A stretch of DNA of 64,000 nt from NCBI GenBank assembly GCA_965215185.1, contig OZ244034.1:2759844-2823843 (forward strand). The letters run 5' to 3'. Under the pieces are notes generated by a model, which did not search any database, was not told the origin of the DNA, and worked only from the letters and a program-made list of their open reading frames with translations. Made by a program: the position numbers and the translations under genes. Of this stretch, positions 1-64,000 are shown piece by piece; the first letter of the stretch is position 1, and each line of letters begins with the position of its first letter. The stretch is from Acidimicrobiia bacterium. GTDB lineage: Bacteria > Actinomycetota > Acidimicrobiia > Spongiisociales > ZC4RG35.

Positions 1-196
1 TGTACCAGCCCACCACGATCACGAACTTGAAAAAGGCCAGAATGATCAGAAGCGGAGCATCCCACCCCCCCATGTCGGCGCTTTCATTTACGTAAAAGAG
101 CGCCACCTCGATGATGGTGAGCACCGCCAGCAGGACGGCGATCTTCACATATTGGACGGGTGTTGGGTGGTGATGCTCACCAGGATGGGCGGCCAT
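1..196 (-). CDS. Cytochrome c oxidase subunit IV (caa3-type), 3' end runs off the window
   Basis: Manual translation from the ATG at 196 gives MAAHPGEHHHPTPVQYVKIAVLLAVLTIIEVALFY...ILAFFKFVIVVGWY. It is hydrophobic, has the K-F-x-x-V-x-x-W/F-Y pattern of COX4 proteins, and lies directly after ctaE. Confidence 0.8.
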   Translation of the reverse strand, partial: MAAHPGEHHHPTPVQYVKIAVLLAVLTIIEVALFYVNESADMGGWDAPLLIILAFFKFVIVVGWY

Positions 197-198
197 CG

Positions 199-822
199 TC
201 AACCACCCGGTACCGGCGCGTCGGCCAAGAGATAGACCACGGTGAAGATGACAATCCAGATGATGTCGACAAAGTGCCAATACAGACCCACCAACTCAAG
301 GTTCAAACCTGAGCCCTCGGAGAGCCCTCCCTGCTTTCGGGAAATCCCATAGAGGGTGACCAGCATCAATACTCCCAGCAGAACATGGAACCCGTGGAAC
401 CCGGTTAGAAGAAAGAAGGCGGAAGCAGCCGGGTTGGTGGTCAGCTTCATCCCGCTCACGGTTACGAATTCCGTGAACTCGAAGACCTGTCCTCCCAGGA
501 ACACCGAGCCCAGCATGGCGGTGGCCAAGAGCCAGGTGCGGGTGGCGTGCTGATCGTTGCGGGCCAAGCTATTGTGAGCCAGGACCATGGTCAGTGAACT
601 CATCAACAGGGCAAAGGAGGAAAACGACGTGAAGGGAATGTCGTATATCTCGGCCGGGTAGGGCCGGGCAAAACCGGACTTTCCCTGATAGAGGAGGTAG
701 TTGGTGATGAGGGCACCGAAAAACAGGAACTCGGAGCTGAGGAACACCCACATTCCCAGCTTTCGGCTATCGATGCCGGTCGACTCGTGCAGGTCATGAT
801 GATCCACGGTCGTTGCTTCCAT
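199..822 (-). CDS. ctaE: Cytochrome c oxidase subunit III (5-TM form)
   Basis: GMWVFLSSEFLFFG, FFLLTGFHGFHV and GLYWHFVDIIW motifs; start overlaps the ctaD stop. Confidence 0.95.
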   Translation of the reverse strand: MEATTVDHHDLHESTGIDSRKLGMWVFLSSEFLFFGALITNYLLYQGKSGFARPYPAEIYDIPFTSFSSFALLMSSLTMVLAHNSLARNDQHATRTWLLATAMLGSVFLGGQVFEFTEFVTVSGMKLTTNPAASAFFLLTGFHGFHVLLGVLMLVTLYGISRKQGGLSEGSGLNLELVGLYWHFVDIIWIVIFTVVYLLADAPVPGG

Positions 823-2849
823 CAGTAACCCATCTCCGGAGAGGAGTAGCCGGCATCCGACGTCTCGCCGGAGTGATCGGAGTCGTCATGGGGCTCTTCG
901 AGGGGTTCCATGCTCCAGCCGAATGCGGCCGCGGTCATCACCAAAACTCCCACCAGGATCAATAACTTCCCCACCACAGAGGTGTGGAAGATGATTCCCC
1001 AGCCCACCAGGGGGATCCCGGATGCAAACAGCACCGGGTAATAGGAGGGAGCTGGAAGGTGAATGGGGTGGGGAGGGTTGATCCCGGTTTCCAACAGTTC
1101 GTTGAGTGTCTCCTCGGCGTCCGCTCTCCGCACCGGGCGGCCTTCGGAATCGTTCTCGTACTTTTTGTGCCAGAAGTCGTCGAGAGAAGTGATCGTGGGC
1201 GACACCCCATAGTTGTATTCGGGAGTTGGGTTGGGGATCGTCCACTCTACGGTCCGGGCGTCCCAAGGGTCGATTCCCGACGGTTCGCCATGGCGCTTTG
1301 AACGCCACCAGTTAAACATGAAGATCAGAACCCCGGCCGTTATCACAAAGGCCCCCACCGTGGCAACCAGGTTCCAGAAATCAAACCCGGCCTCCGGCGG
1401 GTAGTAGGCGGTGCGTCTCACCATGCCCTGCAGGCCTAGCCAATGCATGGGAGCAAAGGTGAGATTGAAGCCGGTGAAGAAGGTCCAAAAGTGCAGCTTC
1501 CCCAGCCGCTCGTTGAGCAGTCGGCCGGTGATCTTGGGGAACCAGTAGTAGAGGCCGGAAAAAATACCGAACACCGCTCCCCCGAATAGCACATAGTGAA
1601 AGTGGGCCACGATGTAGTAGGTGTCGGTTTGCTGCCAGTCGGAGGGAACGATGGCGTGGGTCACCCCCGACAGCCCTCCGATGACGAACATTGCCACGAA
1701 CCCGATCGCGAACAGCATGGAGCTGGTGAAACGTAATCGACCCCCCCACATGGTGCCCATCCAGTTGAATATCTTCACGCCGGTGGGCACCGCGATGGTC
1801 ATGGTGGAAAGGGCGAATGCGGCCTGGGCCACCGGGCTGATTCCCGACGCGAACATGTGATGCGCCCAGACTCCGAATCCCATGAAGGCGATGGCCGATC
1901 CGGCAAAAACCACCGCCGCATAGCCAAACAGGGGCTTGCGGCTGTACACGGGCAAAACTTCGGAGACGATTCCCATGGCGGGAAGGACCAGGATGTAGAC
2001 CTCGGGGTGACCGAATAACCAGAACAGATGCTGCCACAAAATGGGGTCGCCTCCCGCCTCCGCCACGAAGAACAGGCTGCCGAACTGCCGGTCGAAGGTG
2101 ACCATGAACAGGGCGATGGCGATGATGGGAAGTGAAAAGAGCAACAGGAGAGCAACCACCAAGGTCATCCACACGAACACCGGCATCCGCAAAAGCCGCA
2201 TGCCGACCGCCCGCATGTTGAAGATGGTGACGATGAAATTGACTGCTGAAATGAGTGAGGCCACTCCCAGGAATTGGACGCCCAGCGCCCAAAAGTCCAT
2301 GGCCCTGCCGGGGGAGTAGAACGGTCCGGCATTGGGCTGATACCCGAACCACCCTCCGTCGGGCATTCCACCCAAGATGGTGTTGTCACCCGGATCCAGG
2401 TTCCCCGCCACGCCCTCCACTCCTAACGGCGCGGTGGGATCGCTGAACAGGAGCACCGAATAGAGGAAGATTCCTCCGAACAGGAATATCCACCATGACA
2501 ATGCGTTCATACGGGGGAAAGCAACGTCCCGGGCGCCGATCATCAGCGGAAGGAGATAATTCATGAAGGCGGCCGAGATTGGCATCACGAACAGGAACAC
2601 CATGGTGGTGCCATGCATAGTGAAGGCCGCGTTGTACTCGGCGGCGGTCAGGAAGGTGTTGTCAGCCGCCGACAGCTGGATGCGCAACAAGAGGGCCTCG
2701 GTTCCGCCCACCAGGAAAAAAATGAAGGCGGCGTATCCGTACATGATCCCGATCTTTTTGTGATCGGCGGTGGTGACCCACGCCCAGAACCCGCTGCTGG
2801 AACGGGGCCTGCGGAATATGGTGGTGGGTCGGCGTTCGGCGGCGGTCAT
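822..2849 (-). CDS. ctaD: Cytochrome c oxidase subunit I, A1-type heme-copper oxidase
   Basis: DHKKIG, FTMHGTTM, WLFGHPEVY, VWAHHM and VAHFHY motifs. Start is ATG 2849 or TTG 2858. Confidence 0.97.
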   Translation of the reverse strand: MTAAERRPTTIFRRPRSSSGFWAWVTTADHKKIGIMYGYAAFIFFLVGGTEALLLRIQLSAADNTFLTAAEYNAAFTMHGTTMVFLFVMPISAAFMNYLLPLMIGARDVAFPRMNALSWWIFLFGGIFLYSVLLFSDPTAPLGVEGVAGNLDPGDNTILGGMPDGGWFGYQPNAGPFYSPGRAMDFWALGVQFLGVASLISAVNFIVTIFNMRAVGMRLLRMPVFVWMTLVVALLLLFSLPIIAIALFMVTFDRQFGSLFFVAEAGGDPILWQHLFWLFGHPEVYILVLPAMGIVSEVLPVYSRKPLFGYAAVVFAGSAIAFMGFGVWAHHMFASGISPVAQAAFALSTMTIAVPTGVKIFNWMGTMWGGRLRFTSSMLFAIGFVAMFVIGGLSGVTHAIVPSDWQQTDTYYIVAHFHYVLFGGAVFGIFSGLYYWFPKITGRLLNERLGKLHFWTFFTGFNLTFAPMHWLGLQGMVRRTAYYPPEAGFDFWNLVATVGAFVITAGVLIFMFNWWRSKRHGEPSGIDPWDARTVEWTIPNPTPEYNYGVSPTITSLDDFWHKKYENDSEGRPVRRADAEETLNELLETGINPPHPIHLPAPSYYPVLFASGIPLVGWGIIFHTSVVGKLLILVGVLVMTAAAFGWSMEPLEEPHDDSDHSGETSDAGYSSPEMGY

Positions 2850-2875
2850 GTGAGACAATCCGGCCTAGGGACCAT
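2846..2875 (-). other. 9-codon mini-ORF (MVPRPDCLT) with a strong SD, overlapping the ctaD start
   Basis: GGAAGGAG lies 9 nt before the ATG at 2875, and its TGA overlaps the ctaD ATG (ATGA). Confidence 0.35.
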
Positions 2876-2923
2876 GGAGGGAATCTCCTTCCGGACGGGC
2901 TGGGCAACAAGCAAGTCTACGAC

Positions 2924-4003
2924 TCACTGCAGAGTGTCCAGCCAGACGATCAGATCTTCGATCTCTTGGTGGGTGAGATCCAGGTTGGGCATAAAGGACC
3001 CCGATTTGACTCCCGGTGGGTTGGCCAACCATTCCCGCAATCCGTCAGACCGCGATTGCCCCTCGCGCGGCAGGGCGGCGCCGGCGAACACCCCTCGAGA
3101 GGCGAAGTGGGTCAAGTTGGGGCCGTTGTAGAGGTCGTCAGCCACCAGGTTGGTCCCCGGATTGTCCGACCCGTAGTCAACGGTGTGACACTGGGTGCAT
3201 CCCTGCTCTTGGAAAACCCTGAGGCCAGCGGCAGCCGGGGTGTCGGGCTCGGGTGGTATGGCCTGCTGCTGTTGGGCGGCCGCCCAGGAATCGAAATCGG
3301 CCTGGGTCATAGAGATCACCCGGGCCCGCATCAGCGAGTGGGAGAGTCCACAGAACTCGGCGCAGTGTCCCCAGAACTCGGCGGGCTCGTCCGCCTGCAG
3401 CTTCAGGGTGGTCTCCTGCCCGGGGACCAGATAGCGCTTGCCCATCAGGTGGGGGACCCAATAGTTGTGGAGCACATCGGCTGAGGTCATGTAAGCACAC
3501 ACCTCCCGATCGATCGGGATCGCCAAGACGCTCGCTGATTCGATACCCAACTCGGGATAGCGATACTCGAACCACCACTGGTGCCCGATGATCTCCACCG
3601 GCATGGCATCGTCGCCGCATTCGGTCAACTCGAACACGCCCCGGACCGTCGGCACCGCAATGACGGTGAGAATCAGCGCGGGAATGATCGTCCAAGTGAT
3701 CTCCAGTTTGTTGTTGCCGTGGACCTGGCGAGGTTCTTTGCGGCCCGCCCGATCCCGGAACAGCAGAACGATCAGCAGGATTCCACCCTCCACCACCACG
3801 AATATCACAACCGCTATCCAAAACACCTGCCAGAAAATCGCGTCGATTCTCTCGGCGAAGGGACCGGCCGGCTCGAAGGTGGTGAGTGGGGCATCCTCGA
3901 TCTTCACCAGGCTGCAGGCAGCCAAGCTGAAAGCCGTCAGGGCAGCCAAAGACCCCCACTTGACAATTGGTCGTATGAGGCGTGTCACGTGCCGCCGGAT
4001 CAT
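2924..4003 (-). CDS. ctaC: Cytochrome c oxidase subunit II with fused cytochrome c (caa3-type), lipoprotein
   Basis: LAAC lipobox, GHQWWFEY, CuA ligands (DVLHNYW, CAEFCGLSHSLM), and C-terminal heme motif CTQCH with SFMP. Confidence 0.95.
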   Translation of the reverse strand: MIRRHVTRLIRPIVKWGSLAALTAFSLAACSLVKIEDAPLTTFEPAGPFAERIDAIFWQVFWIAVVIFVVVEGGILLIVLLFRDRAGRKEPRQVHGNNKLEITWTIIPALILTVIAVPTVRGVFELTECGDDAMPVEIIGHQWWFEYRYPELGIESASVLAIPIDREVCAYMTSADVLHNYWVPHLMGKRYLVPGQETTLKLQADEPAEFWGHCAEFCGLSHSLMRARVISMTQADFDSWAAAQQQQAIPPEPDTPAAAGLRVFQEQGCTQCHTVDYGSDNPGTNLVADDLYNGPNLTHFASRGVFAGAALPREGQSRSDGLREWLANPPGVKSGSFMPNLDLTHQEIEDLIVWLDTLQ

Positions 4004-4112
4004 ATACGACAGATGATACGATTCTGTGCGCCTCTTCCCAATCTGGCCCGCCTGATGGAGAACTCAGAGGCTGCCCAGAGAGGGCGGTTGACAGCGACGG
4101 CGCTACGCTGAA

Positions 4113-4898
4113 ATGGGGATGTTGAATGGCAACGCCGACGCTTTAGTAAGGCTGGAGGATGTGGTCATGCACTATCCGGTCAGGATGGAGGGAGTAACCG
4201 GTCGCCGCCGGAATCTGAGGGCGGTGGATGGAGTGAGTTTCTCGATTGCAGAAGGTGAAGCCCTGGGGTTGGTGGGGGAGTCAGGATGCGGGAAGTCCAC
4301 GGTCGCCAAGCTGATGATGCGCCTACTGACGCCCACCAGTGGTCGGGTGGCTTTCATGGGACGAGACATCACCGAACTGGGCAGACGGGAGATGCGTCCT
4401 TTGCGTCGCAACATGCAGATCGTCTTTCAGGATCCCTTCGCCTCTCTCAATGCCGGGATGAAAGCGGGGGATATCGTAGCCGAACCGCTGTTAGTCCACG
4501 AAGGTCGCCGTCCCGAGGCCGGTAGGGTGTTGGAACTCTTTGAGTTGGTGGGTTTGCATCCCGGCGACGTCCAGAAGTACCCCCACGAGTTCTCCGGGGC
4601 CCAGCGCCAGTGGATCAGCATCGCTCGGGCCTTGGCGCTTCGACCCAAGCTGTTGGTGTTGGACGAGCCGGTGTCGGCGCTTGATGTCTCAATCCAGGCT
4701 CAGATCATCAACCTGCTGATCGAATTGAAGCAAAGCTTGGGGCTGGCATATCTGTTCATTGCCCATGACCTGTCGGTGGTGCGTCATGTATGCGAACAAG
4801 TGGCGGTGATGTACCTGGGAAAGATCGTTGAGTGGGGAGATCGGGAGCAGGTGTTCTCCCGGCCGTGCCATCCATATACCCAAGCCCTGGTGTCGGCC
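4113..4898 (+). pseudogene. Oligopeptide ABC transporter ATP-binding subunit (OppF/DppF-like), C-terminally truncated
   Basis: GESGCGKST Walker A, degenerate signature FSGAQRQW (normally LSGGQRQR), and LVLDEPVSALD. Similarity stops at HPYTQALVSA; the rest of the ORF is the antisense of a permease. Confidence 0.8.
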
Positions 4899-5206
4899 AC
4901 CAGGATCAAAGTGGAGGGAATCTGGGCTCCGATCAGGTCGAGTACGGAGCGGCCGGACACCGAACGACCCAGGTCGCCTTGCACCAGTCCGAGCAGATAC
5001 TCGCCCAATTGGACCAACAGAGGTCGGTTGAGGCCCAATGCCTCTCGTATCTGCTCCTGCTGTTCGGGAGAGAACTTGGCGCCTCCGGTCATCATCGCCG
5101 ACACGGCGTCACCGGGCACCAGTTGCATGATAAAGAAGATCAGAATGGCGGCCCCAACCAGCACAGGGATGGTCAAGGCCAGACGGCCGAAGATGTATTT
5201 CAGCAC
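4895..5206 (-). pseudogene. Oligopeptide ABC permease (OppB/DppB-like), N-terminal ~100 aa only
   Basis: MLKYIFGRL...IFFIMQLVPGDAV...LGLNRPLLVQLGEYL...GDLGRS...IPSTL is an OppB-type N-terminus. It breaks at a head-on junction with the OppF-like gene. Confidence 0.8.
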
Positions 5207-5249
5207 TGCTTGCTCATCCGCCCATAGCCTGTCGGTTCTCGATTAGTTC

Positions 5250-7154
5250 CTACTGGCTAATGGATGCTCCCGCGAAGTACTTGTAGAACCCGGTTCCGTC
5301 CACCGAGAACCCGCTCAACGCGTTCGGGAACGCAGCGAAGAGGCGCAACTCGATGATCGGCACAATGTAGGCCTGGTCCATGATGTATCTCTGTATGTCG
5401 GAGAGGATTTCAGCGCGGCGCGCAGTGTTGATTTCCTCGGAGGCGGCAACCAACAGGGCGTCCAGATGGTCGTCTCGGATGTGGCCGACATTAATGTTGC
5501 CGGGGCCGACCGAGGACGAGTGGAAGTCCCGTTGCAAAGTGACGGGGGATGCGAACACGTCTCCCATCGAGGCGAGTTCATAGGGAGTTTCGCCCGTTTC
5601 TTGGAGGTAGCCGCCAGCCTCAAAGGTGATCACTTCGGCGTCGAACCCGACGTCTCTCAGTTGCGCCTGCAGGAGCGTTACCCACGGGTTCCAACTGCGG
5701 TTCTCAATGATTCGGGCAATGAGGGTCTCATCACCCTTGCGCCGGATTCCGTCTTCACCCAGTGTCCACCCTGCCTCGTCCAGCAACTCCGCGGAACGGG
5801 CTGGGTCGTATGGGTAGTAGGTTTCCACGATCGAGTCGTACTCGGCAAAGTTGCTGGAAAGCGGACCGTAGGCGCGGGGCACCCTGCCGCAGAACACGGC
5901 TTGGACGATGGAATCCTGATCAACAGCATGCAAGATAGCCTGACGCACCCGGATGTCCGAGGTGGGCGAGATGCTGGGGTTGATGTAGTTGACCTGGGGC
6001 AGGCCGGGGAGGGAGAACCCTTCCACCGTTATGCCGTCCAACGCCTCCAAGGGTGAGATGTTCTGGGAGGGGACCAGATCGAGGAAGTGGATTTCCCCGG
6101 TGGAAAGCGTCGCGGTGCGGGCCTGCTCGTCGGGGATGTACCGGAAGACCAAGCGTTCCGCGCGGGCCGGGCCGGTGGTTCCGTAGAAGGAGAAGGCGCC
6201 CCATGTCCAGTCTGGATTGCGGACCAGGGAAATATGGCTTCCTTCCACCCATTCCTCGAAGATGAACGGACCGGTGCCGATGGGCTGTTTACCGGCGTCA
6301 TCCCCGAGTGCTTCCACGGCCGTCGCGTTTGTTATACCGGCACCCGGGGTGGCCAAGTCGATGAGGATGTCCGGTACCGGCTTGGAGAAGACCAGTTCAA
6401 CCGTGTAGTCATCGATCACCTCAGTGTCTTGGTAGTTTTTGGCAATCGACGAGGTAACCGCTCCGGCGACGTCACCCTTCATGCGGTCGAAGTGAGCTTT
6501 GACCGCATGGGCGCTCAGAGGATCACCGTTATGGAATGTAACCCCCTGCCGCAGGGTGAATCGTACCCGAGTGGCGTCGGCGCTCTGGGACCAGTCAGTA
6601 GCCAGGCCGGGATGCAGCTGTATTCCAGGGCTCAGAATCACCAGTGTCTCATAGATCTGGGCCACAACCGCCTGGTCATTGACGGTGGTGGAGTTGAAGG
6701 CATCGAGTTGGGACGGCTCCTGGTTGGTGCCGAACACAATCGTGCCTCCGCCCATCAGCTCCTCGATTTCCATCTGGGTTTCCTCGACTTGCATCTGGGT
6801 TTCCTCAGCCTCCATCTGGGCTTCCTCGGCAGCCTTCGCCGCTTCGGCAGCGGCCATTTCGGCTTCCTCGGCGGCCTTCATGGCTGCTTCCAGCGCAGCT
6901 TGGGCTTCTTCGCCAACTGCTGCCTCTGCCGCCTCCAGCGCCGCTTCGGCGTCGGCCTGGGCTTTATCCAGCGCCGCCTGGGTTGCCGCAGCCTCCGTTT
7001 GGGCCTGAGCCGTTTGGGCCTGAGCCGTTTGGGCCTGAGCCGCCGCGGCGGCGGCTGCCGCCTCTTCTGCCGCACCGTCGTCGCCGCAGGCGGTTGCGAT
7101 CAGTGTCAAGGCAACGAAAATGCCGAGCAAGGCTCGAACGGATAGTTTTCCCAT
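5250..7154 (-). CDS. Family 5 ABC substrate-binding lipoprotein with Ala/Glu/Gln-rich N-terminal stalk
   Basis: ATACG lipobox, about 110 aa of low-complexity helical sequence, then SBP_bac_5 features (QIYETLV, FTLRQGVTFHNG, PIGTGPF, DIRVRQAI). Confidence 0.9.
   Translation of the reverse strand: MGKLSVRALLGIFVALTLIATACGDDGAAEEAAAAAAAAQAQTAQAQTAQAQTEAAATQAALDKAQADAEAALEAAEAAVGEEAQAALEAAMKAAEEAEMAAAEAAKAAEEAQMEAEETQMQVEETQMEIEELMGGGTIVFGTNQEPSQLDAFNSTTVNDQAVVAQIYETLVILSPGIQLHPGLATDWSQSADATRVRFTLRQGVTFHNGDPLSAHAVKAHFDRMKGDVAGAVTSSIAKNYQDTEVIDDYTVELVFSKPVPDILIDLATPGAGITNATAVEALGDDAGKQPIGTGPFIFEEWVEGSHISLVRNPDWTWGAFSFYGTTGPARAERLVFRYIPDEQARTATLSTGEIHFLDLVPSQNISPLEALDGITVEGFSLPGLPQVNYINPSISPTSDIRVRQAILHAVDQDSIVQAVFCGRVPRAYGPLSSNFAEYDSIVETYYPYDPARSAELLDEAGWTLGEDGIRRKGDETLIARIIENRSWNPWVTLLQAQLRDVGFDAEVITFEAGGYLQETGETPYELASMGDVFASPVTLQRDFHSSSVGPGNINVGHIRDDHLDALLVAASEEINTARRAEILSDIQRYIMDQAYIVPIIELRLFAAFPNALSGFSVDGTGFYKYFAGASISQ
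6995..7039. repeat. Perfect 15-bp tandem repeat x3 within the SBP gene
   Basis: CCGTTTGGGCCTGAG at 6995, 7010 and 7025, encoding (AQAQT)3 on the minus strand. Confidence 0.95.
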
Positions 7155-7228
7155 ATTCTGCTCTTAGCTGTTGGTGGGGCTAGCCAGACCTCATGAATCT
7201 CAATCCCAAGATAGCCCGACGGGCTTTG

Positions 7229-7246
7229 GCAGATAGTGCAGATAGT
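7229..7246. repeat. 9-bp tandem duplication at the truncation point of the OppD-like gene
   Basis: GCAGATAGT at 7229-7237 and 7238-7246. Confidence 0.85.
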
Positions 7247-7842
7247 GACGTCAAGGCAGTGGTGGGTTCGTCGGCGATCACCACCGATGGCTATTTGGCG
7301 ATGGCGATTACCACCCGCTGGCGCATGCCGCCTGACATCTCGTGGGGAAACTGGCGGTAACGCTGGCGAGGGTTGGGAATGCCCACCAGGTCCAATAGAT
7401 CAAGCGCCTTCTGTCGAGCGGCGGCGCGGGAGACACCATGGATGCGGAGCGCTTCGGCGATCTGGCTCCCCACCCGCATCACTGGGTTGAGCGAGGTCAT
7501 GGGATCTTGGAAGACCATGGCGATCTCTTTGCCTCGGATGTTTTTCAACTCACCATCCGCAAGCCCAAGCAACTCCTTTCCCTTATAGAGGATCTCGCCT
7601 CCGTTCACCAGAGCGTTGTCGGGCAGCAGCCCCACCAAAGAGGAGACCGTGACAGTCTTCCCGGACCCAGACTCGCCCACCAACCCCAGTATGTCACCTG
7701 GATACAAAGAGAAGCTGACGTCCTCTACGGCGGGAAGCACCCCGGCGTGTGTGTCGAAAGAAATCGAAAGGTCGCGTACCTCCAAGAGAGGCGCCGTGTC
7801 GTCGGGTTGGGGATAGGGAAGTTGAAGTTTTTCACTAGGCAT
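7238..7842 (-). pseudogene. Oligopeptide ABC transporter ATP-binding subunit (OppD-like), disrupted
   Basis: GESGSGKT, VFQDPMTSLNP and YPHE-type MSGGMRQR motifs. An in-frame TAG at 7291-7293 is followed by [13 protein letters not shown], a 1-nt shift to DVTI, then truncation. Confidence 0.85.
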
Positions 7843-7844
7843 GA

Positions 7845-9257
7845 CTATACGCGGTCGCCACCAGTGTCGTTCAGATCGGTGAGCAGTATGGCTGCCTCTC
7901 TCTCCAGAACCGACGCCGCCTCGGCCGTGTAGGCCGTTGCCCATTGCGGTTCATAGCCGCCCCTTTCGAATTCTTCGGCGGTGGGCACGTAACCGGTGAC
8001 CCCGTTGGAATAGCCTGCCATGTGAGTGAACTGGAATGGAGAGTTTTCTCGCACCCGTACCCCGATCTCCGCGAACGGCTCGCCCGGGAACCCCACCAGC
8101 GCTACGGGACCCATCCTGATTCCGTGCAGGGTGGTGGAAAGGCGAGTCTTGCCCCCACACAACTTCGCCCAAGCGGCGCTGATCAAAGCCCTCCGAGCCC
8201 GAAAGCGAGCGTCCAGCACCTCCTCCTACGATGCTCCCGACTTCTCCAATTCCAGGAACCGGCTGGAAAGACTCTGGGCATGAGCTTCAGCTTGATGGGG
8301 ATCGTCAGTGGACCGTACCGGCATTTCAATGGCTCTCTCGATGACCTTTATGGTGGGCTCCTGGTCGGGGAGAGGATCTTCCGCCCAGATTCCCAACGGC
8401 GCTCCCGATTCCACTATCCCCGCGAACCTTCTCTTGGTGGGTCGGGTCCGGATGCCAGTGAAGACCTTGGCGGCCTCGGCTCCCAGCATGGTCCCCATCC
8501 GCTCGGCCGCCCCCAGATCGCCGGTCAGGGCCTCAATGGTCATGATGTTGCCGGCACAGCCCTGTAGATAGAGACAGGCGGCGCCGGTCAACTCCTCCAC
8601 GACACGTTTGGCGACTCCGGGAAAATCGGGGCTGAGCAAGCGGTTCTGATAGGCGAGGATGATGGGATGGGCGGCATAGCAGAGCAAAGCGGCTAAGGGG
8701 TTTTCGTCGAGATCGTCGAATCGCACCACCATTACCTGGTGGTCGGCGAATCCTTCGAAATTCTGTCCCACCACTACTTCTCCGTTGGGCGCCCGAAGCC
8801 TTCGATTGACGGCGATGGAACTTTCTCCCCATCCAGCCGCCAGGCGGGCGGGACGGAGGGCGGCCTTGGCTTGATGGGTGGCGCCCAGCGTCTGCGACCA
8901 GACGGTCTCCCGATAACCAGGCACCAGTTCATGGCCTTCCCGGCCCGACCGGGATCCCAAGAGGCCCGACCACACCGGCCCGGCGTGGGTGTGCGTGAAA
9001 GAAACCCGGACATTGCGCGGGTCGATCCCCAGTACCCCGGCCACGTCTTTTCGGATGCGGTCGGAGTCTTCCACTGAGACCACCATCAGGTCGTAGTCCA
9101 AAATGGCGAAGGTTTCGGTCTCGCCTTCCACAACCAGCACGGTTACCCACAGGTCCAAGTGGACTCCCTCTGCCCGATGGTGGGTCTGCACTCCCCACCT
9201 GGCGTGCTCTATTCCGATTGGCGGGGTGATGACTCCCCGGCCCACTCCTACTCTCAT
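7845..9257 (-). pseudogene. Neutral/alkaline ceramidase-like metallohydrolase split by an in-frame TAG
   Basis: SFTHTHAGP, YAAHP, LQGCAGN and, after the TAG at 8226-8228 in the same frame, PGEPFAEIG...GYSNG..GYVP...GGYE. Confidence 0.75.
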
Positions 9258-9347
9258 GGTGCCTCTTTCAAACGGTTGGGGTCCCCATCTGGGGTTGGCG
9301 GCGAGACTGGCGGATGGGTGTGGGAAAGCATACCGGGCCAGCCGCGT

Positions 9348-10127
9348 TCACTTCGGGGGAAAGTCGAGTTTTTTGGCCGACAGCCCCCCGTCCACTTTGA
9401 GCGTCTCGCCGGTGATGAAACTCGCCCGCTCAGAAAGCAGAAACACAATCGCGTCGGCCACTTCCGAAGTGTCGGCAAACCGTTGCTGGGCGTGGAGGGC
9501 GTCAGCTTCGGGTTTGGACATGCGGCCGCTTTCTATCGCTTCCCGAGCCAGGGGGGTATTGATGTAGCCGGGCGCCACTGCGTTGACCCGGATACCCAAG
9601 TGGGCCCATTCAGTGGCCAGAGTTCTGGTCAGGGCGCTGACCGCCGCCTTGGTGGCCGCGTACGGGGCTCTAAGCGGCCATCCGAAGAACTCGGCCACCG
9701 AGGAGAGGTTGACGATGGCCCCTCCCTGGTGGGTCATCATGTGCCTACCGGCTGTCTGGCACCAGTAGAAGGTGCCCGACAGGTTGATATTCAGTACCTT
9801 CTGCCAGCCTTCGGGGGGAAAGTCCACGCTGGGTCCGGCCAACTGGATACCGGCGCAGTTCACCAGGCCTCGAACCGGGGTGTTCCAGTTCTCGATCCTC
9901 TCCATGGCCCGGTGGACAGCTTCAGGGCTGGAGACATCGCAGAGCACCTCCACCACCCGGTGGGGACCGTGCTTTTCCATCAGTGATGAGGCGTGTCCCG
10001 GCTTGAGGTCGACTGCGGCGCACCGGGCCTGCGGGTCTTCTGCCAGTAGGGAAGAGGCGACCGCCGAACCTATCCCCCCCCCTGACCCGGTGACGATTGT
10101 CACTCCCGAAGAGGAATCGTGTTTCAC
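9348..10127 (-). CDS. Short-chain dehydrogenase/reductase
   Basis: TGSGGGIG, NCAG, YAATK and VNAVAPG motifs. Confidence 0.92.
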   Translation of the reverse strand: MKHDSSSGVTIVTGSGGGIGSAVASSLLAEDPQARCAAVDLKPGHASSLMEKHGPHRVVEVLCDVSSPEAVHRAMERIENWNTPVRGLVNCAGIQLAGPSVDFPPEGWQKVLNINLSGTFYWCQTAGRHMMTHQGGAIVNLSSVAEFFGWPLRAPYAATKAAVSALTRTLATEWAHLGIRVNAVAPGYINTPLAREAIESGRMSKPEADALHAQQRFADTSEVADAIVFLLSERASFITGETLKVDGGLSAKKLDFPPK

Positions 10128-10552
10128 GACTGGGAGTCATCCCCCTGGGCATCGGATGCCAACCAGCGGACTTCCGAGCCGGGAGGAGCGTAGAACCAGA
10201 GCGCGGTCATACCCTCGGGTCCCGAGTGAGTCTGGTGGGGGCTGTTGGACGGCGTGAAGAGGACAGTCCCCTCCTTCATGGGGTGTGACTTCCCGTCGAT
10301 ATCCACCCAACCTGAGCCGGAAAGCACCAACGCCACTTCCTCCGCCTCGTGAGAGTGAGGCACTGTCGCGAAGTGAGGAGGCAGGGCGGAGGTGCCCATC
10401 ACGATCTTGGCCGAGTTGCCCAGTTCCGGAGAGGCCTGGACCGCCATCGCCCGTCCTTCTATCAACCGGCCGTCCCCCCCGCTGTTTCCGGCCAGGGTCT
10501 TTTCTATCCGCTCGGTTAGGCCCGAGAGGGTCCACTTGGGGATTTCGGTCAT
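10124..10552 (-). CDS. Cupin domain protein
   Basis: PHSHEAEEVALVLSGSG...PSNSPH cupin motifs. The start at 10552 has an SD-like sequence; 10582 is an alternative. Confidence 0.85.
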   Translation of the reverse strand: MTEIPKWTLSGLTERIEKTLAGNSGGDGRLIEGRAMAVQASPELGNSAKIVMGTSALPPHFATVPHSHEAEEVALVLSGSGWVDIDGKSHPMKEGTVLFTPSNSPHQTHSGPEGMTALWFYAPPGSEVRWLASDAQGDDSQS

Positions 10553-10785
10553 GTGATCCTCACCTTCTGGGGGTGTTTCCATCTGGTAGCGAGGCTAGTT
10601 ACAAACTCCGCAAAAGGGGGTGGCATCAGGGTCCATTTCCCGCCTGGGGATAGCGGAGGGGTCTGGCTACGACCGGGGCGAATCAGAGACAAAATGGGAT
10701 CACTACCTTGAATCTTGGGTGACCACCGGCGGGTTCCGGTTGGGTGAATGGCGTTGGCGCTTGGTTCTGTAGTCTTATGGGGGTC

Positions 10786-11712
10786 ATGGCGACCATCGCC
10801 TATCCCCCCATCCCGATTTGGGAAGTCGGACCCTTGCGGTTCTCGTTGCACGGCCTTTTTGCCGCCGTGGGTTTCTTCGTGGGCTTTTGGGCGGTGGCCC
10901 GTATGTTGGAGAAGAGGGGTTTTGACCCGGCTGGCTTCCACTCTTTGGCGGTTTGGGTATTGCTGGGCGGCCTCTTGGGTGCCCGACTTCTAACTGCTCC
11001 TGCCGCTTTGCTGGATGGCGCTGGCTGGGCGGCCCTCAACCCAGTAGTCGGCAACTATTCGATAATGGGTGGATTCCTGGGCGGAATTGTGGTGGGAGTG
11101 TGGCGGATGCGGCGATTGGAATTGCCGACCCTTCCCATTTTGGATCTGGCTTCATTCGGATTGGCATGGGGAACGGTGGTGGGAAGGATCGGTGACTTGG
11201 CCATAGTCGAGCACCTGGGTCGGGCCACCGAGGTGGCGTGGGGATACGAGGTGCGGCCCGGCTACGACTTGGCCCCCCAGCACAACGGGTTGGAATGCAC
11301 CCTCCTTGAGGCCGGACCGGATGGGATCTGCGGGGTTTACCACCATGTAGCCCTATACGGCATGCTGGCCGCCGGGGCGTTGCTGGTTGTGTTATGGCTG
11401 ATCCAACGGCGGGCGCCACTGCGATATGGACAACTCTTTTCGATCTGGGTGGTGTGGTATGGCCTGCAGAGGTTTGCGTTGGACTCTCTTCGGTTCGGGA
11501 TGGGAGACGCCACCCTGGGGGGATTCACGTGGAATCAGGTGAGCGCCCTGGGTGGATCGGTGTTGGGGGTGACGCTCCTGTGGTGGTTTGGAAGACACCG
11601 GCCAATGGTTTCATCCGAAGCTGATGAGAGCTTAGGAGCAACTTGGGCGATGGCCTCCGGCGAGGATGCATCAGCAGGCGGCCATTTGCAAGAGCCGCCC
11701 ACTGGACAGTAA
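10786..11712 (+). CDS. lgt: Prolipoprotein diacylglyceryl transferase
   Basis: SLHGLF, GARL, GGFLGG, GRIGD, WYGLQRFALDSLR and TWNQ; multi-pass membrane protein. Start uncertain (10744-10786). Confidence 0.85.
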   Translation: MATIAYPPIPIWEVGPLRFSLHGLFAAVGFFVGFWAVARMLEKRGFDPAGFHSLAVWVLLGGLLGARLLTAPAALLDGAGWAALNPVVGNYSIMGGFLGGIVVGVWRMRRLELPTLPILDLASFGLAWGTVVGRIGDLAIVEHLGRATEVAWGYEVRPGYDLAPQHNGLECTLLEAGPDGICGVYHHVALYGMLAAGALLVVLWLIQRRAPLRYGQLFSIWVVWYGLQRFALDSLRFGMGDATLGGFTWNQVSALGGSVLGVTLLWWFGRHRPMVSSEADESLGATWAMASGEDASAGGHLQEPPTGQ

Positions 11713-11715
11713 TAT
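11710..11715 (+). promoter_or_regulatory. Putative -10 element (TAATAT) of a leaderless leader-peptide transcript
   Basis: TANNNT hexamer 7 nt upstream of the ATG at 11723, which has no SD. Confidence 0.5.
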
Positions 11716-11722
11716 TGCTCCG

Positions 11723-11785
11723 ATGTTGGTAGAAGAGTTCGATCGCTATTTCGTCTTTACCGGGCCCCGGCTCCGGGAGGCATAG
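11723..11785 (+). CDS. Putative Phe/Tyr-sensing leader peptide (MLVEEFDRYFVFTGPRLREA)
   Basis: 20-codon ORF with F,Y,F,F clustered in codons 6-12. It contains the antiterminator arm and precedes an aromatic biosynthesis gene. Confidence 0.65.
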   Translation: MLVEEFDRYFVFTGPRLREA

Positions 11786-11813
11786 CGCGGACCAACAACC
11801 GACGACTGACCTG

Positions 11814-11842
11814 ACCCGGAGCCCGGCTCCGGGTTTTCTTTT
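11814..11842 (+). terminator. Intrinsic terminator / attenuator hairpin
   Basis: ACCCGGAGC-CCG-GCTCCGGGT followed by TTTCTTTT. The alternative pairing arm GGCTCCGGG is at 11769-11777. Confidence 0.85.
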
Positions 11843-11879
11843 GCCCGCAGCCGCCGGTTCCCAACAACACTAAAGAGGT

Positions 11880-12947
11880 GTGGAAGTGGAGAGACAAGCA
11901 ACCAAGAAAAGCAGGTCACAGCGCACTGTGGTGCGGGTGGGGGACACCAGATTCGGACGGGACCCGTTTCCGGTCATCGCCGGTCCCTGCGCGGTGGAGA
12001 GCGAAGAGCAGATCAACACCGTGGCAGAGGCAGTGGCCGAGAATGGAGGTTCCATTCTGCGAGCCGCGGCCTACCGCTCGGGTAACTCTCCCTATAACTT
12101 CAAGGGCTTAAAGCTGGAGGGAGCAAAACTGCTGGCGGCTGCTGGAAAACGGGTGGATTTGCCGGTGGCAATGCCCATCATGGAGGAGCGCGACCTGGAA
12201 GAGTCAGGCGATTTGGTGGATATTCTGGAGATCCACCATGGGTCTATGCAGAATTTCGAGTTGTTGCGCGTCGCTGGTCGTTCCCAAAAGCCTGTGATGC
12301 TTAGACGCGGCCCATCGGCGACCATTGACGAGTTTCTGTGGTCGGTGGAATACCTGATGGCTGAGGGAAACGATCAGATCATCCTGGTCGAGCGGGGCAT
12401 CCGTACCTTTGGAACCGGCCATCGCGACACCTTGGACATCACCGCGGTCCCCCATCTGAAAGAGGTGTCACATCTCCCGGTGCTGATTGATCCCAGTCAC
12501 GCCTCTGGTGGGGCGGCGCGGGTGCCGCCTTTGGCCCTGGCTGCCCAAGGGGTGGGCTCGGATGGGCTGATCGTGGAGGTCCACCCTCAGCCGGAAGCCG
12601 CCAAAACCGAAGGACCCCGCCAATTGTCTCTCACCGAGTTCGCCGAATTGATGGTACAATTGGGCATTAGTCGGCTTCGTTCCGGCATCGATCTGGTGGA
12701 TCGGGAAATCGTCAGGCTTTTGGCCCGCAGGCGACAGCTATCCCAGGAGATCGGCCGCGCCAAGGCCGACCGTGGCTGGCCTGTGAAGAGTCACCACCGG
12801 GAGGTGGAATTGTTGGAGGCGGTGCGGGAAGAGGCCATTGTTAACCAACTCGACCCGGATCTGATAGAGAGATTGTTCAACCTGGTGCTGGAGGGTTCCC
12901 GCCGGGCTCAAAGAGATATGCGCATTGATCCGGAGGAAGGAAGGTAA
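11880..12947 (+). CDS. DAHP synthase (class I-beta)-like domain fused to a C-terminal chorismate mutase (AroQ)
   Basis: IAGPCAVES, MQNFELL, ERGIRTF, DPSH and VEVHP motifs, then LRSGIDLVDREIVRLLARR...IGRAK...RE (AroQ). Catalytic motifs are altered (see findings). Confidence 0.88.
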   Translation: MEVERQATKKSRSQRTVVRVGDTRFGRDPFPVIAGPCAVESEEQINTVAEAVAENGGSILRAAAYRSGNSPYNFKGLKLEGAKLLAAAGKRVDLPVAMPIMEERDLEESGDLVDILEIHHGSMQNFELLRVAGRSQKPVMLRRGPSATIDEFLWSVEYLMAEGNDQIILVERGIRTFGTGHRDTLDITAVPHLKEVSHLPVLIDPSHASGGAARVPPLALAAQGVGSDGLIVEVHPQPEAAKTEGPRQLSLTEFAELMVQLGISRLRSGIDLVDREIVRLLARRRQLSQEIGRAKADRGWPVKSHHREVELLEAVREEAIVNQLDPDLIERLFNLVLEGSRRAQRDMRIDPEEGR

Positions 12948-13017
12948 GGCTCTTTTACTGACCGCCCCGCTCGGCTAGCATCTTTGCGAAGTAGGCTTCG
13001 GATGCCGCCGAAGACCG

Positions 13018-13090
13018 GGCCCCGTCGTCCAGCGGCCTAGGACGTCGGCCTTTCAAGCCGGTAACGCGGGTTCGAATCCCGTCGGGGCTA
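13018..13090 (+). tRNA. tRNA-Glu (TTC)
   Basis: Acceptor stem GGCCCCG/CGGGGCT, anticodon arm TCGGC-CTTTCAA-GCCGG, T-arm GGTTCGAATCC; CCA is not encoded. Confidence 0.95.
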
Positions 13091-13111
13091 CTCTCTACGC
13101 AGTTGAGATAC

Positions 13112-13651
13112 ATGTCGGTACAGCTATACAACCGCTTTTTGTCGTTGCTGGTCCTTATGGCCCTGGCGGCTGTGGTGGCCTTGGCGTTTCGTCCGGTGAG
13201 GCGTGCCGCAGTTGGTATGGGTCTGGGCGGGTCTTGGAAGTGGCCAGCGTTTGCGGTGGCTGCCCTGGCCACGGCGGGCAGCCTTATCTTCTCGGAAGTG
13301 ATCGGCTATGAACCCTGTGAATTGTGTTGGTACCAGCGTATCGCCATGTATCCCATGGTGGTGATCTTCGGCGTGGATGTGCTGGGTGGGCAGTCCCGAA
13401 CCCGCCGGTACGCTCTGCCGCTGGCAGTGGTGGGGTTTGGCATCAGCGTTTATCACTATCTGGTCCAGGCTTTTCCCGCCGCCGGCGGAGGGGTGTGCGG
13501 CGCCGGGGTCTCATGCTCGGCCCGCTATGTGGAGGAATTCGGTTTTGTCTCCGTTCCCTTTATGGCCGGGGCGGCATTTGCCCTGATCATCGCTATCCTC
13601 CTGGCTTTCGGGCGACCGGTGATGACAGGAGTGCAGGCTGATGACGGCTAG
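13112..13651 (+). CDS. Disulfide bond formation protein B family (DsbB/BdbC)
   Basis: PCELCWYQR, a second Cys pair (VC...SC), and four TM segments. Confidence 0.9.
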   Translation: MSVQLYNRFLSLLVLMALAAVVALAFRPVRRAAVGMGLGGSWKWPAFAVAALATAGSLIFSEVIGYEPCELCWYQRIAMYPMVVIFGVDVLGGQSRTRRYALPLAVVGFGISVYHYLVQAFPAAGGGVCGAGVSCSARYVEEFGFVSVPFMAGAAFALIIAILLAFGRPVMTGVQADDG

Positions 13652-14312
13652 GAGCCAAAAGGCCAAGAGTCAAAGAAAGTGGGTTGTCATTGGGGGCGTG
13701 GCGGGGGCGGTGCTCATCGCCGGACTGGTAGCGGTGACCACCGTGAACAGCACCGCACCGGACCCGGTACAGGTCACCGTGACCGGGGAACCTATCCCGA
13801 TTCTTTCCAGCAATGTTCCGTTGGGCCAGGACATTGCCTTTGGCTGGGATTCTCCCACTCTCAGTGGGTCGGACTGGAATGGCAATCCTGTGACCATCGA
13901 TCCGAGCGACGGGCGTGCCAAATTGATCGTGTTCCTGGCGCATTGGTGTTCCCACTGTCAGGCAGAGGTACCCGAGGTACAGGCGTGGCTCAACCAGACC
14001 GGCGGGAACCCCGCCGTGGATATCTACGGAGTAGCCACTTCCATAGACCGCTCCCGTCCCAACTGGCCGCCCGGGGACTGGCTGGAAAGGGAGGGATGGA
14101 CGTCGCCCACCGTGGTTGACAAGAACAACAAAGCAGCGACGACTTTTGGTTTGTCGGCCTTTCCCTATTGGGTGGTGGTGAACCCCGAAGGCAAGGTGGT
14201 GTACCGAATAGCAGCGGGTATCGGCATGGAGGGGATGCTTAACCTGCAGCAGTTGGCCACCCAGAGCATGGAAGATTTGGAAGCTTTCATCTCTCAGAGC
14301 CAGCAGAGCTGA
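13641..14312 (+). CDS. Membrane-anchored TlpA/ResA-like thioredoxin
   Basis: N-terminal TM, FLAHWCSHC, AFPYW cis-Pro motif; overlaps the dsbB-family gene. Confidence 0.88.
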   Translation: MTARSQKAKSQRKWVVIGGVAGAVLIAGLVAVTTVNSTAPDPVQVTVTGEPIPILSSNVPLGQDIAFGWDSPTLSGSDWNGNPVTIDPSDGRAKLIVFLAHWCSHCQAEVPEVQAWLNQTGGNPAVDIYGVATSIDRSRPNWPPGDWLEREGWTSPTVVDKNNKAATTFGLSAFPYWVVVNPEGKVVYRIAAGIGMEGMLNLQQLATQSMEDLEAFISQSQQS

Positions 14313-14340
14313 TTCCGAGTTCTCGATCCGGCCGCGCTCC

Positions 14341-14787
14341 TTAGCGTTGGTCGTCGAGGCTCTTGATCTTGGCCAGCCGCCGAAGGTATGAGTTCTTCCG
14401 AATCAGGTGGGCGTCCAGATAGGTCTTGACCAGTTCTTCGGCCAAGGCGGGGCCGATCACCCTGCTGCCCAGGCACAGCAGGTTCATGTCGTCATGTTCA
14501 ACCCCTTGTCGGGCCGAATAGGTGTCGTGGGCGATCGAAGCCCGTATTCCTTTCACCTTGTTTGCTGTCATGGACGCGCCCACCCCCGAGCCGCAGATCA
14601 TGATCCCCCGATCGGCCCTTCCGTCCACCACCGCGTGTGCCACCGCCACCGTGTAGTCGGGGTAGTCAACCGACTCGGTGTTATGGGTTCCCAGATCGAA
14701 GACGGTGTGCCCCTGGCTGGTTAGGAAGCCAGTGAGTTGTTGCTTCAGGGGAAAACCTGCATGATCTGCGCCGATGGCCACTCTCAT
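14341..14787 (-). CDS. rpiB: Ribose 5-phosphate isomerase B
   Basis: GADHAGF, DYPD, CGSGVG, ANKVKGIR and EHDDMN motifs. Confidence 0.95.
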   Translation of the reverse strand: MRVAIGADHAGFPLKQQLTGFLTSQGHTVFDLGTHNTESVDYPDYTVAVAHAVVDGRADRGIMICGSGVGASMTANKVKGIRASIAHDTYSARQGVEHDDMNLLCLGSRVIGPALAEELVKTYLDAHLIRKNSYLRRLAKIKSLDDQR

Positions 14788-14908
14788 TTATCTCTCCTGT
14801 CGAGGACCCTGAAGCGAAAGGCTAACGGCCGAAAGAGCTATTTCATCGGAATGCTGCGGTGTCTGAAGGTTATTCCGTTTCCAGGGCACGGTTCGTACAA
14901 TCAGGAAG

Positions 14909-16198
14909 GTGGGAAGCGAGATAGTAATAGAGGGCGGAGTTGCCCTGCGGGGAACGGTGGGGATGGTGGGGGCCAAGAACTCAGTATTGCAGCAGATGAT
15001 CAGCACGCTGCTTTGTTCGGGGTGGCACCGGCTCTCCAATGTCCCCGATATCGCCGATGTGCGGGCCCTGATGATGGTCCTGGAGCACTTGGGTGTGAAG
15101 TGCGATCTGACCGGAAAAGAACTGGCCATGGTGGTTCCCGAGCGGATAAGTGTGGAAGCACCCTTGGAGTTGGTCCGTACCATGCGGGCTTCCATCTTGC
15201 TGCTCGGTCCCCTGTTGACCCGATTTGGTGAGGCGCAAATCCCTCTGCCGGGAGGGGACGACTTGGGCGCCCGACCGGTCGATATCCATCTGAATGGTCT
15301 GCGGAAAATGGGCGCTGAGTTGGAGTTGGTACACGGGGTACTGGTAGGAAAGGCGCCGCGGGGTCTTACCGGAACCGAGTTGAAGTTGCCTTTCCCGAGT
15401 GTCGGCGCCACTCAGAACCTATTGATGGCGGCGGTGATGGCGAAAGGGGAGTCGGCCATTTTGAATGCGGCCCGTGAACCGGAGATCATCGACTTGGGCC
15501 GCCAGTTGGAAAAAATGGGCGCTCGACTTAGGGGAGTGGGAAGTCCGATAATCCGGATCGAGGGCACGAGGGGATTGCGCCCGGCGGCCCATCGGGTACT
15601 GTCCGATCGGATTGCAGCCGGTACCTACGCCATGGCGGCGGCTATCACCGGCGGTGAGGTGACCATCACCGGATGCGAGCCCGCCCATCTTCGCATGGAA
15701 CTCGCCAAGCTGGAAGCAGCCGGCTGCGAGGTCGAAAAAGGTGAGGGTTGGCTGAGGCTGGGCGGACCGGATCGTCCCCGGGCAGTGGATTTCGCCACCC
15801 TTCCCTATCCGGGTTTTCACACCGATCTTCACCCCCAGATGGTGGCTGTTCTGTCGGTTGCCGAGGGCACCTCGGTGATCACCGAGAACCTATACGACGG
15901 AAGGTTTCGGTATGTGGGGGAGTTGGCTCGTATGGGCGCAGACATCTATACCGAGTGGGGGCACGCGGTGGTGCGAGGGGTGCCGCGGCTGTCGGGCTGT
16001 CCGGTGATGGCCACCGACATCCGGGCCGGGGCGGCGCTGGTCATCGCGGGACTGGCAGCCGACGGGGTAACTTCCATAAGTGGCGTAGGGCACATTGATC
16101 GGGGGTATGCCGATATGGTGGGCGTTATGTCGGGTTTGGGGGCCCGGATCGAGAGAAGAGACTCCGACGGTGGCGGCCAGCGGGTATTTGCATGGTGA
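14909..16198 (+). CDS. murA: UDP-N-acetylglucosamine 1-carboxyvinyltransferase
   Basis: GAKNS, MRASILLLGP, PGGDDLGARP, SVGAT, AREPEI, PYPGFHTD, DIRAG and IDRGY motifs. Confidence 0.96.
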   Translation: MGSEIVIEGGVALRGTVGMVGAKNSVLQQMISTLLCSGWHRLSNVPDIADVRALMMVLEHLGVKCDLTGKELAMVVPERISVEAPLELVRTMRASILLLGPLLTRFGEAQIPLPGGDDLGARPVDIHLNGLRKMGAELELVHGVLVGKAPRGLTGTELKLPFPSVGATQNLLMAAVMAKGESAILNAAREPEIIDLGRQLEKMGARLRGVGSPIIRIEGTRGLRPAAHRVLSDRIAAGTYAMAAAITGGEVTITGCEPAHLRMELAKLEAAGCEVEKGEGWLRLGGPDRPRAVDFATLPYPGFHTDLHPQMVAVLSVAEGTSVITENLYDGRFRYVGELARMGADIYTEWGHAVVRGVPRLSGCPVMATDIRAGAALVIAGLAADGVTSISGVGHIDRGYADMVGVMSGLGARIERRDSDGGGQRVFAW

Positions 16199-16249
16199 CT
16201 TGCGGAATGATCCGCCTACGATTCGGGTTACCTTAATGAAGAGGCACAG

Positions 16250-16540
16250 ATGACCGAGACACTTTTAGAACTCCCCAAACGCTCCACCAATCCGGGAAAG
16301 GGGTCACTCCCCGAGGTGGATTTGAATGTGCTTCAAGCAGCACTTGACTACATTCGCCCGGCGGTGCAGATGGACGGTGGCGATCTGATCTTGCTGGGAG
16401 TTGAAGAGGGAGCGGTGAGAATCCAGATGGTGGGGGCATGCGGGGGATGCCCGTTGTCGATGATGACCCTCAAGGCGGGGATTGAGCGGATCCTCAAGGC
16501 CAAGGTGCCGGGAGTGGTCTCGGTCGAAGCTGAGGGATAG
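16250..16540 (+). CDS. NifU C-terminal domain (NfuA-like) Fe-S carrier
   Basis: IRPAVQMDGGD...GACGGCP...TLKAGIE. Confidence 0.92.
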   Translation: MTETLLELPKRSTNPGKGSLPEVDLNVLQAALDYIRPAVQMDGGDLILLGVEEGAVRIQMVGACGGCPLSMMTLKAGIERILKAKVPGVVSVEAEG

Positions 16541-16557
16541 GCGGCGATCGGGTTTTA

Positions 16558-17337
16558 GTGGGCAGTCATCGCCCGGAACTTGCCCGTCTGCTGGACGATC
16601 TTCGCGGCGGAGACCGTCGCGCCTTGGCCAGGTCAATAACCCTGGTGGAAAACAACCTCCCAGCCGACCCCCGGTTAGGCGAAATGTGGGCGTCGGACCT
16701 AACCGGCGGCCGGACTGCGCGGCTGGTGGGAGTTACCGGCCCTCCGGGCGCGGGGAAGAGCACCTTGGTTTCAGCCCTGGTTGACTGCATTCGTGACGCC
16801 GGCTTGACGGTGGGGGTGGTGGCTGTCGATCCGGCCAGCCCGCTCACCGGAGGCGCCATGTTGGGGGATCGCATCCGCATGCAGACGCACTTCACCGATC
16901 CTGGCGTATTCATCCGGTCCATGTCCACCCGCGGTCATCTGGGAGGAGTGGCCAAAGCCACCCAAGCGGTCACCGATTTGCTGTGCCTGGCCGGATTCGA
17001 TGTGGTGCTGGTGGAGACGGTGGGAGTGGGACAGTCGGAAGTGGAGGTAATGAGAGTCACTCCAACTGTGGTGGTGGTGGTCAATCCCGGCATGGGGGAC
17101 TCAGTGCAGGCCGACAAGGCCGGTTTGTTCGAGATCGGAGGAGTGTTTTGCGTCAACAAGGCCGATCAGGAGGGAGCCGACCGGGCGGTACGGGTGCTCC
17201 GCCAGATGATCTCGCTCGGTTACCGGCCTGGTCCCGCTCCCCAAGTGCTCACCACTGTCGCCACCGAAGGTAAGGGGATCCCTCAACTATGGGAAGCCAT
17301 CCTCAACCACGGCGACAGCGTCCTGGCCAGGGAGTGA
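16558..17337 (+). CDS. meaB: Methylmalonyl-CoA mutase-associated GTPase
   Basis: RALARSITLVE, GPPGAGKST, VDPASP, LGDRIRM, ETVGVGQSE and NKAD motifs. Confidence 0.92.
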   Translation: MGSHRPELARLLDDLRGGDRRALARSITLVENNLPADPRLGEMWASDLTGGRTARLVGVTGPPGAGKSTLVSALVDCIRDAGLTVGVVAVDPASPLTGGAMLGDRIRMQTHFTDPGVFIRSMSTRGHLGGVAKATQAVTDLLCLAGFDVVLVETVGVGQSEVEVMRVTPTVVVVVNPGMGDSVQADKAGLFEIGGVFCVNKADQEGADRAVRVLRQMISLGYRPGPAPQVLTTVATEGKGIPQLWEAILNHGDSVLARE

Positions 17338-17399
17338 CACCCAAGACGCTAGCTCAGCGGACTCGGTGAGCCAGTGGCGTGTCCGGCCGTGCCCCAGGC

Positions 17400-18305
17400 T
17401 CATCGCCACACTGCGATGGTGACAGCCAGGATCAGCGCCACTCCCATCTGCAGCCGAGAGGTGGATTTGAGAACCTTGATCAAGTCGGGTCCCTCGGCGC
17501 CGCTCAGCACTAGGCGTACCGGGCCTGCGGCGAATGGCGCCAAACCCAATGTAGCCAGAGTGGCGGGTGGCGTGATCCCCGCCACCGCGGAGACCACCAC
17601 CACTACCAGTGACACCCCCATCAGGATGACGTAAAACAGTCTGGAACGGGCCGCGCCCATTATCACGGCCAAGGTCCGTTTCCCGACCGCTCCATCCGTT
17701 TGTATGTCTCTTAGGTTGTTGGCCACCAGGATCGCGGAAGCCAGGGTCCCCATCGGGATGGCCAACGCCCAGGCGCTGACGGGAGCGGTCATGTCGTGGA
17801 CGAATCGAGTTCCTACCGTGGCGACCAGCCCGAAGAAAATGAAAACGAATAGCTCGCCGATGCCCCGATATCCGTATGGCCAGGGTCCCCCCACGTAGGT
17901 GAGCATGGCTACCACCGATAGGACGCCCACCCAGACCAAGACCCACCCGGCGATGAAGACCAGATACAACCCTGCCGCCAGCGCCACCGATACCGCCACC
18001 CAGGCCGCCGTCCACATCTGACGAGGGGAAATCACCCCTTTGGCCACCATCCGGGGCGGCCCGATCCTATCTGGAGTGTCGGCGGCGCGGGCCGCGTCGG
18101 AGACGTCGTTGGCGAAATTGGCCGCCACCTGAATGGCAAGTCCAACGATGAGCGTCATCCAGAAGGCATCCCATCGGAACACTCCTTCTCCGATGGCCAG
18201 TCCGGTTCCCACCGTGACCGGGGCCACCGAGGCCCACAGTGTGTGTGGCCGGGCGGCGATCTTCCAGGCCTGGAAACGGGTGATTCTGGGAGAGGAGTTA
18301 CTAAT
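17400..18305 (-). CDS. menA: 1,4-dihydroxy-2-naphthoate polyprenyltransferase; start codon uncertain
   Basis: AARPHTL, ANFANDVSD, GIGELFVF and NNLRDIQTD...GKRT motifs; downstream of menB. No canonical start at the expected position (ATT at 18305 or ATG at 18356). Confidence 0.88.
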   Translation of the reverse strand: MSNSSPRITRFQAWKIAARPHTLWASVAPVTVGTGLAIGEGVFRWDAFWMTLIVGLAIQVAANFANDVSDAARAADTPDRIGPPRMVAKGVISPRQMWTAAWVAVSVALAAGLYLVFIAGWVLVWVGVLSVVAMLTYVGGPWPYGYRGIGELFVFIFFGLVATVGTRFVHDMTAPVSAWALAIPMGTLASAILVANNLRDIQTDGAVGKRTLAVIMGAARSRLFYVILMGVSLVVVVVSAVAGITPPATLATLGLAPFAAGPVRLVLSGAEGPDLIKVLKSTSRLQMGVALILAVTIAVWR

Positions 18306-19245
18306 AGTGCCAGGGAAAATTATCGAACCGGGGACGGCGCTTTTCCAAGAAGGCATCGCGGCCCTCGGCGGCCTCATCGGTGCCGTAGGCCAATCGGGTG
18401 GCTTCCCCGGCGAAGATCTGCTGTCCCACCAGGCCGTCATCCACCAGATTGAAGGCGAATTTGAGCATCCGCTGGGCGGTGGGACTTTTGGAGGTGATAA
18501 TCTGCGCCCATTCCAGCGCCACATTTTCCAACTGGTCATGAGGGACCACCTCGTTCACCATCCCCATCTGCTTGGCTTCTTCGGCCCGGTAGTCCAAGCC
18601 CAGAAAGAAGAGTTCGCGGGCTCGCTTCTGGCCGATCATTCTCGCCAGATAAGCTGACCCGTAACCGGCGTCGAAGCTGGCCACATCGGGATCGGTTTGT
18701 TTGAAGATGGCGTGCTCTCCACAGGCCAAAGTAAGGTCGCACACCACATGAAGGCTGTGACCACCGCCCACTGCCCACCCGGGGACTACCGCCATTACCA
18801 CCTTGGGCATGAACCGGATGATGCGCTGCGCCTCCAGGATGTGAAGTCTCCCCAGACGAGCCGGATCAACGGATGGTCCATCGACGCCGTCGGCGTATTT
18901 GTATCCGTCCCTGCCCCGGATCCGCTGGTCACCGCCCGAGCAGAACGCCCATCCTCCGTCGCGGGGAGAGGGTCCGTTCCCGGTGAGAATCACACACCCG
19001 ATCCGGCTCCACTGCCGGGCATGTTCCAAGGCGGTGATCAACTCGTCGACCGTATGGGGCCGGAAGGCGTTCCGTACCCGGGGACGATCAAAGGCGATCC
19101 GAACCGCCCCCACCCCCACAGCCCGATGGTAAGTAATGTCGGTAAAGGAAAAGTCCGGTACCATTTCCCAGGCAGAGGGGTCAAAGTGCTCCGAAACCAC
19201 GTCAAGAACGAGATTACTTCGCAAACAGGCCTGCGATAAACTCAT
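18301..19245 (-). CDS. menB: 1,4-dihydroxy-2-naphthoyl-CoA synthase
   Basis: FDRPRVRNAFRP, FCSGGDQ, GGGHSLHVVCD, FDAGYGS and EGRDAFLEKR motifs. The true start may be slightly downstream. Confidence 0.96.
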   Translation of the reverse strand: MSLSQACLRSNLVLDVVSEHFDPSAWEMVPDFSFTDITYHRAVGVGAVRIAFDRPRVRNAFRPHTVDELITALEHARQWSRIGCVILTGNGPSPRDGGWAFCSGGDQRIRGRDGYKYADGVDGPSVDPARLGRLHILEAQRIIRFMPKVVMAVVPGWAVGGGHSLHVVCDLTLACGEHAIFKQTDPDVASFDAGYGSAYLARMIGQKRARELFFLGLDYRAEEAKQMGMVNEVVPHDQLENVALEWAQIITSKSPTAQRMLKFAFNLVDDGLVGQQIFAGEATRLAYGTDEAAEGRDAFLEKRRPRFDNFPWHY

Positions 19246-19265
19246 AGCAACCCAGGAGAGCCACC

Positions 19266-20477
19266 ATGCAAGTGCTAATCGCAGATAGATTTCCCGAAAA
19301 GTTCCTGCTGGAGATAGAGAAGCTCGGGTACAAATACCAGCTTCGCCCCGATCTCATGGGTTCATCCCTTCGGGAAGCCCTTTCTGGTGTGCAGGTGCTA
19401 TTGGTGCGATCCACCGAGATATCGGCTCGGACCATTGAAGCAGCCCCCGATCTGGGGTGGATTATCCGGGCAGGCGCCGGCTACAACACCATCGACTGTG
19501 AGGCTGCCGCCCGGCGGGCCATTTGGGTGTCCAATGTTCCCGGCCGCAACTCCATCGCAGTTGCGGAGTTGACGATGGGGTTAATTCTGGCTTTGGACCG
19601 ACGCATACCCGACAACGTGATCGCTATTCGCCAAAAGCGGTGGATGAAAAAGGAGTTCTCCCAAGCCCAGGGGTTATATGGGAAAACCCTGGGCGTAGTG
19701 GGGATGGGTCGCGTCGGCATCGAGGTGGCCAGACGCGCTCTTGGGTTTGGTTTGAAGATCTTAGCCCTTGAGAAGTCCCGCTCGCTAAAGACGAGACTTC
19801 AGAAGGAGGAGTTGGGGGTGATTTTTGTGTCCCGGCTGGAGGATCTCTTCGAGAAGTCGGACATCGTGAGCCTTCACATTCCGGCCACACGGCACACCAG
19901 AGGGATGGTCTCGACAGATTTGTTGTCTCTGATGAAGCCCGGCTCTTTCCTGATCAATACCTCTCGCCCGGCAGTGGTGGACGAGCCCGCCTTGGTTGCG
20001 GCGCTCGATCGACAGGACCTATGGGTCGGAATTGATGTTTTCTCCGACGAGCCGGCCTCGGTTTCCGGGAATTGGGATTCGGCGCTGGTGAGCCATCCCC
20101 GTGTATACACGACCCACCACATCGGCGCCTCCACCCAGCAGGCCCAGGAGTCCATAGCCGCCGAGGTGGTGAGGATGCTGGAGAACTATGCGTTGGGGCA
20201 GATTAGTAACGTAGTGAACCTGGGCGTGTTGCCGCCGACCGGGACTTTTCTAACCATTCGTCACAGAGACAAGGTGGGGGTGCTGTCCGGAGTCTTGATC
20301 GCCATGAGATCGTTGGGGCTCAATGTGCAACATATGACGAACCAGGTGTTCAGTGGCGCGGGAACCGCGGCGGCGGTCATACAGGTGAAAGGAGAGACAC
20401 CGGAAAACATGGTGGCTGTGCTGGAGAATCTGCCCCACATCTTGGGTGTTACCACCCAACGCAGCGAGCAAATGTGA
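19266..20477 (+). CDS. D-3-phosphoglycerate dehydrogenase-like D-2-hydroxyacid dehydrogenase with C-terminal ACT domain
   Basis: IRAGAGYNTID, GVVGMGRVG, INTSR, DVFSDEP and HIGAST motifs, plus ACT HRDKVGVL. Confidence 0.88.
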   Translation: MQVLIADRFPEKFLLEIEKLGYKYQLRPDLMGSSLREALSGVQVLLVRSTEISARTIEAAPDLGWIIRAGAGYNTIDCEAAARRAIWVSNVPGRNSIAVAELTMGLILALDRRIPDNVIAIRQKRWMKKEFSQAQGLYGKTLGVVGMGRVGIEVARRALGFGLKILALEKSRSLKTRLQKEELGVIFVSRLEDLFEKSDIVSLHIPATRHTRGMVSTDLLSLMKPGSFLINTSRPAVVDEPALVAALDRQDLWVGIDVFSDEPASVSGNWDSALVSHPRVYTTHHIGASTQQAQESIAAEVVRMLENYALGQISNVVNLGVLPPTGTFLTIRHRDKVGVLSGVLIAMRSLGLNVQHMTNQVFSGAGTAAAVIQVKGETPENMVAVLENLPHILGVTTQRSEQM

Positions 20478-21658
20478 TGGAAGGCTGGCTGCAGCCGGCC
20501 CAAGTCCGGCTAGTCTCACCCAAATTCGCATGGCGGGTGGTTTCTCCCGACTATGACTCTATGACTCGCTATGAGATCTACCGGTGGGCCTCGGAGAACC
20601 CTGATTCGTTTTGCAACGCCTTCGCCCCCTCGGCGAGTTGGCCCAACCGTTCCTTCCAGGAGTTGATGAACCAGGCCGCCGACTATGTGGAACGTCAACT
20701 CCGCAAGGGAGCGTTCGGTCCGTTGTTGGAGGGGCTGTTTGTGTATCGGATCACCGAAGACGGTCACCGCCAGACCGGCGTGGTGGGAGATGCGCCGGTG
20801 GCGGCCGTCCCGAAAAGGCTTGTTCCGCATGAAGCCACCCGCACCGATCGGGAGGAGGAACTCTACAACTACATGGGGGAAGTGGGTTACAGCTCCAGTC
20901 CGATGGGGCTGGGCTACCCTCCCCAGGCGCAGATCCACCAGATGGTGGAAGAGACCTGTGAGCACACTCCTAACGTGTCAGTGACCCTTGAAAACGGGTC
21001 CCTGCATCAAATCTGGGTAATCCCCCCGGACATGACTGCCCGCCTGCTGGGGGAGTTTGCCAAGATTCCCAAGGCGTATATCGTCGACGGACACCATCGG
21101 GCCGCCGCCTCCGTTCGTCATGCCACCCGGTGGGGCGCAGATCGCACTCACCCGGCCGGGAGGATGCTGGTGGCGGCCTTTCCAACAGATCAGCTTTGTA
21201 TAAAGCCTTATCACAGATGGGTGGCGGAAGAAATAACTGGGGAACGGTTGCAGCGAAAGGTGGGGGCGGTAAGGACCGCGGTGCGTCCCGCCACCATGGG
21301 AGAAGCGGTGGCTGTTACCGGTGAGGGCTGTTGGTCGATCAAGTTGTCTCCCGGCCCAGGAGAAATGGATGCGGCGGCCCTCTACCGCAACGTCCTATAT
21401 CCCGGGTTGGATGTGATCGACGAGCGCACGGATTCCCGGATGGGTTTCATTTCCGATCGGGAAGGTCTGAAGGGAGTGGTAAACCAGGTGGCCGAACATG
21501 GAGGCATCGGCTTCATGCTGGCCCCCGCCACCATGGAACAGGTGATTCACGCCGCCGACCAAAGGCTGCCCGTACCCCCTAAGGCAACCTTTTTCGTACC
21601 CAAGCCGCGCTCGGGGTTTTTCCTGGCTCCCCGGCACGGAGATCATTTTCCCGCCTAG
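20477..21658 (+). CDS. DUF1015 family protein
   Basis: PHEAT, YIVDGHHRAA and PPKATFFVPKPRSG motifs; coupled to the serA-like gene, a common pairing. Confidence 0.85.
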   Translation: MEGWLQPAQVRLVSPKFAWRVVSPDYDSMTRYEIYRWASENPDSFCNAFAPSASWPNRSFQELMNQAADYVERQLRKGAFGPLLEGLFVYRITEDGHRQTGVVGDAPVAAVPKRLVPHEATRTDREEELYNYMGEVGYSSSPMGLGYPPQAQIHQMVEETCEHTPNVSVTLENGSLHQIWVIPPDMTARLLGEFAKIPKAYIVDGHHRAAASVRHATRWGADRTHPAGRMLVAAFPTDQLCIKPYHRWVAEEITGERLQRKVGAVRTAVRPATMGEAVAVTGEGCWSIKLSPGPGEMDAAALYRNVLYPGLDVIDERTDSRMGFISDREGLKGVVNQVAEHGGIGFMLAPATMEQVIHAADQRLPVPPKATFFVPKPRSGFFLAPRHGDHFPA

Positions 21659-21680
21659 TTGGCTTGGGGGAAGTTTTCTT

Positions 21681-22841
21681 TCAAAGCTGGTCCCACAGGT
21701 TGCCGGCAGCCAGGTCGATAGCGGTCCAAGCCATAGCCACGGCGCCGTCAAAAATCGCCTGGTGGCCGTCCGGAGTGATGGTTTGGCGGGTGAAGTCGGG
21801 TTGGTGGTTGCCGATAGGAGCGCAATGGAGGGAAAGCATGGGGTGGATGGAGGGAACCACCAGGGAAACGTTGCCCATGTCGGTTGAACCGGCTTCCGAT
21901 GGTGACAGGTCGGAACCCTTTCTAAGCGGCCGACCCAAAGCGGCGGAATTGGCGGCGTAAAGTTTGGTTAGGAGGGGATTGCTGACCAGCTCGGTGTAAC
22001 CGTGCCCGAGGGTCTCGATCTCCACCTGACATCCGGTAGCCATCGCGGCCGCTTCGAAACAAGCCATAACGCGCTCTTTCAAGACATCGAGCCGCTCGAG
22101 GTCCAGAGATCTGACGTACCACTTGGAGCGGGTCAACGCCGGGATAATGTTGGGCGCCTGACCGCCTTCGGTGATAATCCCGTGGATCTTGTCGGTGGGC
22201 AAGATGTGCTGGCGGAGAGTAGAGAGGTTGACATAGGCCTGCACAAAGGCGTCGAGGGCATTGAGACCCTGGTGGGGATATGCGGAGGCGTGGGCTTCCT
22301 TGCCGTGGAAGACAACGTCCAGTTGAGTGATGGCCAGAAAGGGGGCGTCCACCACATCCCGGGGAGCGGGGTGAATCATCATGGCGGCGGAGGCTCCTGC
22401 GAAAGCCTGGGCGTTGATCAAGTCCACCTTTCCGCCGAATGCTTCTTCGGCCGGCGTCCCCAGCACGGTGAGTCGGAATCCCAGTTGCTCTACCACGGGG
22501 AGTAGCGCCAATCCGGCTCCCACCGCCGCCGAGGCGATGATGTTGTGCCCGCATGCGTGCCCCACGTCGGGAAGTGCGTCGTATTCGCAGCAGATAATCA
22601 GTTCGGGTCCGTCACTGCCGGCGCGGGCGGCAAAGGCGGTTTCCAGACCGTAGGCGGGATACTCCACCGTGAATCCGTATCCCCCCAGGACTTGGACGAG
22701 TCTCTCGGAGGAGAGGTGCTCCTGGTAGGCCAGTTCCGGATGGTCATAGAGCCAGCGATTCAGTTCCTCCAAATTAGGTTGCTGGTCGACAATTCGTTCT
22801 TTGGTCTCTTCTTTGAGAGCAACATTTGCCGGGTCGGACAT
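21681..22841 (-). CDS. M20 family amidohydrolase (Acy1L2-like)
   Basis: HPELAYQE, CEYDALP..GHACGHN, GTPAEE, MIHP and GSTDMGNVS motifs. Confidence 0.9.
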   Translation of the reverse strand: MSDPANVALKEETKERIVDQQPNLEELNRWLYDHPELAYQEHLSSERLVQVLGGYGFTVEYPAYGLETAFAARAGSDGPELIICCEYDALPDVGHACGHNIIASAAVGAGLALLPVVEQLGFRLTVLGTPAEEAFGGKVDLINAQAFAGASAAMMIHPAPRDVVDAPFLAITQLDVVFHGKEAHASAYPHQGLNALDAFVQAYVNLSTLRQHILPTDKIHGIITEGGQAPNIIPALTRSKWYVRSLDLERLDVLKERVMACFEAAAMATGCQVEIETLGHGYTELVSNPLLTKLYAANSAALGRPLRKGSDLSPSEAGSTDMGNVSLVVPSIHPMLSLHCAPIGNHQPDFTRQTITPDGHQAIFDGAVAMAWTAIDLAAGNLWDQL

Positions 22842-22979
22842 GGGTGGAGGTTTCCTCTCTGAAATTGGACCACGGGCCGATGGCCTGCGGCTTGTCAAGG
22901 CCAGATTACCAAAGCGCCGGTTTCACCTCTGCGACAGAAAAGGGGGGTGGCTAACCTCCGCGAAGTGGCGGTGAAGTAG

Positions 22980-23447
22980 ATGGATCTGTCGGAAATGGGG
23001 CTTTCCGGATTGAAACCGTCTGTGGAATTCGCCTTCCTGGCTGACGCTATTCAAGTAGTGGGAGGAAAGCTGTTCGCCCTGGGAGGGGGTTGGGATCAGT
23101 TGCTGGTGAGCCAACTCCCCACCCGGCACTCATCAATGGGCATCGGTATGCGAATCACCTTTCCCTGGGGATGGGACAAATCTCCGGTGAGTATGGGTGT
23201 GGATCTCCAGGACCAGGATGGCAGGAGCATCCTGGGTTCCCGAATGCCCCAGCGAAAACTGCCAGTCAAGTCGCCTTCAGGTTTTGCCCCTGGATCGGTC
23301 TTCGGATATCCAATGGCTTTTACATTCAACTCACTTCCTTTTGAGGCGGAGGGAGACCATTCCTTCGTGATCTATCTGGAAGGCGAGCCGGTTCATCGAC
23401 TGCGATTTACCGTGCGCGAACGCAAGAGGCGCCTTCCGAGGGTCTAG
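22980..23447 (+). CDS. Hypothetical beta-sandwich protein (DUF6941-like)
   Basis: FAFLADAIQVVGGKLFALGGGWD N-terminus and F..EGDH.F C-terminus; own intergenic context. Confidence 0.6.
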   Translation: MDLSEMGLSGLKPSVEFAFLADAIQVVGGKLFALGGGWDQLLVSQLPTRHSSMGIGMRITFPWGWDKSPVSMGVDLQDQDGRSILGSRMPQRKLPVKSPSGFAPGSVFGYPMAFTFNSLPFEAEGDHSFVIYLEGEPVHRLRFTVRERKRRLPRV

Positions 23448-23457
23448 GAATAACGGT

Positions 23458-24081
23458 TTGAATATGACCAAGATAAAGGCGGTTCTATTCGACTTGGGAG
23501 GGGTGATCTTAGAATCACCGCTTCACACCCTTTTCTCTTTTGAGGCTGAACAGGGGCTTCCCCCGGGGTCAGTAGGGCGAATCGTTTCGAACGGAGGCGG
23601 AACGGGTGCTTGGGCCCGTCACGAACGGGGAGAGATCAGCGCCGAGTGCTTCTATCGCTGCTTCGGCGAAGAAGCCCGACAAATGGGGTTGGATTTGGAC
23701 GTTGCGCAGATGATGAGGAGAATCGAATCCGGCGTAGGTGTGCGGCCCCTGATGGTGGCGGCGGTGCGCCGACTGCGGAGAGAGGGTTTCCTGGTCGGGG
23801 CTGTCACCAACAACTGGAAAGGGCTGGATATGACTTCGGCGACGGAGAATTTCGAGATGGTTGTGGAGTCCTGGGTGGAGGGGGTCCGCAAGCCCGAACC
23901 CGAGATCTATCGCCTGGCGCTTTCCCGGTTGGGAGTGGAGGCTGCCGAAGCGGTGATGCTGGACGACATCGGGGCCAACCTTAAGACGGCCCGCCAGATG
24001 GGCATGGCCACCATCAAAGTAACCGATCCCACCGCTGCCTTGGAGGAGTTGGGCGCGCTGGTGGGAGTTGCACTCCCGTAA
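23458..24081 (+). CDS. HAD-superfamily phosphatase
   Basis: FDLGGV, TNNW, RKPEPEIY and LDDIGANL motifs. Confidence 0.9.
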   Translation: MNMTKIKAVLFDLGGVILESPLHTLFSFEAEQGLPPGSVGRIVSNGGGTGAWARHERGEISAECFYRCFGEEARQMGLDLDVAQMMRRIESGVGVRPLMVAAVRRLRREGFLVGAVTNNWKGLDMTSATENFEMVVESWVEGVRKPEPEIYRLALSRLGVEAAEAVMLDDIGANLKTARQMGMATIKVTDPTAALEELGALVGVALP

Positions 24082-24099
24082 AGAAGGAGCCGTTATCAA

Positions 24100-25230
24100 A
24101 TGATTCTTCCATCGCTGCCGTCTGCCTACCGGGAACAGTTTTGTGAGCCCTTGGGGTTCATGAACTCGGCGGCCATCTCCAGCGTTTCTAGATTGGTGCA
24201 AAGCCGAGTGGCAGATTATGTGGCGGAGTTTTGCTCCGCCAACCAGAATCTCAGCACCCTCCTGATGGAGGCGATGCAACAGGGGCGACAGTCGCTGGCG
24301 TCTCTGTTGGACGTGGAGGTTGATGGGGTAACCGTTACTCACACCACCGGGTCGGCGATCTTCCATGTCGCCTTCGGTTTGAGGGGCGGGAACGTGGTGG
24401 CGCCAGAGGGGGAGTTCCCCACCAACCTCTATCCGTGGATTCGGGCTCAGCAGGCAGGTCTGATCGATGAAGTACGCCGGGTTCCATTGCCGGATCATCG
24501 GCTTACCCCTGATAGTCTGCGGCCCTTCGTCGACTCGTCCACCCGGGTGGTGGCGGTCAGCCATGTTGATTTTGCTACCGGGTTCCGCACCGATTTGGGG
24601 AAGCTTCGGGAGGCTTTCCCAACTCCGCTGCTGGTGGTGGACGCCATTCAGTCCCTGGGCGCCTTCGGGGTGGATGCCAAGGCGGTGGATGTGGTGGCGG
24701 CGGGCAGCCACAAGTGGATGAGAGCGGGATTCGGAGGCGCGGTGATGATGGCTTCCGATCGCGCTATGCAACGCTTGACGCCGACCCTCACCGGATGGAT
24801 GGGTGTGGCCGATCCACTGGACTTTCAGGCCCCTCCGCCCCACCCTCCCTCCCCATCAGCCACCCGGTACCAAATGAGCAGCGATCCGGTGATGGGGGCG
24901 GTAGCGCTGGCCACCGCCTGTGAAGTGATCAATCTGGCCGGGCAGGCAGCCATCAGCCGTCGTATCTCGGCGACAGTGGACAGGCTGGAGGAGGAGCTGG
25001 AGAGAGCCGGGTGCGAACTACGCCGGCCATGGAAGAACCCCAGCGAGAGGGCGGGGATCCTAACTTTCCGGGTACCGGGCCACCCATCTGGACAGGTGGT
25101 CGAGGATATGCGAGAACGAGGAGTGGTGCTGGCTGATCGAGCCGGATGGGTGAGAGTTTCTCCGCATGCCACCACCGCCGAGGAGTCCATCGACCTACTT
25201 TTGGAGGGGCTGTCTTCCCTGTTGTCTTAG
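24100..25230 (+). CDS. Class V PLP-dependent aminotransferase / C-S lyase family
   Basis: EFPTN, VSHVDFATG, VDAIQSLG, GSHKW (PLP lysine) and RVSPH motifs. Confidence 0.88.
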   Translation: MILPSLPSAYREQFCEPLGFMNSAAISSVSRLVQSRVADYVAEFCSANQNLSTLLMEAMQQGRQSLASLLDVEVDGVTVTHTTGSAIFHVAFGLRGGNVVAPEGEFPTNLYPWIRAQQAGLIDEVRRVPLPDHRLTPDSLRPFVDSSTRVVAVSHVDFATGFRTDLGKLREAFPTPLLVVDAIQSLGAFGVDAKAVDVVAAGSHKWMRAGFGGAVMMASDRAMQRLTPTLTGWMGVADPLDFQAPPPHPPSPSATRYQMSSDPVMGAVALATACEVINLAGQAAISRRISATVDRLEEELERAGCELRRPWKNPSERAGILTFRVPGHPSGQVVEDMRERGVVLADRAGWVRVSPHATTAEESIDLLLEGLSSLLS

Positions 25231-25328
25231 GAGAGACAAACACAAAAAGAGAGCCGCGGAGTTTTCAGTCGAGACGGCGCACTTATCGGATTTGGCGACT
25301 TGAGGTTCCCCACTGGATCGGAGTTTTT

Positions 25329-25772
25329 CTAAATGGCGGCTGCATCGTCCAATTCGGCTACCCGTTCAGCAACCTCCAGGGGTGGAAGGGTGCTGTCTAC
25401 GGTGGTCTGTTCGGGGACGTCGGCGGTGGGGACCGGGTGGTTGGCGACCCAGATGACCCTCCGAACCCCAGCTTCGGACGCGGCCTGCGCCCACTGGGCC
25501 AACAGTTGCGGGGCGTCGGCGGCGAAAGATATCTCTCGTCCGTCATGGACGGCTTCGCAGACCAAGACGGCGGTGTGACAGCGGAGGCATGCTGCGGACA
25601 GGTGTGAAGTGTCGGAGATGTCGCCCAGGGCCACCTTAACTCCCGCCTCTTTGAATCGGGCCCCCCGGAAAGGATCGGAGACAAATGCCCGGACCTCCCG
25701 GTCGGGGTCAGTCACCCGGTCGACAATCATCTCGCCGGTGGGAGTATCTGCTCCAACCACGATCACCGGCAC
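25329..25772 (-). CDS. Short NAD(P)-binding (NmrA/NAD(P)H-binding) protein
   Basis: VIVVGADTPTG, VALGDISD and AGVRRVIWV Rossmann-type features. Confidence 0.7.
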   Translation of the reverse strand: MPVIVVGADTPTGEMIVDRVTDPDREVRAFVSDPFRGARFKEAGVKVALGDISDTSHLSAACLRCHTAVLVCEAVHDGREISFAADAPQLLAQWAQAASEAGVRRVIWVANHPVPTADVPEQTTVDSTLPPLEVAERVAELDDAAAI

Positions 25773-25897
25773 CTTTCAACACCTCCTGAGTGGGCTTCCC
25801 CGGCTTCGCTAGCCGGAATCCTGGGTTTTGGCGTATGCGATTTCCATTAGTTTAAATGGATTCCTGCTAATAGGGGCTATTGGAGTACTCAGGTCTA

Positions 25898-28800
25898 ATG
25901 AACAAACGCAATTCCCGCTTTCACGACGCCTGTGGGGTGGGCCTGATTGCGGATCGGAGTCTGGCGCCTTCCTATCGGCTGACCAGGCTTGCCGTGGAGT
26001 GCCTGGTGCGGCTCGATCATCGCGGGGCCAAGACCGCCGACGGCACGGGCGATGGCGCCGGTCTTCTCACCCAGATACCCCGTCGGCTACTCAACCGGTA
26101 CCTAAGCGGTATGGGGGTCACTGCTCCCAAACGTCTGGGAGTGGTAATGGCGTTTCTCCCCGCCGAAGACCCACGGCCGGGAGAGGAATTGGTCGAGGAA
26201 GCCCTGTTGAAGGAGAAAATGCCTCTATTGGCATGGCGTTCCGTACCCACCGATCCCGATTCTCTCAGCCCCCGCGCCCGCCGGTTGATGCCCGTCATTC
26301 GCCAGGCTTTGGTGAGCCTTCCCGGTGATCTCGATTCCGAAGATGTCGAAAGACGCCTGTTTCTGGCCAGAAAGCGTATGGAGAGGACAGGGGAGAGTCT
26401 CCAGTCCTTTTCGATCCCCAGTGCCTCGGCCCGCACGGTGGTGTACAAGGGTCTTTTCACTGCCAGGCGAATCAGCGACTTCTACTGGGACTTGGTGGAC
26501 CCCGATTATGAGACATCCTTCGCCATTTTCCACCAGCGCTATTCCACCAACACCTCCCCCGCCTGGGAGATAGCCCAGCCTTTCCGGTCCCTCGCCCACA
26601 ACGGGGAGATCAACACCATCTCGGCCAACCGGAGCTGGATGAAGGCGCGGGAGCGCAGTGTTCGTTCCCGAATCTGGGGAGACCGGCTGAAAGATCTGCG
26701 TCCCTTTGTGCAGCCCGGCCTTTCGGATTCCGCCAGCCTGGACAACGTGTTCGAGTTGCTTTTGCGCTCCGGACGTTCCCTCTCCCATGTCAAGGAGATG
26801 CTCATCCCACCGGTTTGGGATCAGGTTTTCACGGTTGAACCTGAGATACAAGATTTCTATGAGTACCACTCCTCTTTGACCGAACCCTGGGATGGTCCGG
26901 CGTCAGTGGCGGTCACCGACGGAATCTCACTTCTGGCCGGTATGGACCGAAACGGCCTGCGCCCGGCTCGTTGGACGATCACTCCCGACATGCTGATAGT
27001 GGCTTCGGAAGCGGGGGTGTGTCCGTCGGAGGAAGCGAAGGCGGAACGCACCGGGCAACTGGGTCCGGGGGAGACGGTCCTCTTCGACGGGGAAACCGGA
27101 CGGATCCGGTTCAGCGACGAGATTCGCGCCGAATTGAGTGGGCGCCGCCCCTACGGGGAGTGGACAGAGCATCAGACCCTCTACGTCCAGAAGCCTTTTT
27201 CTGCCCATGAAAGGTTCGAGATAGAACATGAGAGACTGTGCCGGGTGTTCGGCTACACGGCGGAGGAGCATCGTCTGATCCTCGCCGATATGGCCTTGGG
27301 TAAGAGCCCGCTGGGCTCGATGGGAAGCGATACCCCTCTGGCCGCTTTCTCCGGGCGTCCCCGACGGCTGAGCCATTACTTCCATCAGCTTTTCGCGCAG
27401 GTAACCAATCCCCCCATGGATCCCATTCGAGAGAAAGCCATGATGTCTCTGCGAACCTATCTGGGAGGGCGGGGATCGTTCTTGGCGGACAGCTATCGAC
27501 CCTTCGCCCGAATGGAGCTGATGTCTCCAGTGCTGTCCCTCGCCGAACTGGAAATGGTGGTGCGATCCGGCGATCCACGCCTGTTCTCGCATTGGATTCC
27601 GTGTGTGTGGCCGGTCGAGGAAGGCCAGGAGGGCATGAAACGGAGGCTCGACCAAATCTGTGAAGAGGCGGTGGAGGCCACCGAGCAGGGAGCCAGCATC
27701 ATCGTGCTGTCGGATCGGGAAGTCGACTCCGCCCATGCCCCGACGCCCATGATGTTGGCGGTGGGGGCGGTGCACCGTTGTCTGATCGAACGTGGCCTGC
27801 GGCTGCAGGTCTCCATAGTGGCGGTGTCCGGAGAGACTCGCGACAGCCACGATCTGGCCTGTCTGGTGGCCTACGGAGCATCGGCCGTCAATCCCTATTT
27901 GGCGATTCGTGAGATCATGAACATGGCCCACGACGGTGTGTTGAGGGTGAACCCGGTGGAGGCCCAGGAAAACTACCGGAACGCATTGCAGAACGGCCTT
28001 TTGAAGGTGATGTCCAAAATGGGGATCTGTACGGTCTCCGCCTACCGAGGAAGCGAATTGTTCGAAGCGCTGGGACTGGACACCGAGGTGTTGGAGTTTG
28101 CCTTCCCCAACACGCCCAGCAGGTTGTCGGGCCGGGGCTTTGATCACCTAGCCTGGAATACCCTCCGTTTGCATTCCCTCTACACGTCGGGGACGGAGGA
28201 TCCGGGGGGTTTCTACAAGCAGCGAGGAAGGGGAGAGTTCCACGTAACCAGTCCCAGTGTGGTGCTTTCCTTGCAGAGGGCGGCCCGGTCGGGGAACCAA
28301 GAAGACTGGGACCGCTACCTGAAAACGATCCAGCAGCGACCCGTCACCCACATTCGTGATCTCTTGACATTCGTGGAACAGACCCCGGTTCGTCTCTCGG
28401 AAGTGGAGCCGGCCGAGTCCATAATGCGTCGATTCGTGACCTCGGCGATGTCTCATGGCGCTCTTTCCAAGGAGGCGCACGAGGCCTTGGCTCAAGCCAT
28501 GACCCTTATCGGAGGCAATTCCAACTCCGGCGAGGGTGGAGAGGGCCCCGAACGCTATGGCACGCCGCGCAACTCTTCCATCAAGCAGGTGGCGAGCGGG
28601 CGTTTCGGGGTGACTCCCGGATATCTCCACTCGGCCTCTGAACTGCAGATCAAGATGGCCCAGGGATCCAAACCCGGAGAGGGCGGCCAGTTGCCGGGAC
28701 ATAAAGTATCTCCGGAGATTGCCCGGCTGCGCCACACCAAGCCGGGGGTGACCCTCATCTCCCCCCCACCCCATCATGACATTTATTCGATCGAGGATCT

Positions 28801-30268
28801 TGCTCAACTCATCTATGACCTAAAAACCTTCAAGCCAACGGTCAAGGTCTCTGTCAAACTGGTCTCCGAGCCGGGGGTGGGCACCATCGCGGCGGGAGTA
28901 GTCAAAGCCCAAGCGGATGTGGTACTGATTTCGGGCGCCGAGGGAGGCACTGGCGCTTCGCCTCTGGAGTCGATCAAACACGCCGGCTCCCCCTGGGAGC
29001 TGGGTTTGGCGGAAGCCCATCAGACCCTAACCGCTGACGGCTTGAGGGGTGGAGTGGAGTTGGAGACCGACGGGGGGCTTCGCACCGGACGGGATATGGT
29101 CATCGCGGCCCTGCTGGGCGCTGATCGCTTCGGGTTCGGAACCCTGCCCCTCCTGGCTCTGGGCTGCAAGATGGTGCGACAATGCCATCTCAACACCTGT
29201 CCGGTGGGGATTGCCACCCAGCGGGAGGATCTGCGGGCCAAGTACACCGGGAAGGTGGAGCAGGTGGTAGGGGTCTTTCGGATGCTGGCCGAAGAGGCCA
29301 GACGTTACCTGGCGCTTTTGGGCACCCGCAACGTGGAGGAGGTGATCGGGAGATCCGATCTACTGGCGCCGGTTGATCATCCCCTGGCCGCCAGTCTCGG
29401 CCCATTGCTGGCGCGGTCCGACTCCCGACCCCGCCACCCGGGATTCCGCAGCTTCCAGATTTCCAAGCTGTCTCGGCGACTGGCGGAAGAAGCGAAAGAA
29501 GCGATCGAGGGGGGAGTCCCCATCCACATGTCCTATCCCATCTCCAACACCGACCGCACGGTAGGCGCTCGGCTGTCGGGGATGGTTACTTCCCGATGGG
29601 GCTTGGAAGGTTTGCCCAAAGACTCGGTTTCGGTGACATTGTCTGGCACGGCCGGGCAGAGCTTTGGCGCCTGGTTGGCGCCCGGCATCTCTCTGCGCCT
29701 GGATGGCGTAGCCAACGACTATGTGGGCAAGGGCATGGGAGGAGGACGGATCGTGGTGGTGCCCCGCCGGACCGAGAGCAACCCCGAGGCGGTTCCCCAT
29801 GTCGCCGGCAATGCCGTGATGTATGGCGCCACCGGGGGAAACCTTTTCATGTCAGGGACGGTCGGCCAGCGGTTTGCCGTCCGAAACTCGGGCGGAACCG
29901 CGGTGGTGGAGGGTTGCTCTGACCACGGCTGCGAATACATGACAGGAGGCACGGTGGTGATCCTGGGCCCGGTTGGCGGCAATTTCGCGGCGGGAATGAC
30001 CGGCGGTGTGAGCTACGTATGGGACCCAGACTTCCGGCTGCAGGGGTTTCTGGCAGATACTTCTCCGGCGGTCCGAAGACCCACCGACCAGGACACGAAG
30101 GAGATTCGGCGCTTGGTGACCCTTTATCGCCAGCACACCAAGAGTCCGGTGGCGGAGCGGATCTTGAACTCCTGGTCGCGGGAAGCGAGTCGTTTTTGGG
30201 TTCTTGAAGCGGCTCGAAGGGTTCCGCTGAGTCCCACTCAGCCGCTATTGGCCTCGGTTCGCCCCTGA
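25898..30268 (+). CDS. gltB: Glutamate synthase large subunit
   Basis: DACGVG N-terminal Cys, HQRYSTNT, HNGEINT, WDGPA, IKMAQGSKPGEGGQLPG, CKMVRQCHLNTC cluster motif and GXGXG C-terminal domain. Start at 25880 or 25898. Confidence 0.97.
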   Translation: MNKRNSRFHDACGVGLIADRSLAPSYRLTRLAVECLVRLDHRGAKTADGTGDGAGLLTQIPRRLLNRYLSGMGVTAPKRLGVVMAFLPAEDPRPGEELVEEALLKEKMPLLAWRSVPTDPDSLSPRARRLMPVIRQALVSLPGDLDSEDVERRLFLARKRMERTGESLQSFSIPSASARTVVYKGLFTARRISDFYWDLVDPDYETSFAIFHQRYSTNTSPAWEIAQPFRSLAHNGEINTISANRSWMKARERSVRSRIWGDRLKDLRPFVQPGLSDSASLDNVFELLLRSGRSLSHVKEMLIPPVWDQVFTVEPEIQDFYEYHSSLTEPWDGPASVAVTDGISLLAGMDRNGLRPARWTITPDMLIVASEAGVCPSEEAKAERTGQLGPGETVLFDGETGRIRFSDEIRAELSGRRPYGEWTEHQTLYVQKPFSAHERFEIEHERLCRVFGYTAEEHRLILADMALGKSPLGSMGSDTPLAAFSGRPRRLSHYFHQLFAQVTNPPMDPIREKAMMSLRTYLGGRGSFLADSYRPFARMELMSPVLSLAELEMVVRSGDPRLFSHWIPCVWPVEEGQEGMKRRLDQICEEAVEATEQGASIIVLSDREVDSAHAPTPMMLAVGAVHRCLIERGLRLQVSIVAVSGETRDSHDLACLVAYGASAVNPYLAIREIMNMAHDGVLRVNPVEAQENYRNALQNGLLKVMSKMGICTVSAYRGSELFEALGLDTEVLEFAFPNTPSRLSGRGFDHLAWNTLRLHSLYTSGTEDPGGFYKQRGRGEFHVTSPSVVLSLQRAARSGNQEDWDRYLKTIQQRPVTHIRDLLTFVEQTPVRLSEVEPAESIMRRFVTSAMSHGALSKEAHEALAQAMTLIGGNSNSGEGGEGPERYGTPRNSSIKQVASGRFGVTPGYLHSASELQIKMAQGSKPGEGGQLPGHKVSPEIARLRHTKPGVTLISPPPHHDIYSIEDLAQLIYDLKTFKPTVKVSVKLVSEPGVGTIAAGVVKAQADVVLISGAEGGTGASPLESIKHAGSPWELGLAEAHQTLTADGLRGGVELETDGGLRTGRDMVIAALLGADRFGFGTLPLLALGCKMVRQCHLNTCPVGIATQREDLRAKYTGKVEQVVGVFRMLAEEARRYLALLGTRNVEEVIGRSDLLAPVDHPLAASLGPLLARSDSRPRHPGFRSFQISKLSRRLAEEAKEAIEGGVPIHMSYPISNTDRTVGARLSGMVTSRWGLEGLPKDSVSVTLSGTAGQSFGAWLAPGISLRLDGVANDYVGKGMGGGRIVVVPRRTESNPEAVPHVAGNAVMYGATGGNLFMSGTVGQRFAVRNSGGTAVVEGCSDHGCEYMTGGTVVILGPVGGNFAAGMTGGVSYVWDPDFRLQGFLADTSPAVRRPTDQDTKEIRRLVTLYRQHTKSPVAERILNSWSREASRFWVLEAARRVPLSPTQPLLASVRP

Positions 30269-30348
30269 GAGACAAAAACGGGCGATGCGGGGCCGCCGGG
30301 AGGATGGTAGTATTTTAATGACCAACGGCCATTTGGTGAAAGAGGTGT

Positions 30349-31764
30349 TTGGTGGCAACTGTTGATATTGATCTGGGAGCCTACAAGCTGGGATGGCACG
30401 ACTCCGAGGAAGACTACGTCTTCAAACCGGAAAAGGGCCTTTCGGAGGAGATAATCCGGCAGATGTCGGCTATGAAGGAAGAACCGGAGTGGATGCTCTC
30501 CTTCCGGTTACGCGCCTACAAGCACTTTCTGGCCAAACCCATCCCCACCTGGGGAGGGGGAGGCCAGCTCGACGAGATCGATTTCAACAACATCTATTAC
30601 TACGTAAAGCCCACCGAGACACAGGCCCACACCTGGGATATGGTTCCCGAGGAGATCAAGGCCACCTACGAGAAGCTGGGAATCCCCCAGGCGGAGCGTA
30701 AGTTTCTGGCAGGCGTCACCGCCCAATACGAGTCGGAGGTGGTGTATCACCGAAACCGGGACGACTTGGAAGAATTGGGCGTGTTGTTCTGTGACATGGA
30801 CACCGCAGTGCGGGAATATCCCGACCTGGTCAGAAAGTATTTCGGGACGATCATCCCTCCCAACGACAACAAATTCGCCGCTCTCAACTCCTCCGTTTGG
30901 TCGGGAGGTTCCTTCATCTATGTTCCTCCGGGCGTGCATGTCGACCAGCCACTGCAGGCCTATTTCCGGATCAACTCCGAGAACATGGGCCAGTTCGAGC
31001 GGACTCTGATCATCGTTGACGAGGGCGCCTACTGCCACTATGTGGAGGGTTGCTCGGCCCCCGTTTACACCACCGACTCTCTCCATTCGGCGGTGGTGGA
31101 GATTGCTGTCCTCCGAGGTGGACGCTGTCGATACACCACCATTCAAAACTGGTCCAACAACGTCTTCAACCTGGTAACCAAACGGGCCGCGGCCTATGCC
31201 GACGCCACTATGGAATGGGTGGACGGCAATATAGGATCGCGCCTGACCATGAAGTATCCGGCGGTGTGGCTAATGGAGCCGGGCGCCCATGGGGAAGTGC
31301 TGTCCATAGCCTTTGCCAGCTCGGGACAGCATCAGGATGCAGGGGCCAAGATGGTTCATGTCGCTCCGGACACGACTTCCACCATTGTCTCCAAGTCGAT
31401 CTGCCGAGCGGGCGGCCGGGCGGGATATCGAGGTCTGGTGAGGGTGGAGCCGGGCGCGGAGCGATCGAAGAGCTTTGTGCGCTGCGATGCCTTGATTCTG
31501 GACGAAGAGTCTCGTTCTGACACATATCCCTACATGGAGATCGAGGAAAATGATGCCGAGATCGGTCATGAGGCGACCGTTTCCAAGGTGGGAGAGGAGC
31601 AGTTGTTCTATCTCATGAGCCGAGGCCTCAGCGAGGATCAGGCCACCTCAATGGTGGTGGCCGGGTTCATCGAGCCGATAGTGAAAGAACTCCCGATGGA
31701 GTATGCGGTGGAGATGAATCGTCTCATCGAGTTGAACATGGCCGAGTCGGGCGCCGTCGGCTGA
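30349..31764 (+). CDS. sufB: Fe-S cluster assembly scaffold
   Basis: [39 protein letters not shown] and HEATVSK motifs. Confidence 0.97.
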
Positions 31765-31789
31765 ACAGCCCCGGAGACCTTTTGGGGTT

Positions 31790-32077
31790 CTAGCTGGAGG
31801 TAGGTGGGCGAGCAGATCGCCCGGACCGGCGTCCGCCAATCAGATTGAGCAACGCCACGAACAGTGCTGCTCCGATTACCGCCCAAATCACCGGGAAACC
31901 TCTGATTTCCCAAAGGGTTGGCCAACCCAGCAGGCCGGCCAACCAGGAACCCAGAAGGGAACCAACCCAACCCAAGACGACGGAGGCCCAACAACCTGTG
32001 GTGGGACTGCCGGCCAGTCTGGCGCCGACCGCTCCGGCGAACGCGGCGATCACCACCGAAAACAGAAAGCCGAACAT
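31790..32077 (-). CDS. GlsB/YeaQ/YmgE family small membrane protein
   Basis: Gly-rich hydrophobic hairpins (VVLGWVGSLLGSWL; WAVIGAALFV). Confidence 0.8.
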   Translation of the reverse strand: MFGFLFSVVIAAFAGAVGARLAGSPTTGCWASVVLGWVGSLLGSWLAGLLGWPTLWEIRGFPVIWAVIGAALFVALLNLIGGRRSGRSARPPTSS

Positions 32078-32115
32078 CAGGTATACCTTAACCCCGGTGT
32101 TACCTAATCTCGATA

Positions 32116-33609
32116 GTGAATATGTCTTGGCGCAGGCTCTGGACCCGCAGGTTGTTGACCTTGATCACCCTCGGTTGGGTGATTTGGATGTTGTGGCTGA
32201 TTTTCGATGACAATCAGCCCTTTACTCTCTATGTGTTGGATGACGATGGGCTGGGGATAGGGGATGCAACGGTCCTCCATGATGGGGAGGTGGTGAATGT
32301 CACCGATCTAGAGGGATCAGCCGTATTGGATTGGGTGCCGGATGGGCGCCGATATGTCCTGATCTCCCCGGGCCACCTACAGAAAACGGTCACCGTCGCC
32401 GGTCCGCCTCAGAGTTCTCTGGCCGTTCATCTCCGGCCGCGGACGCTGCGAGGAAGAGTGACCGACCCCAATCAGATTCCTGTTGAAGGGGCGCTGGTGA
32501 GTTCGGGGTCGGTGAGAACCCTTACCGGCGGCGACGGAAGGTTCATCCTGGAGAGGGTGGAAGAGGGCGAGATTGATGTGACCCGGCCGGCTTGGATCGG
32601 CGCCACGTATCAATGGGACGGCGGTCCGGGAGACACCGAACTGATCATCTCCCAACTCGTGGTGAGGGCAGTGCATGTAGCGGCGGGCGTGGCCGGAGAT
32701 CGGGTGGAATGGGATGCCATGGTGAAGCTTGTGCAGGAGACCGAGTTGAACGGGGTGATGTTGGATATCAAAGACGAAACGGGACAGGTCTTTTACGATT
32801 CCCAGGTCGAGTTGGCCCGGGAGGTGAGAGCGGTGAATCCACAATACGACTTGGGGGGATTGGCCGACCAACTGGAGCGACAGGGCATTTATCTTATCGG
32901 CAGAATCGTGGCTTTCCAGGACCCCACCGCCAGTTTGAAAAAGCCGACCATGGCCGTATGGGACTCCCAACTGGGCCAGCCCTATCGGCAGGGACATCAG
33001 TACTTCTTGGATCCCACCGATCCCCAGGCCCGTGCCTACGCGCTGGATTTGGCGGTGGAGACATGCGGTTTGGGAGTGGATGAAATCCAATTCGACTACA
33101 TAAGGTTTCCCGACTCGCGCCGACCATCGGCCATTTTCGATGGGCCCATCGACTCCGAGTCACGGGTGGCCACCATCAACTCCTTCCTGGAAGAGGCACG
33201 GGCTCTGCTGTGGCCGATGGGATGTGCAGTGGCGGCGGACATCTTCGGATTTCTGACCACCGTGCCCGATGACGGGGGTATCGGCCAGCAGTGGGAGAGA
33301 ATCACCCGGGTGTTGGATGTCGTCTCACCCATGCTCTATCCCAGCCACTACGACGACGGGTGGTTCGGCTATGACAAGCCCAACAGCCATCCCGGCGGAG
33401 TGGTTAATGCGGCATTGGAGGACGCCGTTGCCCGGATGCAAACCGGGGTGGTGATTCGTCCCTGGCTGCAGGACTTTGGTCATCGAGATGACCAGGTCCG
33501 GTCATCTATAGATGCCGCTGAAGGGTTTAACCTGGGCTGGATGCTGTGGAACCCGGTAAGCGAAGTGTCCACGGGCGCGCTTAGATCCCAGGACGCACCC
33601 GGGAGCTGA
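32116..33609 (+). CDS. Membrane-anchored putative glycoside hydrolase (DUF4015-like) with carboxypeptidase-regulatory-like domain
   Basis: N-terminal TM, LRGRVTD...VEGALV, then LNGVMLDIKDE, RIVAFQD, DEIQFDYIRFP, PMLYPSHY and RPWLQDF. Confidence 0.8.
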   Translation: MNMSWRRLWTRRLLTLITLGWVIWMLWLIFDDNQPFTLYVLDDDGLGIGDATVLHDGEVVNVTDLEGSAVLDWVPDGRRYVLISPGHLQKTVTVAGPPQSSLAVHLRPRTLRGRVTDPNQIPVEGALVSSGSVRTLTGGDGRFILERVEEGEIDVTRPAWIGATYQWDGGPGDTELIISQLVVRAVHVAAGVAGDRVEWDAMVKLVQETELNGVMLDIKDETGQVFYDSQVELAREVRAVNPQYDLGGLADQLERQGIYLIGRIVAFQDPTASLKKPTMAVWDSQLGQPYRQGHQYFLDPTDPQARAYALDLAVETCGLGVDEIQFDYIRFPDSRRPSAIFDGPIDSESRVATINSFLEEARALLWPMGCAVAADIFGFLTTVPDDGGIGQQWERITRVLDVVSPMLYPSHYDDGWFGYDKPNSHPGGVVNAALEDAVARMQTGVVIRPWLQDFGHRDDQVRSSIDAAEGFNLGWMLWNPVSEVSTGALRSQDAPGS

Positions 33610-33995
33610 GGCGCTGGCATTTTCTGCCTGCTCCCCGCGCCCGCCAGTCCCATAGGAAACGCCCAAGAGTCGACCATCAGCATTTCGCCCAGGGAACAAA
33701 GGAGTCAAAACCCGTGCTGTTTGTGGGAAGAGTGCCGCTGCGGTGGGACCTGCTGGGCACAGCCCGTATCAATGATCGCAAAATCGAGGCGGTGTCCCGA
33801 TCGCAGCGGTCTCTGATCACTTCGCTAGCGAGTCGGGATGCCGGCCGGCGCGTTCCTATGCAAAGTCACGGCGAATCCCGTACGTCTGGAGACTATGCCC
33901 GGCTCCCGTCTTTCCGCTATCTGAGAGCGCGGTGAATATGGCTACCATCCGCGTCTTGATGGAGCCAGCGGCAAATCGGAAGGTGGTGACGGTCA

Positions 33996-34376
33996 GTGAG
34001 TGATAACGGCCTTTTCGGACATCTCACCATGCTTCAGCATGTGAACTTACCGACAACCGATTTGGCTGTGGCCAGGGAGTTCTATATCGAAAAGCTCGGT
34101 CTGCCTGAACTTCCACGCCCAGATTTCGGGGTCCCTGGAGTCTGGGTGGGGGCCGGACCGAAGCATGCCATTCACATCTTGGAGGTGTACGCGGTGGGAT
34201 CGAATGCCAACAATCATTTTGCCCTGGAGGTCGAGAGGTTGGATGAGCTATTGCGCCGGCTAACCGCCCGGGGAGTGGAGCATAATCGTGCACGCCATAC
34301 GCCCGGCGCCGGCCATCAGGCATTTATCCGAGACCCGGACGGAAACGTCATAGAGTTGATACAACCTCCCGGTTGA
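33996..34376 (+). CDS. VOC/glyoxalase family protein
   Basis: LQHVNL, AREFY, HFALEV and RDPDGNVIEL motifs. Confidence 0.88.
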   Translation: MSDNGLFGHLTMLQHVNLPTTDLAVAREFYIEKLGLPELPRPDFGVPGVWVGAGPKHAIHILEVYAVGSNANNHFALEVERLDELLRRLTARGVEHNRARHTPGAGHQAFIRDPDGNVIELIQPPG

Positions 34377-35356
34377 TCGGGACGGCAGCCATGGTCAGGA
34401 ATCGCACTTTCGGGGAGGCCAGTTTGGAGATACCCAGCGACGCCCCTGCCGGAGTGCTCGCATTCAACGCTGAACTTGAGAGGGACACTCGTCATCTTCC
34501 CAAGATTTCGGACGTGGGCCCGGTGGTTGCCCGACAGGCTCGGGAGGAGGGCAAATCGGTGTTCGGACCTTTGGTGTACTCGGACCGTGCTTCTGAGAAG
34601 GTGGTGGAAGGTCCATTCGGACCGCTCCGCTTCCGAGTTATACCACCCGTTGGTCGGCCTCGTGGGGTTTTCTTGCACATTCATGGCGGGGGGTGGGTGG
34701 TGGGCGGCCCCCACCATCATGACCCGATGCTGGAAAGACTCGCCGACGCCACCGGACTGACCGTGGTATCCACCTACTATCGGTTGGCTCCTGAACACCC
34801 CTACCCGGCAGGACCGGACGACTGCGAGGCGGCGGCACTGTGGTTGCATCACAATGCTTCCGACAGCTTCGGGGCGCAACTGTTGGCCATAGGAGGAGAA
34901 TCCGCAGGCGCCCATCTGGCCGCCGTTACCTGTCTTCGGCTCAGAGACAGTCATGGGCTCGCCCCTTTCCGAGCAGCATTGCTCACCTACGGGGCATATG
35001 ACTTGCGGGGCACCCCCTCGGTGTTGGAAGCGGGAGAAGGGACATTGATTCTCACCACTTCCATCATCTCATGGTTTACAGAACAGTTCGCTGGCCACCA
35101 TGACCTATGCGACCCCGATCTCTCCCCGATATTTGCCGACCTCCGCGGTCTACCTCCGGCGTTGTTCACCGTAGGAACCATCGATCCACTGTTTGATGAT
35201 TCACTATTCATGTTCAGCCGGTGGCGGAAGGCTGCCAACCAAGCAGAACTGGCCATCTGGCCGAAGGGAATCCATGCCTTCGACTATTTCGAAAACGAAT
35301 ATGGCCGGGCGGCTCGAGAGCGTATGCACATGTTCTTGAACCGAGTCCTTAGCTGA
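34373..35356 (+). CDS. Alpha/beta hydrolase (HSL-like esterase/lipase)
   Basis: HGGGW, YRLAPEHPYPA, GESAG, DPLFDD and HAF catalytic features. Confidence 0.9.
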   Translation: MIGTAAMVRNRTFGEASLEIPSDAPAGVLAFNAELERDTRHLPKISDVGPVVARQAREEGKSVFGPLVYSDRASEKVVEGPFGPLRFRVIPPVGRPRGVFLHIHGGGWVVGGPHHHDPMLERLADATGLTVVSTYYRLAPEHPYPAGPDDCEAAALWLHHNASDSFGAQLLAIGGESAGAHLAAVTCLRLRDSHGLAPFRAALLTYGAYDLRGTPSVLEAGEGTLILTTSIISWFTEQFAGHHDLCDPDLSPIFADLRGLPPALFTVGTIDPLFDDSLFMFSRWRKAANQAELAIWPKGIHAFDYFENEYGRAARERMHMFLNRVLS

Positions 35357-35526
35357 TTCCATCTTTCCAGTCGGTCTGGGAGGGAGTCCCACAGTCTCAT
35401 GAGGGCCCCTGAGATTCGCAGATATTGTTGCCCAGGGACCCTTTCCAAACTGTGCCTCCGCCAAACCTCTTCTACCGATCCAAGCTAGTATGCGAAGCGC
35501 GTCGAGAATGGAGGCGGTGGTATGGA

Positions 35527-36579
35527 ATGGATTTATTGAACGGAGTACGGGCACGGCCGGTCAGCACTGATCGCCTTAATGCCTTCATTTACGAATCGGG
35601 ACCGGCGGACGGCATCCCGGTGGTGATGATCCACGGGAACCTCTCCACGGGACGTTTCTATGAACACCTTTGGCCGGGGGCGCCGAAACGATACCGCTTC
35701 ATAGCTCCCGACATGAGATCGTTCGGCCGTTCGGAACCTAAACCGATTGACGCCACCAGGGGCCTGCGGGACTGGGCGGATGACACTTTCGCGGTGGTGA
35801 AAGCACTCGGAATCGAACGACCCGTTCACTTGGTGGGATGGTCGACGGGCGGCGCGGCCATCGCTGCTTATGCAATGGATAAAGAGGTTGCTTCGTTGAC
35901 GTTCATAGACCCGGTGTCACCATACGGGTTCGGTGGTACTCACCGGGACGGCACCCCCTGCTATTCGGACTGGGCAGGTACTGGCGGGGGGACTGGCAAT
36001 CCTGACTTCACCGCCCGTTTAGCGGATAAAGACCGTTCGTCGGACGACGTGATGTCTCCCCGCAATGTCATGAATTCTTCCTATTGGGCGCCCAATCATC
36101 GGGAACCGTCCGATCGGGAGGACCTGCTGGTCGACGAGGTGTTGTTGTCGGTCGCGGGCGATGATGGTTATCCGGGTGACTTTGCGGCCACGGGAAACTG
36201 GCCGGGGGTGGCGGCTGGTACCCGGGGAATTCTCAACGCTCTTTCAGGCAAATACTGCAATTGGTCCAATATCGTTGACTTGGATCCGAAGCCGCCCGTG
36301 CTGTGGACGCACGGCAGCGCCGACATCGTGATCGCTGATGGATCGGCTTGGGAGATGGGTACCTTGGGGCAGGCGGGATTCGTACCCGGTTGGCCTGGAG
36401 CCGACGTGTTCCCTCCCCAGTTGATGGTTTCCCAGATCCGTGATGTCCTCAAGCAGTACCAAGGGGCTGGCGGTAGGGTTGAGATGGAGATGTTCGAAGG
36501 GTCGGGCCATGCCCCGCAGTTCGACGCCGCCCAAGATTGGGCAGAGTTGTTCTTTGAATTTCTCGCGTCGGTGGAGTAG
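35527..36579 (+). CDS. Alpha/beta hydrolase
   Basis: IHGNLST, APDMRSFGRS, GWSTGG nucleophile elbow and SGHAP. Start taken at MDLLNG. Confidence 0.88.
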   Translation: MDLLNGVRARPVSTDRLNAFIYESGPADGIPVVMIHGNLSTGRFYEHLWPGAPKRYRFIAPDMRSFGRSEPKPIDATRGLRDWADDTFAVVKALGIERPVHLVGWSTGGAAIAAYAMDKEVASLTFIDPVSPYGFGGTHRDGTPCYSDWAGTGGGTGNPDFTARLADKDRSSDDVMSPRNVMNSSYWAPNHREPSDREDLLVDEVLLSVAGDDGYPGDFAATGNWPGVAAGTRGILNALSGKYCNWSNIVDLDPKPPVLWTHGSADIVIADGSAWEMGTLGQAGFVPGWPGADVFPPQLMVSQIRDVLKQYQGAGGRVEMEMFEGSGHAPQFDAAQDWAELFFEFLASVE

Positions 36580-36603
36580 GAGCAGCCGGCGCCTCAGCCG
36601 CTT

Positions 36604-37344
36604 TTGAATCGGGCGCAAGACCCAATGGGGAGCACCTTCCCCCCGGCGAATGGCGGAACTGCTGCCACCGGGGAAGAACTAACTGCTGCGCTGGTCGAGT
36701 GTCGGCGGTGTGAGCGGCTGGTGGCTTGGCGGGAAAAGGTGGCGACAGAGAAAAGAGCCGCCTATCGTGAGGAGGCCTACTGGGGTCGTCCGGTGGCGGG
36801 ATTCGGGGATTGGGGCGCGCGCCTGGTGTTGGTGGGTCTGGCGCCTGCCGCCCACGGCGCCAACCGCACGGGGCGGATGTTCACCGGCGACCGATCCGGT
36901 GACTGGCTGTTCCGGGCCCTTCATCGGGCGGGGTTTGCTAACCAGGCCCACTCGGTGGGACCCGGTGACGGTCTCAGGCTCCGGGATTGCTGGGTCACAG
37001 CCTCGGTGCGGTGCGCCCCACCCAGTAACCGCCCTCTGGCCGAGGAGACCGCCAACTGCTCGGACTGGCTCACGGAGGAGTTGAGTCGTCTGCGGCGGAT
37101 GAAAGTGGTGATGGCGTTGGGCGGTCTTGCTCACAGCAATCTGCTGCGTCTGGCTCCCCGCCTGGGTTGGTCTCCGCCTCGGCCCCGACCCAGGTTCGGA
37201 CATGGAGCCATGACCGTATTGGGTGAGGGCCCGATCCTTGTCGCCTCGTATCACCCCAGCCAGCAGAACACCTTCACCGGTCGGCTCACTGAGCAGATGT
37301 TCGACGGCGTGTTCGAGATTGTCCGCCGGGTCTTGGACGGGTAA
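36604..37344 (+). CDS. Uracil-DNA glycosylase, family 5 (UdgB-like)
   Basis: CRRCERL, GLAPAAHGANRTGRMFTGDRSG, VRCAPP and SYHPSQQNT motifs. Confidence 0.92.
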   Translation: MNRAQDPMGSTFPPANGGTAATGEELTAALVECRRCERLVAWREKVATEKRAAYREEAYWGRPVAGFGDWGARLVLVGLAPAAHGANRTGRMFTGDRSGDWLFRALHRAGFANQAHSVGPGDGLRLRDCWVTASVRCAPPSNRPLAEETANCSDWLTEELSRLRRMKVVMALGGLAHSNLLRLAPRLGWSPPRPRPRFGHGAMTVLGEGPILVASYHPSQQNTFTGRLTEQMFDGVFEIVRRVLDG

Positions 37345-37462
37345 TTGTTCTGGGCGCCCGGCGCCCGAGTCTTTCGACAACCGGGCGGGAATAGCGGTTT
37401 CTGGTAATCACCAAGGTTCCGATAGCATCTGTTACTGAACTCTTGGAAGCGAATTTCAATCC

Positions 37463-38725
37463 ATGCTGAGTCTCGACAACCAAACCCTTGAGCGGTTCAG
37501 CGCCGCGGTGCCCGATTTATTGGCTTCCCAACGCCGGAATGCCCTTCACGCGTACCGTCGCCTGGCGATGCCCTCTTCGAAGGAGGAGAACTGGAAGTAC
37601 GTCAATCTCGGGTTCGATCTGGATGAGATGAGTATTCCCACCGTTCCCGGCGATCCTCTTTCCGATGACGATTTCGTGGCCGCGCTCGGTAATCGGGCGG
37701 GAACTGCGGTCATGGTGGACGGCTGGCTGATGGGAATCGAAAACGACTCACAGGCGCGGTTCGGATCGACTGTGGAGGTTTGGGCAACCGATCCCTCGCC
37801 TGATCTGCTAACCCCGGACACCGATAAATTCGCTGCTGCCGCCCTTGCCTTTTCGATTGACGGAATAACTTTGCGCATCCCTCGCAACCGGGTGGTGGAC
37901 GCACCATTCGTGATCGATGTCCAATCCACTTGCCCGGATACCGTCACCTTCCCCACTCTGACCATCAGCGCGGAGGAGAATTCCGAAGCCACGGTGGTTG
38001 TTCTGTTTCGTTCCCCGGACGGGATGTCCAGTGTGATGGTTCCCAACCTGCAAACCACGGTGGGATACGGCGCCCGTCTTTCGGTAACCACAGTCGGGAT
38101 CATGGGGACCGACGGCACCAGCGTTATGCATCATCGCTCTCGGATTGGTCGCGACGCCACCTTGCGGGTGGGAGAGATCGGTCTGGGTGGCAAGTTGGCT
38201 CGCATGGATTTGCGCACCACACTGGCGGGAACGGGAGGAAGCGTCGAGGTGGTGGGCCTGTATTTCGGAGAAAGGCAGCAGGTGTTGGATTATCGGCTGG
38301 TGGTGAACCATGTGGGTCGCTCAACCAGTTCGGACGTGTTCTTGAAGGGAGGAGTGCAAGATCAGGCCGAGTCCATCTTCACCGGCCTGCTGCGAATCGA
38401 AGAGGATGCGGCTGGAACCTCGGCCTTCGAGACCAATCGCAATCTGGTGCTCTCCGCGGGCGCCAAGGCCAACTCGGTGCCCAACCTGGAAATCCTATGC
38501 AACGATGTCATCTGTGGGCACGGGTCCAGTGTGGGGCCACTTGAGACCGAGTCTCTCTACTACCTGATGAGTCGGGGAATCAGCAAAACCCGGGCGGAAC
38601 GGGTGCTGGTGCGGGGCTTTTTTGAGGAAGCGATCAAGCGGCTTCCGCTCGATGACCTGAACCATCCGGCACGCCAGACTGTCAACCGGCGTTTCGCCGA
38701 AGCGCAGGAAGGTGGGAGAGTCTGA
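37463..38725 (+). CDS. sufD: Fe-S cluster assembly protein SufD
   Basis: EENWKY, beta-helix repeats, SVPNLEI and CGHGSSVG; shorter than SufB. Confidence 0.9.
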   Translation: MLSLDNQTLERFSAAVPDLLASQRRNALHAYRRLAMPSSKEENWKYVNLGFDLDEMSIPTVPGDPLSDDDFVAALGNRAGTAVMVDGWLMGIENDSQARFGSTVEVWATDPSPDLLTPDTDKFAAAALAFSIDGITLRIPRNRVVDAPFVIDVQSTCPDTVTFPTLTISAEENSEATVVVLFRSPDGMSSVMVPNLQTTVGYGARLSVTTVGIMGTDGTSVMHHRSRIGRDATLRVGEIGLGGKLARMDLRTTLAGTGGSVEVVGLYFGERQQVLDYRLVVNHVGRSTSSDVFLKGGVQDQAESIFTGLLRIEEDAAGTSAFETNRNLVLSAGAKANSVPNLEILCNDVICGHGSSVGPLETESLYYLMSRGISKTRAERVLVRGFFEEAIKRLPLDDLNHPARQTVNRRFAEAQEGGRV

Positions 38726-39057
38726 TGGCCTGGGTGGAGGCGGCGCGTTTGGCCGATATGGAGGAAGGAAAGGGTTTAAAGATCTGCCACGACGGCCATG
38801 TGGTGGCAGTGTTCATAGCTGAGGGAACGGTATACGCGGTGGCGGACCGATGCACGCACGCGGAGGCGTCCCTGTCAGAAGGAGAGATCTTCGATACCGA
38901 GGTGGAATGCCCTCTTCACGGCGCAGTGTTCGATTTGACAACCGGGGTGGCGCTGACCTTGCCGGCCACCCGGCCCGTCGCCACCTATCCGACGCGAGTG
39001 GAAGAGGGGAGGGTGTTGGTGAGTATTCCCGACAACGGAACGGAGGAAACCAGATGA
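38725..39057 (+). CDS. Rieske [2Fe-2S] ferredoxin
   Basis: CTHAEASL...ECPLHG..FD. Confidence 0.92.
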   Translation: MAWVEAARLADMEEGKGLKICHDGHVVAVFIAEGTVYAVADRCTHAEASLSEGEIFDTEVECPLHGAVFDLTTGVALTLPATRPVATYPTRVEEGRVLVSIPDNGTEETR

Positions 39058-39857
39058 GCATGGCTTTGAAGGTTCGAGACCTGCAGGCCTCGGTGGGCTC
39101 CACGCAGATACTTCGCGGGGTGGATCTGGAAGTGCCGTTCGGCGAGATGCACGCTTTAATGGGGCCCAACGGGTCGGGTAAGAGCACTTTGTGCCACGTT
39201 CTTGCCGGCCATCCTGATTTCACCGCGGAGGGCCAGGCGTGGGTGGACGGTACGCAGATACTGGGGTTGGAGGCCGATGAGCGGGCTCGATTGGGGTTGA
39301 TACAGGCTTTCCAGAATCCGGTGGGGGTGCCGGGGGTGGATCTGCAAGAGATCATGATGGAGGCGGCGGAGGAACGGGGTATCGATCCCGAGGAGGCAGA
39401 GCGCCGGATAGCCGAGGCTTCGCGGCGTTTCGATATGGATGCCTTCTTGGAGCGTTCGGTCAACGACAACCTGTCGGGGGGAGAGAAGAAACGCTCAGAG
39501 ATCTTCCAAATTTCGGTCCTTTCTCCAAAGATTGCTCTCTTGGACGAGACCGACTCGGGGCTGGACATCGACATGGTGCGCACCGTGGCCGCGGCGGTGG
39601 AGGATATGCGCCGCCCCGACATGGGGGTGCTGATGATCACCCACCACTCACGGATTCTCGGTTATGTGGAACCCAACCGGGTACATGTGATGATGGGCGG
39701 AAAAATCGTAACCTCCGGCGGGCCCGACCTGGCCCACGAGTTGGAGAAGAGCGGTTATGAGGGCCTGAGAAAACGACTTGGCATCGCGGCGCCCACCCCC
39801 GCTTCCACTCCTGAGCCTTCATTTGACTACTTCACTGATCTGCCCTTCACCAGCTAG
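39054..39857 (+). CDS. sufC: Fe-S cluster assembly ATPase SufC (copy 1)
   Basis: GPNGSGKST, LSGGEKKR.E, LDETDSGLDID and PNRVHVM motifs. Confidence 0.9.
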   Translation: MSMALKVRDLQASVGSTQILRGVDLEVPFGEMHALMGPNGSGKSTLCHVLAGHPDFTAEGQAWVDGTQILGLEADERARLGLIQAFQNPVGVPGVDLQEIMMEAAEERGIDPEEAERRIAEASRRFDMDAFLERSVNDNLSGGEKKRSEIFQISVLSPKIALLDETDSGLDIDMVRTVAAAVEDMRRPDMGVLMITHHSRILGYVEPNRVHVMMGGKIVTSGGPDLAHELEKSGYEGLRKRLGIAAPTPASTPEPSFDYFTDLPFTS

Positions 39858-41065
39858 CCGGACCGGGGCGGCGAACCGATAGGTCGGACTCCCTGTTGGT
39901 GGCCCCCCAGGGTCCCAATCGCATTGACAGTTCGTTGCCAGGACCGACGCAGTTCGGCTTGCCGTTGGTGATCGAGGTCCGGATCGAGGAGCCGGCTGGT
40001 CACGGCCACAACCTGCATAACGTTTCGATCAACCCAGGTTGGGTTGTAGGTGATACTGGTGACCCCCACCCCGTCCGGGCCGTCGCCGATTTCCACAAAA
40101 AGGATCACACCGTCCTCGTTGGGGGGTCTTACCTGATTGGACAGGAAATTTCCCAGCCCGTAAACCACCCACAGGCCATCGATCCGAGTGACGGGTTGCA
40201 GGACATGGGCGTGGTGTCCTATCACCAGATCCACCGCGCCGACTTCTGCCAATGCCTGGGCGATTTGCTGTTGATAGACATTGGGCATGTGCTGATGTTC
40301 GGTTCCCCAATGCAGGGAGGCAACCACGAATTCGGCGCCCTCGGCTCGGGCTACGGCTGCATCGAGGGCGATGGTGTCCAGATCAATGAGGTTGACCCAC
40401 CAGCTTTGGCTTCGGGGCAACTTCAGGCCGTTGAGTCCATATGTATATGAGAGGTGACCCACACGGATACCGTTGGCCTCGTAGTGGGCGGCCCTTGGTG
40501 CCCCCTCTTCGGTGGCGGCGCCAGCGAAGGCCAAGCCGCTTTGCTGCATGGCTCCGACAGTTTGGGCTACTCCGTCCACCCCGTAGTCAAAGGCATGATT
40601 GGAGGCTAGGGAGCATCCGTCCCAGCCGCTTTCCGCAATGGCCTCCACCAGTTCCGCAGGGGCGCTAAACCGCGGGTATCCGGCTGGGCTGCGGGATGAA
40701 ATGGTAGTTTCCAAATGGCATATCGCTATATCGGCGTCCCGCAGTTGGCGGGCGACCTGTTCGAACATGGGTAGGAAATTGTATTCGCGATCGATGGGCT
40801 CAACCCAAGTTCTGTACATCTGCGGGGGTTCCACTATTGATGCGCTGCTGCCTTGGGAGTGGGTGCGTCGTGCGTAGTACCTGGCGAACTTGACCACCGG
40901 CAAGTGGGGAAGAATGTCGCCAGTAAAAGCCAACCTTGCGGTGCGGGGGGTGGCGGTTGTCTCCGGGTCGTCGGCGGGCAGTGATCCGGCGGTCAAGACG
41001 AGAAGCGAAAGGACCGTTGCCGAGGAGACAAGGCCAAACCATCGGGTGGGTACGCGTTTCATCAT
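39854..41065 (-). CDS. CapA family (poly-gamma-glutamate synthesis-like) metallophosphoesterase-fold protein
   Basis: FTGDIL, CHLET, LASNHAFDYG, LHWGTE, IGHHAH and YGLGNF motifs. Confidence 0.88.
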   Translation of the reverse strand: MMKRVPTRWFGLVSSATVLSLLVLTAGSLPADDPETTATPRTARLAFTGDILPHLPVVKFARYYARRTHSQGSSASIVEPPQMYRTWVEPIDREYNFLPMFEQVARQLRDADIAICHLETTISSRSPAGYPRFSAPAELVEAIAESGWDGCSLASNHAFDYGVDGVAQTVGAMQQSGLAFAGAATEEGAPRAAHYEANGIRVGHLSYTYGLNGLKLPRSQSWWVNLIDLDTIALDAAVARAEGAEFVVASLHWGTEHQHMPNVYQQQIAQALAEVGAVDLVIGHHAHVLQPVTRIDGLWVVYGLGNFLSNQVRPPNEDGVILFVEIGDGPDGVGVTSITYNPTWVDRNVMQVVAVTSRLLDPDLDHQRQAELRRSWQRTVNAIGTLGGHQQGVRPIGSPPRSG

Positions 41066-41102
41066 GGCTTATGGCGTAATCGATGACAGATACCCTTAAA
41101 GG

Positions 41103-42557
41103 ATGACAGACGCGCGGGATCCGACCAAGGAACCGCCAGCCGACCAAACAAAAAGGGGTGAGGTGATGGAGTACCGGTCCGAGAGGGACTCGATGGGGGA
41201 GGTAATGGTTCCCGCCCACGCCTACTACGGTGCTTCCACGCAGCGGGCTGTGGACAATTTCCCGATTTCCGGCACAGGTTTCGAGCGGCGGTTCATTTGG
41301 GCGCTGGGACTCATAAAGAAATCGGTGGCGACGGCGGCCGGGCGGGAGGGATACCTGGATTCGAGGATTGCCGAGGCGGTGAGTCAAGCGGCCTCTGAAG
41401 TGATGGAAGGACATTGGGACGGGCATTTTCCGGTTGATGTCTTCCAGACCGGTTCGGGTACCTCTACCAACATCAACGCCAATGAGGTGATAGCCAACCG
41501 GGCGACCGAGTTGTTGGGCGCGAAGCGGGAGGCGCGGCTGGTGCATCCCAACGATCATGTCAATTTCGGGCAGTCGTCCAACGATGTCATACCCACCGCT
41601 ATCCATGTGGCGGCGGCCGCGGCGGAGCATGAGTCACTCCTGCCGGCTTTGGAAACGCTTCGTCGTTCGCTGACCGCAAAATCAGAGGAATTCTCGGGGA
41701 TGGTCAAGTCGGGCCGCACCCATCTGATGGATGCCACTCCGGTTACATTGGGTCAGGAATTCTCCGGCTATGCGGCGGCGATGAGCAAAAGCTCTGAGAG
41801 AATAAGAAAAGTTCTGGTGGAGCTCGAAGAACTCCCTCTAGGAGGGACGGCGGTGGGAACCGGCATCAACTGTCCCGAGGGTCTGGCCGAAGCGGCCATC
41901 GGGGTCATTGCGGAGAATTCGGGAATCCCTTTCACCGAGGCCTCCAATCATTTTGAGGCTCAGGCCGCAAAGGACGCTGCCGTAAACGCATCGGGTGCTC
42001 TCAAAACGGTGGCAGTCTCCCTTTTCAAGATCGCCAACGACCTTCGCTGGCTCTCGTCGGGCCCGGTCACTGGCATCGCCGAGATTCGGCTCCCGGCATT
42101 GCAGCCCGGTTCTTCAATCATGCCCGCCAAGGTCAATCCGGTGATTCCCGAAATGGTTATGCAGGTGGCTGCTCAGGTGATCGGCAACGACGCGGCGATC
42201 ACCTGGGCGGGAGCCAACGGGAATTTCGAGTTGAACGTGATGATGCCGGTCATTGCTCGCAACCTCTTGGAATCCATCCGGCTGTTGGCCAACGCTTCGC
42301 GGGTTCTGGCGGAGAAGTGTGTGGACGGGATAGAAGCGGATGCCGAACGGGCTCGCAAGTTGGTGGAACGCAACGTGATAGTGGTGACCGCTCTCAACCC
42401 GCACATCGGATACGACGCGGGAGCTTCGGTGGCCAAGGAGGCCTTCGCCAGTGGCCGCACCGTTCGAGCGGTGGCGTTAGAGCGGGGTCTTCTGACCGAG
42501 GAGGAGTTGGACCAGATGCTTGACTTGGAGAAGATGACCGAAGGGGGGGTCTCCTAG
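41103..42557 (+). CDS. fumC: Class II fumarate hydratase
   Basis: [36 protein letters not shown] and [11 protein letters not shown] motifs. Confidence 0.9.
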
Positions 42558-42985
42558 CTTTCCCCCAAGGCCTGTTCCAGGGTTATCCACGGAAGGGTGG
42601 CGCATTTGATCCGTACCGGATAGCGCCTGACTCCCGCCAAGGCAATCAGATCACCGAGGTCGGCATAACCGTTTTCGCTGGCGTCGCCAGACACCTGCAT
42701 GAGCCCTTGGAAGCGGCTCGACAGGTGGAGGACTTCGGGGATGGGATTCCCAGAAACGGCTTCACTCATGAGGGAGGCGCTCGACTGGCTTATCGAACAG
42801 CCCTTTCCCGCAACCGAGATGGCGCTGATGCTTCCATCCCGCAAATGCAGTTCGACTTTCACCTCGTCTCCGCACAAGGGATTGACGCCCTCTGAGGAGA
42901 CATCGGGATCGGATAGTGGGGAACGATGGCGCGGGTTACGGTAGTGATCCAGGATCACTTGCCGGTATACCTCTTGAAGAGACAT
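42554..42985 (-). CDS. sufU: SUF system NifU-like protein
   Basis: [29 protein letters not shown] and RIKCATL motifs. Confidence 0.92.
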
Positions 42986-43018
42986 TTCTCTTATAGATTA
43001 GAAAAGTTCGGGGCCGGC

Positions 43019-43768
43019 CTAGCTACGAAAAGATTCATATCCTTCCGACTCCAACTGGGCGGTCAGCTCGGCGCCGCCGGTCTTCACCAGCTTTCCTCCC
43101 ACCAGGACATGCACATAACTGGGAGTGATGTAGTCCAGCAGGCGCTGGAAGTGGGTAATGATCAAGAAGCCTCGTTCGGGGCCGACCATGCGCTGCACTC
43201 CATCGGAGACGATGCGCAAAGCATCAATATCCAAGCCGGAATCGGTCTCGTCCAGGATGGCCAGCTTGGGCTCGAGAACCGACATCTGCAGGATCTCGTT
43301 TCGCTTGCGCTCCCCACCCGAGAACCCCTCGTTGAGGTAGCGATCGGCGAAGCCGCCAGGGATACCTAACTCTGCCATGGTGTCCATTACCTTGAGCCGC
43401 AGTTCGATTATCGAGTAGTCGATACCGGTGCGGTTGGAGAGGGCCTGGCGGAGGAACTGCACAATCGGAACACCCGGGATCTCGGTTGGATGCTGGAAGG
43501 CCATGAAGATGCCCCGATTGGCTCGCTTGTTGGGAAGATCTGCGGTGATGTCCTCTCCGTCGAAATAGATGGCGCCTTGGGTCACCACTAAACCCGGGTG
43601 GCCCATCAACACCGAGGCGAGGGTTGTTTTCCCTGAACCGTTGGGTCCCATTACCGCATGGATCTCGTTGTAGTGGATTTCCAGGTCGATGCCATGGAGG
43701 ATGGGGGTGCGGTTGGCTGCCGCCGAGACGTGCAGGTTTTCGATACGAAGAAGGGGTGTGGTGGTCAC
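43019..43768 (-). CDS. sufC: Fe-S cluster assembly ATPase SufC (copy 2)
   Basis: GPNGSGKTT, FQHPTEIPGV, NEGFSGGERKRNE, LDETDSGLDIDAL and ITHFQRLL motifs. Start at GTG 43768 or 43792. Confidence 0.93.
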   Translation of the reverse strand: MTTTPLLRIENLHVSAAANRTPILHGIDLEIHYNEIHAVMGPNGSGKTTLASVLMGHPGLVVTQGAIYFDGEDITADLPNKRANRGIFMAFQHPTEIPGVPIVQFLRQALSNRTGIDYSIIELRLKVMDTMAELGIPGGFADRYLNEGFSGGERKRNEILQMSVLEPKLAILDETDSGLDIDALRIVSDGVQRMVGPERGFLIITHFQRLLDYITPSYVHVLVGGKLVKTGGAELTAQLESEGYESFRS

Positions 43769-43875
43769 AGGACTCACACTAATGACGAGCAATGAGCAAA
43801 AAAAACCGGTATTAGGACGAGACGGAACACCATCAAGGGCCCGGAATATCCCAAATCGACCGGTTTGGCATTATT

Positions 43876-45456
43876 GTGCGGCTTATGTCCGATCTATCCC
43901 TTTGGGAGCCGGGGGAAGAATTAGAGCTTCCCAGCTTCCCATCCGCTGTCTTGGGCTACCAGCGCAAGGCCGTCGACCAGTACCTGAAGAGCCTCGGGGA
44001 GACCAGAAACGCTCGTGCGACGATCCTCGTTTATCCCGACGCCCCGGTTCCAACCGAGCATTTGAACCGCTACCGGGATCTGGGAAGAGAGATAGGAGAC
44101 TTGCTTTCGGTAGTACAAGAGACGGCTCGAAGGATCAGGGAGCAGGCTGAACTCGACGCAGACCGCTGGCGTGGTGAGGCCACAACCGAAGTGCAAACCA
44201 CAACCGCCGAGGCGCAGGCCATCGCTGAGGAACTCCGGTCAGCAGCCTGGGAAGTGGCCACTCAGATGATCGCGCAGATTCGAGACCTGGAGACCGAAAC
44301 CTATCGCAATGTTGAAAAGGAATCACAGGAGATCATCGCCGAGGCCGAAAACGAGACTCACCGTATTCGGGAGGACGCTCGTCGGAGAGCCGAGGCGATC
44401 CACAGCAACGCCAATGTGGAATCTCTGGAGGTGGAGGAGAGAACCAGAGCCCTTTGTGATCAGATGATTGAATCCGCCGAGCAGCAGGTCTTGGCCATTC
44501 AGGAGAGGGTGCTGGCGCTGGAGCGTCATCGTGACCAACTCTTGGAGGAGATCGGAGGAATTCGTTCAGGCGCCACGCCGATCGGTGTCAAGTTGGTTGA
44601 TCAGACCGGTGGTTTGATCTATCGAACTTCCCCACCGGTAGAGGATCCCACCCATGTAACGCCTCACCATGAGATGTCAGGGTTGGTGAAGGTGATCGCC
44701 CCACCCGGGCTGCCGAAAGAAGACCCCCCAAGTCAACCCCATGTGGAGCCGCCCCGACAACCGGCGCCGACAGTTGTCGAGGACACGCCTTCCCAAGATG
44801 TGGGAGACGAACCGGAAGGCTCTTCCTCTTCCCACTTCCAAGACTTGTTTTCTTCTCTCCGGCAGATCCCATTCGGCTCTTCGGAGCCAGTGGTGAGGCG
44901 CAAACAGGCCTCTGCACAACGTTCCGCTCCCCAGATGGGGGAGGAAGAGTCACGCAATCTTAAAGAAGAGAGGTTGCTCCCGATATCCAACCACTTTCTC
45001 CGTCTGTTCAAGAGAATCTTGACCGAGGAGCAGAACCTGGTGCTGGAGGGAATACGAACCGGGGAGTTGGTATGGGGAGTAGATGGGGTGGACGGGCGAT
45101 TGCGTTCCCATCTGGAGATGCTTATGGAGCAGAGTTGGCTGGCGGGCCACAGCGCCGCGGAGCGGATGATTCGACAGAATATCCCCAAGCCGCAGATGGC
45201 TCTGGGAGGCGAAACAGGTTTCGCTCCCCAGTTGGTCTCCGATGTCAACGACGCCCTGGGATCGGCAGTGCCCTCGGAGAACGTCACCCAGCGGAGCCTG
45301 ATCGCTTCTCGGATGTTTCGGGTGTGGAGAAGCGAGAAACTAGAGCGCCAAGTGCAGGAAATCAGCACCAAGTACTACCAACAAGGCTTGGATGGGTCGC
45401 TTGGAGCGGCAGGTGTTTCCCAGGATCGTGGGCCTAGACCAGTTGAGGTGGGTTGA
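43876..45456 (+). CDS. DivIVA-domain coiled-coil protein
   Basis: N-terminal F...VLGYQRKAVDQYL resembles the DivIVA motif. It is followed by a long Glu/Ala coiled coil, a Pro-rich linker and a helical C-terminal region. Confidence 0.65.
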   Translation: MRLMSDLSLWEPGEELELPSFPSAVLGYQRKAVDQYLKSLGETRNARATILVYPDAPVPTEHLNRYRDLGREIGDLLSVVQETARRIREQAELDADRWRGEATTEVQTTTAEAQAIAEELRSAAWEVATQMIAQIRDLETETYRNVEKESQEIIAEAENETHRIREDARRRAEAIHSNANVESLEVEERTRALCDQMIESAEQQVLAIQERVLALERHRDQLLEEIGGIRSGATPIGVKLVDQTGGLIYRTSPPVEDPTHVTPHHEMSGLVKVIAPPGLPKEDPPSQPHVEPPRQPAPTVVEDTPSQDVGDEPEGSSSSHFQDLFSSLRQIPFGSSEPVVRRKQASAQRSAPQMGEEESRNLKEERLLPISNHFLRLFKRILTEEQNLVLEGIRTGELVWGVDGVDGRLRSHLEMLMEQSWLAGHSAAERMIRQNIPKPQMALGGETGFAPQLVSDVNDALGSAVPSENVTQRSLIASRMFRVWRSEKLERQVQEISTKYYQQGLDGSLGAAGVSQDRGPRPVEVG

Positions 45457-46814
45457 TCGGTAGGTCCTCTTTTGGCGTATTGGTGGCTTTGGTGCTGGTC
45501 GCCTGCGGCGGGACGGGCGAACAACAGGAGACTGTCCCCCAAGGCCCGCCGGTTACAGAAGGAGCGCCCCCAGAGGAGAGCATTGAGCCGACCGAGGAGC
45601 CGCTGCCCCAAGTCCCCGAAGTGGCCGAGGTTCCTGAGGCCCCACCGTTCTTAGATCTATTGTTGGTGACCGGTCCGGATGGGGAGATAACGGTGGTCAG
45701 CCCCGATGGAACGGTTACTCGGGAGTTGCGCGTTTCTACTGGACAGAGCGGTCCGAGTCTGCAGCCTACCTGGGCGCCGACTTTCGTTGATGGCCGTCGT
45801 CTTGCGGCGTGGAGCGAACTCAACGATGACGGGGCTTTCGCGATCACTTTGGCTGACATTGAGAACGCTGAGATAGAGACGTACCTCTCGCCCGTAGCAC
45901 CCTTCTACTACTACTGGAGTCCCGATGCCACTCTGCTGGCATTCTTGGGACAGAACGCCTTTTCCCCATTGCAGATGGGCATGGTGGACTTGCCGAGGGA
46001 TGAGGTATACGCAATTGGTGACGGGCAACCGTTCTACTTCGCCTGGCGATCTGACTCGAATGCCATGGTCACTCACATAGGCGATGCCATGTCCTTGCTC
46101 GCCCGCACTGACGGCGGTTGGTCGTCGGACACGCTCTCTCTTGTACCAGGGCTCTTTCAAACCCCGGCCTGGCTCCCCGACGACCAAATCATCATCACTT
46201 CCCCGGTTTCACAGGGGGAGGTCGAAGTGGGTTTGTCAGGAACGCCCAGTGCTCAGGGCGACCGGTCCGGGCACCGTCTGATCGTAAGTGACTTGGAAGG
46301 TAGGTCTATCAGGACCTTGGCCGAACTGGAAGGGCCGGTTAGATTCCAGGCGGATCCGTTGGGAGAACGGGTGGCGTTCACAGCCTCTGAAGGTCCTCTG
46401 CGGGTGATGGATCTCGCCGACGGCGCCGACGTGGCCGTTTCCGAGGGCAAGGTGGCGGCCTTCCAGTGGAGCCCTGAAGGAGGCAGGCTCCTTTTCATGG
46501 AGGTGGACAGCCAGGCGAAGGCGTTGGCGCCCAAGGTTTGGGATGGCCGCGAAACTCTGGTATTCCCCTCCTTTTACCCAACTCGCGTCTTCCTTCTTCA
46601 ATATCTGCCGTTTTGGGACCAGTACTCCCACAGCCTTACCTTATGGTCCCCGACCGGGGAGGCGTTCACATATCCGTCAGTCTCCCCGGGCAGCGGTGAG
46701 GGCCGGATCATGGTGCAGCGTCTCGACGATCCCGGGCCTTTGGAGGTGAGCAAAGGAGTGTTTGCCAGTTGGTCTCCCACTCCGTCGGACCTTTTGGTCA
46801 CCCCCGATCCATAA
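45453..46814 (+). CDS. Lipoprotein with TolB-like beta-propeller repeats
   Basis: LVACG lipobox, Glu/Pro linker, and repeated WSPD/WSPE/WAP motifs. Confidence 0.8.
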   Translation: MIGRSSFGVLVALVLVACGGTGEQQETVPQGPPVTEGAPPEESIEPTEEPLPQVPEVAEVPEAPPFLDLLLVTGPDGEITVVSPDGTVTRELRVSTGQSGPSLQPTWAPTFVDGRRLAAWSELNDDGAFAITLADIENAEIETYLSPVAPFYYYWSPDATLLAFLGQNAFSPLQMGMVDLPRDEVYAIGDGQPFYFAWRSDSNAMVTHIGDAMSLLARTDGGWSSDTLSLVPGLFQTPAWLPDDQIIITSPVSQGEVEVGLSGTPSAQGDRSGHRLIVSDLEGRSIRTLAELEGPVRFQADPLGERVAFTASEGPLRVMDLADGADVAVSEGKVAAFQWSPEGGRLLFMEVDSQAKALAPKVWDGRETLVFPSFYPTRVFLLQYLPFWDQYSHSLTLWSPTGEAFTYPSVSPGSGEGRIMVQRLDDPGPLEVSKGVFASWSPTPSDLLVTPDP

Positions 46815-46817
46815 AAC

Positions 46818-46834
46818 GGCCCGTACGACGGGCC
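46818..46834. terminator. Hairpin directly after the lipoprotein stop (putative terminator)
   Basis: GGCCCGT-ACG-ACGGGCC, 3 nt after the TAA. Confidence 0.55.
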
Positions 46835-46982
46835 CCACCTCCGCCCAGCCGGTTGGGAACAAAGTGCGGCCAAGCTGACGCTCAGCCGGCCGGTCACCTC
46901 GTGTGAGAGAAGCCGGTGAACGGCGTTGAAAGAGACGTTATCCCGATGGTGCCTTTTCGGAACATGAACGCTGTGGTTGATT

Positions 46983-47009
46983 CCGCTCCGGTGGAACCTG
47001 CCGGAGCGG
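46983..47009. terminator. 9-bp hairpin between convergent genes
   Basis: CCGCTCCGG-N9-CCGGAGCGG. Confidence 0.45.
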
Positions 47010-47120
47010 TCTTGTCGATTTGATCAGTGTGAAGTGGGCCCGTGACATTTGCGGGTAGGTTGTTCAAAACACGAGGCTTCCGTTGGAAGAGTTCTTGTTC
47101 GGATCTGTGGGTCCGTTGGT

Positions 47121-47483
47121 TTAGTCCCAGCCGAGCTGATGGAGGCGCTTTTCAGAGAAACCCAGGTAGTGGCCTAGTTCGTGCAGGAGGGTGCGGCGGA
47201 TCTCCTTTTCGGTCTCGGAGCGAGAAAGCCCCAACTCGAGATGGGCCAGACGATATACGCGAATCTCGTCGGGGAGGACTCCCCAATAATCGGCCGCTCG
47301 ATCCGGCAGCGACACCCCCACATATTCACCCAACAGCATTTCCCGGTCCTCGCCCTGGCACTCCTCAAGCGGTGGCGAATCCATCGCCACCACCAACACA
47401 TTGTCCATTATGGAGGTGATCCATTCGGGTAGCTCGGTAAGGGTCCGGCCTATCACTTCCTCGAATTCTTCGGTGCGCATCAT
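47121..47483 (-). CDS. Minimal zincin-like metallopeptidase
   Basis: LLGEYVG, LPDEIRVYR and HELGHYLG (HExxH); coupled to the Rid-family gene. Confidence 0.88.
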   Translation of the reverse strand: MMRTEEFEEVIGRTLTELPEWITSIMDNVLVVAMDSPPLEECQGEDREMLLGEYVGVSLPDRAADYWGVLPDEIRVYRLAHLELGLSRSETEKEIRRTLLHELGHYLGFSEKRLHQLGWD

Positions 47484-47884
47484 CCTCCGTGCAGAGCCAG
47501 CACGGCCTCTATTTCCACCACAGCTCGTGGGTCGGCCAGTCCGCCGATTACCAAGAGAGTGCTAGCCGGATAATCGCCATGTGGATACCAGTCTGAAAAG
47601 ACGCGGTCTCGCCCGCGGTAGAAACCCTCCTGGGCTCCCTCGGTCACATAGGTGCGAAGGCAGGCGATGTCAGAAGGTGAAGCTCCCACCGAGCCCATCA
47701 GCACGGCGAGATTGGCGAAGGCGTCACAGGTTTGGGAACCGGGGTCCTCGGCCATCGTTGCGTCCTGGCGACGCCCGGTTTGGCCCGACAGCCAGGCCAG
47801 GGAGGCGCCGGCCTTCGCCAGGGAGACCAGCGAATAGCGGCCGGTGGGGTGGCTTACACCCGGCGGATTGCTTCTTGACAACAT
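47480..47884 (-). CDS. Rid (YjgF/YER057c/UK114) family protein
   Basis: YS, LSGQ, NL..L...G and PASTL...LADP...VEIEA motifs. Confidence 0.88.
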   Translation of the reverse strand: MLSRSNPPGVSHPTGRYSLVSLAKAGASLAWLSGQTGRRQDATMAEDPGSQTCDAFANLAVLMGSVGASPSDIACLRTYVTEGAQEGFYRGRDRVFSDWYPHGDYPASTLLVIGGLADPRAVVEIEAVLALHGG

Positions 47885-47934
47885 GACGGCGTTGGCCGGA
47901 ATCTACCAGAAAAGCCCATCTTTCCGATCTACTA

Positions 47935-47950
47935 AGATTGGATCCAATCT
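47935..47950. promoter_or_regulatory. Perfect 16-bp palindrome, candidate operator
   Basis: AGATTGGATCCAATCT in the divergent Rid/bicupin intergenic region. Confidence 0.7.
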
Positions 47951-47982
47951 GAAATAGACTCCGAGAAGAGGTTCCCAGAACG

Positions 47983-49011
47983 ATGACGACCCGCACTCGA
48001 ACTGCCACCAGTCACTATGAGGTACAGAAGAAACGCCGCTCTGACGAGTTGGAGCATCGCCTGCATGTGGTGCGGGGGTCGGAAGTGGTTATGCACCAGA
48101 CTCCCCGGGGAATCGACCGCGGGGTGTTGGTGGGGGCCGATGGTGACCGACCCAGCCTGGTGCTCGACGCTCACCGTCACGGAATTGAGCCGGGTGCGGT
48201 TTCAACGATCCATCGTCACTCGTGGGATGCCATCATGTTTGTCACCTCCGGCCGGGGATGGACCGAAGTCAATGGCCGTAGATACGACTGGCGAGCATGG
48301 GATACGGTGTTTCTCCCGGCCTGGGCTTGGCATCGTCACGGAAACGAGAGCGATTCACCGGCCACCTATGTCACTTTCGGCTCCGAGCCCTTGGCCGAAT
48401 TGGTGGGGATGGCCATCATCGAGGAGGGCGGAGATGTTTCCTTCGACGAGCTTCCCCCGCCCCCGGCGGTAGCTTCCCCCGGGATGGGCTCGGACCCCTA
48501 CACCCGACGGATTCAGCGTTTGGCCCATCGCCAGCAGGCCTTTTCGGAGACTCGCATCATTACCGCCTTCGATGACATCAACTTCCGGGTGACTCCCCGC
48601 GGTGCCCGCAGCGGCTTTCTGATTGACCGGAGCATCGGGTACCGCACCGGCGGATTGACCGCGGTGATGCATCAATTGGCTCCCGGTCTTTACCAGTCCC
48701 GGCACCGTCACGGAGGAGAAGCCTGGCTGTACTGCACGACGGGTCAGGGTTACAGCGTAATCGACGGGGAACGCTACGACTGGGGCCCGGGGGACATGGC
48801 GGTAGTGGACCATTGGGCCTGGCATCAGCATTTCAACGCCTCCGATTCGGAGATTGCAGCCATTATCCGGGTACATAATGTCGACAGTCTCTACATGGGG
48901 ATGCGGGCTCTGCTCGATCCCCTGCCGCTTTTTGAGGAACCCGAGAAGCTGGACTCCCCCGACCTGAGCGGAATGGAGTGGCCCCCTCCCGACGCGGGCA
49001 GACCCGAGTGA
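47983..49011 (+). CDS. Bicupin protein, gentisate-1,2-dioxygenase-like metal motifs
   Basis: Two cupin domains: HRHSWDA...PAWAWHRH and HRHGGEA...DHWAWHQH. Confidence 0.82.
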   Translation: MTTRTRTATSHYEVQKKRRSDELEHRLHVVRGSEVVMHQTPRGIDRGVLVGADGDRPSLVLDAHRHGIEPGAVSTIHRHSWDAIMFVTSGRGWTEVNGRRYDWRAWDTVFLPAWAWHRHGNESDSPATYVTFGSEPLAELVGMAIIEEGGDVSFDELPPPPAVASPGMGSDPYTRRIQRLAHRQQAFSETRIITAFDDINFRVTPRGARSGFLIDRSIGYRTGGLTAVMHQLAPGLYQSRHRHGGEAWLYCTTGQGYSVIDGERYDWGPGDMAVVDHWAWHQHFNASDSEIAAIIRVHNVDSLYMGMRALLDPLPLFEEPEKLDSPDLSGMEWPPPDAGRPE

Positions 49012-49913
49012 ACAGCCGCGGCGTCGCCCGGCAGGAAAACATCCGCCAGGATCGCTACGGGTTTCTGCGGTGGAGGGTCCTCCCACAGCCGGGCTGGGAG
49101 CAGTGGTGGGATCGCATCGTGGTTCCCGAGGGGATCAAACAACGGCTGGATGATTATTCTCGCCAGTCGATCCTCTTGCGGGCAAAATTCACGCAGGTAG
49201 GGATGCCACTGCATGGACTGGTTCTTCTGTATGGGCCGCCTGGAACCGGCAAGACTTCGCTGGCCAAGGGTTTGGCGAACCGTTTGGGGCAGCATTTCGG
49301 TGAGATCATCTTCGCGGAGGTGGACGCCCACGCCATGCCTTCGCAGATGTTGGGCGAAAGCCAGCGCAACGTGGCCAATCTGCTGGAAAAATCCATCCCC
49401 GAACTGGCTGCCAAGGAGATGCCGGTGGTGGTGCTGATCGACGAAGTCACCTCAATGGCGGTCAACCGGCAGATGGCAATGGGCGGTACCGACCCGGTGG
49501 ACGTTATCCGCGCCACCGACGCCGCTCTCCAGGGGTTGGACCGATTGGCCTACGATCATCCCAATGTCCTGTTGATTGCCACCTCCAATTTAGAGGGCGC
49601 TATCGACGAGGCGGTGATGAGCAGGACCGATCTGGTAGTGGAGGTACCGGTTCCCGACCTGCAGGCCCGTACCGAGATCCTCGCTGACAGTCTCTCCGAA
49701 CTTGGCTCGGTGCTCAACTCTCAGTTCTCGGGTGTGAATGTAAATCGGAGTGAACTCCATGAATTCGCAGCCGAGTTAAATGGGCTGTCCGGTCGTCGAA
49801 TACGCAAACTGGTCTTTGAGGCGGTGTTGGCAGTGCAGTCCCATGAGGGTGCTCTGGGTGTTGGTCATCTCCGGTTGGCGGCCGCCCGTTCCACTTCCCT
49901 GGTGAGGATGTAA
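49008..49913 (+). CDS. Pch2/TRIP13 (CBASS Cap6)-like AAA+ ATPase
   Basis: WDRIVVP, PLHGLVLLYGPPGTGKTSLAKGLA, VLIDEV, DPVDVIRATDAALQGLD, HPNVLLIATSN, DEAVMSRTD and GLSGRRIRK. GTGA overlap with the bicupin stop. Confidence 0.82.
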   Translation: MNSRGVARQENIRQDRYGFLRWRVLPQPGWEQWWDRIVVPEGIKQRLDDYSRQSILLRAKFTQVGMPLHGLVLLYGPPGTGKTSLAKGLANRLGQHFGEIIFAEVDAHAMPSQMLGESQRNVANLLEKSIPELAAKEMPVVVLIDEVTSMAVNRQMAMGGTDPVDVIRATDAALQGLDRLAYDHPNVLLIATSNLEGAIDEAVMSRTDLVVEVPVPDLQARTEILADSLSELGSVLNSQFSGVNVNRSELHEFAAELNGLSGRRIRKLVFEAVLAVQSHEGALGVGHLRLAAARSTSLVRM

Positions 49914-51205
49914 TGACAGCGCTGGTTACCGAGATACTCAGCCGTATAGACGAGTCGCGAGAAGATCTGGCCGAATTGGCCCTTCGTTTGGGCAACACTT
50001 ACGGCCCATTGGGTAATGAAGAACCAACCGCGCGGGCGGCGCATGAGTGGTATCTGGAAAACAGGATGGAAAGCCACTTGGTTCCCATGATCGAAGGCAG
50101 GGCTAGCACTGTGGGAAGGGTGCGGGGGTCGGGTGGGGGAAAGTCGCTGATATACAACGCCCATCTCGACACCGAGGCGTCTGGACCTGACTACGACCTG
50201 TTGATGGCGGTGCCAGATCCCAACCGGGTGGGTGCTCGACGAGAAGGCGACAAAATCTTTGGGCACACTGTTCAAAATGACCGAGGGTGCATGTCCGTTC
50301 AGATGATTGCCGGACGGGCGCTGCAGGATGCTGGTGCTCCCTTGCGGGGTGATCTTCTGCTCAAGTCGGCTGCGGGAGAGACCGGATCGTCACCAGTGGA
50401 CGAATACCAGGGAGCCCGTTACGAGTCGAAGGGATTCGGCACCAACTGGCTGCTGGAGCATGGGTACGGTGCCGATTACGCAGTGATCGCCGAGACCACT
50501 GACTTTTCCGCATCCTGGGTGCAGTGCGGCGCCGCCTATTTCAAGATAACCGTCCGGGGCCGGAATATGTACACCCCTCGCTTGGAGCGGCCATCGAAGC
50601 TCTCCGAGCATCCCAACGCCATCGTGCGAGCGGGCGTTCTGATCGGGGCCCTGGAGCAGTGGGCGGTCGAATATGAAGCATCGCGGGCTATCGAGACCCC
50701 TTGCGGCACCATGCGACCCAAGTCGCAGATAGGAGCGATGAGAGGCGGAATACCGTGGCGGCCCAACCGGTCCTCGACCTATGCGGCCCTATATATGGAT
50801 GTGCGTACCCGACCGGGGGACCTTATCACGGAGATCACCGCCTCTCTACAGCAGGCGATAGCCGACACCGGCTTGGATGCTGAATTGCGACTGATAATGT
50901 TCAAACCCGGTTATGCCGCCTCCTCCGAGAAGATCAGGCCCCTATTGGGCGCCATCGGCGACGCTCATCGCCATGTCCGGGGAGAGGAGATGCCGGAGCG
51001 GGCCGAATCGGCGGTGGTCTCGATGTGGCGGGACACCAATGTGTACAACCGGGTCGGCATCCCTGCCCTCACCTTCGGTCCGAGCCGGGGCCGGGCGGCG
51101 GTGCAGGGGACCGGTTACATGCATTTGGACAACATGTTGGAGGGGGCCAAGATCTACGCTCTCACTGCCCTATCCATCTGCGCCGCGGTGTCGCCCTCCT
51201 CGTGA
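49913..51205 (+). CDS. M20/ArgE-DapE family metallohydrolase, atypical ligand set
   Basis: YNAHLDTE, NDRG, AAGETG and VIAET motifs plus a dimerisation domain; TAATG overlap with the ATPase. Confidence 0.8.
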   Translation: MTALVTEILSRIDESREDLAELALRLGNTYGPLGNEEPTARAAHEWYLENRMESHLVPMIEGRASTVGRVRGSGGGKSLIYNAHLDTEASGPDYDLLMAVPDPNRVGARREGDKIFGHTVQNDRGCMSVQMIAGRALQDAGAPLRGDLLLKSAAGETGSSPVDEYQGARYESKGFGTNWLLEHGYGADYAVIAETTDFSASWVQCGAAYFKITVRGRNMYTPRLERPSKLSEHPNAIVRAGVLIGALEQWAVEYEASRAIETPCGTMRPKSQIGAMRGGIPWRPNRSSTYAALYMDVRTRPGDLITEITASLQQAIADTGLDAELRLIMFKPGYAASSEKIRPLLGAIGDAHRHVRGEEMPERAESAVVSMWRDTNVYNRVGIPALTFGPSRGRAAVQGTGYMHLDNMLEGAKIYALTALSICAAVSPSS

Positions 51206-52392
51206 CGCTACCCCGTCCGGTTGGATCACTTCTTCGGTACGAGTGGATGGCGCATCTGGGGGGAATGGCGGTAATAACCGGCGTTCAACTGATCTCTCCC
51301 GCCCTCCCGGCCCTAGCCGAACGCTTCGCCCTGTCGGAGTCGGAAGTCTCTTTGGTGATCAGCGTCTATCTGATCCCAGCAACCTTGGCTTCGGTGCCGG
51401 CGGGGTTTTTGGCTGACCGGTTCGGAAGACGGTGGGTGTTCGGGACGGGCCTGTGTCTGTTCGGTGTGGCGGGGGTGCTCCTGCCTGTGGTGGCGCAAGA
51501 GTCCTACGGGGCTCTACTGGTGATCAGGTTCGTGCAGGGATTGGGATTCGCTCCTGCTTTTCCTCTCACCATCACCATTCTGGGTGATCTCTACAAGGGT
51601 CCGAAATTGGTGGGCGCACTAGGGCGGCGGTCGGTATTGATGTCGGTGGCAGACGGCGGATACCCCATCCTGGGAGGGATCTTGGTGGGGCTTTCGTGGT
51701 TGGCGCCTTGGTATCTGCAGGCCGTGGCTCTTCCGATCGGATTGATGGTGCTGTTCAGTTTTCGGGATTGGGTGCCGCTGGGCACTCAGGGTGGCATGGG
51801 CGGTTTGCGCTGGTTGTGGCGCTCGGTGCACTCCAAAGGCATCCTGTCTCTCCACTATGTGAGTTTTCTCCGATTCTTCGCCAAATTCGCTTTGCTCTCG
51901 TACCTTCCGCTTCTGCTGGTGATATCCCGGGGCTTGACAGCCGCCCAAGCCGGTTTGATATTGGGCACGGCCGCCTTGTCTGGGACCTTGGGAGCGGCCA
52001 TGAGCGGATGGTTGGCCCGCATTGGCCCCGCATCTCGGTGGGTCATTGCGGGAATGGTCATGCAGGGTTTGGGATTGGTGATAATGGTTTTTGTGGCCCA
52101 GATCTGGATGCTGATGACGGTGGCAGTGTTTTACGGGCTGGCCGACGGCGTCCTCGGGACGTTTGTCAACGCTTATCTGGCGTCGGCGACCGACCCCGAG
52201 CACCGGGCCAGTCTGGTAGCCGCCAATGGCGCCATAAAGAATTTCGGAAAGCTCTTGGCGCCCCTCCTGTTAGGGGTGCTGGTGCTGGTGGTGCCGCTCT
52301 CGGTGGGGTTCACCGCAGTGGCGGCTGTGTTGGTGATCTCGGCGCCTGCCGCGGCGCCGTTGCGGGCCTACGATTCCCGGATTTCAAGATAG
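51202..52392 (+). CDS. MFS transporter
   Basis: About 12 hydrophobic segments, GFLADRFGRR motif A and IRFVQGLG; GTGA overlap with the M20 gene. Confidence 0.9.
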   Translation: MTLPRPVGSLLRYEWMAHLGGMAVITGVQLISPALPALAERFALSESEVSLVISVYLIPATLASVPAGFLADRFGRRWVFGTGLCLFGVAGVLLPVVAQESYGALLVIRFVQGLGFAPAFPLTITILGDLYKGPKLVGALGRRSVLMSVADGGYPILGGILVGLSWLAPWYLQAVALPIGLMVLFSFRDWVPLGTQGGMGGLRWLWRSVHSKGILSLHYVSFLRFFAKFALLSYLPLLLVISRGLTAAQAGLILGTAALSGTLGAAMSGWLARIGPASRWVIAGMVMQGLGLVIMVFVAQIWMLMTVAVFYGLADGVLGTFVNAYLASATDPEHRASLVAANGAIKNFGKLLAPLLLGVLVLVVPLSVGFTAVAAVLVISAPAAAPLRAYDSRISR

Positions 52393-52420
52393 GAGGCCGG
52401 ATTTCTACCCTGGCCTGCGT

Positions 52421-52436
52421 AGATAGGATACAATAG
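52421..52436. promoter_or_regulatory. Second, degenerate copy of the 47935 palindrome
   Basis: AGATAGGATACAATAG matches AGATTGGATCCAATCT at 12/16 positions and includes a TACAAT -10-like hexamer. Confidence 0.5.
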
Positions 52437-52512
52437 CCAATTTGATCCAGCCTTGGGCTTCGGCCTAATAGTTTGACAGAGAAAATAAGCAAACAAGTGA
52501 AGGAGATTCAAA

Positions 52513-52590
52513 GTGCGACAAAGATCTTGGTTATCGGCCTTGGCCGTGCTCATGGCCTTCGCGTTGGTGGCGGCTGCCTGCGGCAGGTGA
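52513..52590 (+). pseudogene. Orphan lipoprotein signal peptide (start of a deleted lipoprotein gene)
   Basis: AAGGAG SD, then GTG start, MRQRSWLSALAVLMAFALVAAACG, then AGG TGA. Confidence 0.72.
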
Positions 52591-52775
52591 CAATCGTTGC
52601 CGAGAGAGGTGACGGAGTGGGGTCGTACGGCGCCAAAGGCAGGGGAGAGGGAACTCTCAACCCGATTGGAGGAGCCACTGCTGCGGCTGTGGCCCGGGCG
52701 ATAGGCCGTTGGCCCGATAGATTGCCGCTCACCCCCGAGCGGGTGTGGCGCCTGATGAGAAATGGTGACAGCTAA
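52584..52775 (+). pseudogene. C-terminal remnant of a xanthine dehydrogenase-family molybdopterin-binding subunit
   Basis: GDGVGSYGAKGRGEGTLNP...AVARAIG...LPLTPERVW matches the GP(F/Y)GAKGxGE...P(I/L)TPERV terminus of this family. Confidence 0.78.
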
Positions 52776-53467
52776 TGGATTTAAGCCGTTTGGAGCCGTG
52801 GCTAACAGAGGCGCGCCAACGTTTTCGCACAGCCGAGGATATGGTCACCGGGGTTCTCAGGGAAGCGATCATCACTGGCGTGCTCAGCCCCGGTGAGCGT
52901 CTTCCTCAAGATCAACTCGCCGAATTGTTGATGGTGAGCCGTATGCCGATCAGAGCGGCGCTGCGTCAGTTGGACTCCGAGGGCTTGGTGGTCAACATCC
53001 CCCATCGGGGCGCCACAGTGCGGGAGTTATCGCCCACCGAGTTACGGGAGTTGTACGAACTGAGAGTGGTGGTGGAGTGCTTTGCCGTCCGACGCTCGGT
53101 GGTGGCCGCCTTCCCCTCCGACCTGCTCGAATTGGCGGAGTTGGCCGAAAGCTGTGAGAGCGCCGAGGAGGGGGAGGAGTGGATTCAGCAAAGATGCGCC
53201 TTCTACCGCCGCCTGTACGCCATCGGGAACGGCGTCAGGGTGGTGGACACGATCATGACCCTTCGAGCGGAAGTCAGCCGTTATCTGCTGGAAAAGAGAT
53301 TCTGTCCGGGGTGGCATCGTGAACTACTGGAGAATCTGGCCACGGCGGATACGGAGGGAGCCGCCCGGTTCTTGGAAGACCACCTGATGGAGGTCCTGGA
53401 GTCCATGGAAGAAGAGATATCGGTGGCGGACCGCTGGAACAAGGCGATTGACGGGACCAAGAAATGA
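52775..53467 (+). CDS. GntR family (FCD) transcriptional regulator
   Basis: LREAIITG.L.PGERL..LAELL.VSRMPIR.AL..L..EGLV...PHRG HTH motif. Confidence 0.92.
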   Translation: MDLSRLEPWLTEARQRFRTAEDMVTGVLREAIITGVLSPGERLPQDQLAELLMVSRMPIRAALRQLDSEGLVVNIPHRGATVRELSPTELRELYELRVVVECFAVRRSVVAAFPSDLLELAELAESCESAEEGEEWIQQRCAFYRRLYAIGNGVRVVDTIMTLRAEVSRYLLEKRFCPGWHRELLENLATADTEGAARFLEDHLMEVLESMEEEISVADRWNKAIDGTKK

Positions 53468-54415
53468 AAGAGGAGCAGGTCGTCTTCTACAGGGGCGGGG
53501 AGCGGGTGGTTGGGGATCTGTATCTTCCTGAGGCCGGAAAGGGTGAACCTCGCCCGGCGGTGGTGCAGGGGACCGGGCTGGATGGGTTTGCGCACCGCCC
53601 GGCTCTATCGTCCCTATCACGAGGCTTTCCTGGCGGCGGGAATCGTGGTCCTCGTCATCGACTACCGAGGGTGCGGGGACTCCGATGGCGACCCGCTGGG
53701 GTTCTCGCCCCGCCGACAACTGGAGGATCTCACCAACGCCGTGACCTATCTCACCACCCGACCCGAGGTGGACCCCGACCGAATCGGGGTGTTTGGATCA
53801 GGGGGGACGGGGGGCGGCAACGCCGTATGTCTGGCAGCCACCGACCAGCGGGTGCGGTGTGCGGTGGCCCAGGTGCCCGTCTCCGACGGCCGGGATTGGC
53901 TGCGCAGGATGCGACCCGCGTATGAGTGGTATGAGTTCCTGGAGCTACTGAAGGCAGACCGGGTTCAAAGAGTCACCACCGGCCAGGGGGATCTGGTGCA
54001 CTCCCAGCAAATCATGATCCCCGCTCCCGAGCGGAGGGCCACCACCATCAAAAAGGACGTGGATTCCCGGGTTCCCACCCTGCTGCCGTTGGCTGCGGCG
54101 GAAGAGATTATGGCCTATAGACCTATCGACGTGGTGGACCGGATAACTCCGCGACCACTTCTGATAGTGGCGGTGGAAGACGATCCGGTCACTCCCACCC
54201 AGCACGCGGTGGATCTGTACGAACGGGCGGGTCCGCCCAAGAAACTGATCATTCAGCGGCACACCACGCACTACGCCGCCTATCGACAGTATGGGAAGAC
54301 GATCATTCCCCAGATGGTGGATTGGTTTCGCATACATTTATCGACAACCCGGATACAGGCTGTTGAAGCGACCACAGGTAAAGAGAAGCACATGGTTATC
54401 AAGGAGATCGCATGA
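53464..54415 (+). pseudogene. Alpha/beta hydrolase (S15/CocE-like N-terminus) with a +1 frameshift near 53568-53572
   Basis: Frame 1 MKEEQVVFY...GDLYLP...PAVVQG continues in the next frame as PGWMGL...IDYRGCGDS...DPDRIG...EDDPVTP...HY. One extra base at CAGGGGACCG. Confidence 0.75.
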
Positions 54416-55803
54416 ACATCACCAGAGTTGTCAGAGGAGCCTCGGTGGTAAGGGACGGGTCTTTGACCAAGATGGACATTCTGGTGGGGGGTGAGCGAAT
54501 CGTCGGTCTTACCTTGCCGGATACCATCACGCCCCCTTCCTCGGCCGAGGTGATAGAGGTCGATGGGCTGTGGGCCCTCCCTGGAGGGGTAGACGTGCAT
54601 GTCCACCTCCGGGAGCCAGGCTACACCCATAAAGAGGATATCAAAACCGCCACCGCCGCGGCGGCAGCGGGCGGATACACCACCGTGTTCGGGATGCCCA
54701 ATGTGAAGCCGCCCACCATGACCGCCCCCGATCTGTGGGCTGCCTTGGCTCTGTACGACCAAAAGAGCCTGGTCGACTACAACCACAACCCTGCCGCCAA
54801 GCAAAGAGAAGAATTAGCGGAGATGGCCGAGATGGGGATCGCCGCCTATAAAATCTACATGGTGGCGGACACCGGGCGGTCCTATCCGCACCCGGCCGCC
54901 ATCGGGGTTCATGACCACGGCCACCTCCTGGAGGCGATGCAGACCGTGGCCGCCACCGGGTTGCCCCTGATGGTGCATCCTCATGACCAGCGTATCGAAG
55001 AAGTGGTGGAGCAGCGTTTCTGGGAGAAGGGGGATCGGTCTCCGGAGGCGTATGCCCGTACCCTGATGACCGGGGACGGGATCCTGTGGGACACCGCCAC
55101 CTCCTTGTTACTCCGTATGGCGGAGGCCACCGGCTGTCGGTTGCACCTCGTGCATACCACCACCAGCCGTCAGGTGGAGATGATCCGGGCGGCCCGAAAG
55201 CGGGGGGTGAAGGTTACCTGTGAGGCAAATCACTGGACATTGTTCCTGGCTACCTGGGAGTTGGTGCAGGAACTGGGGCCCTATGTTCTCTCCTATTGGG
55301 TGCCCGAGCACCATCAGCAGGCCGTTTGGGAAGCCTTGGCGGACGGCTCGATCGACATGGTCGCCTCCGATCACGCTCCCCATACCAGGGCTGAAAAGGA
55401 TGTGGGGTATCAGGACATGTGGGCCGCTCACACCGGTTCCCCCGGCGTTCAATATCAGCTGCCGCTGCTGATAGATGCCTATCACCAGGGCCGTATCTCC
55501 CTCGCTCGGCTGGTGGACGCGGTAGCCGCTGCTCCCGCCCGTCTGTTCGGCCTCTCCCGAAAGGGCCGGATCACCCCGGGCGCCGACGCCGACCTGACCC
55601 TGATCGATCCCAACCGGGAATGGACCATCACCAACGATTCAGTCCTCTCCAAGATCGACTGGACTCCCTACCACGGACGGACCATCCGGGGAGCTGTGGA
55701 GCGCACCATGGTGCGGGGAACCGACGTATTTGTTGGTGGAGAAATAGTGGGGGAGCCCGGCCACGGCCGCCAAGCGGTTCCCGATTCGATGGAGAGGAAC
55801 TAA
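54412..55803 (+). CDS. Cyclic amidohydrolase (dihydroorotase/allantoinase/hydantoinase family)
   Basis: DVHVHLREPG, AAAAGGYTT, KIYM, HPHD, HLVH and SDHAPH motifs. Confidence 0.9.
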   Translation: MNITRVVRGASVVRDGSLTKMDILVGGERIVGLTLPDTITPPSSAEVIEVDGLWALPGGVDVHVHLREPGYTHKEDIKTATAAAAAGGYTTVFGMPNVKPPTMTAPDLWAALALYDQKSLVDYNHNPAAKQREELAEMAEMGIAAYKIYMVADTGRSYPHPAAIGVHDHGHLLEAMQTVAATGLPLMVHPHDQRIEEVVEQRFWEKGDRSPEAYARTLMTGDGILWDTATSLLLRMAEATGCRLHLVHTTTSRQVEMIRAARKRGVKVTCEANHWTLFLATWELVQELGPYVLSYWVPEHHQQAVWEALADGSIDMVASDHAPHTRAEKDVGYQDMWAAHTGSPGVQYQLPLLIDAYHQGRISLARLVDAVAAAPARLFGLSRKGRITPGADADLTLIDPNREWTITNDSVLSKIDWTPYHGRTIRGAVERTMVRGTDVFVGGEIVGEPGHGRQAVPDSMERN

Positions 55804-55806
55804 ATC

Positions 55807-56784
55807 ATGGAGTATGGACTGCTGTTACCCCATTTCGGTCATCACACCGACCGGGACATGCTCTGGCAAGGGGCAAGAAGAGCGGAGGAACTGGGTTTCG
55901 ATTCGCTTTGGGTGAGGGACCACTTGATGTTCGAGCCGCACGGGGAATTCGAAGCGCCCAACCGGAACTTCCTGGAACCCTTGACGGTGTTGACCTCGGT
56001 GGGATCGGTCACCTCCTCGGTCAAGCTTGGGACTGCCACGCTAATCCCCTACCGCCATCCGCTGGTGGTGGCTGCCACCTTGACTTCCATCGATTCGGTG
56101 GTGGGGGGTGGCCGGCTGATCACCGCCTGGGGCGCTGGCGGTTACGACTTTGAGTTCGAGGCGGTGGGGATGGGGGGAATATTCCGTCCCGAGCTAGTGG
56201 AGTCCAACGCCCGCATTCTGGCCAAGGTGCTTTCGGAGGATCACGTCAACTACGAAGACAAGCATTACCGGTTCGACAACGTGACCATCCGCCCGCGTCC
56301 TGCCGCTCCCATCCCCTTCTGGTACGGAGGCGCGACGCCTGCCTCGGCCCGTCGGGCCGCCACCTATTGCAGCGGATGGATGCCGGGACGGATAACCCTT
56401 CCCACCATCGCCAAGCGGGTAACCCAGATGAGCAGGCTCACCGAAGAAAACGGGCGCCCCATACCGACTGTGGCTTGCATTCCACCAACCAGCATCGGCG
56501 AGACCACCGAAGAGGCGATGGAGGGCACCTCACTGGAAGGCTTGCTCGCTTGGGCCAACTCCCGCGGCAAATGGTGGGTGAAGCCTGCATCGGGGCGGTT
56601 CGAGACTGCTGAGGACATAGAGGGATCACTGATCGCCGGTACCCCTGACGAGGTGGTAGCTGCCACCGTCAAGTTTGCCGACGTAGGCGTGGATCACCTG
56701 GTCTACGACCTGCGGCTCTCCTTTGACCGGTGGCTTCAGAGTATCGAACTACTGGGCAAGGAGGTCCTCCCCCGCCTGAGGTAG
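55807..56784 (+). CDS. LLM-class flavin/F420-dependent oxidoreductase
   Basis: AEELGFDSLWVRDH, LEPLTVL, VKLGT, GGRLI and PIPFWYGG motifs. Confidence 0.9.
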   Translation: MEYGLLLPHFGHHTDRDMLWQGARRAEELGFDSLWVRDHLMFEPHGEFEAPNRNFLEPLTVLTSVGSVTSSVKLGTATLIPYRHPLVVAATLTSIDSVVGGGRLITAWGAGGYDFEFEAVGMGGIFRPELVESNARILAKVLSEDHVNYEDKHYRFDNVTIRPRPAAPIPFWYGGATPASARRAATYCSGWMPGRITLPTIAKRVTQMSRLTEENGRPIPTVACIPPTSIGETTEEAMEGTSLEGLLAWANSRGKWWVKPASGRFETAEDIEGSLIAGTPDEVVAATVKFADVGVDHLVYDLRLSFDRWLQSIELLGKEVLPRLR

Positions 56785-56810
56785 CCTGGCCTCGCCCAAG
56801 CCACCGGCGT

Positions 56811-57980
56811 TCAGGTAGTCGGGCTTATCAGTTCGTAGGTCACGGTTTGGTCGTAATAGGTGGTGGAAACAATGCTGGTCGTGTCTCCGGTCTCGTCGGG
56901 GATGGTCATGTCGGTCGTGACTTCTCCCTGAACCTGGTAGTCGCCCTCCAACACCAGTCCGGCTTGGGAGTCGAATCGGGTGACAGCGATGATGGTGCTC
57001 GGAGTGGCTCTTACCAATAGCTTTAGTTCCGAGATGGCCTCAAGGCCTTCCTGGGCTTCTCCCTCGGAGAACTCGTCGGAGAACGCCCCGAAAAAGCCCT
57101 TCAGGAAGTCGCTCATATCCCATTCGAATCCTTCGGTCCGGTACTCGCTCTCCACTACCAGGACGGTGCGCTCTGCTATTGTGTCAACTCCCACCAAGTG
57201 ATGCTCGGCGTTGGTGACTATGGACCCCAAGCCAACCGGTCCCTCCTGTTCGATTCGCTCGCTCCATGTGTCCCCGATGCCTATCGGATAGTCGGGGAAG
57301 GCGGGGCCGAACGGTCTGTTCAGTTCCTGGCTTCCCATCGAGGCGCCGGACAGGAAGCTATCTCCACCGAAGAGGCCTTCCAGCGCCTCACTGGAAATCT
57401 CCAACACATTTCCCTGCTGATCAACCACCACGGTTATGTCGATCGGCGCCTCAAACCCTGGCGCCGTGCTTTCCCCGGGGTCAGGCATGGTTATTCCACC
57501 CATGGACATCTTGTTTTCGACCAGTTCAAAGTCGGAGAGGATGCGGATGCTGGTGGTGTCCTGTTCGGGGCCGGGACTGGTCTGGTAGTTGATTGTGCCC
57601 ACCAGGGTGCTGGATATCTGGATGGGGCCAGGAGGCATTTGTTCTGGTGGTCCGCCTTCCAATGTCACGTCAGCCTGTTGCTGTACGGTGATATCGTATG
57701 CGATTTCACCGGAAGATGGATACCGGTAGGAGACCACCGTCGGCTCGAATGCCACGGCGGGGTCGGCAGCCGTGGTAGTGGTTTGGGGCGCGGCAGCGGT
57801 TGTCGTCGGGACAACGGTGGTACTGGTGGTGGTTTGAGGAGCGGCTGCTGTGGTTGCAGGTGCGGTGGTGGCCGTTTGATCTGGAGAGGAATCTCCCCCG
57901 CATGCGGCTGCCACCAAAGAAAACACGAACAACGCAAGGAGAGGTTTGCGATAGAAGAAACGACTATGTGTAGGCATCAT
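56811..57980 (-). CDS. Uncharacterised lipoprotein with Thr-rich linker
   Basis: VAAACG lipobox, (T/A/P)-rich stalk, then a beta-rich domain. Confidence 0.8.
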   Translation of the reverse strand: MMPTHSRFFYRKPLLALFVFSLVAAACGGDSSPDQTATTAPATTAAAPQTTTSTTVVPTTTAAAPQTTTTAADPAVAFEPTVVSYRYPSSGEIAYDITVQQQADVTLEGGPPEQMPPGPIQISSTLVGTINYQTSPGPEQDTTSIRILSDFELVENKMSMGGITMPDPGESTAPGFEAPIDITVVVDQQGNVLEISSEALEGLFGGDSFLSGASMGSQELNRPFGPAFPDYPIGIGDTWSERIEQEGPVGLGSIVTNAEHHLVGVDTIAERTVLVVESEYRTEGFEWDMSDFLKGFFGAFSDEFSEGEAQEGLEAISELKLLVRATPSTIIAVTRFDSQAGLVLEGDYQVQGEVTTDMTIPDETGDTTSIVSTTYYDQTVTYELISPTT

Positions 57981-58203
57981 TGGCTAAACAGTAGGGGCGG
58001 TCGGGGCTTATGAGAGGGGGTTTGTGAGGCTCGGCTGTGACTATCGAAGCGGCGGCGTTTGTAGGGGTTGTGGTCGTCGCTGGGGTGTCCACAGTGGCGG
58101 TATCGGGGAGAGTGGCGGTTCCCGAGGAGGGATCTTCCCCACAGGCTGCTGCCGTTATCAACAGCAAGGCTGTGACAAAGAGAAGGTGGGGCCGGTTGTT
58201 CAC
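57964..58203 (-). pseudogene. Truncated lipoprotein (signal peptide and Thr-rich linker only)
   Basis: LLLITAAACG lipobox and TTTTPT linker; no globular domain before the stop. Confidence 0.55.
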
Positions 58204-58306
58204 CGCCCTCCCCGATCCTAACCTTGTGCTATCAGATAAGTCGTTGTAACGTGGGCTAGGTGACAGGGCGATAGGTCGCCACCCTGAAGGGATTGACTCC
58301 TGGTTG

Positions 58307-58885
58307 TTAACCGAAGTAGTCAGGCTCCTGACCAGGTATCCACTTGATGTTGCATCCGATGGAGGGTTTCTGGACCTTTGCCACCTCGTGGTCGGCCAGT
58401 ACGGCTTCCACCGCCGCCCGCAGGTCGCTTCCGGTCACCGGGACGGCATTCGAGGGCCGTGAGTCATCGAACTGGCCCCGGTAGACCAATGCCCGATCTG
58501 AGTCGAACACAAAGAAATCGGGTGTGCAGGCCGCCGTGTAGGACTTGGCCACTTCTTGGGTCTTGTCATACAGATAGGGAAAGGCGTATCCTTTCCGGCG
58601 GGCCATGGCGGCGAGCTTGTCCGGTGCATCGCCGGGATACTTATGAGCGTCATTGGCGCTGATGGCCACGATTGAAACGTCGGGTCCCCGGTAGTCATTG
58701 CCGAAAGCGACCAATCCGTCTTGGATGTGGATTACAAACGGGCAGTGGTTGCAGATGAACATCACCACCAAGGCTTTCCCGGTGCAGTCCGAGAGAGAGA
58801 CCCTGCCTTTGGTCACCGTATCCGTCAGTGAGAAGTCGGGCGCTTGTGTTCCGAGAGGAAGCATGGTCGAGAGGGTGTCTACCAC
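58307..58885 (-). CDS. AhpC/TSA-type thioredoxin family protein
   Basis: APDFSL, FICNHCPFV, ACTPDFF and PSIGCNIKW motifs. Confidence 0.92.
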   Translation of the reverse strand: MVDTLSTMLPLGTQAPDFSLTDTVTKGRVSLSDCTGKALVVMFICNHCPFVIHIQDGLVAFGNDYRGPDVSIVAISANDAHKYPGDAPDKLAAMARRKGYAFPYLYDKTQEVAKSYTAACTPDFFVFDSDRALVYRGQFDDSRPSNAVPVTGSDLRAAVEAVLADHEVAKVQKPSIGCNIKWIPGQEPDYFG

Positions 58886-58959
58886 GGTATTTCTCCATTC
58901 TGTAATCATCGTTGAGTCTCAAGACCCAAGATTAGACCAGTGGGTAGCCTTGTAAGCCG

Positions 58960-59871
58960 ATGCCTGAACTTCCTGACATCGCCTTATATCTGCGGGCGCT
59001 GGAACCCCGCATAGTGGGCCAGCAGGTAAAGGGCTTTGCCGTCAAGTCCATGTCGGTCCTCCGCACTTACCACCCTCCTCACGACGCGGTGGTGGGAAGA
59101 ACGGTGGTTGGCCTGCGGCGCATCGGAAAACTCATAGTGTGGGAATTTGACCAGGAACAGCTCTTTTTGGTGATTCACTTGATGGTGGCCGGTCGGTTAC
59201 GTTGGCATGATCGTTCAGGCGTCAAACCTCCGGGCAAGGTGGGGTTGGCCGCCTGGGACTTTCCTGGATCCACTTTGGTGCTCACCGAGCAGGGATCAAA
59301 GCGACGGGCGGGGATATGGGCAATTTCGGGAGAGGAGAACCTGATGGCCGAGGACCGGGGAGGTCTGGAGCCCCTAGAAATCTCTTTCCAACAGTTCAGC
59401 GAGGCGATTCGTGGTAGAAACCACACCCTCAAGAGGGCCTTGACCAGCCAGAGCATTCTGTCGGGGATCGGCAATGCCTATTCGGACGAGATCCTGTGGG
59501 AGGCTCGGCTGTCACCGGTGAAGATGACCTCCCGGCTGGACGCTCGGGAGGCAGAGCGTCTGTATGAAGCGGTCCAAAGAGTGCTGTCGTCCTGGATAGA
59601 AAGATTGGCCGAAGAAACCGGGGAAAGGTGGCCCACCAAGGTGACCGCTTTTCGACCGGAGATGGCGGTGCACGGCAAGTTCGGAGATCCCTGTCCCCGC
59701 TGCGACAACCCGGTATAGAGGATTGTCTATGCCAGCAATGAGACCAACTATTGCGCCGCCTGCCAGACGGAAGGAAGGCTCCTGGCCGATCGCTCGCTTT
59801 CCCGGTTGCTCAAAAAGGATTGGCCCAAGACCTTGGAGGAGTTGGAGGAACATGTCCGCGGGCGTCCCTGA
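58960..59871 (+). pseudogene. Fpg/Nei family DNA glycosylase with an in-frame TAG inside the zinc finger
   Basis: MPELPD, RRIGK, HLMVAG and GIGNAYSDE motifs. CPRCDNPV-TAG(59716)[17 protein letters not shown]...[15 protein letters not shown] continues in frame. Confidence 0.88.
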
Positions 59872-59923
59872 CCCAACAGCCCCCTCGATATTATGAGAAG
59901 TCAGTGACTAATGGAGGTGCAGA

Positions 59924-60820
59924 TTGTCCGTTCCTGTCCGATTGTCGGGCGTTACCAAGAGTTATGGCAAAGCCCGGGGGGTGATAGACCTCGACTTGGA
60001 AGTGCGGGCAGGAGAGGTCTTTGGATACCTCGGACCCAACGGCGCCGGCAAGACTACCACCATCCGGATGCTGGTGGACCTGATCCGACCTCAACAGGGA
60101 AAGGTGGAGGTGTTGGGTGGTTCCCCCAGCGATCCCTCCATTAGGCGTCGGATCGGGTATTTGCCCGGGGAGGTCGAATTCTATGAACGGATGTTGGGTG
60201 GTGACTTCCTAACCTACCTTGGCAATTTGCGGGGCAAGGGCGGAGATGCCCGAGCCGAGGAACTCGCCGAGAGAGTCGATCTGGATCTCTCCAGGCGGAT
60301 AGGAGATCTCTCCAAGGGAAACCGCCAGAAACTGGGACTGGTGCAGGCGTTGATGCATCGACCCGAACTGGTGATACTGGATGAACCCACCTCCGGGCTC
60401 GACCCCTTGGTGCAACAGGAGGTATATCGGCTCATAGATGAGATCAAATCCGAAGGGGTCACCATCTTCTTTTCCTCCCACGTTCTTTCGGAGGTGGAAA
60501 GGGTGGCCGATCGGGTGGGAATCATCCGACAGGGGAAATTGGTAGAAGTGGAGGAATTGGAAGCCTTTCGCCAAAGAGCGGTGCGCGCCTTCGAAGTGGT
60601 GTTCGAAGACTCGCCGTCTGCTGCCGAGTTCGAACAACTAGATGGGGTCCGCTCCGCCAGCGTGCATGGCAACATACTTCACTGCCAGGTAATCGGCAGT
60701 ATCGACCCACTGGTCAAGGTCGTGGCAAGCCATACGGTTCGCAACCTGGTGAGCCATGGCGCCGATCTGGAGGCCCTGTTTTTGGATTACTACCGAGGAG
60801 AGACTGAACGTGCTGAATAA
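59924..60820 (+). CDS. ABC exporter ATP-binding protein
   Basis: GPNGAGKTT, LSKGNRQK, LDEPTSGLDP and SSH motifs. Confidence 0.93.
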   Translation: MSVPVRLSGVTKSYGKARGVIDLDLEVRAGEVFGYLGPNGAGKTTTIRMLVDLIRPQQGKVEVLGGSPSDPSIRRRIGYLPGEVEFYERMLGGDFLTYLGNLRGKGGDARAEELAERVDLDLSRRIGDLSKGNRQKLGLVQALMHRPELVILDEPTSGLDPLVQQEVYRLIDEIKSEGVTIFFSSHVLSEVERVADRVGIIRQGKLVEVEELEAFRQRAVRAFEVVFEDSPSAAEFEQLDGVRSASVHGNILHCQVIGSIDPLVKVVASHTVRNLVSHGADLEALFLDYYRGETERAE

Positions 60821-61661
60821 CGTAACTCTGAAGACACTGCGGGACCGCCGCCGGTCGCTGCTTTGGTGGGTAGTGGGAATCTTCGCTTATCTGCTGGGGA
60901 TTGGAGCGATCTATCCCTTTGTGGCGGAGAATCAGGAGCAGTTCGAGTCTCTCATATCTGCATACCCCGAGGAGTTGTTGGCGATCATGGGCATAGGGGG
61001 AGACGAGAGTCTGTTTGATCCGGTGGGCTTCATGCAGGCAGAAGCCCTGGGGTGGATCGTGCCACTGGTTTTTTCCATCTTCGGCGCAGTCCAAGGAGCC
61101 TGGGCTGTAGCGGGAGAAGAGGAGGCCGGCACCATTGATCTGGTGATGGCCACGCCCCTCTCCAGATCCGGCTTGGTTTGGCAAAAATGGCTGGCATTGG
61201 CGTTGACGGAAGTAGTGCTAGGCGCGGCGCTCTTTGCCTCTATAGCCGTGGACGGTTGGCTGTTTGAGGTTGACATTCCTCTGGGCAACATCGGCGCAGG
61301 CGCCTTAATGGCGGTGCTGTTGGGGGTGTTCTTTGGATCATTGGCCCTTGCTTTGGGGGCCCTCACCGGGCTTCGTAGTGTATCGGTGGGGGTGGTTACC
61401 TTTGTGGCGGCAGGTTCATATCTGCTCAATTCGCTGGGCAGTTTGGTGGAGAGCCTGGATGCTTTGAAGCCCTTTTCGCCCTTCTATTACTACAACACCT
61501 CCAATCCGCTTCGCAACGGTTTGGACTTTGAACATGCTCTGATTTTGGGGGGCCTGGCGGTGGTGTTTATGGGTATTGGTCTGCTGGCAGTGCGCCGTCG
61601 GGATTTGGGAGTGGGCGGCATGCGTCTTCCCATACCCCGACTCAGGAAGGCCTCCGGCTGA
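60810..61661 (+). CDS. ABC-2 type exporter permease
   Basis: Six TM segments, AGEEEAGTIDL..ATP and SPFYYY motifs; GAGGAG SD before the GTG at 60810. Confidence 0.88.
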   Translation: MLNNVTLKTLRDRRRSLLWWVVGIFAYLLGIGAIYPFVAENQEQFESLISAYPEELLAIMGIGGDESLFDPVGFMQAEALGWIVPLVFSIFGAVQGAWAVAGEEEAGTIDLVMATPLSRSGLVWQKWLALALTEVVLGAALFASIAVDGWLFEVDIPLGNIGAGALMAVLLGVFFGSLALALGALTGLRSVSVGVVTFVAAGSYLLNSLGSLVESLDALKPFSPFYYYNTSNPLRNGLDFEHALILGGLAVVFMGIGLLAVRRRDLGVGGMRLPIPRLRKASG

Positions 61662-61693
61662 GCAACCGCCACCTGTTGGAGGTGGTTTAGATC

Positions 61694-62884
61694 ATGTCGC
61701 GTTTCCCAGGAGGCGCGGACGGCGCCCGGCCTATCGACCTCGGTTCCCGCAACACCAATCTTGATCTGATCCGGGGGGTGGCAGTACTGGGCATCCTGGT
61801 TATGAACGTTGTCTCCTATGGACTCGGCCCTGGTCCTTATTTCAACCTATCCGCGGGTGGCTCCGAGACCTGGTCCGATTGGCTGATCGGAGGATTCGGC
61901 GAGGTATTCGTTGACCAGAAGTTCATGGGCCTTTTCTCTGTGTTGTTCGGCGCCGGTATCGCCCTGTTTTGTGACCGGGTCGCAAAGAGGACTCGGCGAC
62001 CGGTTTCGCTCAGCCTGTGGCGCAACCTCCTGCTGCTGGGCATCGGCGTTCTTCACTATCTGCTGTGGGAGGGGGACATTCTGATCGGCTACGCCTTGGT
62101 CTCCCCGCTCATAATCCTGTTGCGCAATCGTCGCCGGCGCACGCTGTTCATTCTGGGCGGGGCGATGGTATTGCTGTCACCGTTGTCTGCTGTCTTGTTC
62201 CAAGCCGCTCTTGTGGGCGACGGAAGCGGATTGGGAGCATTTTGGACCGCCACCGGGGAGATGACAAGCACGGCTCAGGCTTTTATCGTTATCGATTTCT
62301 TTTCCAGGGCGGTGGGAATGATGCTGCTCGGCGTGGGGCTTTACCGCAACGGGGTGATAACCGGCGACCGCTCGATTGGCTTCTACCGGCGGGCGGCGGT
62401 GGTCGGCCTGGGTGTGGGGCTGCCCCTGGCGGCGATCGGCCTCGCCTGGGTGGCGGCAGACGGTTTTTCTCCTGGTGTAGCGTTGATTGGGACCATCCCC
62501 AACACCTTGGGTACTGTCCCGGCCGTGATAGGTTACGCCAGCCTCATCATCCTCTGGAATCGTCGATCAGAGACCTCGCTTCACCGGCGCCTGCGCTCTT
62601 GCGGGCGGATGGCGCTCACCAACTATCTGACCCAGACCGTCTTAGGTGTTTCGATCCTGCGCTGGATACTGGCCGACACGACTCTTACCCGAACCATGCT
62701 GGCCGGTTTTGTGATGGTGGTCTGGGCGCTGCAGCTCTGGTGGTCCCCGGCCTGGCTTGGCCGTTTCCGTTACGGTCCCGCCGAATGGCTATGGAGGGCC
62801 GCTACCTACTTGCGCCCTCAGCCCTGGCGATGGTCAGGCCCGCCCACTGGGGAGCAAATCAAAGCCGGGCCAGTTCCTCGATAA
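61694..62884 (+). CDS. DUF418 (YeiB-like) membrane protein
   Basis: LDLIRGVAVLGIL, KFMGLFSVLFG, GRMALTNYL and GPAEWLWR motifs. Confidence 0.9.
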   Translation: MSRFPGGADGARPIDLGSRNTNLDLIRGVAVLGILVMNVVSYGLGPGPYFNLSAGGSETWSDWLIGGFGEVFVDQKFMGLFSVLFGAGIALFCDRVAKRTRRPVSLSLWRNLLLLGIGVLHYLLWEGDILIGYALVSPLIILLRNRRRRTLFILGGAMVLLSPLSAVLFQAALVGDGSGLGAFWTATGEMTSTAQAFIVIDFFSRAVGMMLLGVGLYRNGVITGDRSIGFYRRAAVVGLGVGLPLAAIGLAWVAADGFSPGVALIGTIPNTLGTVPAVIGYASLIILWNRRSETSLHRRLRSCGRMALTNYLTQTVLGVSILRWILADTTLTRTMLAGFVMVVWALQLWWSPAWLGRFRYGPAEWLWRAATYLRPQPWRWSGPPTGEQIKAGPVPR

Positions 62885-63584
62885 GGGTTTGGCGAATGTG
62901 TTGGGCTAGCTGGCTGCCTTGGCGGCCTGCCCTTTTGTTGAGGGTGATCGGCGGTAGCACCTTCACGTTGACTGGCCCTCCTTTTATCAGAAACGACTGA
63001 GGGGGCCAGATAGCGCCGGTGCCCGAGATAACCACCGGTAGCACCGGACATCCCAATTGAGCGGCGATATGAACGGCCCCGCTCTTGAAGGGAAGCATCT
63101 CTCCGGTGAGACTGCGGGTGCCTTCTGGGAAAACCACCAGGGATCTTCCATCGGCCACCAGCGACCGCGCGCCGCGAATGATGGCGATCAATTCCTTACG
63201 GCCCATGGTGCGATCCAATGGGATCATTTGAGCTCCCCGCATGGCGGCTCCCAGCAGCGGGAATTCAAACACTTCCTTTTTGGATAAGAACCTGAGGGGA
63301 ATGGGTAAGGCGGTAAGGAGGGTCATAATGTCGATGTTGGAGCGATGGTTGGCCACGATTATGTAGGGCGTGTCCTTTTTGATGTTTTCAAGCCCGCTCA
63401 CCTTCAGCCGCATCCCGGACATCAGTACCCAGATTCTTCCAAAGACGTTCAGAATGCGGTCGCTGAAGGGCCCCCCGCGTCGAAACGCCGCATGGATAAC
63501 CACGGACAAAGCTACGCCCACGGTGGTGAGACCCGCGACCAGGTAGGTGATTACGCTGCGGAGGAAAGCAAAAGCCTTGCTCAT
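62859..63584 (-). CDS. plsC: 1-acyl-sn-glycerol-3-phosphate acyltransferase
   Basis: ANHRSNID, FPEGTRS and PFKSG motifs. Confidence 0.9.
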   Translation of the reverse strand: MSKAFAFLRSVITYLVAGLTTVGVALSVVIHAAFRRGGPFSDRILNVFGRIWVLMSGMRLKVSGLENIKKDTPYIIVANHRSNIDIMTLLTALPIPLRFLSKKEVFEFPLLGAAMRGAQMIPLDRTMGRKELIAIIRGARSLVADGRSLVVFPEGTRSLTGEMLPFKSGAVHIAAQLGCPVLPVVISGTGAIWPPQSFLIKGGPVNVKVLPPITLNKRAGRQGSQLAQHIRQTLIEELARL

Positions 63585-63625
63585 TAATCTAAGGCTAAAC
63601 CTATGAGGCTGCTACCTTGCTCGGT

Positions 63626-64000
63626 GTGAGGTTTACAGAGATCAAAACCCGACTCCGGGCCGAGGCGCGTCGCCGGCCCGTGCCCACCCCGGGTGAGTCC
63701 CAGCAGGTGTGCAAACAGGTGTTTAACTGGCTGGGAGGGCTACGCCCGGTTCCTGCCCTCGTCTGGATGGCGATGCCCACCGAACTTGATCTCAGTCCGG
63801 TGGTGAAGGCGTCTCCGCAGATCGAGTGGCTAACCACCCGCACCCCGTCCTCCGGCCCACTTACCGTTCACCCCTATCGCTCCGAACGCGAAATGCACCG
63901 TTTTGGATTCCCCCAGCCTGTGGCTTCGGCCTTCCAAGTGGAGCCGACCCGAATCGAAGTGGCGTTGACGCCTGGGTTGATGTTCGACCGTGATGGTGGA
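63626..64000 (+). CDS. 5-formyltetrahydrofolate cyclo-ligase, 3' end runs off the window
   Basis: Manual translation: MRFTEIKTRLR...WMAMPTELDL...HRFGFPQP...LTPGLMFDRDGG. Confidence 0.78.
   Translation, partial: MRFTEIKTRLRAEARRRPVPTPGESQQVCKQVFNWLGGLRPVPALVWMAMPTELDLSPVVKASPQIEWLTTRTPSSGPLTVHPYRSEREMHRFGFPQPVASAFQVEPTRIEVALTPGLMFDRDGG

What the first reader, a model, noticed from the sequence alone, without database searches (positions are those of the whole stretch)
11710..11842. Leaderless Phe/Tyr ribosome-mediated attenuator upstream of the DAHP synthase-chorismate mutase gene
Seen: TAATAT sits 7 nt before an SD-less ATG that opens a 20-codon ORF containing FDRYFVF. The 12-mer CCCGGCTCCGGG occurs twice (11766 and 11822). 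The first copy (GGCTCCGGG, 11769-11777) can pair with the terminator 5' arm CCCGGAGCC (11815-11823), excluding the U-tailed terminator. A ribosome stalled on the Phe/Tyr codons would leave the arm largely free, while one at the stop would mask it. Established: this is the geometry of pheA/trp-type attenuators. Inference: a joint Phe/Tyr-sensing attenuator, possibly undescribed in this lineage.
Basis: partly seen in the sequence, partly recalled or inferred. Interest (0 to 1): 0.65.

Follow-up and report, generated by a model that had tools for sequence, protein, structure and literature searches.

The report
Phe/Tyr leader-peptide attenuator before chorismate mutase
A 20-codon mini-gene rich in phenylalanine and tyrosine codons, followed by competing RNA hairpins and a terminator, very probably lets the ribosome switch on the cell's only chorismate mutase gene when Phe/Tyr run short; the mechanism is textbook, but this version (conserved across an order of uncultured Acidimicrobiia) is not in Rfam or the papers searched.

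Summary
Comparison with relatives supports the interpretation.

**What is there (window 11686-11852, + strand):**
- A sigma-A-type promoter: TTGCAA, 18 nt, then TAATAT.
- An SD-less ATG 7 nt after the -10, opening the ORF MLVEEFDRYFVFTGPRLREA.
- Four RNA segments that form a 1:2 hairpin, a 2:3 antiterminator and a 3:4 terminator with a U-tract.

**Conservation:**
- A covariance model built from relatives finds the element in 228 of 401 genomes of the same order (75 of 107 genera).
- It occurs once in the window's own genome.
- All 59 distinct copies keep the promoter, a 17-24 codon ORF, a cluster of Phe/Tyr codons just 5' of segment 1, and all three helices.
- The helices show compensatory base changes.

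- The conserved 1:2 anti-antiterminator.
- The DAHP-synthase domain of the regulated gene has lost its substrate-binding motifs.
- That gene carries the genome's only chorismate mutase domain, which explains a Phe+Tyr sensor with no Trp codons.
- Same-architecture leaders elsewhere in the lineage track their targets: Phe only before pheS, a Cys run before a PLP-dependent (cysteine-synthase-like) enzyme gene, and Phe/Trp/Tyr before a canonical DAHP synthase.

**Closest known:** the C. glutamicum aroR-aroF attenuator. This is a new member of a known kind. No transcription start or termination data exist.

The parts
11686..11691 (+). -35-like hexamer TTGCAA, lying inside the 3' end of lgt
   Evidence: It sits 18 nt upstream of the -10. 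About 50 of 59 distinct relatives have TTGnnn at 17-18 nt from the -10.
11710..11715 (+). -10 hexamer TAATAT (actinobacterial TAnnnT type); it overlaps the lgt stop codon TAA
   Evidence: All 59 distinct copies have TAnnnT 6-11 nt before the leader start codon. This includes loci where the upstream gene is not lgt.
11723..11785 (+). Leader ORF MLVEEFDRYFVFTGPRLREA*, with no SD. Regulatory codons: Phe 11738-40, Tyr 11747-49, Phe 11750-52, Phe 11756-58
   Evidence: All 59 relatives keep an ORF of 17-24 codons. 58 of 59 have Tyr, 57 of 59 have at least 2 Phe, and no Trp occurs in the aromatic run.
11753..11765 (+). Segment 1, the 5' arm of the 1:2 anti-antiterminator (GUCUUUACCGGGC). It overlaps the last Phe codon plus the Thr and Gly codons. 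An outer extension CGCUAU (11744-49) pairs with AUAGCG (11782-87)
   Evidence: Fold of 11738-11795 gives -20.4 kcal/mol. RNAalifold predicts this hairpin independently. Helices 1-2 are 84-97% paired, with compensatory changes.
11769..11781 (+). Segment 2 (GGCUCCGGGAGGC). It pairs either with segment 1 or with segment 3
   Evidence: In 40 of 40 relatives examined, the best upstream partner of the terminator 5' arm is this site. In 37 of 40 it starts 11-15 nt after the first base of the last aromatic codon.
11810..11823 (+). Segment 3 (CCUGACCCGGAGCC). It is both the 3' arm of the antiterminator and the 5' arm of the terminator
   Evidence: The 2:3 fold gives -31.7 kcal/mol, z -5.2. 2:3 is 87-89% paired across 59 sequences, against 55% or less when the partner is slid.
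11826..11842 (+). Segment 4 (GCUCCGGGUU) plus the U-tract UUUUCUUUU, which together with segment 3 form the intrinsic terminator
   Evidence: Helix 3 is 98% paired, and 4 of its 9 pairs show compensatory changes.
11843..11852 (+). Segment 5 (GCCCGCAGCC), a conserved element complementary to segment 4. Its role is unknown
   Evidence: In 55 of 59 copies the best downstream partner of segment 4 lies 5-11 nt after it. The pairing is weaker in the window itself (-8.7 kcal/mol, one mismatch).
11873..12947 (+). SD AAGAGG (11873-78) and the regulated gene: a DAHP-synthase-like domain with degenerate substrate motifs, fused to a C-terminal AroQ chorismate mutase. The probable start is GTG 11886
   Evidence: Pfam finds DAHP_synth_1 and CM_2. 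The motifs read KPRT->RSGN, GARN->HHGS and LKRG->LRRG. It holds the only CM_2 hit in the genome, and there is no CM_1.

Best explanation
This is a ribosome-mediated (leader-peptide) transcription attenuator that reports the supply of charged tRNA-Phe, and probably tRNA-Tyr.

Transcription starts from its own promoter (TTGCAA, 18 nt, TAATAT), at or within a few bases of the ATG at 11723. The leader ORF is therefore translated without a Shine-Dalgarno sequence.

**When Phe/Tyr are plentiful.** The ribosome runs to the UAG at 11783 and covers segment 2 (11769-11781). Segments 3 and 4 then fold into the terminator, and RNA polymerase stops in the U-tract (11834-11842).

**When there is no translation at all.** Segment 1 pairs with segment 2, and the terminator again forms.

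**When charged tRNA-Phe or tRNA-Tyr is scarce.** The ribosome stalls on the Y-F-x-F cluster (11747-11758) and covers segment 1. Segment 2 stays free and pairs with segment 3 as soon as segment 3 is made. The terminator cannot form, and transcription reads into the gene.

**The gene.** It encodes the cell's only chorismate mutase, the branch point to Phe and Tyr, fused to a DAHP-synthase-like domain that has lost its substrate-binding residues.

**What is shown by computation:** the anatomy, its conservation, the covariation and the energetics.
**What is inferred:** the transcription start, translation of the leader, termination, and the response to Phe/Tyr.
For: **Anatomy and energetics in the window**:
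- 1:2 hairpin -20.4, 2:3 antiterminator -31.7 (z -5.2), 3:4 terminator -18.3 kcal/mol (z -3.9).
- The free transcript 11723-11842 folds as 1:2 plus 3:4, the termination conformer.

**Uniqueness.** It is the only Phe/Tyr-rich small ORF followed by a strong terminator among 49,178 small ORFs in the genome. The covariance model gives one real hit in the genome.

**Distribution.** It is present in 228 of 401 genomes and 75 of 107 genera of the order.

**Features kept in all 59 distinct copies:**
- a 17-24 codon ORF and TAnnnT 6-11 nt upstream of the start;
- TTGnnn at -35 in about 50 of 59;
- these features hold also where the upstream gene is not lgt.

**Selection acts on the amino acid, not the nucleotide**:
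- Phe/Tyr codons are 21% of frame 0, against 1.6% and 9% of the other frames. The genome-wide figures are Phe 3.1% and Tyr 2.0%.
- Both synonymous codons are used about equally.
- The aromatic residues are confined to the 7 codons ending at segment 1.

**Structure support:**
- RNAalifold finds 1:2 and 3:4 on its own; 8 of 18 pairs show compensatory changes.
- On the model alignment, 95% of cells pair against 60% or less when slid, 9 pairs show double changes, and 0 of 500 shuffles reach this.
- The antiterminator is 87-89% paired against 55% or less when slid, with U-A/C-G covariation at its outer pairs.

**Geometry**:
- Segment 2 starts 11-15 nt after the last aromatic codon in 37 of 40 copies.
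- It ends 4-21 nt before the stop codon, or overlaps it.

**Regulatory logic:**
- The gene holds the only chorismate mutase domain in the genome.
- Weaker hits of the same model elsewhere in the lineage carry Phe-only leaders before pheS, a CCCCC leader before a PLP-dependent (cysteine-synthase-like) enzyme gene, and Phe/Trp/Tyr leaders before canonical FL-domain DAHP synthases.

**Precedent.** The C. glutamicum aroR leader (Phe-Tyr-Phe) attenuates aroF.
Against: - There is no experimental evidence for the transcription start, for translation of the leader, or for termination.
- The only RNA data are low-depth metatranscriptome contigs from a close relative. They show nothing over the leader. 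Two contigs begin at 11861/11862, downstream of the terminator. That could be a processed or alternative 5' end, or an assembly break.
- In the window the 1:2 hairpin is not more stable than shuffled sequence (z -0.8).
- There are only four regulatory codons (3 Phe, 1 Tyr).
- In C. glutamicum, Tyr limitation had no effect on the analogous leader.
- Most relatives have 9-10 nt between the -10 and the start codon, so strict leaderlessness is doubtful for the family.
- One genus (loci L091, L093, L094) keeps the terminator. Two of its three leaders have lost the aromatic codon run; the third keeps scattered Phe/Trp but no cluster. L097 has no leader.
- In this family the lgt stop codon lies 11 nt before the leader ATG, so reinitiation on lgt read-through transcripts could also load ribosomes.
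Confidence: 0.85

Rival explanations
1. The hairpin with its U-tract is simply the intrinsic terminator of the upstream lgt gene. The small ORF and the 'antiterminator' are coincidental.
For: The terminator lies about 100 nt downstream of the lgt stop codon and on the same strand. It would also stop lgt read-through transcripts.
Against: The whole element travels with the chorismate mutase fusion gene even where the upstream gene is unrelated to lgt (L085, L088-090, L098-107). The promoter, the ORF, the aromatic codons and the 1:2 and 2:3 pairings are conserved with covariation. A plain terminator needs none of these.
Confidence: 0.03
2. It is a leader-peptide sensor whose output is not termination at the hairpin. 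The output could be Rho-dependent termination, translational coupling or SD masking, or arrest by the nascent peptide (conserved F-T-G-P tail) rather than by tRNA charging.
For: The C-terminal part of the peptide (FTGP...) is conserved. A conserved fifth segment follows the U-tract. Earlier notes of this scan describe terminator-less Phe leaders in other Acidimicrobiia (unverified).
Against: The conserved peptide tail is encoded by segments 1 and 2, whose nucleotides are constrained by base pairing. A canonical GC-rich stem with a U-tract is present in essentially all copies, with stem energies of -15 to -22 kcal/mol in the 40 folded. In the window the SD of the gene is not predicted to pair with the leader.
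Confidence: 0.06
3. It is a metabolite- or protein-binding RNA switch (riboswitch, T-box or similar), or a small RNA gene. The ORF would then be incidental.
For: It has alternative terminator and antiterminator structures, as riboswitches and T-boxes do. The terminated 120-nt RNA could act in trans.
Against: No Rfam family matches, not even at E = 10. There is no conserved unpaired ligand pocket or specifier/T-box motif. Between the helices, the conserved positions behave as codons: synonymous TTC/TTT and TAC/TAT exchange, Phe-Tyr exchange, and the reading frame and stop codon kept despite indels.
Confidence: 0.03

Closest known systems
Corynebacterium glutamicum aroR leader peptide / aroF (DAHP synthase) attenuator (Neshat et al. 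2014, as summarised in PMC11802643; Mentz et al. 2013, PMC4046766)
   Same: Both are in an actinobacterium. Both have a short leader peptide with a mixed Phe-Tyr-Phe motif in front of a DAHP-synthase-family gene. Both use ribosome stalling to relieve termination.
   Different: The lineage differs (class Acidimicrobiia). The target here is a type I-beta DAHPS-like domain with degenerate substrate motifs fused to chorismate mutase, not a stand-alone DAHP synthase operon. There are more aromatic codons (4-7). Sequence homology to aroR was not tested. In C. glutamicum only Phe limitation had an effect.
E. coli pheL-pheA attenuator (Rfam Phe_leader) and the pheM-pheST attenuator
   Same: All share the classical four-segment logic (1:2, 2:3, 3:4). 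pheA also encodes a chorismate mutase fusion, so the regulated step is the same. Related Acidimicrobiia leaders sit before pheS, as pheM does.
   Different: The window shows no match to any Rfam model. It has no Shine-Dalgarno sequence. It has a mixed Phe/Tyr run instead of 7 Phe. The fusion partner also differs: a DAHPS-like domain instead of prephenate dehydratase.
Leaderless or SD-less leader ORFs of Actinobacteria: mycobacterial poly-Cys attenuators (Canestrari et al., bioRxiv 10.1101/834739) and the C. glutamicum ilvB leader without a ribosome binding site (Morbach et al. 2000, cited in PMC4046766)
   Same: The sensor ORF begins at or next to the transcript 5' end, with no SD. The own genome also has such an ilvB leader (MRYIGLLLVLE, with TAATAT 6 nt before GTG). 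A relative has a CCCCC leader before a PLP-dependent (cysteine-synthase-like) enzyme gene.
   Different: A different amino acid is sensed. Here a canonical intrinsic terminator is the output. The 5' end has not been mapped.

Membership tests
Classical ribosome-mediated transcription attenuator (trp/pheA/his type) | Short leader ORF with its own start and stop codons upstream of the structural gene | tested here: met
   The ORF is 11723-11785. An ORF of 17-24 codons is kept in 59 of 59 distinct relatives.
Classical ribosome-mediated transcription attenuator (trp/pheA/his type) | Cluster of codons for the amino acid(s) made by the regulated pathway | tested here: met
   The window has 3 Phe and 1 Tyr within 7 codons. 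Across the family, Phe+Tyr are 23% of residues, against 5% genome-wide, and the enrichment is frame-specific.
Classical ribosome-mediated transcription attenuator (trp/pheA/his type) | Intrinsic terminator (GC-rich hairpin plus U-tract) between the leader ORF and the gene | tested here: met
   (-18.3 kcal/mol, z -3.9). It is conserved, with compensatory pairs.
Classical ribosome-mediated transcription attenuator (trp/pheA/his type) | Antiterminator (2:3) mutually exclusive with the terminator | tested here: met
   11769-11780 pairs with 11810-11823 at -31.7 kcal/mol, z -5.2. The same site is the best partner in 40 of 40 relatives. It is 87-89% paired against 55% or less when slid.
Classical ribosome-mediated transcription attenuator (trp/pheA/his type) | Anti-antiterminator (1:2) overlapping or abutting the regulatory codons | tested here: met
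   The 11753-11765 / 11770-11781 hairpin is predicted independently by RNAalifold and supported by covariation. In the window alone its energy is not exceptional (z -0.8).
Classical ribosome-mediated transcription attenuator (trp/pheA/his type) | Geometry: a stalled ribosome masks segment 1 and spares segment 2, while a ribosome at the stop codon masks segment 2 | tested here: met
   Segment 2 starts 11-15 nt after the last aromatic codon and ends 4-21 nt before the stop codon, or overlaps it. This was judged against a footprint of about +12 nt, taken from general knowledge.
Classical ribosome-mediated transcription attenuator (trp/pheA/his type) | Read-through rises when the cognate charged tRNA is limiting | not testable with these tools
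   The organism is uncultured. The only RNA runs are low-depth contigs.
Rfam Phe_leader and other curated leader, T-box or riboswitch families | Match to the family covariance model | tested here: not met
   A cmscan of 11000-12600 at E up to 10 gave only three chance-level hits to unrelated families.
Leaderless sensor ORFs (mycobacterial Cys attenuator type) | The transcript 5' end coincides with the start codon | tested here: inconclusive
   The -10 is conserved 6-11 nt before the start codon (7 nt in the window, 9-10 nt in most copies) and there is no SD. No 5'-end data exist.
C. glutamicum aroR-aroF attenuator | Sequence or structure homology to aroR | not tested
   The aroR sequence was not on hand. 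The model R1 gave strong hits only within the own order in a 401-genome sample of the phylum.

The most novel reading that the evidence does not exclude
Acidimicrobiia and neighbouring Actinomycetota may share one modular attenuator chassis: a promoter-proximal SD-less ORF, an ACCGGG/CCCGG 1:2 hairpin, a CCCGGAGC terminator, and a fifth segment complementary to segment 4.

On this reading the sensor codons have been swapped to suit each target:
- Phe/Tyr before the chorismate mutase fusion;
- Phe before pheS;
- Cys before a PLP-dependent (cysteine-synthase-like) enzyme gene;
- Phe/Trp/Tyr before canonical DAHP synthase.

In this genus the chassis controls a pseudo-DAHP-synthase/chorismate mutase fusion. 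The dead synthase domain may serve as a regulatory or docking domain. Segment 5 may give read-through transcripts a 4:5 hairpin that locks in the 'on' state.
Probability: 0.4. Interest if true: 0.55.

Novelty: new member of a known kind. Interest (0 to 1): 0.38.

Why it matters
This finding supplies a well-supported cis-regulatory annotation for a large group of uncultured bacteria, many of them from sponges, for which no regulation has been described. In this lineage the Phe/Tyr branch is controlled at chorismate mutase by tRNA charging. The common-pathway DAHP synthase, a separate paralogue with a ferredoxin-like domain, carries no such leader in this genome.

The covariance model built here could seed an Rfam family.

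The match between leader composition and target gene (Phe/Tyr, Phe, Cys, Phe/Trp/Tyr) is a neat natural example of sensor-codon swapping on one RNA scaffold.

It does not change how attenuation is understood.

Tried and rejected
- **Rfam scan** at permissive thresholds: only three chance-level hits to unrelated families.
- **Consensus promoter scan**: it missed the promoter, which matches 8 of 12 positions against a threshold of 9. The promoter was recovered by comparison with relatives.
- **RNA evidence:**
  - Three metatranscriptome runs hold only low-depth contigs of a close relative.
  - There is no coverage of the leader.
  - Two contigs start at 11861/11862. No -10-like hexamer precedes that point, so I treat these starts as inconclusive rather than as a transcription start.
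- **Other hits of model R1 in the own genome** (L110-L113): these are the reverse strand of the same terminator, or ordinary 3' terminators.
- **pheS in the own genome:** it has no such leader.
- **A fixed-column antiterminator structure:** it failed because the window's clade has one extra base in segment 2. I counted pairs by script in two registers instead.
- **A genome-wide scan for other amino-acid-run leaders**: mostly noise. The ilvB leader was the only convincing extra candidate.
Full report
**1. The observation**

- TAATAT lies at 11710-11715 and overlaps the TAA stop of the upstream gene. That gene is a prolipoprotein diacylglyceryl transferase (10744-11712; Pfam LGT).
- Seven bases later, with no Shine-Dalgarno sequence, an ATG at 11723 opens a 20-codon ORF, MLVEEFDRYFVFTGPRLREA, which ends at TAG 11783-11785.
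- The 12-mer CCCGGCTCCGGG occurs at 11766 and at 11822.
- GGCTCCGGG (11769-11777) is the reverse complement of CCCGGAGCC (11815-11823).

The terminator scan finds a 10-bp stem (11813-11835) followed by TTTTCTTTT.

Folding gives these energies:

| Structure | Energy (kcal/mol) | z-score |
|---|---|---|
| Terminator 3:4 | -18.3 | -3.9 |
| Antiterminator 2:3 (11769-11780 with 11810-11823) | -31.7 | -5.2 (0 of 200 shuffles as good) |
| 1:2 hairpin inside the ORF | -20.4 | -0.8 |

Its core is 11753-11765 with 11770-11781, and CGCUAU 11744-49 pairs with AUAGCG 11782-87 as an outer extension.
- The naked transcript 11723-11842 folds as 1:2 plus 3:4, which is the termination conformer.
- With more downstream sequence added, the minimum-energy fold switches to the antiterminator. 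The two states are therefore close competitors.

The arrangement is not a chance feature of a GC-rich genome.
- Among 49,178 small ORFs in the 3.12-Mb genome, 40 have at least 4 Phe/Tyr in seven residues.
- Only this one is followed by a strong terminator.

**2. Conservation**

The gene downstream encodes a DAHP_synth_1 domain plus a C-terminal CM_2 (AroQ chorismate mutase) domain.
- Fifteen close relatives (82-90% protein identity; Acidimicrobiia MAGs, several with sponge-type isolate names) all carry the same upstream element.
- More distant orthologues (46-64% identity), found in a 301-genome sample of the class, also carry it in 24 of 28 loci with enough upstream sequence.
- It is present where the upstream gene is not lgt, for example L085, L088-L090 and L098-L107.
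- A covariance model built from 28 of these sequences finds one real copy in the window's own genome.
- The model finds copies in 228 of 401 genomes of the same order, covering 75 of 107 genera.
- In a 401-genome sample of the phylum, strong hits are confined to that order.

**3. What is conserved, and how**

In all 59 distinct copies the following hold.
- There is an ORF of 17-24 codons, preceded by a TAnnnT hexamer 6-11 nt upstream of the start codon. The usual spacing is 9-10 nt; the window has 7.
- About 50 copies also have TTGnnn 17-18 nt further upstream.
- The hexamer letters vary (TAATAT, TAGAGT, TACACT, TACATT and others), but the T-A---T frame does not. That is the actinobacterial -10 consensus (my own knowledge).

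The aromatic codons are confined to the seven codons that end at segment 1.
- 58 of 59 leaders contain Tyr, and 57 of 59 contain at least two Phe.
- Trp is absent from the aromatic run.
- Phe/Tyr codons make up 21% of frame 0, against 1.6% and 9% of the other two frames.
- Genome-wide, long ORFs have 3.1% Phe and 2.0% Tyr.
- Synonymous codons are used about equally (TTC 100, TTT 86, TAT 44, TAC 40), and Phe and Tyr exchange at given positions.

That pattern is the signature of selection on the amino acid read by the ribosome, not on an RNA or DNA motif.

By contrast, the invariant nucleotides UUUACCGGG and the conserved peptide tail (F-T-G-P...) are explained by base pairing. They form the 5' arm of the 1:2 hairpin.

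**4. The helices**

- RNAalifold, run on a plain MAFFT alignment, predicts the 1:2 hairpin and the terminator by itself. Compensatory changes occur in 8 of 18 pairs.
- On the model-guided alignment of 59 distinct sequences, 95% of cells pair, against 60% or less when the 3' partner is slid.
- On the same alignment, nine pairs show changes on both sides, and no shuffle of 500 reaches the observed values.
- That alignment was fitted to the model's structure, so the slid control carries more weight than the shuffle.
- For the antiterminator I counted pairs by script in two registers, because the window's clade has one extra base. The result is 89% and 87.5% paired, against 55% or less when slid.
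- The outer antiterminator pairs covary, with U-A in 18 sequences, C-G in 7 and U-G in 2.
- In 40 of 40 sequences examined, the best upstream partner of the terminator's 5' arm is segment 2. In 37 of 40 it starts 11-15 nt after the first base of the last aromatic codon.
- Segment 2 ends 4-21 nt before the stop codon, or overlaps it.

**5. Mechanism**

These distances fit a ribosome that protects roughly 12 nt downstream of the A-site codon (general knowledge).
- A ribosome stalled on the Tyr/Phe cluster covers segment 1 and leaves segment 2 free to capture segment 3. This gives antitermination.
- A ribosome that reaches the stop codon covers segment 2. This gives termination.
- With no ribosome at all, 1:2 and 3:4 both form. 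This also gives termination.

This is the classical trp/pheA design. The steps shown here are the anatomy, the energetics, the conservation and the covariation. The transcription start, translation, termination and the physiological signal are inferred.

**6. What is regulated, and why Phe plus Tyr**

Alignment to solved DAHP synthases shows that the synthase domain has lost its phosphate-binding residues:
- KPRT(S) reads RSGN.
- GARN reads HHGS.
- LKRG reads LRRG.
- The metal-site motifs GPC, DPSH and EVHP remain.

Another first-stage note on this genome made the same observation, and I confirmed it.
- The degeneration is shared by the whole genus and, in varied forms, by most leader-bearing orthologues.
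- Only a few distant orthologues (L099, L101-L103, L153) keep canonical motifs.
- The genome has a second, canonical DAHP synthase with an N-terminal ferredoxin-like/ACT-type domain, directly followed by a tyrA-like gene. It has no leader.
- The fusion gene holds the only chorismate mutase domain detectable in the genome: one PF01817 hit and no PF07736 hit.

The attenuator therefore controls the branch-point enzyme for Phe and Tyr. This explains a leader with Phe and Tyr but no Trp.

**7. Sister elements**

Weaker hits of the same model in other families lie before other genes:

| Target gene | Example leader peptides |
|---|---|
| pheS | MQRTRFSFAFFRR..., MSTRRFLAFFVT... (Phe but almost no Tyr) |
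| PLP-dependent (cysteine-synthase-like) enzyme | MSPIAAAVCCCCCHF... |
| Canonical FL-domain DAHP synthase (other classes of the phylum) | MQRDFGFWFAYFGPGPG, MSERFGDWFFYGGPGPA (all three aromatic residues) |

- The match between leader composition and the metabolic position of the target is independent support for the amino-acid-sensing reading.
- The own genome also has an SD-less ilvB leader, MRYIGLLLVLE, with TAATAT 6 nt before its GTG and a terminator.

**8. Weak points**

- No 5'-end, Ribo-seq or Term-seq data exist.
- Three metatranscriptome runs hold only low-depth contigs from a close relative.
- None of those contigs covers the leader, and two begin at 11861/11862.
- No promoter-like hexamer precedes that point, and small structured RNAs are easily lost. 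I therefore read the contig starts as inconclusive, but they do not support the model.
- Strict leaderlessness is uncertain. The 9-10 nt spacing in most relatives suggests a 2-4 nt untranslated leader.
- In this family, ribosomes finishing lgt 11 nt upstream could also reinitiate at the leader ATG.
- One genus (L091, L093, L094) keeps the terminator. Two of its three leaders have no aromatic run; the third has scattered Phe/Trp but no cluster. L097 has no leader.
- Whether Tyr is actually sensed is open. In C. glutamicum only Phe limitation had an effect.

**9. Comparison with what is known**

- The closest system is the C. glutamicum aroR-aroF attenuator, whose leader has a Phe-Tyr-Phe motif.
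- SD-less or leaderless sensor ORFs are also known in Actinobacteria: the ilvB leader, and the mycobacterial poly-Cys ORFs.
- A 2005 comparative study found no RNA regulatory element for Phe or Tyr genes in Actinobacteria.
- Rfam 15 has no matching family.
- My paper searches found no description for Acidimicrobiia.
- Earlier agents of this scan reached the same reading for sister loci in other genomes. Those notes are not independent evidence.

**10. Verdict**

This is a new member of a known kind, with modest interest.

Noticed in passing
window 11880-12947: The 'DAHP synthase' domain of the fusion has lost its substrate-binding motifs (KPRT->RSGN, GARN->HHGS, LKRG->LRRG) but keeps the metal-site motifs. 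The degeneration is shared by the genus and, in varied forms, by most orthologues. In L104-L107 even the Cys, His and Glu metal ligands are gone. It is probably a pseudoenzyme domain attached to an active chorismate mutase.
   Followed up: partly
own genome C1:~1874400-1875300 (-), outside the window: This is a canonical DAHP synthase paralogue with an N-terminal ferredoxin-like/ACT-type domain. It is directly followed by a prephenate-dehydrogenase-like gene and has no leader peptide upstream. It is presumably the real first enzyme of the pathway.
   Followed up: partly
window 11843-11852; L-loci, just after the U-tract: A conserved fifth segment (consensus YCCCGGRGY) is complementary to terminator segment 4. 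It lies 5-11 nt after segment 4 in 55 of 59 copies and could form a 4:5 hairpin in read-through transcripts. Its role is unknown.
   Followed up: partly
L154-L159, L162, L165 (other genomes of the order): Attenuators of the same architecture, with leaders that have Phe but almost no Tyr, sit upstream of pheS. They are analogous to E. coli pheM-pheST. The window's own pheS has none.
   Followed up: partly
L160 (G524:C183): A leader peptide with five consecutive Cys codons (MSPIAAAVCCCCCHF...) plus a terminator sits upstream of a PLP-dependent, cysteine-synthase-like gene. It resembles the mycobacterial poly-Cys attenuators.
   Followed up: no
L169-L173 (other families of the phylum): Leaders containing Phe, Trp and Tyr (e.g. 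MQRDFGFWFAYFGPGPG), each followed by a terminator, sit upstream of canonical FL-domain DAHP synthases.
   Followed up: no
own genome C1:2830555 (-), about 6.7 kb beyond the window's end: An SD-less leader ORF, MRYIGLLLVLE (TAATAT 6 nt before its GTG), plus a terminator sits upstream of an acetolactate synthase large-subunit gene. It is probably an ilvB attenuator.
   Followed up: partly
window 11880 vs 11886: The fusion gene more likely starts at GTG 11886, which lies 7 nt after the SD AAGAGG and is the conserved start in relatives, than at GTG 11880.
   Followed up: partly
window 13018-13091: A tRNA-Glu (anticodon UUC) gene lies directly downstream of the fusion gene, so the regulated gene is monocistronic.
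   Followed up: no
L091, L093, L094 (one genus): Orthologous loci keep the promoter-proximal small ORF and the terminator. In two of the three the ORF has no aromatic residues (e.g. MNQLAVAGPCDSASCDSAR). The third (MSKFPVSFRSVRSFWGSGS) keeps scattered Phe/Trp but no cluster. The sensor looks decayed or repurposed.
   Followed up: no

Follow-up and report, generated by a model that had tools for sequence, protein, structure and literature searches.

The gene at 49008-49913 of the window, by which we mean the whole 64-kb stretch of DNA analysed here, encodes a true Trip13/Pch2-family AAA+ ATPase belonging to its own clade, sister to the Trip13 (Cap6) proteins of two-HORMA type III CBASS. The gene lies directly behind that of a bicupin enzyme, and this bicupin-paired clade points to an undescribed metabolic job for the family. 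We consider it probable (about 0.6) that the client of the ATPase is the upstream bicupin, not a HORMA protein, and that threading of the bicupin tail remodels and resets the trapped enzyme. To our knowledge, every described TRIP13/Pch2 ATPase is dedicated to HORMA proteins, in the spindle checkpoint, meiosis, shieldin and bacterial CBASS. A literature search returned no paper linking TRIP13/Pch2 to cupins, gentisate dioxygenase or orphan non-CBASS contexts.

The ATPase (P0002) is translated from a GTG start on the + strand, as are all genes described below unless stated, and comprises 301 aa and lacks an N-terminal adaptor domain. The open reading frame agrees with the gene caller's 301-aa protein (P0004). 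All the motifs quoted in the earlier note are present in P0002, namely MPLHGLVLLYGPPGTGKTSLAKGLA, LIDEV, DPVDVIRATDAALQGLDRLAYDHPNVLLIATSN, IDEAVMSRTD and GLSGRRIRK. In the alignment, the Walker A residue K92, the Walker B residues D155 and E156, the sensor-1 residue N204, the single arginine finger R216 and the sensor-2 residues R273 and R276 (P0002 numbering) are invariant. Pore loop 1 (49338-49370, PSQMLGESQRN) is essentially invariant within the clade, and the TRIP13-type pore-loop-2 segment GG.DPVDV.RAT is retained in alignment with CBASS and eukaryote-type sequences. The dN/dS of 0.08-0.15 indicates purifying selection, and the AlphaFold model reaches a pLDDT of 82 and a pTM of 0.81. Judged from its sequence, the product is an intact, functional protein remodeller of the Trip13/Pch2 family.

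Several comparisons place the ATPase within this family, to which the earlier note had assigned it from motifs. The PADLOC TRIP13 model (PDLC00915) matches it at E 3.3e-84 and 281 bits, compared with 88 bits for the next family, IetA, and 474 bits for a bona fide CBASS Trip13 on the same model. The best single-domain sequence matches in the PDB are C. elegans PCH-2 (109 bits) and human TRIP13 (~103 bits), while Cdc48 domains match at ~60 bits each. Searching Foldseek with the ATPase model returned PCH-2/TRIP13 structures at all of ranks 1-13 (E 1e-17 to 1e-13), and E. coli MS115-1 Trip13 (6p8v) at rank 18. In a tree with Cdc48-D2-like sequences as outgroup, the ATPase homologues form their own clade (support 94/90). 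The sister clade, which includes six verified CBASS Trip13 proteins, is supported at 100/98 and the joint node at 100/97, and the eukaryote-type clade lies outside. The phylogeny thus groups the ATPase with Trip13/TRIP13, apart from Cdc48 and proteasomal AAAs, and a generic identity of the latter kind was rejected on these four lines of evidence. Pfam alone would have assigned a generic AAA domain, with the TRIP13 lid domain at E 0.005, and the NCBIfam models ranking first (proteasome, IteA, Cdc48) all score far under their cut-offs. At 90% identity its proteins fall into more than 120 clusters, and the clade is frequent among uncultured Acidimicrobiia and their relatives from marine, freshwater and soil settings.

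The partners of a CBASS Trip13 are absent from the locus. PADLOC detected TRIP13 as the sole match among the 62 ORFs of the window, and no HORMA, CD-NTase or CBASS effector, in line with the earlier reading of the 64 kb. In five related loci, 87 ORFs within 10 kb on each side of the pair likewise yielded no HORMA, CD-NTase or effector. As a positive control, the same HMMs detected real HORMA1, HORMA2 and cyclase proteins at E 1e-30 to 1e-145, the control CD-NTase at 9e-145. Neither the window nor the five related loci therefore encode a HORMA client alongside the ATPase, or the set that defines type III CBASS (a CD-NTase, and HORMA Cap7/Cap8 with a cyclic-nucleotide-activated effector). The genes nearby encode catabolic enzymes, transporters and a GntR regulator, in a setting of housekeeping genes and not a defence island. 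Six plasmid homologues, 39-43% identical to the ATPase, all lie within Trip13-HORMA-HORMA-CD-NTase-effector operons. The earlier note had allowed that close homologues might sit mostly in CBASS loci; what we found instead is that they lie outside CBASS loci, in a separate clade whose genes always adjoin the cupin.

The pairing with the bicupin is strict. The bicupin gene lies directly upstream of the ATPase gene in all 29 distinct testable loci as well as in the window. These 29 comprise 23 reached from the ATPase, 3 of 9 further bicupin-tail loci and 3 reached from the bicupin; among the ATPase-reached loci, L003 duplicates L014 and L006 duplicates L001. Most belong to Acidimicrobiia, with one labelled Chloroflexi, one Verrucomicrobiales, one Streptosporangiales and one "Patescibacteria". 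Start/stop overlaps of 4 or 8 nt are conserved between the two genes. The pairwise distances of ATPase and bicupin are correlated (r = 0.96). Whichever of the two genes is compared, the Verrucomicrobiales pair nests with the same Acidimicrobiia pair. The pairing holds across phyla and persists where ATPase identity has fallen to 47%. In the window, the bicupin stop and the ATPase start share GTGA, and the ATPase stop overlaps the start of an M20-like gene by one base (TAATG); the ORF coordinates bear out both overlaps proposed earlier. The M20 gene follows the ATPase in most loci, but three loci (L017, L020 and L035) lack it next to the pair and two more (L034 and L036) have it in a displaced position. 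Of the conserved cupin-ATPase-M20 clade proposed in the earlier note, the cupin-ATPase part therefore held, whereas the M20 part did not: the triad is really a cupin-ATPase pair with a frequent, dispensable M20 add-on.

The bicupin (P0001, 342 aa, 47983-49011) contains Pfam Cupin_2 twice (E 2.7e-28). Both barrels retain HxH...H metal motifs, with HRH...H invariant in each, and residues H77, H79 and H117 and H241, H243, H281 and H283 are invariant in 14 orthologues. The dN/dS is 0.05-0.09. Gentisate dioxygenases in the PDB match it at E 1e-18 to 1e-10, and the NCBIfam MabB and gentisate-dioxygenase models score it far under their cut-offs (TIGR02272, 70 bits against 442; NF049978, 81 bits against 650). 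By sequence, the bicupin thus appears distantly gentisate/5-aminosalicylate 1,2-dioxygenase-like, below equivalog scores. A plasmid search with the bicupin detected nothing above 30% identity and thus gave no cultured plasmid host.

Both ends of the bicupin carry conserved tails. The N-terminal tail MTTRTRTATSHYEVQKKRR (47983-48039) has a threonine at every second residue, followed by S-H-Y-x-V-Q-K-x-R-R, and T5, T7, T9, S10, H11 and Y12 are invariant in ortholog alignments. Among 83 gene-called bicupin homologues, threonine occupies position -6 in 80 and position -4 in 79. Such a ladder is rare by chance, with a background rate of ~0.14% of candidate starts. The C-terminal tail (48928-49008) aligns as LFEEP.KLD.PD...WP...GRP., and WP..GRP forms the C-terminal end in 103 of 110 full-length homologues. 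In L020 and L026, the neighbourhood also holds a paralogous bicupin, which is not trailed by the ATPase and lacks both tails. The AlphaFold model of the bicupin, based on 14 close orthologues, has a pLDDT of 49, too poor to judge tail exposure. The N-termini of HORMA2 proteins in the sister CBASS operons resemble the Thr ladder. Structural and biochemical work has demonstrated that the pore loops of Pch2 read a two-residue Ser/Thr periodicity and that Pch2 action is lost on a HORMA protein without its N-terminus (Ye et al., bioRxiv 10.1101/694695). On this sequence likeness, the N-terminal tail of the bicupin is likely the handle for the ATPase pore, although the Thr-rich N-terminus could instead be a target of a Ser/Thr kinase. 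The reading code of the ATPase cannot equal that of TRIP13 or CBASS, since pore loop 1 carries M-L, not W-F, and the His before RAT is replaced.

In the mechanism we favour, the ATPase hexamer would grip the bicupin by this tail, the Thr ladder and then SHY.VQK.RR, much as the N-terminus of a HORMA protein is gripped. ATP hydrolysis would pull the tail and partly unfold or disassemble the bicupin. This remodelling would reset an enzyme that had become kinetically trapped with an oxidised or wrong metal, with a tight inhibitor or product, or in a dead-end oligomer or complex. The reset would keep a catabolic pathway running, from the NaaA-like aminohydrolase to ring opening or a related step by the bicupin. 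We infer both that the ATPase physically engages the tail and what the remodelling achieves, be it reactivation, maturation or inactivation. A role as activase, metal loader or in inhibitor release is suggested by context, by the Thr-ladder tail and by analogy. More speculatively, and with the odds against it, the hexamer might be the first known ATP-driven unfoldase activase of a cupin metalloenzyme. It would thread a portable Ser/Thr-ladder tag, recognised on the principle that applies to HORMA proteins, so that the barrel opens and an oxidised or wrong metal, or a trapped ligand, exits. On that view the TRIP13 family would not be bound to HORMA clients, and the ladder would serve as an address for this motor that can be moved between proteins. 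If the client is indeed the bicupin, the client range of TRIP13 is wider than thought. The pair would then form a new class among the few enzyme activases and reactivases, and would offer a simple bacterial two-protein system in which to study the reading of a Ser/Thr ladder by the pore. For annotation, the TRIP13 HMM hits of defence-system finders will include these genes although they lie outside CBASS.

Other readings stay within the operon but change what the ATPase does or what it acts on. The ATPase might be a one-time maturation factor, assisting the bicupin to fold round the right metal or to assemble its oligomer with no repair of the mature protein. The metal of a cupin is captured as the protein folds, and AAA+ proteins of the MoxR or CoxD type help metal centres to mature; translational coupling of the ATPase directly behind the bicupin would also suit such a role. 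We nevertheless regard it as rather unlikely, because Trip13-family motors work on folded proteins via a free terminal tail (10.1101/694695). "Activase" is not the sole analogy either, since Trip13 is a negative regulator in both CBASS and eukaryotes, where it dismantles active complexes. The ATPase might accordingly dismantle a complex of the bicupin with the NaaA-like or another cluster enzyme, or act on the NaaA-like protein itself, as a negative or turnover regulator. In CBASS, the CD-NTase is an adaptor atop the hexamer and Pch2 inactivates the complex (10.1101/694695), and in most loci start/stop coupling also links the ATPase gene to the NaaA-like one. The five loci in which that gene is missing or displaced, and an N-terminus of the NaaA-like protein (MTALVTEILSRID) without a Ser/Thr ladder, make this somewhat less probable still than a maturation factor.

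Two further readings leave the bicupin aside. Given ~42% identity to real CBASS Trip13, the ATPase could still serve a HORMA protein whose gene lies in another part of the genome, alone or alongside a CD-NTase, and its operon position would be incidental. We think this improbable: the bicupin pairing stays strict across phyla and well into divergence of the ATPase, the clade is separate from that of CBASS, the surroundings are those of housekeeping genes, and neither a HORMA nor a cyclase is encoded in the 64 kb or within 10 kb on each side in five other loci. The absence of CBASS partners, and nothing else, would favour a decaying remnant of a lost CBASS or a functionless chance neighbour. 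That possibility is already contradicted by invariant catalytic residues, by the low dN/dS and by synteny and overlaps kept in 29/29 testable loci, and we give it almost no weight. Remodelling of the bicupin remains our preferred reading.

We compared the ATPase with CBASS Trip13 proteins encoded on plasmids (L027, L028, L029, L030, L031 and L033). Like the Cap6 of two-HORMA type III CBASS, it is a single AAA+ module of ~300 aa with no N-terminal adaptor domain, and it shares the catalytic motifs, the.PVD..RAT[DE]A core of pore loop 2 and SGR..RK at sensor 2. In both cases the client, presumed here, begins with a Ser/Thr ladder. Unlike CBASS Trip13, the ATPase has no HORMA, CD-NTase or effector nearby, scores 281 against 474 bits with PADLOC, and its gene follows that of a bicupin in a catabolic operon surrounded by housekeeping genes. 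Its clade has its own pore loop 1 (PSQMLGESQRN, against SSAMGKTQR in CBASS) and an N-terminal motif R[QE]DRYGFLRW, and carries I, M, A, L or S in place of the His that precedes RAT in two-HORMA CBASS Trip13. Eukaryotic TRIP13/PCH-2 proteins (PDB 4xgu, 5vq9, 6f0x), the best structural and single-domain sequence matches, remodel their client by pulling its disordered N-terminus (10.1101/694695). They differ from the ATPase in having an N-terminal domain of ~100 aa for the p31comet adaptor, HORMA clients, a separate clade and a W-F pore loop 1 (SKWFSESGK) instead of M-L.

The AAA+ enzyme activases (Rubisco activase, CbbX) and the reactivases of radical enzymes (EutA, diol dehydratase reactivase) offer a functional analogy only. 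In each case a metabolic enzyme has its own ATPase, encoded next to it and thought to reset it. Sequence kinship to our ATPase is no closer than the AAA+ fold, and reactivation of the bicupin is conjectural. Rubisco activases work by threading a tail at one end of the large subunit, and we know of no activase for any cupin enzyme. The paralogous bicupin in L020 is followed by a EutA-family gene, and the copy in L026 by a similar ORF. A general theme of bicupin plus ATPase through such a EutA-like partner proved not to be universal, being absent in L037 and L038, and is therefore a weak hint only.

The M20-fold hydrolase (P0003, 430 aa, 49913-51205) has no Pfam match but is related to NaaA (PDB 5k8m, E 1.3e-90), with query residues 5-424 colinear with chain residues 7-422. 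In sequence it resembles the 5-nitroanthranilate aminohydrolase NaaA over its full length. In the naa pathway of Bradyrhizobium sp. JS329, NaaA is this aminohydrolase and NaaB is 5-nitrosalicylate 1,2-dioxygenase; in the window, a cupin enzyme of ring-cleavage type is encoded next to the NaaA-like gene. NaaB is a monocupin (PMC10306065) and matches the bicupin weakly (8ch4, E 4e-7), whereas the enzyme here is a bicupin with two metal motifs and is accompanied by an ATPase; the naa papers we found mention none.

A promoter and terminator scan detected nothing over background. Two short metatranscriptome contigs map to the ATPase and the NaaA-like gene, a weak hint of expression and too few for an operon transcript. 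Downstream, an MFS transporter (51247-52392, ATG at 51247; Pfam MFS_1, E 6.9e-48) also follows the NaaA-like gene in relatives and is likely the substrate importer of the cluster. Pfam further identified a GntR/FCD regulator (52775-53467), an alpha/beta hydrolase (53510-54415), an amidohydrolase (54412-55803) and a luciferase-like monooxygenase (55807-56784). Divergent from the operon, on the - strand, lies a RidA-family gene (47480-47884; Pfam Ribonuc_L-PSP, E 3e-10), which occupies the equivalent position in many related loci. The amidohydrolase, luciferase-like monooxygenase and RidA, together with isochorismatase and the Mo-hydroxylase of relatives, suggest an N-heterocycle or amino-aromatic acid as substrate. 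In distant loci, the hydrolase, amidohydrolase and monooxygenase genes stay together as a block that accompanies the bicupin-ATPase pair.

The ATPase gene (window 49008-49913, plus strand) encodes a 301-aa protein from a GTG start that agrees with the gene caller's prediction (P0004). It lies between ORFs for a 342-aa bicupin (47983-49011, plus strand) and a 430-aa M20-like protein (49913-51205, plus strand), overlapping the first by 4 bases (GTGA) and the second by 1 base (TAATG). Translation bore out the positions that the earlier note had given for these co-directional ORFs, and every ATPase motif quoted there was found in the protein. Its proposed membership of the Trip13/Pch2 family also held, on specific evidence from PADLOC, PDB, Foldseek and motif comparisons. 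Pfam recognized only a generic AAA domain, and the NCBIfam matches (proteasome, IteA, and Cdc48 models) were all far under their cut-offs. The PADLOC 'TRIP13' model PDLC00915 matched residues 27-288 at E 3.3e-84 (281 bits), and a second TRIP13 model, PDLC00914, scored 57 bits. The top single-domain PDB sequence matches were C. elegans PCH-2 (109 bits) and human TRIP13 (~103 bits), while each Cdc48 domain scored ~60 bits. In a Foldseek search with the AlphaFold model (pLDDT 82, pTM 0.81), ranks 1-13 were all PCH-2/TRIP13 chains (E 1e-17 to 1e-13); FtsH, Vps4, and p97 appeared at lower ranks, with the E. coli MS115-1 Trip13 at rank 18. Walker A and B, the sensor-1 Asn, a single Arg finger, the SGR..RK sensor 2, and the TRIP13-type pore-loop-2 segment GG.DPVDV.RAT are invariant among 22 homologues, and the catalytic motifs and this segment align with CBASS and eukaryote-type sequences. 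The dN/dS ratio is 0.08-0.15, a rough value with dS near saturation. The protein is thus a motor of the Trip13 family that is intact and has evolved under purifying selection.

Plasmid tblastn with the ATPase returned bacterial homologues at 39-43% identity, and all 6 of the 6 loci examined are canonical type III CBASS operons (Trip13, HORMA, HORMA, CD-NTase, effector). Their HORMA1, HORMA2, and cyclase were matched by PADLOC at E 1e-30 to 1e-145. The Trip13 of one of these verified operons (L027) scored 474 bits, and PDLC00915 is therefore the model of two-HORMA CBASS Trip13. A search of 1.84 billion representatives yielded 149 proteins at E 1e-30, and at 50% identity just two or three of the clusters cover the ATPase's own group. 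A quick tree of 112 rows and a careful tree of 65 rows, with Cdc48-D2-like rows as outgroup, gave results that agree. In the careful tree, the bicupin-linked ATPases group in a single clade (94/90), whose sister holds all six verified CBASS Trip13 proteins (100/98; joint node 100/97). Proteins of 396-448 aa with the eukaryotic SKWFSESGK pore loop fall outside both. A phylogeny of the kind suggested in the earlier note places the clade of the ATPase as sister to CBASS Trip13, with the Cdc48-D2-like rows outside. Pore loop 1 (PSQMLGESQRN) is invariant in the bicupin-linked clade and peculiar to it, and the clade's own N-terminal motif is R[QE]DRYGFLRW..LP..W..WWDRI, whereas that of CBASS Trip13 is LP+GI..I..LPDP.L..LWDSI.

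Eight top-scoring representatives (P0124, P0126, P0127, and P0129-P0133) are giants of 1278-2124 aa that carry four to six AAA modules in tandem, and each module is ~30-33% identical to the ATPase. A Haloarcula halophila plasmid (L032, 3950-5736) encodes an archaeal Trip13-like ATPase (PADLOC TRIP13, 205 bits), followed by a 260-aa protein without a PADLOC match and with no annotated HORMA or cyclase nearby; it may be another non-CBASS setting of the family.

No HORMA or CD-NTase is encoded near the ATPase. The earlier note had seen no HORMA, CD-NTase, or effector gene in the 64 kb, and PADLOC on 62 window ORFs agreed, TRIP13 being the sole match with no CBASS partner. The rest of the window is housekeeping in content (cytochrome oxidase, glutamate synthase, SUF, and aromatic amino-acid genes). 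Among 87 ORFs of five diverse related loci, taken 10 kb to each side of the bicupin-ATPase pair, PADLOC matched TRIP13 five times and found no HORMA, cyclase, or CBASS effector. Precomputed Pfam lists of six loci (L001-L003 and L034-L036) contained no CBASS parts either.

We then compared the neighborhoods of the ATPase. The loci reached from it were two complete Acidimicrobiia contigs, a short Logan contig (L004), and 22 loci of a species-representative genome collection; Acidimicrobiia predominate among these 22, with a single locus each labelled Chloroflexi and Verrucomicrobiales. We did not count L004, as its partial upstream ORF could not be assigned; L003 and L006 duplicate L014 and L001, respectively. 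The bicupin stands directly before the ATPase in every locus with upstream DNA present, down to 47% ATPase identity. A search from the bicupin side gave 120 clusters at at least 55% identity, and in 3 of 3 further loci reached this way (a MAG labelled Patescibacteria, a Streptosporangiales MAG, and one other) an AAA gene lies directly downstream. Of the 26 loci with both genes, 22 have an overlap of 4 or 8 bases between the end of the bicupin ORF and the beginning of the ATPase ORF. Distances for the two proteins correlate at r = 0.96, a value reached in 0 of 2000 permutations. In the Verrucomicrobiales locus, both have their nearest neighbor in the same Acidimicrobiia, and the pair therefore moves as a unit. 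These ATPases thus form a separate clade, whose genes invariably follow those of one bicupin family and are translationally coupled to them. The M20 gene is a looser companion: it comes next in most loci, but L017, L020, and L035 have none beside the pair and in L034 and L036 it is displaced, so that of the conserved cupin-ATPase-M20 arrangement raised in the earlier note only the first two genes are always together.

The N-terminus of the bicupin is among its most conserved parts and has Thr at every second position, reading M-T-T-R-T-R-T-A-T-S-H-Y-E-V-Q-K-K-R-R in the window; most others begin with M-T-E-T-R-T-T-T-S-H-Y-E-V-Q-K-K-R-R. When 83 gene-called homologues were aligned by their HY.VQ motif, 80 had Thr at position -6 and 79 at -4, while Ser or Thr stood at -8 in 58 and at -1 in all 83. 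In the CBASS operons of the sister clade, HORMA2 proteins start with MTTVAVNTYTHSVTYV, MSTSTSTTTYTRTHTATH, and MSATFTSTYSRTHTAKYV, and the bicupin tail matches them in ladder type. Ye et al. (10.1101/694695) showed that Pch2 pore loops read a Ser/Thr periodicity of two residues, that this alternation is conserved in HORMA N-termini, and that HORMA proteins without the N-terminus are not acted on by Pch2. We scanned candidate starts in six frames across our loci for four alternate S/T from residue 2 or 3. The ladder occurred at 41 of 13,578 starts, of which 19 are bicupins (two being alternative starts of L026) and 3 are CBASS HORMA2 (two being alternative starts of L029), leaving a background of ~0.14%. 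The bicupin hence carries an N-terminal ladder of the type read by the Trip13 motor family. Of 110 homologues, 103 have the conserved C-terminus WP..GRP. L020 and L026 also encode a paralogous bicupin that does not precede this ATPase, and it has neither the ladder nor WP..GRP.

That second, divergent bicupin (L020:2241-4778 and L026:26-1036, with the next ORF) has 354 aa, is ~26% identical, and lacks the Thr ladder. In L020 it is followed at once by a EutA-family protein (PF06277, E 6.7e-85) and in L026 by a ~490-aa ORF with a similar start. The reactivase of ethanolamine ammonia-lyase belongs to the EutA family, and NCBI even names some homologues of this second bicupin 'ethanolamine ammonia lyase-activating protein'. 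The pairing is not universal: in L037 and L038 the divergent bicupin stands without a EutA-like partner, in a similar Mo-hydroxylase/monooxygenase/hydrolase cluster.

Taken as a whole, these data are best explained by a non-CBASS role in which the bicupin is the client of the ATPase (probability about 0.62); a non-CBASS role taken by itself is considerably safer and seems very probable. The ATPase hexamer would thread the N-terminal tail and thereby partly unfold or disassemble the bicupin. The purpose may be to reset a trapped state, such as an oxidised or wrong metal, a bound inhibitor, or a dead-end assembly, as suggested by analogy with Rubisco activases and by the established fact that cupins trap metals kinetically. 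Reactivation of the bicupin specifically is a tentative and rather doubtful proposal. Two other roles are live alternatives: the ATPase may act in maturation of the bicupin, or may be a negative regulator, as in CBASS. A literature search found no description of a Trip13 clade lacking HORMA, nor of a cupin enzyme with an AAA+ partner; within a known motor family, the context and the proposed client are new.

The bicupin has two Cupin_2 domains (Pfam) with HRH...H metal motifs invariant in both barrels, and is only distantly similar to gentisate/5-aminosalicylate 1,2-dioxygenases, far under curated cut-offs. Its dN/dS is 0.05-0.09, again rough with dS near saturation. The M20-like protein is colinear with the 5-nitroanthranilate aminohydrolase NaaA (5k8m, E 1.3e-90). 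The cluster also encodes an MFS transporter, a GntR/FCD regulator, an alpha/beta hydrolase, an amidohydrolase, a luciferase-like monooxygenase, and RidA, to which relatives add a CoxSML-type molybdenum hydroxylase with CoxG, TctABC, and isochorismatase. This content is consistent with the breakdown of an amino-aromatic or N-heterocyclic acid.

Several smaller features were observed in the window. In its bicupin, four residues (YW[RK]xx) present after the N-terminal helix in 21 of 21 aligned orthologues are missing through an in-frame deletion at ~48055-48060 (residues 25-26), close to the conserved tail. Divergent from the bicupin, 47121-47884 (minus strand) holds a RidA-family gene, whose position is kept in many related loci, and a Zincin_1 (PF06262) gene, kept in the closest relatives only. 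TctCAB and CoxG/M/S/L, which follow the MFS gene in close relatives, are absent. A 100-codon ORF at 52473-52775 (plus strand) is 60-75% identical over ~60 residues to the last codons of the CoxL-like molybdenum-hydroxylase large subunit (~760 aa) of related loci, and looks like a relic of a ~8 kb deletion. Two short contigs of one public metatranscriptome, 98-99% identical to 49574-49785 and 50237-50520, fall inside the ATPase and NaaA-like genes, a weak sign, with DNA carry-over possible, that a close relative expresses both.
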